From: Promethearchaeota archaeon
GTDB taxonomy: Archaea > Asgardarchaeota > Hermodarchaeia > Hermodarchaeales > Hermodarchaeaceae
Assembly: GCA_048938385.1 (NCBI GenBank)
Contig: JBHLMG010000023.1
Location: forward strand, 1-36,995
DNA: 36,995 bases
Direction: 5' to 3'
The position numbers and the translations under genes are program-made. Positions 1 through 36,995 of this stretch are shown piece by piece (position 1 is the first letter of the stretch; every line of letters begins with the position of its first letter). Below the pieces are notes generated by a model, which worked only from the letters and a program-made list of their open reading frames with translations, ran no database searches and had not been told where the DNA came from.

Positions 1-33
1 TACGAGCCATGCATATTCCCATTTTCTCATCAT
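1..33 (-). CDS. 5' fragment of a small protein (MMRKWEYAWLV...), DUF4177-like; runs off the window edge
   Basis: Reverse strand reads ATG ATG AGA AAA TGG GAA TAT. The KWEY start resembles DUF4177 proteins, but only 11 codons are visible. Confidence 0.35.
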   Translation of the reverse strand, partial: MMRKWEYAWLV

Positions 34-179
34 GAAAACCTCAACTAAGTTGCTCTAAACATTCTAGGTATTACAGAAGACTATAAACAGCTGTGGATTA
101 ATTCTCCATAGCCTTCATATGTAGTGCTACGAAAAATTCATTTTCAGAAACTTCTTTGTATTCCATAGGATGTAGTATC

Positions 180-803
180 ATGACAATTACAGTACTAGGT
201 CTTTGTGGTTCACCAAAACATGAAAAATCCAGTTCAGAATTTCTTCTAGTAAAGGCCTTGGAAGCTGCAAAGACTGTTGAAAGCGTTACCACGGAATTAC
301 TACGCCTTGCAGACTTTGAAATCTTGCCTTGTACTGGGTGTGATAATTGCGTGCGTCAAAAGCCCTGCCCAGAGGATGCTAAAGATGATGTTCCAAAAAT
401 CTTGGATAAAATGGAAGCTGCAAAGGCAATTATTTTCGCAAGCCCCTCCTACTTTGCGACAGTCCCAGGACTGTTTAAGAATCTCATCGACAGGTCACGA
501 ACCCGTAAGATGCAGGATCATCGCCTGCGTGATAAAGTGGTGGGAATCATCGTCGCTGCAGGGCTTCGTCACGGCGGACAAGAAACCACAGCTGGTACGA
601 TTATTAACTATGCATTAGGTCAGGGAATGATTATTGCAGGTGGTGTAGGAGACCCTGTAAGTGAAGCCTGGGCAGGAATGACGGGATTACAAACGGATGG
701 CTTCAATTGGCGTGGCACACCTAAGGATGATATCGCAATTCGTAATAGTCAATTAGTCGGTGAACGTGTTGCACACCTTGCCTTGAAACTACAGACAGGT
801 TAA
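180..803 (+). CDS. Iron-sulfur flavoprotein / flavodoxin-fold FMN reductase family
   Basis: N-terminal GLCGSP, CTGCDNCx5C Isf cluster motif, FASPSYF and GGQE. Start moved to ATG 180. Confidence 0.9.
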   Translation: MTITVLGLCGSPKHEKSSSEFLLVKALEAAKTVESVTTELLRLADFEILPCTGCDNCVRQKPCPEDAKDDVPKILDKMEAAKAIIFASPSYFATVPGLFKNLIDRSRTRKMQDHRLRDKVVGIIVAAGLRHGGQETTAGTIINYALGQGMIIAGGVGDPVSEAWAGMTGLQTDGFNWRGTPKDDIAIRNSQLVGERVAHLALKLQTG

Positions 804-2173
804 TCGGTTTTCCGTTCAGGTTCTACCTTGTATCCTGTAGCTTGCCAGGCTTTCTTCATTTCAGGATTCTGTCTTAGAAATTCATCGACAGCGTTCTTTG
901 GAACTCGGTTGAAAGGACAGGAAAAGTTAACACATCGTAGGCACAGCCACCCAAAGAGAATCGTTGCTAATCCAATGGCTCCTAAACTAGTGAAAGCTAA
1001 TAGTAGCCATTGTTGGCTCCAGATAAGGAACGGAAAAGGGTATCCGAAGATGACCACAACACCAATGATGAACTGAATGCGTTCCGATCGGTTCATGGGT
1101 CCAGGGTTGTACTTCCAGAGTTTGTACAGGCCATAATTGCCGTGACACCGAAGGACCCGTCCTTCTTTTCCATAATAAGGACAATGGCTGCATAGAATAC
1201 GGTTTTCCCATACTTGAAGGAATACTACTAAAAACACAAGCCAAATAATTAGGAACAGTCCCAGTCCTGAAATAATTAGACCCCAACAAGCAGGGACAGC
1301 GACTATTAAGAATCCGAATAAAAACAAAATCAAGGGTTTTCGTTGAAATCCTTCCAAAAGGTTTCCATCATAGGTTTGTGTAAATGCCCAAATTACTGCT
1401 ATGAGTGTGATAAAAGCAAGAGTTCCAATGAATCCAGCCTCGGGCCCCACAGCTCCTCCCGTGAGAATATCAGGCGCTAGGTTATGTACGGAAATAATTC
1501 CTTCGTCCCGAAATCCGGCAATATGATACTGCATGAAATTCCAGCCGAAATGAATTCCGATAGGTAACCAAAGCTTCTTTGTGCGTGTAAATGCGATTCC
1601 AAGCAAAATACCACCTAAGGTTAGATTCAGGAACCAAATACCAGCGTTAATTAGCGGCACAGCGTTCCAAATCATGCTTGGAATGTGAGTAATGGCAAAC
1701 ATGAGGGCTGTTGTGAAAATCGCTATAGGGTTAAAAAGTGAGGTTGCTAAATTTTGTTGAATGTATCCACGAAACACAAGTTCTTCTGTAGTCGCCACCA
1801 ATCCCTGCCAAATTGCATATGTGATTAACCAACCAATTACCTCTTCTAAAGGGATAGTCAAAAAAATTGGAGTAAGAATAATCCATCCAAGAATCGCTTC
1901 AAGCCATATGAAGAGCCCGATAACAGTCGCTCCAATCAGGATGCCTAAAATAAGCTGGAGCCACCACCACGATTTCAGCTTAAATCCAAGATTTTCTGGT
2001 AATTGATTATCTACAAATACCCATAATAAAAGCGCAATCAGGATGACAAGATAATAGTAGAAGGCTCCTACAATATCAACAATATAAGTGAGTACAATCA
2101 GTACGCTGGAAATGATGAACATGAACACTGCAGTTAGCCAACGAGGCGCAAGACCTTTCTTATGGGAATTCAT
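800..2173 (-). CDS. CPBP (Abi/CAAX type II) intramembrane metalloprotease fused to a Cys-rich membrane domain
   Basis: EELVFRG, FAITH and HFGWN motifs; C-terminal TM domain with CSHCPYY..C and CLRCVNFSCPFN. ATG 2173 chosen (ORF open to 2239). Confidence 0.85.
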   Translation of the reverse strand: MNSHKKGLAPRWLTAVFMFIISSVLIVLTYIVDIVGAFYYYLVILIALLLWVFVDNQLPENLGFKLKSWWWLQLILGILIGATVIGLFIWLEAILGWIILTPIFLTIPLEEVIGWLITYAIWQGLVATTEELVFRGYIQQNLATSLFNPIAIFTTALMFAITHIPSMIWNAVPLINAGIWFLNLTLGGILLGIAFTRTKKLWLPIGIHFGWNFMQYHIAGFRDEGIISVHNLAPDILTGGAVGPEAGFIGTLAFITLIAVIWAFTQTYDGNLLEGFQRKPLILFLFGFLIVAVPACWGLIISGLGLFLIIWLVFLVVFLQVWENRILCSHCPYYGKEGRVLRCHGNYGLYKLWKYNPGPMNRSERIQFIIGVVVIFGYPFPFLIWSQQWLLLAFTSLGAIGLATILFGWLCLRCVNFSCPFNRVPKNAVDEFLRQNPEMKKAWQATGYKVEPERKTD

Positions 2174-2256
2174 GGAATGCGGTGTGTTGTCTTTCCATAA
2201 AGCTTTAGGTATTCCAACCATTTCACCGGCGCTAGGCACTTATAGCAACGCACTTT

Positions 2257-2520
2257 TTGGAGGAAACTACAATACCTGGTCAGGTTAAAATCACTGTGGA
2301 TCAGACCTTATGCAAAGGCTGTTACATCTGTATGCTTTTTTGCCCTGCGCGTATCTTAGAACCTAATGCACCAACAGCTTGGGGCGGTCATAGTCCAAGG
2401 CTATGCGAGGGGGGCGAAAGGAAATGCATGCTAGTAAAAGGAAAACACGGTGTGAAATGCCGGCTGTGCGAAAAACGCTGTCCTGATGCAGCAATAATGG
2501 TGGAGGTGATAGAAGGGTGA
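2257..2520 (+). CDS. korD: 2-oxoacid:ferredoxin oxidoreductase delta subunit (2x[4Fe-4S] ferredoxin)
   Basis: CKGCYICMLFCP and C..CRLCEKRCP motifs; overlaps the korA start (GTGA). Start codon uncertain. Confidence 0.85.
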   Translation: MEETTIPGQVKITVDQTLCKGCYICMLFCPARILEPNAPTAWGGHSPRLCEGGERKCMLVKGKHGVKCRLCEKRCPDAAIMVEVIEG

Positions 2521-3653
2521 AAAGCGGCGTGCATTTTGTAGATGGTGGTATTGCCTGTGCTGAAGGTGCTCTCTATGCGGGTTGTCGGTTCTTCGCTGGC
2601 TATCCGATTACACCAGCAACAAGCATCGTTGAGCATATGGCCTTACGCCTTCCACAAGTCAAGGGTAATTACTTGCAATTAGAAGACGAAATTGCCTCCA
2701 TAGCAGCAATCATTGGGGCTTCATGGGCTGGAGGGAAAGCCATGACTGCCACTTCCGGTCCTGGCTTCAGCCTCATGCAAGAAAACCTTGGCTACGCCTA
2801 CCTCACCGAAACCCCGATCGTCGTTGTCGACACCCAACGCTCCGGTCCAAGTACTGGTCAAGCTACCATGCCCGGACAACAGGATGTGATGCAAGCACGT
2901 TATGGTACACATGGCGACATCGCGCCAATTGCTTTCTGTCCCTGGTCGGTCCAAGAGATGTTTGACTTTACCATTCAAGCCTTTAACTATGCTGAACGCT
3001 TCCGAACCCCCACTCTGATAATGGCAGACGGAGCCATCAGTTACATGCGCGAACCTTTAACTATCCCAAAAGCTGGAGCTGTATCTGTCGCCAATCGTAA
3101 GCCACTCACAAAACAACACCCGCGTTCCGAAGAAATTTTTCTACGCTACGAGATGCCCAAGTTTGGCGATGGCCTCAATCTTCTCGTCACTGGGTCCGCA
3201 CACCGCCCGACTGGTGTTCGGGATTATACCCCCCACTTCCATCGAGCTACAATTAACTGGTTATTTGAGAAAAATCAGCAAGCTGCTGAAGCCCTCCACC
3301 ACGAAAATCTGGATCTCGAGGGTCTTCATGTGAAAGACACGAAGACCATCGTTCTCAGTTTTGGAGCAGCAGCTCGTCCAGCTTATCAAGCAGTTCAGCT
3401 GGCCCGTAAGCAGGGATTGAAGGTGGGATTTGTTCGCTTGAAGACTCTATGGCCTTTCCCAGAATCGCAGCTTCTCCAATTACTCACTAATGTCCAACGC
3501 ATTCTCGTAGTAGAGATGAATATGGGAATGATGGTTCGGGAAGTTTCACGACTGGCCTGCAGTGCCGAGGTGATAAGCGTTCCTAAGGTGGCAGGTGAAG
3601 TACACCATTCAAAGGAAATCTTAGAGGTAATCAGTGGAGATGATGCCCAATGA
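2517..3653 (+). CDS. korA: 2-oxoacid:ferredoxin oxidoreductase alpha subunit
   Basis: FFAGYPITPAT, EDEIAS, TATSGPGFSLMQE, QRSGPSTG and VEMNMG motifs. Confidence 0.95.
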   Translation: MKSGVHFVDGGIACAEGALYAGCRFFAGYPITPATSIVEHMALRLPQVKGNYLQLEDEIASIAAIIGASWAGGKAMTATSGPGFSLMQENLGYAYLTETPIVVVDTQRSGPSTGQATMPGQQDVMQARYGTHGDIAPIAFCPWSVQEMFDFTIQAFNYAERFRTPTLIMADGAISYMREPLTIPKAGAVSVANRKPLTKQHPRSEEIFLRYEMPKFGDGLNLLVTGSAHRPTGVRDYTPHFHRATINWLFEKNQQAAEALHHENLDLEGLHVKDTKTIVLSFGAAARPAYQAVQLARKQGLKVGFVRLKTLWPFPESQLLQLLTNVQRILVVEMNMGMMVREVSRLACSAEVISVPKVAGEVHHSKEILEVISGDDAQ

Positions 3654-4540
3654 GTCAACCTGAAATAGATTTAGGAAAGCCTCAACAACACTATCGTAAA
3701 CACTATCTCCGAAATCTCCCTACCGCATTCTGTGCTGGATGTGGCAATGGAACTATCCTCAATTGCTTCATTCGAGCCATTGACGAACTCCTCGAAGTTA
3801 AAAAAATTCAGCAGCAAGATTTACTGTGCGTATCTGGGATTGGGTGTTCTGCATGGATTCCTAGTCCCCATTTTAACGGAGATACGCTACACACGACCCA
3901 TGGACGAGCCATCGCTTTTGCTACGGGTGCAAAAACCATGAATCCCAATTTACTGGTCACTGTCTTTACAGGGGATGGTGATGGCGCTGCTATCGGAGGG
4001 AATCACCTTATTCATGCAGCACGACGGAATATTCCAATGACAGTAGTGTTAGTAAATAACCTCAATTATGGAATGACCGGTGGCCAATCAGCACCTACAA
4101 CACCTCTTCATGTCCGAACATCAACATATGCAAAGCATCCTGAACCCCCATTCGATCTTTGCCAACTTGCATTAGGTGCAGGGGCAAGTTTTGTTGCCAG
4201 ATGGACGACTTTCTATGTCGATGAAATTACTACCACCTTGAAAACAGCACTTCTCCATCCAGGGTTCGCATTCGTTGAAATCATCTCGCAATGTCCAACA
4301 TATGCGGCCCGATTCCTAACTGAGTTCCAAGCTTCACTCTCCGCCCCTGAGCGAGAACAGTACCAACGGTATCCGGGTGCCTGGATGCTCAAAGCACTAA
4401 AAGGAAAAAAGATTGGCGAAGCTTTTGGTCAGCCCCGATATCAAGTGAAAATGAAAGATGTGCCAGTTGAACTCGGAATCTTCAAACAAGAACAACGCTC
4501 TACCTTCATTGAGTATCTCCGAGAACTGTGGGAGCGATGA
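3650..4540 (+). CDS. korB: 2-oxoacid:ferredoxin oxidoreductase beta (TPP-binding) subunit
   Basis: FCAGCG, SGIGC, HTTHGRA, GDGD..IGGNH and YGMTGGQ motifs; ATGA overlap with the alpha gene. Confidence 0.95.
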   Translation: MSQPEIDLGKPQQHYRKHYLRNLPTAFCAGCGNGTILNCFIRAIDELLEVKKIQQQDLLCVSGIGCSAWIPSPHFNGDTLHTTHGRAIAFATGAKTMNPNLLVTVFTGDGDGAAIGGNHLIHAARRNIPMTVVLVNNLNYGMTGGQSAPTTPLHVRTSTYAKHPEPPFDLCQLALGAGASFVARWTTFYVDEITTTLKTALLHPGFAFVEIISQCPTYAARFLTEFQASLSAPEREQYQRYPGAWMLKALKGKKIGEAFGQPRYQVKMKDVPVELGIFKQEQRSTFIEYLRELWER

Positions 4541-4544
4541 GTAG

Positions 4545-5138
4545 GTGGCTGGAAGCATGTTATTAACGGTGCGTTTTGCTGGTTACGGCGGCTATGGCGT
4601 TGTTACCGCTAGTCGAATTCTTGGACAAGCTTTCTCACAAGATCACTTTCATGTTCTCCAAACCGAATCTCATGGTGCCGCTGCCCGAGGAGGTGCATGT
4701 ACAGCAGATCTAACAATCTCTACAGATCCAATCTACGAACTGGAATTCCGAAGACCTGATGTGTTAATTATTCTCTCGACACCAGCTTTCAAAAAGTGCT
4801 GTTCAATCAGCCCCGATTTGACGAGTAATCTATTACTCATCGAAGCGGACCTTGTTGATGATTCCGTTGTCCTCAAGGGGCTAGCAGATCTCCCCAAATC
4901 GAATAAAATCAGGATTTACAAAGCACAGATCCGAAAAGTCGCTGAAGAGCTAGGGGATGTTCGATACATGGGAATAGCGTCCTTGGGCGCGCTAGCCACA
5001 GTGGACGACCGTGTTGATCTCAAACAGTTGGAAAAAACTATCAAAACCGATACTAAACTCCGTCGTTTTGAACAGCAGAATCTTCGGGCCCTCCATGAGG
5101 GGACAACCGCTGTAAGCCTTCTTAAACCCACAACATAA
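4545..5138 (+). CDS. korC: 2-oxoacid:ferredoxin oxidoreductase gamma subunit
   Basis: RFAGYGGYGV and SHGAAARGG motifs; operon position. Confidence 0.88.
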   Translation: MAGSMLLTVRFAGYGGYGVVTASRILGQAFSQDHFHVLQTESHGAAARGGACTADLTISTDPIYELEFRRPDVLIILSTPAFKKCCSISPDLTSNLLLIEADLVDDSVVLKGLADLPKSNKIRIYKAQIRKVAEELGDVRYMGIASLGALATVDDRVDLKQLEKTIKTDTKLRRFEQQNLRALHEGTTAVSLLKPTT

Positions 5139-5182
5139 TAATGCAATACTGACTTAACCGACTCGAATCAGGACGATCTCTC

Positions 5183-6157
5183 ATGGCAAAATCTGCAGTT
5201 CCCGCTTATCTTAGCCTTATCATTGCTGCTGTAGGATTTGGCAGCATTCCTGTGTTCTCCTTCTACCTAAGCCTTCTAGGGGTTTCCTCGCTGCAACAAG
5301 CTCTTTTTCGCGCTATCTTTACGGTCATCTTTCTCTTCCTTGGGCTAGGTATCGCCTTTTCCTTTCGTGACATTCAGTTCCAACGAAAACATACTCCTCA
5401 CTTCATTCTCTACGGTTTGATTGGCATCGCATTGAGTATTATTGCTTATATCAGCGCTATAGCAATTGGGACGCCTGTTGTCGTAGCAGTTTCTCTCACA
5501 TACTTGTATCCTGCCCTCACGCTCATCCTTAGCCGAATATTTCTAAAAGAACTATTCACCCTCCCTCGTCTAATCGCTGTCCCTCTCTCAATTGTGGGTG
5601 CCATCATCGTTTCACTTCCCCTAACACCGGAGCTAGAACCCGTTCCCGTTGTTGGAATTATCCTATCCTTTCTGAACGGCGTTTTTGCGGCGTGTTATAT
5701 GGTTCTTGGAAGGAAATGGGGTGGACATGAAGGGTACGCTCCAACTGTAACTACTTTTTGGGGGTATTTCTTCGCTATGTTATGGATGGCACCGCTGTTC
5801 CTTATAATCAGTGTATTAGTTCCAGATCCCCGAATCGTTGGCTTCCAGCTCGTTCTACCTCCCGTGACATGGTTACTTTTAGTCGGATTCGCTCTCTTTG
5901 CCACCGCCATCCCCTACACCCTCACAAATGTTGGCGTGGAACGCATCGATGCTTCTGCGGCATCCATTCTACTCCTTTTAGATCCCGTTAGTGCAGTTGT
6001 GTTTGGATTTCTATTCCTTAGTCAAGGTTTGGCTTTCTGGCAAGCAATTGGGGCAAGCCTCATCCTATTTGCTACAGTACTCATCGCGATTGAGCCTCGT
6101 CTCCAAAGACAAAAGCAATCTAAGCTTGAAACTCCTCTTCAACCGGATTCATTATAA
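5183..6157 (+). CDS. EamA/DMT family transporter
   Basis: About 10 TM helices in two repeats; YLYP..T..LS..FLKE and LLLLDPVSA motifs. Confidence 0.9.
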   Translation: MAKSAVPAYLSLIIAAVGFGSIPVFSFYLSLLGVSSLQQALFRAIFTVIFLFLGLGIAFSFRDIQFQRKHTPHFILYGLIGIALSIIAYISAIAIGTPVVVAVSLTYLYPALTLILSRIFLKELFTLPRLIAVPLSIVGAIIVSLPLTPELEPVPVVGIILSFLNGVFAACYMVLGRKWGGHEGYAPTVTTFWGYFFAMLWMAPLFLIISVLVPDPRIVGFQLVLPPVTWLLLVGFALFATAIPYTLTNVGVERIDASAASILLLLDPVSAVVFGFLFLSQGLAFWQAIGASLILFATVLIAIEPRLQRQKQSKLETPLQPDSL

Positions 6158-6191
6158 TGGGATGAATGCCACTTTGTGTTAGGAGTGGCCT

Positions 6192-7181
6192 TTGTTGACT
6201 CTTCCCAAAGGAAAGCTAAATTTAACTGACTTAGAACGCCTAGTTTTTCCCCATCTACCTCGCGTCGACGATCCACGCAAAGCAACCCTAGATTATACAA
6301 CTGCCTCCGTTCAGGGCAACCTCTTCGTGGCGTCTGATCCTGTGATTGGGGTTCCCCTACAATCCTATGGCTTTTTTGCCGTTCACTATTCCGCAACAGA
6401 TGTTGCCATGGCGGGAGTGGTTCCCCAATATCTCAATGTCGGGATCTACTACCCCCCCGGTACTGAGGAATCATGGCTCATAAAAACAGTTCAGCAGTTA
6501 GGGCAAGAAGCCAACAGGCTCAACATCCAAATCATTGGTGGTCACACTGGGGGTTATGATGGACTGCAACTACCAATAATCTCATCAACTTGTTTTGGTA
6601 TCCTATCAGAAGACTTACCTCCACCTCCTGAAATCAAATCCGGTGCTGTAATCATAGCTGTTGGGCCCATTGCTCGTGAAACACTATGGTTTCTTGCGAA
6701 TGTAGAACCTTCACAAGTCGACGCAATTTTACCACGCACCCACCGTGAAGCTTTGGCGGGTGATCTGAGCCCTTTCTCTGTAGTTCCGCTAATCAATGCA
6801 TTATCAAAAGAGGATGTAATTTTGATGCACGATTTAGCAGAAGGGGGTTTAGCCACTGCTCTGCAAGAACTCCAAACCCTAACAGGTCGGGGTATTACGG
6901 TTCAATACGATACCATTCCTTGGGATTCAATCAGCTTACGACTCTTTGAATACCTGAACTGGAATCCCTTCCATTGCTCATCCTTTGGTAATTTTCTCCT
7001 TGTTACTACTCGTGATGCAAGTGAGAAAGTCTTAGAAAGTCTAAGTGATTTTGGTCGGGATGTGGCAATAATCGGCGAATTTACCCGGAAGAAGCGGATC
7101 CTCGTTGAATATCCGGATCGAACGAAACCCCTCGATTCCGGGAGGGATCCTTATCAACGGTTCACTGATAAACTCATCTAG
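6192..7181 (+). CDS. AIR synthase (PurM/HypE/ThiL-like) family protein
   Basis: GKL N-terminus, SDP, DVAMAG, GGHT and MHDLAEGG motifs. Confidence 0.85.
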   Translation: MLTLPKGKLNLTDLERLVFPHLPRVDDPRKATLDYTTASVQGNLFVASDPVIGVPLQSYGFFAVHYSATDVAMAGVVPQYLNVGIYYPPGTEESWLIKTVQQLGQEANRLNIQIIGGHTGGYDGLQLPIISSTCFGILSEDLPPPPEIKSGAVIIAVGPIARETLWFLANVEPSQVDAILPRTHREALAGDLSPFSVVPLINALSKEDVILMHDLAEGGLATALQELQTLTGRGITVQYDTIPWDSISLRLFEYLNWNPFHCSSFGNFLLVTTRDASEKVLESLSDFGRDVAIIGEFTRKKRILVEYPDRTKPLDSGRDPYQRFTDKLI

Positions 7182-7932
7182 AAGAGCTTCGACGGGCTTG
7201 GACACAAAAGAATGCTCCCAGACTACGTGTTAGAGCTCGTGTACCTAAAACCTCGTCCAACTGGGCAAATTTACTCAGCCAACCTTGTGGTGTAAAACTT
7301 GGGGCATACACGGAACCTCGAGACTTGACAATGGAAAACCCAGATTGGTGAAGCATACGGGTAATTTGCCAGGGACTTGAAAACCTAGCGTAACTAAATA
7401 CATCTGGTGCTACAAGATTGCGTATTCGTCGTTCGAGAGCCCATACATTCGTTGATGTTAGAATTCCCAAAACTAACCATCCGGCAGGGTGTAAGCACCG
7501 ATATACTTCAGATAGTATTTTTTTTGGATTAGGAACGAATTCAAGCACGGTCATACCGAATGCCAAGCTCATTACATTTTGACGAAAAGGTAAATTCTCT
7601 CCATCCGCAAGGGCAAGGTGAACTAATGGATCCGCCTGTATTTTTCGGTAAGCGAGTGTCAGCATCTGCCATGAGATATCCACAGCCACAATGGTACTGG
7701 ATACAGGTTTGAGTATGTCCAATGCCATACCAGTCCCGATGCCGATTTCTACACACACTCCAATAATGTGAACTGGCATCAAGGCCTCTATTGCGGCAGT
7801 TTCTACCAACCAGACATATCTTCCCAAGGGTGACTCGTACCAGCTATCATAGAAAGGCGCTATCGCTCCAAAGGCCTTGCTCACAGCCTGTTTGTGTAAT
7901 TCATGTCTTTGCTCGTTCAGCAATCCTCTCAC
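7174..7932 (-). CDS. Class I SAM-dependent methyltransferase
   Basis: YDSWY, EIGIGTG motif I, VDIS..ML, DGENLPF and L.PAG.LV. Confidence 0.9.
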   Translation of the reverse strand: MRGLLNEQRHELHKQAVSKAFGAIAPFYDSWYESPLGRYVWLVETAAIEALMPVHIIGVCVEIGIGTGMALDILKPVSSTIVAVDISWQMLTLAYRKIQADPLVHLALADGENLPFRQNVMSLAFGMTVLEFVPNPKKILSEVYRCLHPAGWLVLGILTSTNVWALERRIRNLVAPDVFSYARFSSPWQITRMLHQSGFSIVKSRGSVYAPSFTPQGWLSKFAQLDEVLGTRALTRSLGAFFCVQARRSSSR

Positions 7933-8474
7933 TCTTGTACTGATAATTCAGATAAAATCCTCTCAACCCTAGTAGTGACCTCTTTAGGTGTTTTGCCAAA
8001 TACTACGATGAGCGGTTCGACGCCCAAAGCGCCCCAGTCAAAGAGAACTTCTGGTACGAACCGAAGTTTCTCAAGGGCAGTTAGAGTCATACAATCTGGA
8101 ATAGGTTGACTCGGTGGTAATCTAAAACCAATAACTTGTAATCCCGCCCGTCGACTTCCTTCAACGATGAGTGAAGTATTCCGAAGCGAAATCGCTGCGT
8201 GAATACTCGGGTTGAGCTGGTGTGCTTTCAGAATAACTCGACCCATAAAAGGAGCCCACCCAAAATCTACTTCACCAACTGCGTGTGGTTTACCACGAAC
8301 TAAAATTATCCGACCGGTGAGACCCGCTACCTGTTCGATTTTACTTGCTCCTGGAAGACAAGCAACAAAGTTACTTCCAACCTCGGGTATAAGTTGAGTG
8401 AATCCCGGTAATTGGAGTAACTTCTGCAATTGGGCGTTCAAAGCCTCTTTCAGCGTCCCTTTCGACTCAGCCAT
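7929..8474 (-). CDS. Stand-alone ThiN (thiamine-phosphate synthase-like) domain protein, probably non-catalytic
   Basis: LIPEVGSN, VAG..GRI, DFG and D.G..G.EP motifs; ATGA overlap with the methyltransferase gene. Confidence 0.8.
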   Translation of the reverse strand: MAESKGTLKEALNAQLQKLLQLPGFTQLIPEVGSNFVACLPGASKIEQVAGLTGRIILVRGKPHAVGEVDFGWAPFMGRVILKAHQLNPSIHAAISLRNTSLIVEGSRRAGLQVIGFRLPPSQPIPDCMTLTALEKLRFVPEVLFDWGALGVEPLIVVFGKTPKEVTTRVERILSELSVQE

Positions 8475-8611
8475 CCTAAACCCTCGTAGTATGACAACAA
8501 TGATGGGATTGAATAATTCTTCTCTTTGAACCTACGCCCTTTTACATAAGTCTTAAATAAGCAACGCTTTTGATTGTTGAACAGATTATCTCGGCAATTG
8601 GAGGTGACACT

Positions 8612-9298
8612 TTGTCGGAGGAACTTTCACCACGGTCAATGTATGTTGCGACCATTGGCATCTTAAGTGCCTTGATGGCAGTCTTTTCTTTTGCCAGTAT
8701 AGTAATTCCTACACCACTTGGAAGCTACGATGCTTCTTCTGTCCTTATCTTTGCACTAGCCATATTGTATGGTCCCGAAATCGGTCTCGTCGTGACTGTA
8801 ATCGGTCAACTTGTCGGTAAGGGTCTTCTCATCACCTATTCAGGATTACCTGCTGTGTACATTCCGGGAGTTGTTGCAGTACGAGGAGTCGAAGCTTACA
8901 TCGTGGGATACCTTGGAAGACGCATATCCCGTAAACAGTATGGCGAGTCAGTCGCAATGGTAATAGGGGTTCTTTGGGAAACAGGGGCCTTTGTCCTAGC
9001 GGATATCTATCTTTGGGCCTTTTTCTTCGGGAGTTTGGCTTCTGGTCTTTGGGCAGCCACTTTTACAGTATGGACAATCGTCGATTTGATTTGGGTACCA
9101 TTAGGAATCGCTGCTGTGTATTACATGCGCGTTGCGTTTAAGACCCAGTACTTAGATAAGGAATTGAACTTGATCAATCCGCCGGGTCATCGTGGCGTCT
9201 TTATTCTTTCCGTCCTGTTGATAGTGCTTGCTTGGGGTCTAATTGGAATTGCTGGCTTAACGGGTTGGTTCTTTGCACCAGTTATACCACCCCCCTGA
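8612..9298 (+). CDS. ECF transporter substrate-specific S component
   Basis: 6-7 TM helices with IPTP.G.Y and ILYGPEIG patterns; strong GGAGGTGA SD before TTG 8612. Confidence 0.8.
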   Translation: MSEELSPRSMYVATIGILSALMAVFSFASIVIPTPLGSYDASSVLIFALAILYGPEIGLVVTVIGQLVGKGLLITYSGLPAVYIPGVVAVRGVEAYIVGYLGRRISRKQYGESVAMVIGVLWETGAFVLADIYLWAFFFGSLASGLWAATFTVWTIVDLIWVPLGIAAVYYMRVAFKTQYLDKELNLINPPGHRGVFILSVLLIVLAWGLIGIAGLTGWFFAPVIPPP

Positions 9299-9394
9299 TT
9301 GGTTTCCATCATTATCGAAATAGGAAGTGAGGGTAACACTTAAGCCCAAATAGGGACTGTGTCCGATTAGTGGTTATTCGCATGGTGTTGGAGC

Positions 9395-9931
9395 ATGCGG
9401 CAGGTCATCAACAAGGTCATCGTCGAACTCATACAAGGGGACATCACCGAATTAGCGACTGATGCCATAGTAAATGCGGCTAACGAGAATTTGCAGCTTC
9501 TATCAGGTGGTGTAGCTGGGGCTATTCGTCGCCGAGGCGGACCTGCTATTCAACGCGAATGCAATGAAATTGGAGGGACCCCTGTAGGCACGGCCGTAAT
9601 CACAACTGGTGGCAACTTGAAAGCCCGATATGTGATTCATGCAGTTGGACCACAGTGGGGAGAAGGCGACGAAGATGCAAAACTAGCAAAAACCATAGAA
9701 AGCGTTTTGAAACTAGCAGATGGCAAAGGTTTGCGAAGTGTAGCCATACCAGCCATCAGCACAGGTATCTTTCGCTTTCCCAAAGAACGCGCGGCGGAAA
9801 TCATCATAAATACCACCATCACATTCCTCAAAGAGGTAAAAACGACACTTCGGCGGGTGGTATTTGCGTTGTATGATCCTACATCATTTACAATATTTCA
9901 AAAAGCCTTAAACACGGCTATATCAGGTTAG
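9395..9931 (+). CDS. Macrodomain ADP-ribose-binding/hydrolase (MacroD/YmdB/Af1521 type)
   Basis: GDIT, DAIVNAAN, GGVAGAI, VIHAVGP and PAISTGIF motifs. Confidence 0.95.
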   Translation: MRQVINKVIVELIQGDITELATDAIVNAANENLQLLSGGVAGAIRRRGGPAIQRECNEIGGTPVGTAVITTGGNLKARYVIHAVGPQWGEGDEDAKLAKTIESVLKLADGKGLRSVAIPAISTGIFRFPKERAAEIIINTTITFLKEVKTTLRRVVFALYDPTSFTIFQKALNTAISG

Positions 9932-9973
9932 TCTGGATGCACGATTTTTTACATTTTCAAAGAAATGGTTTTT

Positions 9974-10492
9974 TCACTGTTTGACAAAAAAGATCAGCTG
10001 TGAAACTGCGTTTACCATTCGACTCCACGATTCTTCGAGTTCATCCTGCGGTAAAGTAGAACCGCCAGCAGCATATCGTGTGAAGATGATTTCAGCGCTG
10101 TGATAGAGCGTATGCAAAGTGGTGTGAGCTACCACCCAACCTAGACTTGGTTTTGACTTGTTCGTAGGTGGTTGAAACACAAGGTCTTCGTCAGGACATT
10201 CTTTTAGTTCCCGAAGGATTCGTTCCTGAACATCAATCAACAAATCCTTTGCGATACCGAGAGGAACCTGTTTTGCATACACGATGACCTTACGCCCTGT
10301 AGCGGCAAGCCAATAAAGTTCCGAGTTGGCGATATGCGTCAGATAATAGACAATTGTGCGTGATTCAGGCGCAATCTCCTGAGACGCCTGTTCTGCCGTT
10401 AAATCAGTTAAAATATAGTTAAGATGATTATGGGCTGCCCGATATGCTGCTGCAAGACCGACGCGCAAGTCCTTTGGTGGGTTAACCTTCAT
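9974..10492 (-). CDS. DinB/YfiT-like four-helix-bundle protein
   Basis: HIANSELYW and HTTLHTLYH His pattern; ATG 10492. Confidence 0.75.
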   Translation of the reverse strand: MKVNPPKDLRVGLAAAYRAAHNHLNYILTDLTAEQASQEIAPESRTIVYYLTHIANSELYWLAATGRKVIVYAKQVPLGIAKDLLIDVQERILRELKECPDEDLVFQPPTNKSKPSLGWVVAHTTLHTLYHSAEIIFTRYAAGGSTLPQDELEESWSRMVNAVSQLIFFVKQ

Positions 10493-10648
10493 AAAATACA
10501 ACGGGTCTGTACCTCAACTAAAGTTTTTGCTTCTGCTAACACAATCAATGAACAGCCCTAAACCATCTTTAAGGATGCATCTTCCCAAAATTCTATAAGC
10601 GGCAGATGGGGAGGGCTTCTAGAGGTTCAAAGTTTGGTACCTGATGAG

Positions 10649-13192
10649 ATGGCTGGGAAACGCTTAGAACTTCCCTTCACAGCGATAGTTAATCATGAAG
10701 AATTAAAACTAGCCCTGCTACTCAACGCTATTAATCCCAAAATTGGTGGGCTTCTCATCACCGGGCCAAAGGGAACCGGCAAAACAACTATAGTTCGGTC
10801 TCTGGCAGCTTTACTTCCAGAAATTCCAGTGGTCAAAGCTTGCCAATTTCGCTGTGCTCCTGATGATGCTACAGGTGTTTGTGCCGCGTGCAAAGCACGA
10901 TTGAATAACAAAGAGACCCTAAAAACTGAACTCCAAAAAATGCGCGTCATCAATCTCCCACTGAGCGCGACTGAAGACCGAGTGGTTGGCAGCCTTGATG
11001 TTGAACAAGCCATTCGTGAGGGCGTCGCTGCCTTAAAACCAGGTATTTTGGCAAGTGCCAACCAAAACATCCTCTATGTTGATGAAGTGAATCTCCTTCC
11101 TGATCACATCGTGGATTCCCTCTTGGATGCTGCTGCAACCGGGGTGAATGTGATTGAACGAGAAGGAATCTCTGTTAGCCATCCAGCACGGTTCATATTT
11201 ATCGGTTCTATGAACCCTGAAGAAGGGGAACTCCGTCCTCAATTGCTTGACCGATTTCCCCTCCATGTCGCTATCCAACGGCCTTTCTCCGATGAAGAAC
11301 GAGTTGAAATTATCCGGTTAAACCTGGCTTTTGAGCGTGACCCTAAGGGGACATTATCCGAATGGGCAACGCAAGAAGACAAACTACGCCAGGACATTGA
11401 TGCCGCAAGAAAACGAATGAAGGACGTGTATATTCCCGAATCGGTCATGCAGGTTATTGCCCATTTAACTTCACGCTTACAAGTTGATGGTGCTCGACCT
11501 GACATCGTGATTGCTAAAACCGCCTTGGCCTTCGCTGCCTTTGATGGACGCACCGAAGTCACAGTTGAAGATGTCGAAGTGGTGGCTTCATTGGCTCTTA
11601 GCCATCGAACTCGCCAACGCGGGATTCTAGAACCGCCTACCAGCCAAGAGGTAAGCGATGTAATGAAAGAAGCCCGAAAAAAAGCAAAAACTCAAGATCC
11701 AAGAGGCAAGGATAGGGATCCTCATACCAAAGAAGACCACCAGAAACTGACAAGTAAATTCAAGAAATTCCACGCCCTCGATGCTAGTCAAGACGGTGAT
11801 CGCTTTTCAGGTACTCCCCCTAAGAAGAAAGTCGGTGGTCGATTGTCGTACACAGGATTTGTGTGCTTTTACATAGTAATGGCTGCGGCAATAGGCCTCC
11901 TCCTCCCAGTGGTTTTTCCCGTTAACTTCATCATAGGGGGGTTCTTCGCTGCAGGTTTGGTGTTACTCTTCGAACGCATTCTCCGCTCTCACCGTCGACC
12001 GGGAATGGTCATGCCTTCACTATCCGAAGGTGATAGTCCGCCGACTCCAAGAGGAAGGTTTCGTCGCGCAAAACATAAAGGCGAAGCTGCTGGTGCACCG
12101 GCAGCCAGTGCCACTGCTCCTAAAACTGTGAAAATCACTCGTCAAGAGGAACCCCGCTCACGCAAGCCTCTTCTTTCTCCTTCGCTAGTTCGGTTAGATC
12201 AAGGTAAACCTTTGTTTCAACTTGAGGATTTACTCCAACCCCGATACTTTGGCCGGCAGCGCGCACCTAAATGGTCGATTCGTCAGGTCGGACGGCGTGC
12301 GGGCTCAGGTCAAAGTCGCAAGGTAGATAACGGTGTCCTCCTCGGTGCTAGCCTTCCTCATGGTTCACCTCGCAACATTCACCTACCCGCAACTATCACG
12401 GCAGCAGCACTCCATAATGAAACCTCGACGCAGGTTCCCCGACTTCGTATTCAACCTTCAGATGTCTGGGAAAAACGTTTCCAGAGCTGGACTCCTCTTA
12501 CGATAATATTTGTTATAGATCTCAGTATTTCGATGGTCAAGAACTTCGACAAACTACAACTCTCTTTACTCGCATTCAAAAACTGTCTAGAAGGCACGCG
12601 TGACCGAGTTGGTCTCATAGCATTGAAAGATTGGGGCGCTGTGGAGGTACAAGCGCCCACAACGAACTGGACTCGCCTGGTCGCGAAACTCATGACGCTT
12701 CGACTTTCAGGATATACACCCCTAGCTGCGGGACTAAGACGCGCTCATGATACGATAAAGCGAGAACGCCGTCGAAATCCTGGAACGCTACCACTGATAG
12801 TGGTGTTCAGCGATTATCTTCCTAACATCCAGTTGCAGGGCTCTGAAACCCCGGATATCGGACTGCCAGAAGCAATTGCAGATGTTCTCCATCAATGCCA
12901 CCTCTTAAGAAAAGATCGCATTCCACTCGTAACTATCAACCTCCACCACGAGTTCTTTCGAATCAAAAACAAGCGTCATCATGAGGTGATATTAGATTGG
13001 GTGCGAAAGCGCTCTCATGAACTTAACATAACTAATTTCCTTGAAGTTGGAATCCGGGAGGATAAACTCATTCCTTTTCTTGCTTTCTATATGGCCTATA
13101 TCACCTCAGGGCGCACATACCTTGGTGATGAACTGTCAACACCACCAGTAATAATTAGTGAAATTCACCGAATCGCTCAAGGAAGAAACTGA
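10649..13192 (+). CDS. ChlI/ChlD-like (chelatase-type) AAA+ ATPase with internal TM hairpin and C-terminal vWA domain
   Basis: [44 protein letters not shown] and [16 protein letters not shown]; vWA MIDAS DLSIS, GYTPL, FSD. Confidence 0.9.
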
Positions 13193-13315
13193 GGACTAGC
13201 AATACTTCTTTCTTTAACGCAAAATTCTCAGTATCATTGATAAGTTTGGACGCACCTCAGAAAATTTATCACTAATAGCGCCCTTCTATGACTTAACAGT
13301 AATCGGTGGGTCAGA

Positions 13316-13987
13316 ATGGCACAACTGTATAGTCTTTATGTCGTGTACCGCGATGGTCGAACCCTGCTTCAACGAGATTTCCAGATTGAGAACATGGAAC
13401 CTGATCTAGTCACAGGGTTTCTCTCAGCAGTAAGCATGTTTCTTTCAGATCTAGTGGGACGAATATGTGATGAAGGTCAACAGATCCGATCGTTAGAGCG
13501 TGAAGATGGGCGGCTTCGAATTATTGACCGTGAAGATGTAAAGATACTGTTAGAATATGGTAAAAACATCTATGTGGCCGTCTTTTCTACCGACGATCTT
13601 AAAGCAACCCGGGAGCGAATGAGACGCCTAATTGCCATTATTGAACGAGAACACGGCGAAAAGCTGGAGGACTGGATTGGTGATCTAGCACCTTTCCGGA
13701 ACATTATCCCCATGATTGATACAATCTTTCGTCCTTTTGCAGTTACTGAACGCTATGTTCCATCACGCGTTCACACCGTTTCTGAAGAAGCCATAGCAGA
13801 AGAGTTTCATTCACTATTAGAGAAGGTTGATGGCTACAACTCCATTGAGGACCTGGCAGCTTCTCTCCAAACACCACTCCTTCAAGTAATACTCGACATA
13901 CAGAACCTGCAAGAACAGGGGGCTGTTACGCTCAAGCGTAGGGTGAGTATTGAACAACTAGTATCGTACAACCCACCAACTCGATAA
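13316..13987 (+). CDS. Longin-like domain plus NPRL2-type winged-helix protein (Asgard-type eukaryotic signature protein)
   Basis: LYVVYRDGRTLL..F...DLVTGFLSAVSMF longin-like start; C-terminal VDGYNSIEDLA...IQNLQEQGAVTL winged helix. Confidence 0.7.
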   Translation: MAQLYSLYVVYRDGRTLLQRDFQIENMEPDLVTGFLSAVSMFLSDLVGRICDEGQQIRSLEREDGRLRIIDREDVKILLEYGKNIYVAVFSTDDLKATRERMRRLIAIIEREHGEKLEDWIGDLAPFRNIIPMIDTIFRPFAVTERYVPSRVHTVSEEAIAEEFHSLLEKVDGYNSIEDLAASLQTPLLQVILDIQNLQEQGAVTLKRRVSIEQLVSYNPPTR

Positions 13988-13989
13988 AT

Positions 13990-14895
13990 TTATTCTTCTT
14001 CGCCTTGATCCTTTTCTTGTTGAATTTTGTGTATGATTTTCTCCATTTCTTTCAGGCTAGAATGAATCATTTTCTTGAGGGAGTGGAGTTCCTCTTCGAT
14101 TGCGTCTAGCTGATTACGAAGCTCCTCAATGGTTACGCTAGATGGCTCCACATCATCCCTTAATTGTGGAGTACTGAGAAGCACGATTTCTTGATCGGTA
14201 GGAATCTTAGCTAGCCATCGAAAGGTCTGGATGATGAAGGTGGAATGATCTCTAATTTCAATATAATCGTTGAAGAATGGAGTTGTACCCCCTAGCGCTA
14301 CCACTCGCCCGTTTTTTACCTCCTGAGCCACTGCAACGATAGGATTACCAGGGTAACTGGAAGCTCGTAATATCTGATGGGCCTTGTTCCCTGACATTAT
14401 GCTAGTTGCTCCCAGGAATAATACACAGCGAATTCCGGTAACGATAGGGTGCATAGCCGAAGGTATCGTAGTTATCATATCATCAGGTGATTTCTCCTCA
14501 CCATTACTTCGAGTCATTGTCGCTCTTATCGCCATGTCAGAAAATTCTAGCGCGAATGGCTTCATAACGGCGTTTAAGTTAGTATTTCGAGCTGCGTCTC
14601 CACCTTTTCCAAAAATTGTTGCGCCACTTAAAACCAGTAAACCTCCACCTGACTCTACATAAGCTGTTAATGTAGACACCTCTGGTTTTGAAAAGGTTGA
14701 ATCTAGGGGGTTCCCTAGCACAACGATTTGATATGGCGTCAAATCCTCCTTATTCAATGGTAGCGATGTCGAACTAACAACAATTCCATTGGCATCCAAT
14801 AGTAAGCGAAGCCGAGACAGCTCTGGTTCTTTTAATGTAACTTCTTCATTATGGCTAGTAATAAAAAGAACATTAACCGGTGTTGAGGGTGACAT
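13990..14895 (-). CDS. GIFT (GldG/IFT52)/DUF4350-like domain protein with C-terminal coiled coil
   Basis: IVVLGNP...FS..EV..L..YVESGGGLLVL, NLNAVM..F, HPIVTGI and GRVVALG patterns; heptad-rich tail; no signal peptide. Confidence 0.7.
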   Translation of the reverse strand: MSPSTPVNVLFITSHNEEVTLKEPELSRLRLLLDANGIVVSSTSLPLNKEDLTPYQIVVLGNPLDSTFSKPEVSTLTAYVESGGGLLVLSGATIFGKGGDAARNTNLNAVMKPFALEFSDMAIRATMTRSNGEEKSPDDMITTIPSAMHPIVTGIRCVLFLGATSIMSGNKAHQILRASSYPGNPIVAVAQEVKNGRVVALGGTTPFFNDYIEIRDHSTFIIQTFRWLAKIPTDQEIVLLSTPQLRDDVEPSSVTIEELRNQLDAIEEELHSLKKMIHSSLKEMEKIIHKIQQEKDQGEEE

Positions 14896-14993
14896 AGACT
14901 CTTGACCTCATTTCTCATTGCAGGCGCCGGAGTTAAATATACTACTCGAGTGGTCTATACTAGGTCCTCGAATAATATACGAAACCAAGGAGT

Positions 14994-17153
14994 GTGTCAA
15001 GAGTGACGGCATTATCAGTGCGAGTGATTGAAGCTAGCGCAGTAGATGTCGGGCGGTTTACTGTGCGCTTGGACCCAGAAATTCTCGATCAACTACAACT
15101 CGCGGATGGTTCTGTGGTTGAAATTCTGGGTAAAAAAAGCATCTGTGCCTTTGCCTACCGGGACGATAGTGCATCAAATCTAAAGGTCATCCGAATGGAT
15201 GGGTTAACTCGGTTAAACGCCGGCGTCAAAATTGGCGATATCGTAACTTTGCACAAAGCTGAAGTCACGCCAGCACGAACTGTTGTATTGACTCCACTCA
15301 AAGGCGAAGAAACTAGTTATCGGGAAGAATTTGCAGTATCCCTTCTGAAAACCAACCTGCTAGAAAAACCGATCAAAAAAGACATCGTGATTGCTGTAGG
15401 TCGCGCAGCGTTTGCTCTTGGCGAAGCAAAATTCTATGTTGCCAAAACTATTCCCTCTGGCAATGTGATGATCAATACTAATACTGAACTTCAACTTCTA
15501 AAAGAAGCACCGGAGGATATCCCGACCGTAACAACGGCAACTTACGATGATGTGGGCGGCTTAGACGAGGCTATTCGGCGTATTCGCGAAATTATCGAAC
15601 TACCTATTCGACACCCCGAACTCTTCGCTCGATTGAAAATCGAACCACCGCACGGCCTCCTCCTCCATGGTCCCCCAGGATGCGGTAAAACTCTATTAGC
15701 TCGCACAGTTGCCACAGAAAGCGAAGCGTATTTTCGAGCAATTAACGGTCCTGAGATAGTCAGTCAGTACTATGGGGAATCAGAAAGATTTCTGCGCGAT
15801 GCGTTCAAAGAAGCCGAAGATCACAAACCCGCTATCGTCTTCATAGATGAAATAGATGCTATCGCTTCTCGACGAGAAACGGGTGGAATGGAGAGCCGTA
15901 TAGTCGCTCAACTCTTGACCTTGATGGATGGTTTACAAGATCGCGATCAAGTCTATGTCCTGGCTGCCACTAACCGGTTAGAAGCACTTGATCCTGCACT
16001 GCGGCGTCCAGGACGGTTTGATCGAGAAATCCATATTCCCGTTCCGGATACGCGTGGACGGTATGAAATATTACGAGTGCATACACGGGGAGTACCCCTT
16101 GATTCTTCAGTTGATTTGGAACATATAGCACAGGCTAGCCACGGCTTTGTAGGTTCTGATCTCGCATTTTTAGTCAAAGAGGCCGCTCTAAGCGCTTTAC
16201 GCCGTGCGCTACCACAGATCGAAGAACGACAAATGCAAGTTCCTCCAGAAGTGATCAACCAAATTACGGTAACAGCGGATGACTTTCGATTAGCCCGACA
16301 AGTAGTTGAACCTTCTGCACTCCGAGAAATCGCTATCGAAATCCCCCAAATCCATTGGAACGATGTCGGTGGAATGGAAGCAGCAAAACAAGCACTCCGA
16401 GAAGCTGTAGAACTGCCCATCAGTCGTCCTGATATCTTTGCTCGCTTCAATATCGATCCTCCTAAGGGAGTACTCCTATTTGGACCACCAGGAACAGGTA
16501 AAACCCTCTTGGCCAAAGCTGTTGCAACAGAGAGCCAAGCAAATTTCATATCAGTGCGTGGCGCAGAGGTAATGAGCAAATGGGTTGGTGAATCAGAGAA
16601 AATCATAGCAGAACTGTTTCGTCGAGCGCGCCAAGCAGCACCTGCAGTACTCTTTATTGATGAACTGGATAATCTAGCTCCAAGACGGGGTTCAGGATTT
16701 GACAGTAGAGTAAGTGAACGGGTTGTGAATCAGTTGCTTGTCGAAATGGATGGGATTGAAGAACTGCAAGGAGTAGTTATACTTGCTGCAACTAACCGCC
16801 CTGACATCATCGATCCCGCACTGCTTCGCCCTGGTCGGTTTGATATTTTCATTTACACACCTGCTCCTGATGCTAAAGCTCGACGCGCTATCTTTGCGGT
16901 CCATACACATGGAATGCCCCTAGCCAATGATGTCGATCTAGAACGCCTTGCAGCCACTACAGAAGGTTTTACGGGTGCTGACATCGTTAATGTGTGTCGT
17001 AAAGCAGTCTTAGCTACTGTTCGGACTAACCTTGAAGCACAGAAAGTAAGTTTAGCACACTTTCATGAGGCTATTTCCTCAACCCCTCCCAGTATCACTT
17101 CTGAGGTAGAGCAGCAATTCAGTAAAATAGCTGCCCGTCTATTAAGGAAATAA
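14994..17153 (+). CDS. cdc48: CDC48/p97/VAT family double-ring AAA+ ATPase
   Basis: N-domain IRMDG.TR.NAGV; D1 GPPGCGKT, FIDEID, YYGE, RRPGRFD; D2 GPPGTGKT, FIDELD, WVGE, LRPGRFD. Confidence 0.96.
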   Translation: MSRVTALSVRVIEASAVDVGRFTVRLDPEILDQLQLADGSVVEILGKKSICAFAYRDDSASNLKVIRMDGLTRLNAGVKIGDIVTLHKAEVTPARTVVLTPLKGEETSYREEFAVSLLKTNLLEKPIKKDIVIAVGRAAFALGEAKFYVAKTIPSGNVMINTNTELQLLKEAPEDIPTVTTATYDDVGGLDEAIRRIREIIELPIRHPELFARLKIEPPHGLLLHGPPGCGKTLLARTVATESEAYFRAINGPEIVSQYYGESERFLRDAFKEAEDHKPAIVFIDEIDAIASRRETGGMESRIVAQLLTLMDGLQDRDQVYVLAATNRLEALDPALRRPGRFDREIHIPVPDTRGRYEILRVHTRGVPLDSSVDLEHIAQASHGFVGSDLAFLVKEAALSALRRALPQIEERQMQVPPEVINQITVTADDFRLARQVVEPSALREIAIEIPQIHWNDVGGMEAAKQALREAVELPISRPDIFARFNIDPPKGVLLFGPPGTGKTLLAKAVATESQANFISVRGAEVMSKWVGESEKIIAELFRRARQAAPAVLFIDELDNLAPRRGSGFDSRVSERVVNQLLVEMDGIEELQGVVILAATNRPDIIDPALLRPGRFDIFIYTPAPDAKARRAIFAVHTHGMPLANDVDLERLAATTEGFTGADIVNVCRKAVLATVRTNLEAQKVSLAHFHEAISSTPPSITSEVEQQFSKIAARLLRK

Positions 17154-17197
17154 TCTAACAAAGCCAATGTGTAAAACTCGAAGGATGGGATATCTCA

Positions 17198-18046
17198 TTG
17201 ACCTGGGAATTAGAACCAACTGCAAAACTTAAACTCGTTAAAAGTATATTACCAAAAGAAAATGAAACCCTACTCCTCGTCGCTAGATCAAAAGCTGTTA
17301 CTGGAGTCCGAGCTGGCTCAGAACCCATCACTGTTCGAGGACAGGATGGTTACTTCATCCTTACCAGCTATCGTGTAACCTATCTTGCGGAGATTGAAGG
17401 TCTTCCACCTGAAGAACAACCAGCGGGTCAACTCATTAAAGGAAAAACCTTGGTCCGTGTTTTTATGAATCTTCCATTAGTCTTTCTTCCACAACTCCGA
17501 GAACGACCCGACAGTTACACTCAATGGAAAAAACACATGAACCTGGTCATCGAAAAGCCTGATGGCGTCCAAGAAATTGTCTACATTAAAGCAACTGGTG
17601 ACCTACTTGATTTCCAACGGACAAGTCATGATTTTTTCAAACAGTGCTTTACTGGCCCCATAAACTTTGAAGCGCTCAAAGAAACGGGCGTTAAACACAC
17701 CGAAACAACCGAATCCTACATCTATGACCTAATAGGAAAACGAATTAGCCAACAGATGATGGCAGTTCCAGAGAGTTTACTCGACAGTTATCGGAAAAAA
17801 GCCCGAACTACCTTCAACGCCTTCATCAGATTCCTCGGTAAAAAGGGGCAAGGTGGCTTTTATGACCCTGTTGCCCGAACCTTAGTAATTCGGGGTACTC
17901 ATGTACACATTACATTGGATTGGATCGCAACATCCAACAACCCCTCACTGACGCGCACAATTCAACAATACATTGAAGAGTGGAGGTCTGAAGTAGAAGT
18001 CAAGAGTGAAAAACTAGGAGACCGTTATGAGATAACGGGATTCTAA
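17198..18046 (+). CDS. Hypothetical protein with N-terminal PH-fold (GRAM/GLUE/bacterial PH-like) domain
   Basis: NETLLLVAR...GYFILTSYRVTYL matches the G-x-phi-phi-LT-x-x-R-phi pattern of PH-like folds. Gene is clear, fold is inferred. Confidence 0.55.
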   Translation: MTWELEPTAKLKLVKSILPKENETLLLVARSKAVTGVRAGSEPITVRGQDGYFILTSYRVTYLAEIEGLPPEEQPAGQLIKGKTLVRVFMNLPLVFLPQLRERPDSYTQWKKHMNLVIEKPDGVQEIVYIKATGDLLDFQRTSHDFFKQCFTGPINFEALKETGVKHTETTESYIYDLIGKRISQQMMAVPESLLDSYRKKARTTFNAFIRFLGKKGQGGFYDPVARTLVIRGTHVHITLDWIATSNNPSLTRTIQQYIEEWRSEVEVKSEKLGDRYEITGF

Positions 18047-18108
18047 ACTTTTCACCAGAAGCTATTTGAGGTAAGACGCATTCGCGGATATGCAAAGGAG
18101 GTATTAGC

Positions 18109-19359
18109 GTGGCAAAAACAATCTGCCTTTTGGCCCCAGATCCTTATCTTGGTTCTCAGCCCAGTATCCCTATTGGTGATGTAGGGGGACAAACCTATTG
18201 GACGCAAATGATTCAGGCTCCACACAAAGACAAAGGAGCTCAGGCTATTCGGGCATTTCGTCGTCTAACACGACTCGCAGCTTTTGGAGGCTTTTCAACA
18301 GGAAAGACCCTGAAACGAAAACTACCTTCCGGAACCGAAGTTACTGAATCCGATGCCCGTCTCCCGCAGTTTATCTACCATCCTCCTGATATGGAACGCG
18401 ACATGGAGCAGATCGAAATCATTGAAAAAGACGCCAAAATTTATGTTCCGCCAGACTGGATTTGCTGTGCGTATGGTGAAGAATTCAACGATGGTGATCG
18501 AGAATTCAAAGTATACGAAATCTGGGAACCTGGCGAAACCCCCTATACAATCGAAACTATGTCCTCTCCACTCATCAAGACTGGTTGGCGCGGACAGGGT
18601 TTCAAAGCTAATGTCGTATTCATCTATACTGGGCGAGTTCATGTTTATGCAAACACAGGTGTCACCCAAACCGCGGATCTAGCGAGACTAACCTGGACTG
18701 GCAAATCCTGGCGCCGTGAAGAATATGATATTCCTGTTTCAAATGCAGAAGGAAAAACGAGTTATAAACGATCAGTTCGACTACAAGAACCCTATGGGCT
18801 CTTGTTTGCCTTCGTCGTAGATGATCCTCGCAAACTCTTAATCACTCTTCAAGACCAACGCATCCCCATGAACTCTCAAGAGCTAATTGAATACTTGAAA
18901 ACTCTAATTGATAATGTCATGCGGGATCAATTTTCCAATCACGATTTTATGAGTGCCCTACGAGACGAAGCTAATATCCGCGATGAAGTTCGCCAAGTAG
19001 TAGCTAAAGCATTTAACCGACTTGGCTTAAACTTGGTCTCGCTTTCGGCTGGTGTCTTATCCATAGAAGAAAAACTTTGGGACCGATTCTTCTATTGGCG
19101 CGTCGCAGGAGTTCATCCTGCTCAAGTGCTTTGGGCTGAAAAATCCGTTGAAATTGCGGAAAAAACTGGACAAGCTCCCACTCTTCCCGCTACAATTCCT
19201 ACGGGTCCACTTGCGGAAGCTGAACAAGCACTACGTGAGCGAGCAACAACTAAAACATCCCGTTCTGAACGCGTCAAGACTGCTGTGAAAGAAAAGGCTA
19301 AAGGCGGATTAGAAAAAAAGTCTGCTGAACCCTCATCAAAGGATATAGATGAGGATTAA
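18109..19359 (+). CDS. SPFH/Band-7 domain protein of the soluble YdjI (Band_7_1) type
   Basis: FIY..P, WEPG..YTIET..P, FKANVVFI, F.VDDPRKLL, L..LI...MRD.F and F..LGLNLVSL patterns; GGAGGT SD. Confidence 0.7.
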   Translation: MAKTICLLAPDPYLGSQPSIPIGDVGGQTYWTQMIQAPHKDKGAQAIRAFRRLTRLAAFGGFSTGKTLKRKLPSGTEVTESDARLPQFIYHPPDMERDMEQIEIIEKDAKIYVPPDWICCAYGEEFNDGDREFKVYEIWEPGETPYTIETMSSPLIKTGWRGQGFKANVVFIYTGRVHVYANTGVTQTADLARLTWTGKSWRREEYDIPVSNAEGKTSYKRSVRLQEPYGLLFAFVVDDPRKLLITLQDQRIPMNSQELIEYLKTLIDNVMRDQFSNHDFMSALRDEANIRDEVRQVVAKAFNRLGLNLVSLSAGVLSIEEKLWDRFFYWRVAGVHPAQVLWAEKSVEIAEKTGQAPTLPATIPTGPLAEAEQALRERATTKTSRSERVKTAVKEKAKGGLEKKSAEPSSKDIDED

Positions 19360-19407
19360 TTCCCCTGGTCATTCCTAACGAAGAGAAAAGGTGAGGCGTA
19401 AAAGGAA

Positions 19408-19965
19408 ATGAATCCTAAAGATGACCTTCCACAAGGAAAAGAAAATCTATTCTCAGGGCCACTTCTACCTGTGCTGTTTCTCCGACTCGTTGAAGCCTTA
19501 TCTTTTGAACACCAGGGACATCCAGCAGCTATTGAACAAGCACTACACGATTTAGGTAAAACGATGACCACCCCCCTTCTTGTAGAACTTGTTCGTCGAT
19601 ATGCAAAGCCTCATGAGGCCTTTATTCCTTCAAAACCGGAACTGTTTCTCAATCGAGTTGACGAATACCTTACCAAGAATTGGGAACTCGCCACAGGTTC
19701 ACCTCCTCAAGACTTGGAATTTACAGATGATCATACTCTGATTTTACGCACTTCGTCCTGCCCTATCTGTTCGTACGATGTTTTTGATGCTCACTTGAAT
19801 CTCCGCTATTGTGAACTTGTTTCCGGCATGCTAGAAGGGTTGTTACAGACTTGGATTGATAATCTTCAACTTCCGTACACCGCCCGAGTAACACAAACAG
19901 CTGGGCGTCTACAGGGTGATCCCTCGTGCGAGTTTAAGTTGCACTTTTCTGATGCAAACCCTTAA
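19408..19965 (+). CDS. V4R (HNOX/V4R/Bet3 superfamily) domain protein
   Basis: CPIC, YCELVSGMLEGLL and GDPSCEFKL motifs. Confidence 0.8.
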   Translation: MNPKDDLPQGKENLFSGPLLPVLFLRLVEALSFEHQGHPAAIEQALHDLGKTMTTPLLVELVRRYAKPHEAFIPSKPELFLNRVDEYLTKNWELATGSPPQDLEFTDDHTLILRTSSCPICSYDVFDAHLNLRYCELVSGMLEGLLQTWIDNLQLPYTARVTQTAGRLQGDPSCEFKLHFSDANP

Positions 19966-19979
19966 TCGCTTCAGAGCGA

Positions 19980-21812
19980 TTACTGAAGCCTGGTAGTTTT
20001 TTCAAGTGCGGGAATAACCCAATCCAACCCTTGCTCCTTTAGGCATCCCTTTGTTGGAATTCCCCGCTCATCCCACCCGCGTTTTGCATAATACCAAGAG
20101 AGGAGTTGGTCATATCCTTCTTTATCCAGTTTAGATCCTGCCAGAGGCCCCACAGTTAAGGGTTCTGTAAACCATCGTGCAGGAGGGTAGTCTAGAGAAC
20201 GGTCCCATTCACCATTATATTCACGCACCCAATAGGATCGTACCAAGGAATAGACCATATCTGCATGGGTCCAGAAATCATCGAGGGTCCATTTCAAACC
20301 AGTGGCTGCCGCGAAGTACTTGGGGTACCATTCTAAATTAAAACCTATTTCGATCCATGGAAATCGACACCCCACTAGTTGCTCAAATAAACCTCCTCGG
20401 ATGCGTTGTAATTCGATGATTTTGTCCACTTTACTCTCTTCGTAGGTTTCACGCCCTACATCTACCTCGTGGGTGATGACCCAGCTTTCCTTATGGTGGG
20501 CACCAATAGAGCATACACCAAAGGCAAGAGCCATTCCGGGTGCAGCATGGCAATCATAACCTGAGATTTCTAAACCTTTGATTTGCATAGCAAAATCTAA
20601 CGATCCTTTTCCGAGTTTAGCTGCAGCACTTTGTGTGCCATCTGCCAACATTGAGCCCAGACTCCCTTTTCGGAAGGCTATATCTGTAACGAGTTGGTGG
20701 GTAGCGGAAAAATCACCCCAATCGAGTTTTTCTCCAAGAATTCCTTTTTCCGATGCTTCCATGGCAAACGCAATAACCCCACCAAGCGAGATCGTATCGA
20801 GTCCATATTCGTCAGCTAGACGGTTTAAGGTAGCGACCTCACGAAGGTCGCGCATACCAATGTTTGATCCTAACAAAGCGATATTTTCATAGTCTAGCTC
20901 TGCTGATTTTCCTTCAGAGTCTTGAATACAATGTCCACATTGCATTGTACAAGAAGGACAACCACGGGTTTTGATTTTCATTTTTTCCATGGTGTCTCCG
21001 CTTAGAGCTTCAGCATGTTCGAATTGTCCTTCACGGAAGTTGTAACTGGGAAGCACACTGTACTCTTGACACCAAGAGTGAATCAACATCGTACCTTGCG
21101 TCATCCAATTGTCATAACCCGGCTTCTCTCTAATATCCTTGAAACCATCGCGCCCTAATTGGCGGAACGCTTCCGAATCAGCAAGTAGGGGAGTCGTTGA
21201 GCCTTTCGCGACTAAGGCTTTCACATTCTTTGAACCCAATACCGTTCCCATACCAGGACGGCCCCCTGATCTACCCATCATGGATCGCACGGTGGCGAAT
21301 TTTACTAGGTTCTCTCCACCCTGACCGATCATCAGAGTACCAATGTTCTTTCCATGTTCATCTTCTAGCTTCTGTTCTGCTTCGAATGCCCCTTTCCCCC
21401 AAAGTGAATCCGCATCTAGAATATTTACATCTGAATTTTCGATTAAAATATATGAGGGCGCTTTGGCTTTCCCTTCAATTACGACGAGATCATAACCTGA
21501 TCGGCGTAATTGGATTCCAAAATGAGTCCCAAGATTCCCATCACCGTAGCCACCAGTTAATGGGCTTTTTGCCGCGACAACTGTTTTACCAACATTAGGC
21601 ATAGATAAACCGGAAAGAGGTCCTGCCGCAGCAATGAATTTATTACCAGGTGATAAGGGATCTGTACCCTTTGGCACTTCATCCCAGAGAATCTTTACGG
21701 CCATACCACGACCGCCTATAAATTGGAGCGCAAAATCTTTCGAGTATTTCTCGACTCGAATCTCTTTCGTTGTTAAGTTCACGCGTAAAAACTGTCCAGT
21801 CCAACCTTTCAT
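19980..21812 (-). CDS. for: Tungsten-dependent aldehyde:ferredoxin oxidoreductase, FOR-like clade
   Basis: IGGRG, KSPLTGGYGDGNLGT, GRPGMG, CPSCTMQC, DEYGLDTIS, IGAHHKESW and LQRIRGGLFE, closely resembling Pyrococcus FOR as recalled. Confidence 0.92.
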   Translation of the reverse strand: MKGWTGQFLRVNLTTKEIRVEKYSKDFALQFIGGRGMAVKILWDEVPKGTDPLSPGNKFIAAAGPLSGLSMPNVGKTVVAAKSPLTGGYGDGNLGTHFGIQLRRSGYDLVVIEGKAKAPSYILIENSDVNILDADSLWGKGAFEAEQKLEDEHGKNIGTLMIGQGGENLVKFATVRSMMGRSGGRPGMGTVLGSKNVKALVAKGSTTPLLADSEAFRQLGRDGFKDIREKPGYDNWMTQGTMLIHSWCQEYSVLPSYNFREGQFEHAEALSGDTMEKMKIKTRGCPSCTMQCGHCIQDSEGKSAELDYENIALLGSNIGMRDLREVATLNRLADEYGLDTISLGGVIAFAMEASEKGILGEKLDWGDFSATHQLVTDIAFRKGSLGSMLADGTQSAAAKLGKGSLDFAMQIKGLEISGYDCHAAPGMALAFGVCSIGAHHKESWVITHEVDVGRETYEESKVDKIIELQRIRGGLFEQLVGCRFPWIEIGFNLEWYPKYFAAATGLKWTLDDFWTHADMVYSLVRSYWVREYNGEWDRSLDYPPARWFTEPLTVGPLAGSKLDKEGYDQLLSWYYAKRGWDERGIPTKGCLKEQGLDWVIPALEKTTRLQ

Positions 21813-21971
21813 CCATGACTCACCAAGTAGTGTATTCTATGTTGTTCCGTTGGTTCAACACAAATAACTTTCGCAGGTATACAGCTCTACTCAATAAGAG
21901 GATACTATTACCCAACGCCTCATTTTCATTCACGGTAAGCATTTATGAGACTGAACGACTAAGCTAACTCC

Positions 21972-22415
21972 ATGAGCTTAATCTCAACAGCCTGTGTCTT
22001 TTGTAAAATCGTGAACCAACAAATACCTGCGCATATTGTCTTTGAAAACCATGAAATTCTCTCATTTCTTGACATTCATCCAATCAACCCAGGTCACACA
22101 CTCATCATTCCAAAAGACCATGTGCCAAGCCTTGATAACCTCGATCCTAAACTAGCTGGACGAATGTTTCAAGTCGCTGGACGAATTGCTGCAGCCTTGC
22201 GTAAATCTAAGATACGATGTGAAGGTATTAATGTCTGGCTTGCTGATGGTAAGGCTGCATTCCAAGAGATACCCCATATCCACATTCATGTTATTCCTCG
22301 ATATGCTGGAGATGGACTCCGAATCCAAGCTGGCAAGGATTATGGAAAAACACCACCCCCTGATAAGCTAGAAAAACAAGCGCAGCAAATCCGTAATGCA
22401 CTAGATGCTCTTTAA
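21972..22415 (+). CDS. HIT family nucleotide hydrolase
   Basis: CVFCKIV, FLDIHP..PGHTLIIPK and HIHIHVIPR motifs. Confidence 0.95.
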   Translation: MSLISTACVFCKIVNQQIPAHIVFENHEILSFLDIHPINPGHTLIIPKDHVPSLDNLDPKLAGRMFQVAGRIAAALRKSKIRCEGINVWLADGKAAFQEIPHIHIHVIPRYAGDGLRIQAGKDYGKTPPPDKLEKQAQQIRNALDAL

Positions 22416-22498
22416 ATCAGGGTTCCTGCCCTGAAAAGAAGTCTCAAATAGTTGAAGTACACGATATTGAGAATACTTGACTGGATGTTTTGATTGTA

Positions 22499-24100
22499 AT
22501 GAAACTCCGAAGATTGGGTGGCTTTGTGCTTTCGTTTCTCATCATTGGGCTAGCAACACCGCTTTTTTATGAAGCACCTCACCCAATGCTATCAGTGGTT
22601 TCGCCTACTGCTTTAGGCGATCCTTGGAATACTCTATGGATGCGCTCCTCTAATGATTCTTACTCAGCTGTAACAACAAGCGTTGGTGCCGTCTTTGTAG
22701 CAGGTACTACATCTTCTTCTCTTGAAGTACATCCTCCAATTAACGATATTTTGCTTGTGAAATATGATCCAGAAGGAGAACCACAATGGAACCGAACATG
22801 GCAAACATCCTATGATAAAACCGTCAACGATCTTCTCGCTTCTGTAAATTCCTTGTATATAGCTGGGCAAACAGAAACTGAAGTTAATGGAACCAATGGT
22901 CTTCTGATTAAGCTTGATTTTGATGGAGGTGAACTCTGGAATGTATCATTTGGAGGGTCTCTTAACGAGGGTTTTACTTGCCTTGCTTTAGGAGCTGACG
23001 GAATCTATGTGGGGGGCTACTCTACAAATACTAGTAGTGGACAGACATCCGCGCTCGTCGTGAAGTTTAATTTTAATGGTTTTGTAGTATGGAACGAAAC
23101 TTGGTGCTTCCTTGATCCCATTACTCGCGCAACAGATATCGCCCTAGGATCTGATGGAGGTTATCTCGTCGGTGCGCTTGAACAAGTATGGGGTGTTATT
23201 CATGATCCATTTCTTCTCAAATTCTCTTTCACTGGGATAGAAATGTGGAATCTCACTAGCCTGTATGTTTCAAGCCAACGGTACTCAGGAATTACTGTAT
23301 TCAATGATACCGTTTATGTAACTGGCACTAGCTTTAGTTCTCTTGAGGATTCACCTGTACTCCTTCTGGAATTGTTTAATAGCTCTGGTGGGTCACTCTG
23401 GACCCAAGAGGATGAAATGGGACTTAATCACGAAGGATTTGGTCTTCATGTTTTAGAAGATGATGTGTTTGTGGGTGGAGTCTTTGAAGATCCTTCCGCT
23501 GGCTATCGGGTTAGTCTACTCCATTTCAATCAGACCGGTGAATTAAATTGGAAACGAATCTGGGGCGGTGCTGGAAATTGTCAGCCCTTTGCGTTCTCCT
23601 CGGCGGTTGATAGCTTATATTTCGCTGGAGCTACTAGTGGCTGGCTGACTCCCTCAACGAATGGATTCCTTGTAAAATTCAGCTTAGATGGAGCATCAGC
23701 TCCTGGACCCGTTGAACTCACCAAGATAACTCTCCTTAATCCTTACGGGTCTTTCATTGTACCTTGGACTCCCGCCTTCGATCCTGATGGTGTCATTGAG
23801 GATTATGAACTCCAAATGGATACAACTCCCCTCTTTGATCGACCTGACATTACTTGGATAATTAATGCAACAAGTCACATAATATACAACCGACCTATCG
23901 GAACTTACTATTTCCGAGTTCGGGCTCGCGACAACCAGGATCTATATGGTCCTTGGAGTAATGTCGCTATGGTAATAATTGAACTCGTTCCCCCAGTTTT
24001 GTTCAATCCATGGCTAGCCCCTGCTGTTCTTGCTTTAGGAATCTTAATTATTCTGGCTGGATTCCTGTTCACCATTATCCGTAGGGGTCGACTAGAATAA
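22499..24100 (+). CDS. Secreted, C-terminally anchored beta-propeller (SBBP-like) plus fibronectin type III surface protein
   Basis: Signal peptide; repeated Y/F-V-x-G...L-x-K-F/Y-x-x-x-G-x-x-x-W blades; YELQ..YYFRVRA..GPWS FnIII; C-terminal TM plus RRGR. Confidence 0.8.
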   Translation: MKLRRLGGFVLSFLIIGLATPLFYEAPHPMLSVVSPTALGDPWNTLWMRSSNDSYSAVTTSVGAVFVAGTTSSSLEVHPPINDILLVKYDPEGEPQWNRTWQTSYDKTVNDLLASVNSLYIAGQTETEVNGTNGLLIKLDFDGGELWNVSFGGSLNEGFTCLALGADGIYVGGYSTNTSSGQTSALVVKFNFNGFVVWNETWCFLDPITRATDIALGSDGGYLVGALEQVWGVIHDPFLLKFSFTGIEMWNLTSLYVSSQRYSGITVFNDTVYVTGTSFSSLEDSPVLLLELFNSSGGSLWTQEDEMGLNHEGFGLHVLEDDVFVGGVFEDPSAGYRVSLLHFNQTGELNWKRIWGGAGNCQPFAFSSAVDSLYFAGATSGWLTPSTNGFLVKFSLDGASAPGPVELTKITLLNPYGSFIVPWTPAFDPDGVIEDYELQMDTTPLFDRPDITWIINATSHIIYNRPIGTYYFRVRARDNQDLYGPWSNVAMVIIELVPPVLFNPWLAPAVLALGILIILAGFLFTIIRRGRLE

Positions 24101-24187
24101 TCAGATGTCGGGGAATGAGTGATACATTAAGAGACTTGTGGAAAAAAATTGTGTGCTACTACAGGTTCAAACCAAATTCTTGTGTTG

Positions 24188-24754
24188 TCATTCCCTTGAG
24201 GCTAGTCTTTTCTTTCGCCAAGGAATGATGAAAGGCACACTTTCACGATATTCATCATAGTTGTTTCCAAACCGTCGTAATAGTTCAATTTCTTCATACC
24301 CTAGCAAAGCGAGCTGAAGCGGTGTATAAATCAGTGCGACAATCAATAAGGGTACGAAATCAAATGTTAACGCGAAGGCGGGGGTTGCGAAGATAAAACC
24401 AAGCGTTTGAGGGTGACGACAAAAAGCGTAAGCCCCACTGGTAACGAGAATCGCTGTTCGCTTCGAATCACCAATCTCGCTCCCTTGTGCGCGGGAAAGA
24501 CCAAGTGAGGTTACCCCCCAGGTGATGAACATCACAGCTAAAATTAGCAGTACTTGTCCAATGATCAGTTGAACTAACCGCCATGGGAATAGAAGGCTCA
24601 TTCCTGGAAGGAACTGCCAAGGAATTTGAATTGAATACCAAGTTAAAACCAAGACGATAGCTAGGATTACGAAGTAGAGTATGTTGGGAAGAATCACGAT
24701 AATCAATCGTGATCCTAATCCTACGCGTGATGATTTTGCCAATTTAAACACCAA
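24188..24754 (-). CDS. Isoprenylcysteine carboxyl methyltransferase / PEMT family membrane protein
   Basis: LVTSGAYAFCRHPQ and EE..L..RFG..Y.EY...VP motifs. Confidence 0.88.
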   Translation of the reverse strand: MVFKLAKSSRVGLGSRLIIVILPNILYFVILAIVLVLTWYSIQIPWQFLPGMSLLFPWRLVQLIIGQVLLILAVMFITWGVTSLGLSRAQGSEIGDSKRTAILVTSGAYAFCRHPQTLGFIFATPAFALTFDFVPLLIVALIYTPLQLALLGYEEIELLRRFGNNYDEYRESVPFIIPWRKKRLASRE

Positions 24755-25067
24755 CTCCGTGAGTCCCTATATTTTTGGGCTCCATTAAGGCATACTCTGT
24801 TTCAGCACTCCTATAAAACTCTCCTCCCTCTAAATTGCTCGAACGGTCCTGAAAGGGGTGAAAGCCCAAAACTGAATGGAAAAAATCAGCCAGGCCTATC
24901 TTTCGCCTGTTCTTACTTAGAAAAAGTATACATGTGCTGCCTCATTTTACACCCTGAATATGTCAGGTAAGTTAATCATCAAGGTGTCTCTCTTCTTCCA
25001 CTCTCCTGAGATGATAAAAAACAAGGGGATCATCGTGTTTTGGGAAAGCGTTCGCTGTCAAACTGAT

Positions 25068-25089
25068 TTTTGCACCTTTTAGTGCAAAA
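25068..25089. promoter_or_regulatory. Perfect 8-bp inverted repeat TTTTGCAC-N6-GTGCAAAA, candidate operator
   Basis: Read directly; further TTGCA sites at 25110 and 25123. Confidence 0.4.
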
Positions 25090-25205
25090 CTTAGCACAAG
25101 AAAGGGAAGTTGCAACCGCTTCTTGCACCCTCTAGCTCCCATCGAATAATATCTCGCCCAGAGGTATGGTACATTACCAAGCAATTGCTTGGAGGTGTAC
25201 AAAAA

Positions 25206-25334
25206 ATGGCGAAAAACAAGACAAAGAAAATCGCTCAAATGTCCACAGCAGAGCGGTTTGTAGCTGGATGCCGCAACCCTCGCGCATCCCCCCATCAGGA
25301 AAAGGCGATTATGATCGTTCTTTCACGACGCTAG
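25206..25334 (+). CDS. Putative 42-aa basic small protein (MAKNKTKKIAQ...)
   Basis: Strong SD GGAGGTG at 25191-25197 followed by an A-rich spacer and ATG; no recognisable family. Confidence 0.4.
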   Translation: MAKNKTKKIAQMSTAERFVAGCRNPRASPHQEKAIMIVLSRR

Positions 25335-25608
25335 AAACAACTAGCGCGCAAGCGAGGAGGGAGTTATCTCACGATGACTATCACGCGGGTCTTCCAGAAA
25401 CATCGGGCGGGGTTCCCAGGTTTGTTCTCCAATATGACACGAGGAGGGAGTGCCGAACATGTTGCCATCCAATGGAACCCGTCAACTCTGGAAGATCCGT
25501 CCTTCCACTTAGGACGAAGACATTCTTTTATTGAGGGGTGCAGGGGAATCCGCTTGGTTAAGCCCTAGGCGCCTGGGAGAGGGGCTAGGGCTTAGCCTTC
25601 ATTTTTTT
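25266..25608 (+). ncRNA. Candidate structured RNA or structured 3' UTR, family unknown
   Basis: Series of stems with G-U pairs on the + strand, including 14 bp (25385-25398/25487-25500) and 13 bp (25556-25568/25585-25597). Confidence 0.4.
25556..25608 (+). terminator. Hairpin plus T7 tract, terminator-like
   Basis: GGTTAAGCCCTAG/CTAGGGCTTAGCC stem followed by TTCATTTTTTT. Confidence 0.6.
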
Positions 25609-25635
25609 ATAAATAACTAATGTTACTCATTCAAG

Positions 25636-26601
25636 TTATTTTTGAAGCGCTTTCAATTTTTCTTCAAAGAAACTGTCAAATAAACCTGGATATCGCTTTG
25701 TTGGGTAGCCATATAGTGCCTGGGTAGAGGTTATTCCGGGTATTTGTCGCATTGCAGTTAGGATGATATTCCCATCGCGCATGTGTTCCACAACAAACAC
25801 ACAGAAGAGAATTGGTTCAAAGGCTGAGGTATAAGCATAAAAAAACGCAAAGGGGTACTGCTCTCGGAGGTTTTCAACGATTTTTCCACGAGTCTCTGCT
25901 CCTCCTTCGTGGTGTATACGAATGATAAAGGCAGTATAACCTCCGGCGTTCAAATCTCTGACGACTTGAAAATAAAAACAAGCTTGTTTGGTTCGTAGAT
26001 CCCCGGGGGTTTTTTGACTTAGGTAAGTCTCAGGTTCAGCTCCTCCCGGTGAAAATTCTTCCAATAAAATACGAACGCGACGAGGTGTTAAACCTGAACA
26101 GCGTGAAAGATCGGATATAGACATTCGGACATCTTCAAGGAGGCATCGAAGTAGCTTTAGATGCATTGTTTTGAGCTCACATCTACCTCCCTTCTCAGCA
26201 AGAAGGGTATGGAATTCAACATCGGTCACACTTTCCACGCGTCGAAGGTAACTTCCTAATTCATCCAGCTCCGCTGTGCTTCGATAGTGATTAAACAAAA
26301 GGATATCACCATTCGTAAGAATGCTACCAGCATAGATGAGGGGGTGTTTCCCAATGTTATCAAGAATTTCGTTATCGAAAGTTGGTTCTTTTGTTTTCAA
26401 AAGGGCTAGACTCGTCTCTGCATCCATCATTGATAGGCTTGGATAAATCTGATAACCTTGAATAATCCCAATTTCTGTCAACTTGGCTATTCGTTTCTTC
26501 ACTGCATTTACAGATAACTCGAGCTTATTAGCAACTGATTGCAGTGAACATCGACAATTAACTGCCAACTCCCATAAGATGCTCTTATCCACTATATCCA
26601 T
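25636..26601 (-). CDS. Duplicated Lrp/AsnC-type winged-helix transcriptional regulator
   Basis: MDIVDKSILWEL..NCR.S...A..L.LS..AVKKRI..L...G.I plus a second HTH (LLEDVRMSISDLS). Start moved to ATG 26601. Confidence 0.85.
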   Translation of the reverse strand: MDIVDKSILWELAVNCRCSLQSVANKLELSVNAVKKRIAKLTEIGIIQGYQIYPSLSMMDAETSLALLKTKEPTFDNEILDNIGKHPLIYAGSILTNGDILLFNHYRSTAELDELGSYLRRVESVTDVEFHTLLAEKGGRCELKTMHLKLLRCLLEDVRMSISDLSRCSGLTPRRVRILLEEFSPGGAEPETYLSQKTPGDLRTKQACFYFQVVRDLNAGGYTAFIIRIHHEGGAETRGKIVENLREQYPFAFFYAYTSAFEPILFCVFVVEHMRDGNIILTAMRQIPGITSTQALYGYPTKRYPGLFDSFFEEKLKALQK

Positions 26602-26859
26602 AACGCCCAACCACATCATTGGCATCAGGTGAAAGGCTTTACTCAGCGAGGAGGTCGAGATCACCACATAGGCTATACGAAGTACCCGAACCCACTCCTA
26701 CTAGTCTTATTAGAATAAAACTGGTTCGACAAAAGACTTGACGCACTTAATGCTACGAATGCTTGCGTTTTTTAGAAATAACCATTCAAATGTAAACATT
26801 CCACCTCCTCGTGTCGAATAAGAACGGGCTTGAATTGGGAAAAAGTTAGGATCCACTGT

Positions 26860-26958
26860 GGAATCATTGGTGGGGCAGCCATGCAAAAAGTGGCTGTCTA
26901 TGGGCTCATCATCTGGTCAGCATTCCAAGGCTACAAACTTCTCAAAGTGTTCAAATAA
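26860..26958 (+). pseudogene. Possible orphan 3' remnant of a membrane-protein gene
   Basis: Frame reads GIIGGAAMQKVAVYGLIIWSAFQGYKLLKVFK*, like a final TM helix, with no long upstream frame. Confidence 0.35.
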
Positions 26959-27013
26959 CCAACCATAATAATCAATGAACCAGGAAGTCTGAGTTCCAAA
27001 GTGAAGGAGCAGT

Positions 27014-27478
27014 TCATTTACTAATATTATGAACCTGAGCATCTGTAAGTCGTTGAACATCTTTGGGGCTCATTTCAAGAAGGGCATTAGTGGCTCCGCC
27101 ACCGCCTATCACTGTGGGAAATTCCATAGATAACGGATCAATATAAGTGATAAGAGCCTGTTTGTGTCCCACGGGTGGAACCGCGCCAATACTATAACCT
27201 GTAATTTGTATTACTTCGTCTGGGGTAGCTCGCCGAACGAAAGGAACTTGCCTGATTTGGCTAAGTTTTTTTTCGCTCACACGCCTGTTACCCGGTACAA
27301 TTGCTAATATTGGATGGCCTTTAGCGTCTATGAATATCATACTTTTAATGATTTGAGCGGAACTAATTCCTAATTGATTGACTGCGGCTGCTACTGTCAT
27401 GGTGTGTTCACTGAAATGATGGAATGTTCCTTGAACTCCTTGCTTTTTGAGGTACTCCTCCAATTCGGTAATCGACAT
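27014..27478 (-). CDS. YbaK/EbsC aminoacyl-tRNA deacylase family
   Basis: QIIKSMIF, ITGYSIGAVPPVG and GGG motifs. Confidence 0.92.
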   Translation of the reverse strand: MSITELEEYLKKQGVQGTFHHFSEHTMTVAAAVNQLGISSAQIIKSMIFIDAKGHPILAIVPGNRRVSEKKLSQIRQVPFVRRATPDEVIQITGYSIGAVPPVGHKQALITYIDPLSMEFPTVIGGGGATNALLEMSPKDVQRLTDAQVHNISK

Positions 27479-27534
27479 CAAACGGGTTCAACCCCAGTGC
27501 CCTTGAACTACTTCATTATATTTTAGGCCACATG

Positions 27535-28107
27535 TCAACGGGTCTGTGTTGGGGGTTTCTCTTTAAGTTGTTTGAAGATTTTTGCCTCGACTGCCAGGAG
27601 CTTTTCTCGAATCGGATCTTCAAGGGTTTTGATAAGATCCGTGCGGCATTGGGTGATAAATTGAGGCGATCTTGCGTCATGACTTAAATCCGCTTTTTCT
27701 ACCTTGCGTTTCCCCATTCCAAGTCGAGATGCTAATCGACGAACAGCGCCTGGTTCGGTTCCACCCATTAGCTCAATGACATCGATATCTGCAAATCGGA
27801 AAAGTCCTTCTTTTTCCGCAAGGTGTCGTAACGAATTGGGCAGTTCTGTAATAGGACGGTATTCAAGCCCTACCATCCATTTTTTCACTTGAATTGGTTT
27901 CACATATGTTTCAAATGAAATTCGTAACGCACGAACCCAAGAGCCACCAACAGCTTGTGCGCGAACCCAATCTTGTTTAACAGTTTTGGCATCACCTATT
28001 GATTCCATGACGAGAAGAATCCGTTTGCCATTTTCCTCATAGTACCCAAGAGCGTCGTAACATTCTACTTGGATGAGAAATGTTTGTTCTTCAACTGCCA
28101 CAGCCAT
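27535..28107 (-). CDS. Hypothetical protein
   Basis: 190-aa ORF with an upstream AGGAG SD; no family recognised. Confidence 0.7.
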   Translation of the reverse strand: MAVAVEEQTFLIQVECYDALGYYEENGKRILLVMESIGDAKTVKQDWVRAQAVGGSWVRALRISFETYVKPIQVKKWMVGLEYRPITELPNSLRHLAEKEGLFRFADIDVIELMGGTEPGAVRRLASRLGMGKRKVEKADLSHDARSPQFITQCRTDLIKTLEDPIREKLLAVEAKIFKQLKEKPPTQTR

Positions 28108-28233
28108 CGCTCCTGAATCTTTGAATCGTTCTCTGATTGGTCACTGTCCACAACAATTAAGAGATTTAAACTGGCTGAACTATTTAATCTTCATTCTTTC
28201 AAGTCGTTTGAGGTTATAATTGTGGTGTTTTAG

Positions 28234-29322
28234 TTGAGTAGGAAAAAGTCTATCGATATTAAAAGGTCTGGAGCTGTTTTAGAGGAGAATAAAGCACTTT
28301 CCTTTTCTGGAAGTGGAGACCCCCATGAGGAGATGGGTAAATGTAGGGTGTTTCTACAAACCTTGGAACAAGTATCAACAGAGCTTCTAATCTTTGATGG
28401 TGATTATCTAGCAGACCCTGCCTATCTAAAAGCAGATGGCGATATTGATGCCATTACCCGGCAATCAATAGGTGCCTTGGCTAAACTTTATGGAACACTC
28501 CTTGATTTGAACATCCCAATACTTCTTGCCGCAGGGAACTATGAAATCTTTGGAACAACGTCAGATGCAATTGAGAGCCTTGGGACAGATCAAATCTTCG
28601 ATGTTGGGTGCAATAAGAAGGTATCCCCGAAAGAAATCGGAATTTTTGAAGAGCCGGTTTTTATGGATCTTTTAACCAAACGAATAACCTGGCCTGGTGA
28701 TATTTTTTCTAAGGAAGGATTCACTTTTATTGGGGTCGAAGGGTCAAATCCCATTAACTACACATTTCCTGGTGAACGAACCGAAGATAATGTGAGCTGG
28801 GCGCTCGAAACGCCATGGTCGAAGGCTTCGCCACAATCAGAACAAACTATTCTTGTAGTACACTCGCCGCCCTTTGGGATTCGGGATCGGTTAGGGCGAT
28901 TTGGGATTCCCCCTCATCTCTGGGGAGCACAAAAAGGTAGTACAGGATTAAGGACTTTCCTGGATGAGAAAAGACCCTTTTTGACAACGGTCGGTCACAT
29001 TCATGAGGACTTTGGAATCCATTTACGCGCTTGGTCAAAAAAGGATCCAGAAGCACCACCTCAGGAAACAGATATCACCTTTCGGAGTCGAACCAAACTC
29101 TTAATTGGATATGATACTGACCAAACCGAACTTTCAATCGTTGTCAACAAGGGGACCCTAGAGTATTGGAATTGGTCACAAATCACGATTGCACAACAAG
29201 GTTCTCTTCGCTTAATTGATGTTGAAGGAGAGTGGATGAACCGAAAGGGCAAGAAAAAACCCTTCAAGAAGTACAATCAGGTACTTGACTACGATGAGAC
29301 AATTCCTGCTTTCTTTTCTTAA
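28234..29322 (+). CDS. Calcineurin-like metallophosphoesterase (Icc-related)
   Basis: GDPH, GD, GNYE, HSPP and GHIHE motifs. Confidence 0.85.
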   Translation: MSRKKSIDIKRSGAVLEENKALSFSGSGDPHEEMGKCRVFLQTLEQVSTELLIFDGDYLADPAYLKADGDIDAITRQSIGALAKLYGTLLDLNIPILLAAGNYEIFGTTSDAIESLGTDQIFDVGCNKKVSPKEIGIFEEPVFMDLLTKRITWPGDIFSKEGFTFIGVEGSNPINYTFPGERTEDNVSWALETPWSKASPQSEQTILVVHSPPFGIRDRLGRFGIPPHLWGAQKGSTGLRTFLDEKRPFLTTVGHIHEDFGIHLRAWSKKDPEAPPQETDITFRSRTKLLIGYDTDQTELSIVVNKGTLEYWNWSQITIAQQGSLRLIDVEGEWMNRKGKKKPFKKYNQVLDYDETIPAFFS

Positions 29323-29359
29323 TTTATCCAATTCTTGATTTTAACACGAATAACTGTGA

Positions 29360-29785
29360 CTATTTGCGGGTTTGTAAGTCGGGAAAGGTCCATCGCTCTC
29401 CCTCTTTCCGTGTTAATGCTAATTTTCTTTTCACGAAGAACTGCATTACTGACCGGGCTTTATTAGTCGGAAGCCATAGCTCTTCGGTGATGTATTCCAT
29501 GCGCATTGTGCCATTATGCTTTAAGGCTAGTTTAGCTACGAGTTCTGCTCGACGCAGATCGAGAAATTGTAAGTACAGGAACATTATTGCAGCTAGGATT
29601 AAAAATGCACCACCAAGAGTGGTGTAAAGGGCTTGTTCCACCAGTCCTAGCACTAAGATTTGGGAAGTTACTGAGATACTTAAACCTGCCACGATGATGC
29701 CTGTTACTGTATATAAGAAAAGGCGTCGGCGGCGAACAGGTTTCATTACTTTCTTTAATCCGTCTGTCATTTCTTCACGCTCCAT
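29360..29785 (-). CDS. Hypothetical protein with two TM helices and a C-terminal winged-helix-like segment
   Basis: Two hydrophobic helices, then NGTMRMEYITEELWLPTNKARSVMQFFVKRKL. Confidence 0.65.
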   Translation of the reverse strand: MEREEMTDGLKKVMKPVRRRRLFLYTVTGIIVAGLSISVTSQILVLGLVEQALYTTLGGAFLILAAIMFLYLQFLDLRRAELVAKLALKHNGTMRMEYITEELWLPTNKARSVMQFFVKRKLALTRKEGERWTFPDLQTRK

Positions 29786-29806
29786 AAAAAAAGGGAGGAA
29801 GGGCCG
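29785..29806 (-). terminator. Pyrimidine-rich T7 tract after the NSS operon
   Basis: Minus strand GGCCCTTCCTCCCTTTTTTT just after the stop at 29812. Confidence 0.45.
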
Positions 29807-29811
29807 TGTGG

Positions 29812-30036
29812 CTATTTTGGACGGCCCATATACATTACGTAGAAGAAGAAGATTAGCACTCCATAGGTTAGCAGTGTGTCAAGGACTAATACGCCCACTA
29901 CAATGGGCGAGGCGCCCTGTAGTATCCAGACAAACCCGGCAATTCCGGTAATGATGGCAATGATGATTGGCCAGATAAAGCCACCCCAAATACCATATCG
30001 CTCGAATGGTCCGAAGAAGATGTCCATAAGACCCAT
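29812..30036 (-). CDS. Small 2-TM membrane protein coupled to the NSS transporter
   Basis: ATG 1 nt after the transporter stop, GGAG SD inside the transporter 3' end; very hydrophobic. Confidence 0.7.
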   Translation of the reverse strand: MGLMDIFFGPFERYGIWGGFIWPIIIAIITGIAGFVWILQGASPIVVGVLVLDTLLTYGVLIFFFYVMYMGRPK

Positions 30037-30037
30037 G

Positions 30038-31582
30038 CTAATCAACTCCTTTCAAACGCCAGAGAATGAATGCAGCCACTAGTAATATTGCTATCCACAG
30101 TCCAGGTATGAGGATCTCAAAGCCTGTCCCGGCGCCGTAAATACCAGGATTGAATCCTGCGCCTATACTAGCTGTTCCTAAGATGAAGTTATTGAAGATG
30201 ATGAATCCGAATGCTATGATGATACCGATGGGGGAGACTATCTTGATGAACAACTGGTACCAGTTTGGTAACTTGAAGTCACCGGATTCGTTGGCATCAT
30301 TAACAATCTTTCCTCCACCGTAAACCCAACCCATGATCAACATCATGAATAAGGCTACGATGACGAGACCATAAAATTCGACGTAATAGTCTACAACATC
30401 AAGGAGGAAGAGCCCCCACGAAACATCTACGGCGCCCGCAAGTCCTGGGGCTTCGAGCCAGTTGATGAATGGAAGACCCATGAGGAATATCAAAAGGACG
30501 ACTGAAATTACTGTTCGTGACCGTGGCCAACCAAACTTGTCTATCACAGCTGTGACTATACCTTCGACTAATGAAACGGCACTAGTGATTCCTAAGAACA
30601 CAACCATGAGGAAGAATACGACTCCGAGAATATTCCCTCCAGGGAAGACCATTGCGCCAGGCCACGCTATGAACGCGAAACCGACTGTGGAAGCTCCTGG
30701 GGGAGCAGCAAGGAGTCCGGCAAATGCAGCAATGGGGAAGATGGCTAGACCTGCAGTGAAGGCATAGGTTGTGTCGAGGAGACTGGTAGTGATTGCACTG
30801 TTTGTTAATTCTCCTTTACGGGGCAGATAACTCGCGTAAGCAGTTAAGATACCCATTCCGGCGCTGAGTTTGAAGAAACTCAACGAAACAGCAGTTGACC
30901 ACATCTCTGTGTTCAGAAACTGGGCGGGATCAGGGTTCAAATAGAAATTCAGTCCGGCAGATGCACCTGGAAGTAGAAACGCCCAGATAGCCATACCGAT
31001 GATGATTACCCACAAGATTGGGAAGAAGAGCATAACAGCCCTTTCAATTCCACGAGTTCCGAAATAGTCGATGATGAAGATGATGAGCCATACAGCAACT
31101 AAGCCTACCAGAAGAATAGGACTGTACATTAGGTTTACAAAGAAACCTGGTTGATCCGTGAAGGTTGATGGACCTAGTGGGCCATCAAGGGTTAAACCTG
31201 GAACAGCAGCATAACCGACATAGATTACTGACCAGCCAATAATCACGCAATAAAAGGCTGTCAACATTGCAGCGTTAGCTAGGCAGAACCATCCCAGAAA
31301 TTCGCCAGATTTATTGATTCGCTTTAAAGCACCAGGGAAGCCTCGACGAGTTGTTGAACCAAGCACAAATTCAGTAAGCACCACTGGGATACCCACTAAC
31401 GCTAACATGATGATATAGATGATAACGAAGGGGCCACCACCCAATGATGATACCCTATAGGGCCAGTTCCATACATTTCCGAGACCTGTCATGGAGCCCC
31501 AAACGGCAAAGATAAAGCCCATTCTGGTGATCCATGCTTCTCTGGCAACTCCTTTCTCGATAGATTCTTCAGGAGGTGACAT
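30038..31582 (-). CDS. Sodium-dependent transporter, NSS/SNF family
   Basis: REAW..R.GFIFA..GS..GLGNVW..PY..GGG.F, FFKLSAGMG...YASY and GFAFIAWP motifs. Confidence 0.95.
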   Translation of the reverse strand: MSPPEESIEKGVAREAWITRMGFIFAVWGSMTGLGNVWNWPYRVSSLGGGPFVIIYIIMLALVGIPVVLTEFVLGSTTRRGFPGALKRINKSGEFLGWFCLANAAMLTAFYCVIIGWSVIYVGYAAVPGLTLDGPLGPSTFTDQPGFFVNLMYSPILLVGLVAVWLIIFIIDYFGTRGIERAVMLFFPILWVIIIGMAIWAFLLPGASAGLNFYLNPDPAQFLNTEMWSTAVSLSFFKLSAGMGILTAYASYLPRKGELTNSAITTSLLDTTYAFTAGLAIFPIAAFAGLLAAPPGASTVGFAFIAWPGAMVFPGGNILGVVFFLMVVFLGITSAVSLVEGIVTAVIDKFGWPRSRTVISVVLLIFLMGLPFINWLEAPGLAGAVDVSWGLFLLDVVDYYVEFYGLVIVALFMMLIMGWVYGGGKIVNDANESGDFKLPNWYQLFIKIVSPIGIIIAFGFIIFNNFILGTASIGAGFNPGIYGAGTGFEILIPGLWIAILLVAAFILWRLKGVD

Positions 31583-31832
31583 AGATACCACTCCTTAAAT
31601 CGCCAACTACTGACGATTCGAGGCTGTCCTATGTTATGTTCTCATATATATTGTTTTAGAGAATTATGATGTAAAGACAGCGAAAAAGGCTAAAAAGACA
31701 TAAAAAATGATTTTTACGCAAATAAGTATTCAGAGCTAGCTTACAGGAAAACCCCCTATCTTGGTTGCTTATCCTAATTCCGAAGGGTTTAGTGTCATCT
31801 AAAGAGTTAGTTATCGAGAAAGAGAGGCACTC

Positions 31833-32687
31833 TCAAATTGGTCCCCACATAGCTCGACCTCGTGTTTGGTAGCGGATTGCTTCTCCAATCCGAAGCTTTT
31901 CTAATGCCATGAGGAATCGAAATGGGGAAAGTTTCTTTTCTTGAATAATCTCTATTAGCTCACCTAAAGTAAAATAGCCATCGAGTTTTTCTTGGATAGT
32001 TGAGATTTCTTCAACACCAATATCGTCGGTAAGGGAATAATTCTTCATTGCGTCAAACATCACATCCTTTACAATAATTTTGGGCATGATGCGAGAGCTA
32101 TTGGCTAATACGAGAAGGATTTCAGGGTTTAGAGTGTACTCAGTATTCACCGATTCTTCAAGCATCTTCAAAAAAAGTCGAAAGGTTTCAACACTTAATG
32201 GGTCGGCTTTCTCTAGAACCTCAAAAGCGGTCGGGAGGAGGGCTTCAAGGGGCTCGATTGCGTGCTCTTCTACAATGACGCGTCCTTTTATTCGACCGGT
32301 GGGAGAGAAGATGTTATCGATAGTTGGCCCTGGTTCTTTAAGTGATATGATACCTAGGCCCTTCAAATCAGCATATTCCACACCACGAATCAGTGAAAAA
32401 CCATTTAGTAATGATTGGGCTTTGATTAATTTCCCCCTCGATTCAAGTTCCCGAAGGGCTAGCGCAACGCGATCCCGTACATCTTCAGTTACTAGAGTTT
32501 TATGACTTTCAACTCCACGAACTTGCCATTGAGCATCAATGTAGATCACAAGAAGATGGCTGGGTGTGCCATGGACATTGACTACGGAAAAGGGGTAGTG
32601 TGTAACTTCTTTTGCCGTGTCTTCATCGACATCTACTTCAATTCGTTTCCGGCAAATTGGACAATCAACCCATACCGTTTTAGGCAT
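31833..32687 (-). CDS. Hypothetical protein: N-terminal CxxC/His Zn-binding domain and C-terminal winged helix
   Basis: CPIC...H...H..VIYID..W.VRG.E and C-terminal KLDGYFTLGELI. GGTGA SD supports ATG 32687 rather than 32918. Confidence 0.7.
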   Translation of the reverse strand: MPKTVWVDCPICRKRIEVDVDEDTAKEVTHYPFSVVNVHGTPSHLLVIYIDAQWQVRGVESHKTLVTEDVRDRVALALRELESRGKLIKAQSLLNGFSLIRGVEYADLKGLGIISLKEPGPTIDNIFSPTGRIKGRVIVEEHAIEPLEALLPTAFEVLEKADPLSVETFRLFLKMLEESVNTEYTLNPEILLVLANSSRIMPKIIVKDVMFDAMKNYSLTDDIGVEEISTIQEKLDGYFTLGELIEIIQEKKLSPFRFLMALEKLRIGEAIRYQTRGRAMWGPI

Positions 32688-32980
32688 ATCATCACCGAAC
32701 CTTGTGTGCGCTACTACTAAATCTAATTTGGATCGGAGGGTGTGCAGGGCGTATCTTTCATCTAAGCCATTCGATAAAGACGATTTATCTTTTGTGTTAA
32801 GGAGTGATATAGTAAGGTCATGATTAATAACTACTAAAACTGGTTCTTCTTTACGGTTTTTGCGAATATTAACTTCGTCTATTAAAGATTTCTCAAAAAA
32901 ATCACGAAATACTTGCAAAAATCTCAGCCAATTTAAGGGAGGCAGGCAATTAATTGTGTGGCGCCAGGGGTTCGTGATCT

Positions 32981-33559
32981 ATGTCTTTAGCTCCGCTCAA
33001 GCTTATAATTGCAGGTGATGGTGGAGTTGGAAAGACAACTCTACTTCGACGATATGTGGAAGGAACTTATGAACACTCGACGCTTACAGTTGGCTCTGAC
33101 TTTGCCTCCAAAACGGTTAACATGAATCACACCGAAATCCAAGCTATTTTTTGGGATTTCGGTGGCGAACCCCGGTTCCGAATGCTCTTTCCGAGTTTTT
33201 GTAATGGAGCTCATGGTGCAGTATTAGTGTTTGATATCTCGCGTTTTGTCACCTTCAATTCACTAGAAGAATGGTTAACGCTAATTCGAGAAGTTGAACC
33301 CAACATCCCTATAATCTTGATAGGGTCAAAATGTGACTTAAATCGAAGCGTAGATTTCGACACAGCACAAGCTTTTGCCGATTCACATAAAATAGAATCG
33401 TATTTCGAAGTGAGCGCACAATCCAATACAGGAGTTCAGGACGCTTTACGATATATCATCCGACGCGCATTTGAATGCAAATACAATGGTCATTCAAAAC
33501 CAAATAACGAAGAGACACTTTCAGACACAGAAGCCTTAACTCCTGTACCTCAGGAATGA
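32981..33559 (+). CDS. Rab/Ras-like small GTPase
   Basis: G1 GDGGVGKTT, G2 TVG.DF, G3 WDFGGE, G4 SKCD, G5 SAQ; no C-terminal prenylation motif. Confidence 0.95.
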   Translation: MSLAPLKLIIAGDGGVGKTTLLRRYVEGTYEHSTLTVGSDFASKTVNMNHTEIQAIFWDFGGEPRFRMLFPSFCNGAHGAVLVFDISRFVTFNSLEEWLTLIREVEPNIPIILIGSKCDLNRSVDFDTAQAFADSHKIESYFEVSAQSNTGVQDALRYIIRRAFECKYNGHSKPNNEETLSDTEALTPVPQE

Positions 33560-33658
33560 AATTTTGACTTTCTTAGTGGCGTTCAAGTGATTTTGTGCCT
33601 ATTACTTATAGGGGCTTTTCTATTGGAGGCTTTTTTATGTAAGGGCTTTTTATTAGTT

Positions 33659-33693
33659 AAAAAAAGATTAGGAGTGTAGGTTAACCTACACTC
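33659..33693 (-). terminator. 22-bp perfect palindrome followed by a T tract, downstream of acyl-CoA dehydrogenase
   Basis: GAGTGTAGGTTAACCTACACTC (33672-33693), then CTAATCTTTTTTT on the minus strand. Confidence 0.65.
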
Positions 33694-33698
33694 ACATG

Positions 33699-34934
33699 TT
33701 ACTTTTCGCTCAGGCGGTCGTAGGGGACGAATTCTTTCCCAAGTAATTCGCGTGCAATGATGATTCGCATGATGTTCATACCACCCTCAGCCCCAATACT
33801 GTAGCTACGAACTCCACGAATCCCTAGGTCAAGTAAGCACTCTTTTGTGTAACCGAAGGCCCCGTGCCAGTCTGCGACTTCGTTGAGGGCAGCAAAAGCG
33901 TCGATGGGGGCGCGAAGTTTAGCCATTGCTGTCCAGTTGGCGATATCGAAGTGGTTGTATTTCGTGTTGCCAGAGTAGACCTGGTCCATAAGCCATGCAG
34001 CTTTGTATGTGACCAGACGGTCACCCATGAGTTTACTATACCATTCGGCAAGGGGGAAGTTGATGCCTTCGTATTTTCCAAGTTCTTTGCCAAAGGCTTT
34101 GCGTTGTTTGATGTAGTCCATGCCAATTTCAAGTCCGCCTAAAGCAGCCCCAATACAAGTCGCTGCAATGATTACTCGGGCCGCGGAGAAGCCTTCCATA
34201 GAGTAGACAAACCCGCGGTTAGGATCTCCAATAAGCCAGTGTTTGGGGATTTCGACATTTTCCATGGCGAAACCACCAGTACTGATTCCCATCCGCCCCC
34301 AGTCGTCAAACAGGGTGGGAGTGAGACCGGGTGTATCTTTTTCTACGGGGAGAATGAAGGCGGCAAGGCCTCGGTGTTTCGGTTTAGCGCCTTTGTCAAG
34401 GTAAGCAAGAGTGAAGTATCGTCCTTTCATCATGCTCATCGATTCGCGTACGCCACTAATGTACACCTTTTCACCGTTTACAACATATTTGTCGCCTTTT
34501 TCTGTAATGGTGGTCTTAGTTGCGCCAACGATATCGCTTCCTCCTGCCGGTTCAGTGGTAGCTATACCGAAGAAGTATTCGCCACTTGCCACCTTAGGTA
34601 AGATTTCTTGTTTAGCTTCCTCGGTACCATGTCGGGCAAAGACCCAGGCCCAACTAGCTTCGACAAGATAGAAAACGGGGATTGCGATGCTGAGGTCAGC
34701 ACGCGCAAGTTCTTCAGCAGCGATACAGGCAAGCGTGAAGTTTCCACCTGCTCCACCATATTTTTCCGGAATAGTAATCCCCAGAAGCCCGAGTTCTGCC
34801 ATTTTCTTAACAAGCCCCTTGGGCATTTCACCTTTTTCATCCATCTCTCGGATATGAGGACGGATTTCTTTCTGGGCGAAGTCCCGGACGGTATCGCGGA
34901 ACAGCTGTTCATCCTGAGATAATTCAAAATCCAA
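33699..34934 (-). CDS. Acyl-CoA dehydrogenase
   Basis: IPEKYGG.G, TTEP.GGSD, NGEKVYIS, RKAFGK, HGAFGY and GAEG motifs; GAGGAGGA SD favours TTG 34934. Confidence 0.95.
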   Translation of the reverse strand: MDFELSQDEQLFRDTVRDFAQKEIRPHIREMDEKGEMPKGLVKKMAELGLLGITIPEKYGGAGGNFTLACIAAEELARADLSIAIPVFYLVEASWAWVFARHGTEEAKQEILPKVASGEYFFGIATTEPAGGSDIVGATKTTITEKGDKYVVNGEKVYISGVRESMSMMKGRYFTLAYLDKGAKPKHRGLAAFILPVEKDTPGLTPTLFDDWGRMGISTGGFAMENVEIPKHWLIGDPNRGFVYSMEGFSAARVIIAATCIGAALGGLEIGMDYIKQRKAFGKELGKYEGINFPLAEWYSKLMGDRLVTYKAAWLMDQVYSGNTKYNHFDIANWTAMAKLRAPIDAFAALNEVADWHGAFGYTKECLLDLGIRGVRSYSIGAEGGMNIMRIIIARELLGKEFVPYDRLSEK

Positions 34935-34986
34935 ATGCAATTCCTCCTCAATGTTCGAGGTTTAACAGCGGGACTCCAGTTAACGG

Positions 34987-35001
34987 TATATAAAAGCCTT
35001 T
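34987..35001 (-). promoter_or_regulatory. BRE/TATA-like promoter of acyl-CoA dehydrogenase
   Basis: Minus strand AAAGGCTTTTATATA about 55 nt upstream of the start. Confidence 0.5.
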
Positions 35002-35020
35002 ACGGTCACACCGCTTTCGA

Positions 35021-35371
35021 CTACTTTAGGCGGGGTTGAGTTGCTAATTTGCGTAGGTCCGGTCCACTATAATATCGATAGATGGTAAAAAAAGCGGTAC
35101 CAATGGTCACCATTATAAACACCCATAGGCCCATCATCATCTCCCTGAAAACGAAATGGTAATACTCATTGAAAGCATGTGGATCCATTGTATCCGCCAG
35201 TAAAGGCAATTGCGAGAAATTCCAAGCCATAAAGGCAAAATAAATCCCAGCAAGAATAGTGCTGACTAGAAAAATGTAGAGAAGAAGGTCAAGTAGCCGA
35301 ATAGTGAATAACTCCCCGATACTTCTGCTAAAAAGACGCAGAAAAAGGTATGCGTTATTTCCAAGGAGCAA
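35021..35371 (-). CDS. Hypothetical small membrane protein (2 TM); start uncertain
   Basis: Two hydrophobic helices separated by a polar loop. Confidence 0.6.
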   Translation of the reverse strand: MLLGNNAYLFLRLFSRSIGELFTIRLLDLLLYIFLVSTILAGIYFAFMAWNFSQLPLLADTMDPHAFNEYYHFVFREMMMGLWVFIMVTIGTAFFTIYRYYSGPDLRKLATQPRLK

Positions 35372-35413
35372 AAGTTATGACTGATGGACACATTACCCTT
35401 CGTGTGATGTACC

Positions 35414-35854
35414 ATGACAGCGAAAACGCGCCCCGACGCGTCTTTAAAACGCGTCTGGACGATCAGCGTATTCGTCTCCAATCAGGAAGACGCCATAGCC
35501 TTTTTTCGAGATGTCTTAGAACTGCCGGTCCTCCTTTACGCTCCACGCTTTGGATGGGTTGAACTAGGACATCCTGATGAACGAGCAAAAATTGCTCTCG
35601 TCGAACCTAATCCAGATGCAGATCCAATATTATATGAATGGCAGCAAAATCAAATTGGCCAGAGCACAGGAATTACCTTTGAGACAGATGACCTCGAAGG
35701 TCTATACCATAAACTGAATGAACGGGGCATTCACTTCTTTATGCTTCCTCAAGAAATGCCCTGGGGTGGTCTCATGGCTGGCTTCGAAGATTTGGATGGG
35801 AACCGCTATAACATCGTTGAAGATCCTGAACACTACACACGAGATTATGGTTAA
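35414..35854 (+). CDS. VOC/glyoxalase/bleomycin-resistance family protein
   Basis: V..QE.A..FFRDVL, ITFETDDL and MPWGG....F.DLDGN motifs. Confidence 0.92.
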   Translation: MTAKTRPDASLKRVWTISVFVSNQEDAIAFFRDVLELPVLLYAPRFGWVELGHPDERAKIALVEPNPDADPILYEWQQNQIGQSTGITFETDDLEGLYHKLNERGIHFFMLPQEMPWGGLMAGFEDLDGNRYNIVEDPEHYTRDYG

Positions 35855-36027
35855 TCAAAGTCGAAGATAGAACGACCCCTTGAAAACTGCATGATATATC
35901 TGCATTGTTCACAAATCATGAGAACAATCTTATGAGAAGTAATGCCCCATCGACTGTCCATTCGACCTTCTTCTCGATGAAATTGCATACCACCACAGAG
36001 TGGACATTGAAGTTGCTGTTTAGCCAA
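35851..36027 (-). CDS. 58-aa zinc-ribbon protein (DUF2082-like), absent from the ORF track
   Basis: MAKQQLQCPLCGGMQF...ICEQCRYIMQF; TTG start with GAGGT SD. Confidence 0.8.
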   Translation of the reverse strand: MAKQQLQCPLCGGMQFHREEGRMDSRWGITSHKIVLMICEQCRYIMQFSRGRSIFDFD

Positions 36028-36156
36028 GATATTCTAACCTCTAGCAGGCGAGCTGCCTCGTTTTGAATGTGCTAATTTGATTAATTAAACCTTATCACAA
36101 TTTGCTTCTGATGTGGCTGACCATAATGGTTTTAACAAAGAGTTGAGTTCGCATTC

Positions 36157-36995
36157 ATGGTGGAGTCAGTGACTGACAAAACGCCAACTGGAATCCCAGA
36201 ACTTGATGATGCCTTGGGTGGCGGTATCCCCCGTGGCTATGTAATCTTGCTTGAAGTCGACACAGGTACCCGCTCAGATGCCTTCGTAACCAATTTCTTG
36301 ACCACTGGGCTTAAGAATGGGGAACTCGCGTATATCCTTTGTACAGAAACCCCCCTCCGCTTTTTCTATCAACAACTCCAAGAGCAGGGTATAGATGTAG
36401 ATGCTGCTTTAGAACAAAATCAACTCATTGGCATCGACGCTTTCACTAATGCCTTTGGTTGGGGAGAGTTCAAGGTTGAAAGCAAATATTCTATTCACGA
36501 TCTAACTAACTCTCGGCAAATCCACGACATTATTCGGAAAACAGTTCTTGACATGAATCCGAAAGAAAATCTGCGTGGAGTCGTTGATTCGTTAACTTCC
36601 ATTCTTCACGCTGCTGATCAAATCGAAGAAGCCATTGCTTATGTCCATCACCAAATGAGCGCTCAGAAGAATCACGGGAACATTCTCCTTTACACTATTC
36701 ATAGAGGGGCCCATTCCGAAGAGCTTCTCGCTCGTCTCGAACACATTGTTGACGGGGTCATCGCCCTCTATAAGATATACGATTCAGATGGGTGGCGAAT
36801 TGGTCTTCAAATTGAGAAAATGCGCAGTATTGACTTCGAACCACGCCTCTACCTTTACGAAGTTGAAGAAGGCAGCATCATGTTAACACCCTTCGAAGAC
36901 CTAGAGGAAGAAGAAGAGGAGGAAGAAGAGGAAGAGGAAGAAGAGGAAGAGGAAGAAGAGGAAGAGGAAGAAGAGGAAGAGGAAGAAGAGGAAGA
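36157..36995 (+). CDS. KaiC/RAD55-like RecA-superfamily protein with degenerate Walker A and poly-Glu tract; 3' truncated
   Basis: PTGIPELDDALGGGIPRG, VVDSLT, IVDGVI.L and IEKMR motifs; no stop before the window end. Start ATG 36157 or GTG 36169. Confidence 0.88.
   Translation, partial: MVESVTDKTPTGIPELDDALGGGIPRGYVILLEVDTGTRSDAFVTNFLTTGLKNGELAYILCTETPLRFFYQQLQEQGIDVDAALEQNQLIGIDAFTNAFGWGEFKVESKYSIHDLTNSRQIHDIIRKTVLDMNPKENLRGVVDSLTSILHAADQIEEAIAYVHHQMSAQKNHGNILLYTIHRGAHSEELLARLEHIVDGVIALYKIYDSDGWRIGLQIEKMRSIDFEPRLYLYEVEEGSIMLTPFEDLEEEEEEEEEEEEEEEEEEEEEEEEEEEEEE
36904..36995 (+). repeat. GAA/GAG poly-Glu tract including about 5 tandem copies of GAAGAAGAGGAAGAG
   Basis: At least 30 consecutive Glu codons; 15-nt unit from 36922 to the window end. 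Confidence 0.95.

Follow-up and report, generated by a model that had tools for sequence, protein, structure and literature searches.

A genus-restricted gene cluster of Hermodarchaeaceae encoding a divergent Cdc48 paralogue and three soluble accessory proteins

Results

The window examined here is the whole stretch of DNA that was analysed, 36,995 nt of a Promethearchaeota archaeon contig (JBHLMG010000023.1, assembly GCA_048938385.1). Between positions 14994 and 19965 it carries four genes on the forward strand that encode a Cdc48 paralogue (gene 1), an orphan protein (gene 2), an SPFH protein (gene 3) and a TRAPPC3/V4R-type protein (gene 4), listed with the neighbouring features in Table 1. 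The ORF coordinates confirmed the four co-directional genes of the original prediction, together with their intergenic gaps of 44, 62 and 48 nt. Every gene is preceded by an SD-like site, which reads AAGGAG, GAAGGATGGG, AAGGAGGT and GGTGAGG for genes 1 to 4 respectively.

Table 1. Genes and other features of the Cdc48 cluster and its borders
Feature	Position	Strand	Remarks
223-aa protein, weak DUF742-like winged helix	within 13316..14895	+	comes and goes with the cluster
301-aa GIFT/DUF4350 protein	within 13316..14895	-	divergent from CDC48; comes and goes with the cluster
BRE/TATA-like promoter motif (candidate), ggcgccggag TTAAATAT	14922..14940	+	54-72 nt upstream of the CDC48 start
CDC48 paralogue (gene 1)	14994..17153	+	719 aa from GTG 14994; N-domain plus D1 and D2 AAA rings
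Orphan 282-aa soluble basic protein, pI 8.9 (gene 2)	17198..18046	+	no family match
Spacer between gene 2 and the SPFH gene, 62 nt	18047..18108	+	conserved ACCAnnAGtTATtTGAaG and AAGGAGG
Anchor-less SPFH protein, 416 aa (gene 3)	18109..19359	+	SPFH1+2 core aa ~106-321
TRAPPC3/V4R-type protein, 185 aa (gene 4)	19408..19965	+	invariant Cys C118, C121, C135, C174
Inverted repeat GCTTCAG/CTGAAGC, then T6	19968..20002	+	directly 3' of gene 4

Upstream of the four-gene run only one conserved promoter-like motif was found, ahead of CDC48 in the 98-nt spacer that separates it from the divergent GIFT gene. The motif is near-invariant in 11 genus genomes; at this position the most divergent lineage has gtaggcggagTTTTATAT. 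From the motif's resemblance to the archaeal BRE/TATA consensus we regard it as a candidate promoter. At the other end of the run, the hairpin that follows gene 4 overlaps the convergent AOR gene at its 3' end. Its T6 is the sole noncoding run of five or more T within 14896-20100, none being found in the three internal gaps, and the hairpin and T6 together possibly mark the end of a transcript. The shared strand, the short gaps and the conserved upstream motif fit the operon that had been proposed, and on this layout the genes would be co-transcribed. The spacer between genes 2 and 3 is conserved in sequence and measures 62 nt in 10 of the 11 genus genomes and 63 nt in the remaining one; the other two gaps vary in length across the genus (44-60 nt and 38-48 nt). 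RNAalifold found no structure in this spacer. Judging from its sequence, it possibly supplies the SPFH gene with an internal promoter and a strong ribosome-binding site, in which case genes 3 and 4 could have a transcript of their own.

Gene 1 matched TIGR01243 with 909.7 bits (cut-off 802.65) over aa 8-714, CDC48_N with 71 bits (cut-off 35.1), and AAA with 302.8 bits in two stretches, AAA_lid_3 likewise being matched in two stretches. The Walker A/B pairs read from the translation are GPPGCGKT/FIDEID and GPPGTGKT/FIDELD, and the pore loops, SQYYGESE and SKWVGESE, are both aromatic (YYG, KWVG). All of these positions are invariant across the CDC48 alignment, and the gene is indeed intact, as first claimed. 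Its true start is likely to be the GTG at 15003 (716 aa), the start used in the database record P0057, and not 14994. CDC48_2 was absent from the listed matches of gene 1 and was weak in the Guaymas orthologue.

Members of the cluster CDC48 clade are 75-100% identical, and the next best match is at 56%. This genus has three CDC48 copies where the sister genus and another Asgard family have two, and in the tree the cluster clade sits on a stem of 0.86 substitutions per site, outside both resident clades. By sequence comparison the cluster CDC48 is thus a third paralogue, long-branched and confined to this genus, which agrees with the dedicated paralogue originally suggested. Gene 1 ends LLRK, the clade C-termini being LLRK or FLGQ, and in the 30 clade members read the penultimate position is never F or Y. 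The C-termini of the two resident paralogues, PFA and PYA, fit the HbYX pattern, [LVIMGAPFYW][FY]x, and archaeal CDC48s that lack the motif gave no activation of the 20S proteasome (PMC3493965). Since a penultimate F or Y is present in just 35 of the 85 further CDC48 homologues from archaea, absence of the motif is common and is not by itself a sign of special function.

Gene 2 gave no match in searches of Pfam (E up to 1) and NCBIfam. Its 33 homologues are all at least 56% identical, and a profile search of 1.84 billion representatives returned its own cluster alone. The AF2 model had a pLDDT of 46.7 (below 50 over aa 1-180), a C-terminal alpha-beta4-alpha domain (aa ~191-270) being the sole confidently modelled part. 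The N-terminal half is beta-rich, and a PH-like fold is suspected there but unproven. The PH/GLUE fold that had been assigned to this protein found no backing in Pfam, in fold matches or in hhalign, where aa 1-135 aligned to Asgard bPH_3 domains with a probability of 0.9%, the value also given by the control. With the model as query, no PH match came from Foldseek PDB, VIA-wide or Atlas shape searches; since the model is so poor, however, absent fold matches do not count against a PH fold. The Atlas language model scored bPH_3, GRAM, bPH_1, Vps36 GLUE and BBS5 at 0.85-0.91, which are leads only, the Vps36 GLUE lead for aa 1-135 standing at 0.89 where the tool's line is 0.9. An EAP30 (PF04157) identity found no support: when the gene 2 family was aligned by hhalign with 12 Asgard EAP30 (Vps22/36) proteins, the probabilities were 0.9-1.3%, within the control range, and the genome's own EAP30 is on another contig.

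Complex prediction of the Cdc48 N-domain (aa 1-185) with gene 2, one of the checks put forward with the original prediction, scored 0.55 versus 0.05 for the best control. At least 44% of contacts agreed between runs, and the partner pLDDT was at least 64. Of 80 solved complexes, 58 attained the mark reached by this pair, as did 2 of 110 mismatched pairs; scores of 0.60 or lower came from only 7 of the 80 solved complexes plus both passing mismatches, and the score of this pair falls in the band that the tool rates more often wrong than right. The model thus lends weak support to binding of gene 2 to the Cdc48 N-domain.

Gene 3 consists of a unique N-extension (aa 1 to ~105/130), the SPFH1+2 core, a helical region and a K/E-rich tail, and has no zinc ribbon. 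It matched SPFH/Band_7 (PF01145) with 27.4 bits (cut-off 23.6), only aa 233-313 being covered, and Band_7_1 (PF13421) with 14.4 bits, below the cut-off of 24. Its nearest relatives are Asgard proteins that combine Band_7_1 with a Zn ribbon (81.7 and 84.8 bits). The protein has the SPFH1+SPFH2 alpha/beta fold, and its best structural matches are with SPFH proteins that form cages, one example being HflK/C bound to FtsH; the helices at 337-398 were predicted at low confidence. With a maximum KD19 of 1.24 it has no hydrophobic segment. The SPFH label is verified, and the analysis supports a soluble SPFH protein of the YdjI/Band_7_1 lineage, as was expected here. Neither a membrane segment nor a verified lipid-binding domain was found in any of the cluster proteins.

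For gene 4, Pfam scores were below cut-off (TRAPP 17.4 bits versus 27; V4R 13.6 versus 31). The same two families, V4R in 11/11 and TRAPP in 10/11, were the only ones to recur among its orthologues, always sub-threshold, and the Atlas leads were V4R, DUF5943 and TRAPP. The gene 4 profile matched the Thorarchaeota TRAPPC3 structure 7yh3 with an E-value of 1.5e-5 (aa 17-178 against 8-156 of 159), and its four invariant cysteines align with four cysteines of 7yh3, which verifies the V4R label given earlier. Thor-TRAPPC3 is reported to be a homodimer with a Cys4 zinc site and a ligand cavity (PMC10933270).

The four genes are conserved without stops in all 14 genomes of the genus, and it follows that the genes are real and that their arrangement is not due to chance. 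Identity within the genus is 78-81% for CDC48, 63-68% for gene 2, 82-87% for gene 3 and 65-70% for gene 4. One G007 orthologue falls outside these ranges, with 56% over a longer match. In the sister genus none of the four was found (4/4 genomes), nor were orthologues of the 223-aa and GIFT/DUF4350 genes. At its syntenic site AAA-vWA adjoins AOR, ~70 nt apart, with collinear flanks; positions 13316-19965, comprising six genes, therefore represent one indel block. The most divergent lineage has an ABC transporter inserted immediately behind gene 4, with the four genes still together. Since collinearity within the genus extends over the whole ~14-kb region, adjacency alone proves little, and synteny is informative at the block boundaries only. 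Elsewhere among the Asgard families, the neighbours of gene 3 and gene 4 relatives are unrelated, and none of these relatives lies near a CDC48. Conserved synteny across Asgard genomes, as anticipated for this locus, is hence seen inside one genus only and, gene 2 being without relatives, the linkage has no independent evolutionary replication.

Discussion

Eukaryotic Cdc48/p97 is directed by exchangeable cofactors on its N-domain. To our knowledge, almost no cofactors of archaeal Cdc48 are known. The cluster provides a small and testable set of candidates, namely a divergent, HbYX-less Cdc48 and three co-inherited proteins, and in eukaryotes the SPFH and TRAPPC3/V4R families are associated with membrane organisation and with trafficking. 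Should the proteins assemble, they would offer a tractable archaeal Cdc48-adaptor system for experiment and a further case of SPFH proteins pairing with AAA+ machines. As the cluster is restricted to one genus, it says little about the ancestor of eukaryotes.

We tentatively favour the view, which we consider quite possible, that the cluster is a lineage-specific four-gene transcription unit whose products, a third, fast-evolved Cdc48 and three soluble accessory proteins, act together. Since its ATPase sites and aromatic pore loops are intact, the paralogue should thread and unfold substrates, and since HbYX is absent, direct feeding of the 20S proteasome is improbable; it would then be a stand-alone unfoldase or segregase. 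Gene 2, encoded beside the motor, would be the leading candidate N-domain adaptor. The anchor-less SPFH protein may form an oligomeric scaffold, as is typical of its family, and a partner would bring it to a surface or membrane, as in the case of Bacillus YdjI/SamI, a cytosolic SPFH protein recruited by membrane partners (PMC8581546, PMC13713150). SPFH genes are also found in archaeal Vps4 neighbourhoods (PMC10936438). The TRAPPC3/V4R-type Cys4 protein could serve as a dimeric, small-ligand-binding subunit for sensing or tethering. The analysis establishes the identities of the genes, the status of this CDC48 as a paralogue without HbYX, and inheritance as a single block with the anatomy of an operon; that the genes are co-transcribed and that their products would associate physically, along with any part played at a membrane and the substrates acted on, we infer. 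Of the membrane-associated segregase system originally envisaged, the extra CDC48, the soluble SPFH protein, the V4R protein and the operon-like layout have stood, while the PH/GLUE fold, the association with membranes and the Asgard-wide synteny have found no support. A more specific form of the proposal, in which a private, proteasome-independent Cdc48 machine has a PH-like/KA1-like N-domain adaptor, an SPFH scaffold and a TRAPPC3-type ligand-binding dimer, all built from folds employed at membranes in eukaryotes, and so would be a prokaryotic counterpart of p97 and the cofactors with which it pulls proteins out of membranes or complexes, we hold to be unlikely.

It may be instead that six fast-evolving genes are merely co-located, Cdc48 being a general unfoldase and the others having unrelated jobs. 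The collinearity of the whole region in the genus, the absence of the linkage from every other lineage and the possible internal promoter in the 62-nt spacer would all be compatible with such an accident, and Asgard TRAPPC3, longin and GTPase genes are generally found outside operons (PMC10933270). Set against this are the tight gaps on one strand, the SD sites and the single conserved promoter-like motif, as well as the identical phyletic pattern of all components and their gain or loss as a single block, and the weakly supported in silico contact between Cdc48-N and gene 2 with its clean controls, so that we regard mere co-location as a serious but somewhat unlikely explanation. The cage-forming structural matches of gene 3, HflK/C with FtsH among them, bring to mind a different arrangement, in which an SPFH ring or dome following the logic of HflK/C-FtsH or prohibitin-mAAA would enclose or gate the Cdc48 hexamer and limit substrate access, with genes 2 and 4 serving assembly or anchoring. 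Among the accessory proteins gene 3 shows the highest conservation, and its SD site is the strongest, as would be expected of a multi-copy structural subunit, and SPFH baskets have been seen by cryo-ET in an Asgard archaeon (bioRxiv 10.1101/2025.11.06.686947). However, gene 3 has no membrane anchor and its post-core helical region is short and poorly modelled, which leaves the cage-forming CC1/CC2 not established, and a cage is in our opinion decidedly unlikely.

Another reading is that the cluster is a derived relative of archaeal Vps4/ESCRT-III/winged-helix/SPFH neighbourhoods that would serve ESCRT-like or PspA-like membrane remodelling, its two-ring Cdc48 replacing Vps4 and gene 2 supplying a Vps36-like subunit (GLUE plus winged helix). 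This would draw on the contextual link between methanogen SPFH proteins (coiled coil plus Zn ribbon) and Vps4-like ATPases, some of which bear a VAT-type N-domain (PMC10936438), and on the sub-threshold Vps36 GLUE lead of gene 2. Yet no ESCRT-III or PspA family match was obtained among the genes scanned from 9974 to 24754, the hhalign comparison with Asgard EAP30 stayed at the control level of ~1%, and a canonical EAP30 gene occurs together with a Vps4-sized (387-aa) single-AAA gene on another contig. We therefore consider this reading very improbable. A variable, lineage-specific block with AAA+ ATPases might also be an anti-virus defence island, and this block is lineage-restricted, behaves as an indel and encodes a CDC48 that matches the IetA and TRIP13 models. 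Those matches reflect generic AAA similarity, however, no PADLOC model matched the accessory proteins, and the block is fixed at one site in all 14 species with no integrase and no shift in composition; a defence role is barely credible. The co-operating transcription unit that we favour can be compared with several known systems.

The cluster CDC48 resembles M. mazei CDC48-C (PMC3493965) in its two-ring AAA+ architecture, double-psi-barrel N-domain and aromatic pore loops, and both lack the [hydrophobic][F/Y]x C-terminus, so that 20S activation is not expected of either. It differs in forming a separate long-branch clade of one Asgard genus and in having three small dedicated genes beside it, partners of a kind not described for the methanogen paralogue. 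Gene 3 and Bacillus subtilis YdjI/SamI (Band_7_1, pspA-ydjGHI operon) are both cytosolic SPFH proteins with no anchor of their own, but near gene 3 there are no PspA or YdjG/H-type partners and Cdc48 is found instead. Gene 3 further carries ~130 additional aa at its N-terminus, does not reach the Band_7_1 cut-off and is without the zinc ribbon of its Asgard relatives. An SPFH protein is likewise combined with an AAA+ protein in HflK/C-FtsH, prohibitin-mAAA and erlin-p97. Those SPFH proteins are membrane-anchored and their partnerships were shown biochemically or structurally, whereas the coupling proposed here is read from gene order alone and the cluster has no anchor and no protease domain.

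Gene 4 is similar in size to Thorarchaeota TRAPPC3 (7yh2/7yh3; PMC10933270), with a full-length profile match and an aligned Cys4, and bacterial V4R domains (PoxR/MopR) are, with TRAPPC3, the nearest known systems. Identity is only ~22-24%, however, and gene 4 is a paralogue specific to the genus that lies beside a Cdc48, whereas the canonical Thor copies are paired beside a winged-helix protein. In the 'Meth_adaptin' Vps4-SPFH systems (PMC10936438) the ATPase is a Vps4 rather than a full two-ring Cdc48 and the lineage is different, and the cluster is without their ESCRT-III, adaptin-appendage or GOLD genes. Like the cluster, these systems are archaeal, combine SPFH proteins with AAA+ ATPases of the Cdc48/Vps4 lineage and contain eukaryote-like trafficking folds.

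The CDC48 paralogue

The cluster lies in a 2.48-Mb Asgard metagenome-assembled genome that is 90% complete, and its homologues carry the source labels Promethearchaeota, Hermodarchaeota and Thorarchaeota. Its four genes are separated by gaps of 44, 62 and 48 nt, each with a Shine-Dalgarno-like site in front of it (see table), which bears out the four-gene arrangement of the original prediction. No hydrophobic segment was found in any of the four products.

Gene 1 scored 909.7 bits against TIGR01243 (cut-off 802.65) and combines a CDC48_N domain with two AAA modules and two lids. The translation shows both Walker A/B pairs and the aromatic pore loops (YYG in D1, KWVG in D2), all unchanged across the CDC48 alignment (A3), so that the cluster is indeed led by an intact CDC48. 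The more likely GTG start lies ten nt 3' of AAGGAG and agrees with database record P0057.

The proposal of a dedicated paralogue was likewise upheld. In a search of 5.8 billion proteins, about 30 clusters matched gene 1 at 75-100% identity, all from the lineage of the window, and identity then dropped to 56% or less. Three CDC48 genes were found in each of two genomes of the genus, against two in the sister genus and two in two genomes from another Asgard family; the genome of the window has the cluster copy and two fragmented paralogues. In a quick, midpoint-drawn ML tree the gene 1 clade falls outside both resident paralogue clades on a stem of 0.86 substitutions per site. As judged from these sequence comparisons, gene 1 is not one of the ordinary CDC48 paralogues.

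The C-termini of the gene 1 clade read LLRK, FLGQ or similar, and those of the two resident paralogues PFA and PYA. The HbYX proteasome-docking motif, as defined by [LVIMGAPFYW][FY]x in Forouzan et al. (PMC3493965), is present in both resident copies and absent from gene 1; in the same study, archaeal CDC48s without HbYX did not activate the 20S proteasome. Since only 35/85 other archaeal CDC48 homologues have F or Y at the penultimate position, the missing motif is suggestive but not special.

The resident paralogues in the genome of the window are cut at contig ends (C45:20105-21469, C46:20053-21402, C24:125514-126395 and C35:3-815), probably due to the assembly breaking in paralogous sequence. 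In one further genome (G007:C66, locus L021) a frame change near aa 162-166 splits the CDC48 orthologue; this may stem from an error in sequencing or assembly, or the copy may be broken.

Accessory proteins

Gene 2 encodes a basic, soluble protein of 282 aa that matched nothing in Pfam or NCBIfam. Its 33 homologues are all at least 56% identical, and its profile found its own cluster only among 1.84 billion representatives and no match among PDB sequences; by sequence the family is an orphan at the level of the genus. As to the PH/GLUE label originally given to it, the language-model look-alikes of the whole protein and of aa 1-135 were all PH-like (bPH_3, GRAM, bPH_1, Vps36 GLUE, BBS5), with scores of 0.85-0.91 that the tool grades as leads. 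The AF2 model was poor (pLDDT 46.7, confident only at aa 200-275), and with it as query no PH fold was found by Foldseek, VIA-wide or Atlas shape searches. In hhalign the probabilities of the family against Asgard bPH_3 domains and against Asgard EAP30 (Vps22/36) were near 1%, like the controls. The label is therefore unverified, being neither confirmed nor excluded. A bona fide bPH_3 domain occurs in proteins of about 511-517 aa in three genomes of the genus (G005:C361, L086; G006:C19, L089; G008:C6, L087); profile comparison showed no relation between these proteins and gene 2.

One complex was predicted, between aa 1-185 of Cdc48 (its N-domain; alignment of 45 rows) and gene 2 (alignment of 32 rows). 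The score was 0.55 against 0.05 for the best control, with at least 44% of contacts in agreement between runs and a partner pLDDT of at least 64. The pass mark of the tool is reached by 58/80 solved complexes and 2/110 mismatched pairs, and passes scoring 0.60 or less comprise only seven of the 80 solved complexes plus both passing mismatches. The tool accordingly grades this predicted pairing as a weak pass, which is a reason to test binding rather than evidence of it.

Gene 3 passes the Pfam Band_7 model (27.4 bits, cut-off 23.6, aa 233-313) and, having no hydrophobic segment, fits the soluble SPFH protein predicted. Full-length relatives were found only within the genus, and its profile gave nothing useful against PDB sequences. 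Since its nearest relatives outside the genus are Band_7_1 plus zinc-ribbon proteins, sequence comparison places its descent in the YdjI-type lineage. These relatives, of about 300 aa, occur in 63/76 genomes of another Asgard family and share 23-27% identity with gene 3 over its aa 131-357, and their genes have unrelated neighbours (a metallo-beta-lactamase, an Ig-domain protein). Gene 3 has gained a conserved N-extension of about 130 aa and has a K/E-rich tail where the relatives have the zinc ribbon.

For gene 4, single-sequence Pfam matches to TRAPP and V4R were below threshold, and such matches recur among its 11 orthologues (TRAPP in 10/11, V4R in 11/11). The family profile matched the crystal-structure sequence of Thorarchaeota TRAPPC3 (7yh3) over the full length (E 1.5e-5), with the invariant cysteines C118, C121, C135 and C174 aligned to cysteines of 7yh3, and eukaryotic Bet3 weakly; the V4R/TRAPP identity proposed is therefore well supported. 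According to PMC10933270, Thorarchaeota TRAPPC3 forms a homodimer, has a Cys4 zinc site and encloses a cavity believed to hold a hydrophobic ligand. Canonical TRAPPC3-like genes of the Thor-like family come as two copies on one strand, 2.4-2.9 kb from each other and next to a winged-helix protein, and are not near CDC48 or SPFH. The two-copy neighbourhood recurs at L106 (G154:C7:12648-16094; Pfam TRAPP 36.7 bits) and in about 17 other genomes of family f6, with a 310-aa protein carrying a DUF742-like winged helix upstream of the pair.

Features of the cluster and its surroundings in the window
Feature	Position	Strand	Remarks
DinB gene	9974-10501		
AAA-vWA fusion	10634-13192		852 aa, MoxR/chelatase-type; block flank
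223-aa protein and 301-aa GIFT/DUF4350 protein	13316-14895		same six-gene indel block as cluster
BRE/TATA-like motif ggcgccggagTTAAATAT	14922-14940		upstream of CDC48; nearly invariant
Gene 1, CDC48	14994-17153	+	start more likely GTG 15003
Gene 2, orphan	17198-18046	+	
Spacer before SPFH gene	18047-18108		62 nt
Gene 3, SPFH	18109-19359	+	
Gene 4, TRAPPC3/V4R-type	19408-19965	+	
Aldehyde:ferredoxin oxidoreductase (AOR)	19980-21812		block flank

Transcription signals and block boundaries

No run of five or more T occurs in the gaps that follow CDC48 and SPFH, both of which differ in length and sequence between genomes, and 3' of gene 4 a hairpin is followed by T6. Unlike these two gaps, the spacer before the SPFH gene has the same length in 10/11 genomes of the genus and a conserved sequence (ACCAnnAGtTATtTGAaG ... 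AAGGAGG). Since its length is fixed, its sequence is conserved and RNAalifold found no conserved RNA structure in it, the spacer may be an internal promoter, which would count against a simple single transcript. A bacterial promoter/terminator scan was uninformative for this archaeal DNA.

The four genes are always adjacent in genomes of the genus, but the whole 14-kb stretch from AAA-vWA to PEMT stays together as well, so plain synteny within the genus is uninformative. More can be learnt about a unit from the nearly invariant BRE/TATA-like motif with the gap and hairpin pattern above, and from two block boundaries. In the most divergent lineage, represented by hydrothermal sediment contigs (75% identity for CDC48, 59% for gene 2), an ABC transporter has been inserted exactly 3' of gene 4 and the four genes are still adjacent. 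At the sister-genus locus, where gene order on both sides is conserved, AAA-vWA directly adjoins AOR in convergent orientation at a distance of about 70 nt, so 13316-19965 is one indel block. Orthologues of its six genes were not found in four sister-genus genomes (80-83% complete).

Proposed mechanism and alternatives

In the best-supported reading, gene 1 would be an extra Cdc48 unfoldase that has lost its proteasome-docking tail and takes its specificity from small proteins of its own, gene 2 being the candidate adaptor for the N-domain. The SPFH protein, which has no anchor, would form an oligomeric scaffold that, like Bacillus YdjI/SamI (PMC8581546, PMC13713150), depends on a partner for access to a surface, and the TRAPPC3-type zinc protein would be a ligand-binding dimer. 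SPFH proteins are partnered with AAA+ machines in HflK/C-FtsH, prohibitin-mAAA and erlin-p97, and archaeal Vps4 neighbourhoods include SPFH genes (PMC10936438). Any membrane association of these proteins, their substrates and their assembly are inferred.

Alternatively, the genes may merely be co-located in a lineage-specific island. Outside the genus the linkage was not recovered: within 1.5 kb of 15 loci of SPFH relatives and 15 of TRAPPC3 relatives there was no CDC48, SPFH, V4R or gene 2 homologue. An SPFH cage could gate the ATPase. The cluster might also be a derived ESCRT-like module, against which stands the control-like comparison of gene 2 with EAP30. A defence island is opposed by PADLOC, which matched generic AAA only and nothing defence-specific.

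The component families and the theme of SPFH with AAA+ are already known. What appears new is the pairing of SPFH with a full Cdc48 paralogue and a TRAPPC3-type protein, plus an orphan second gene, confined to one genus; no account of a Cdc48-SPFH-V4R cluster was found in the literature searched, as originally supposed. The original prediction is partly supported: the CDC48, SPFH and TRAPPC3/V4R identities stand, the PH/GLUE fold is unverified, and no synteny was found beyond the genus. On sequence grounds we regard the cluster as a well-delimited candidate archaeal Cdc48-adaptor system, known from one genus.

Neighbouring genes

A conserved 98-nt spacer separates CDC48 from the divergently oriented GIFT gene, which encodes a cytosolic protein (IFT52_GIFT, 42 bits); the 223-aa protein has a weak DUF742-like winged-helix match (E 0.04, aa 156-210). 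In the only sister-genus locus that covers the corresponding position (G017), no DinB gene was found there. Elsewhere in the genome of the window (C30:16-690 and 1655-2347), an EAP30 (Vps22/36-like) gene adjoins a Vps4-sized single-AAA gene, and this pair is an ordinary ESCRT locus, separate from the cluster.
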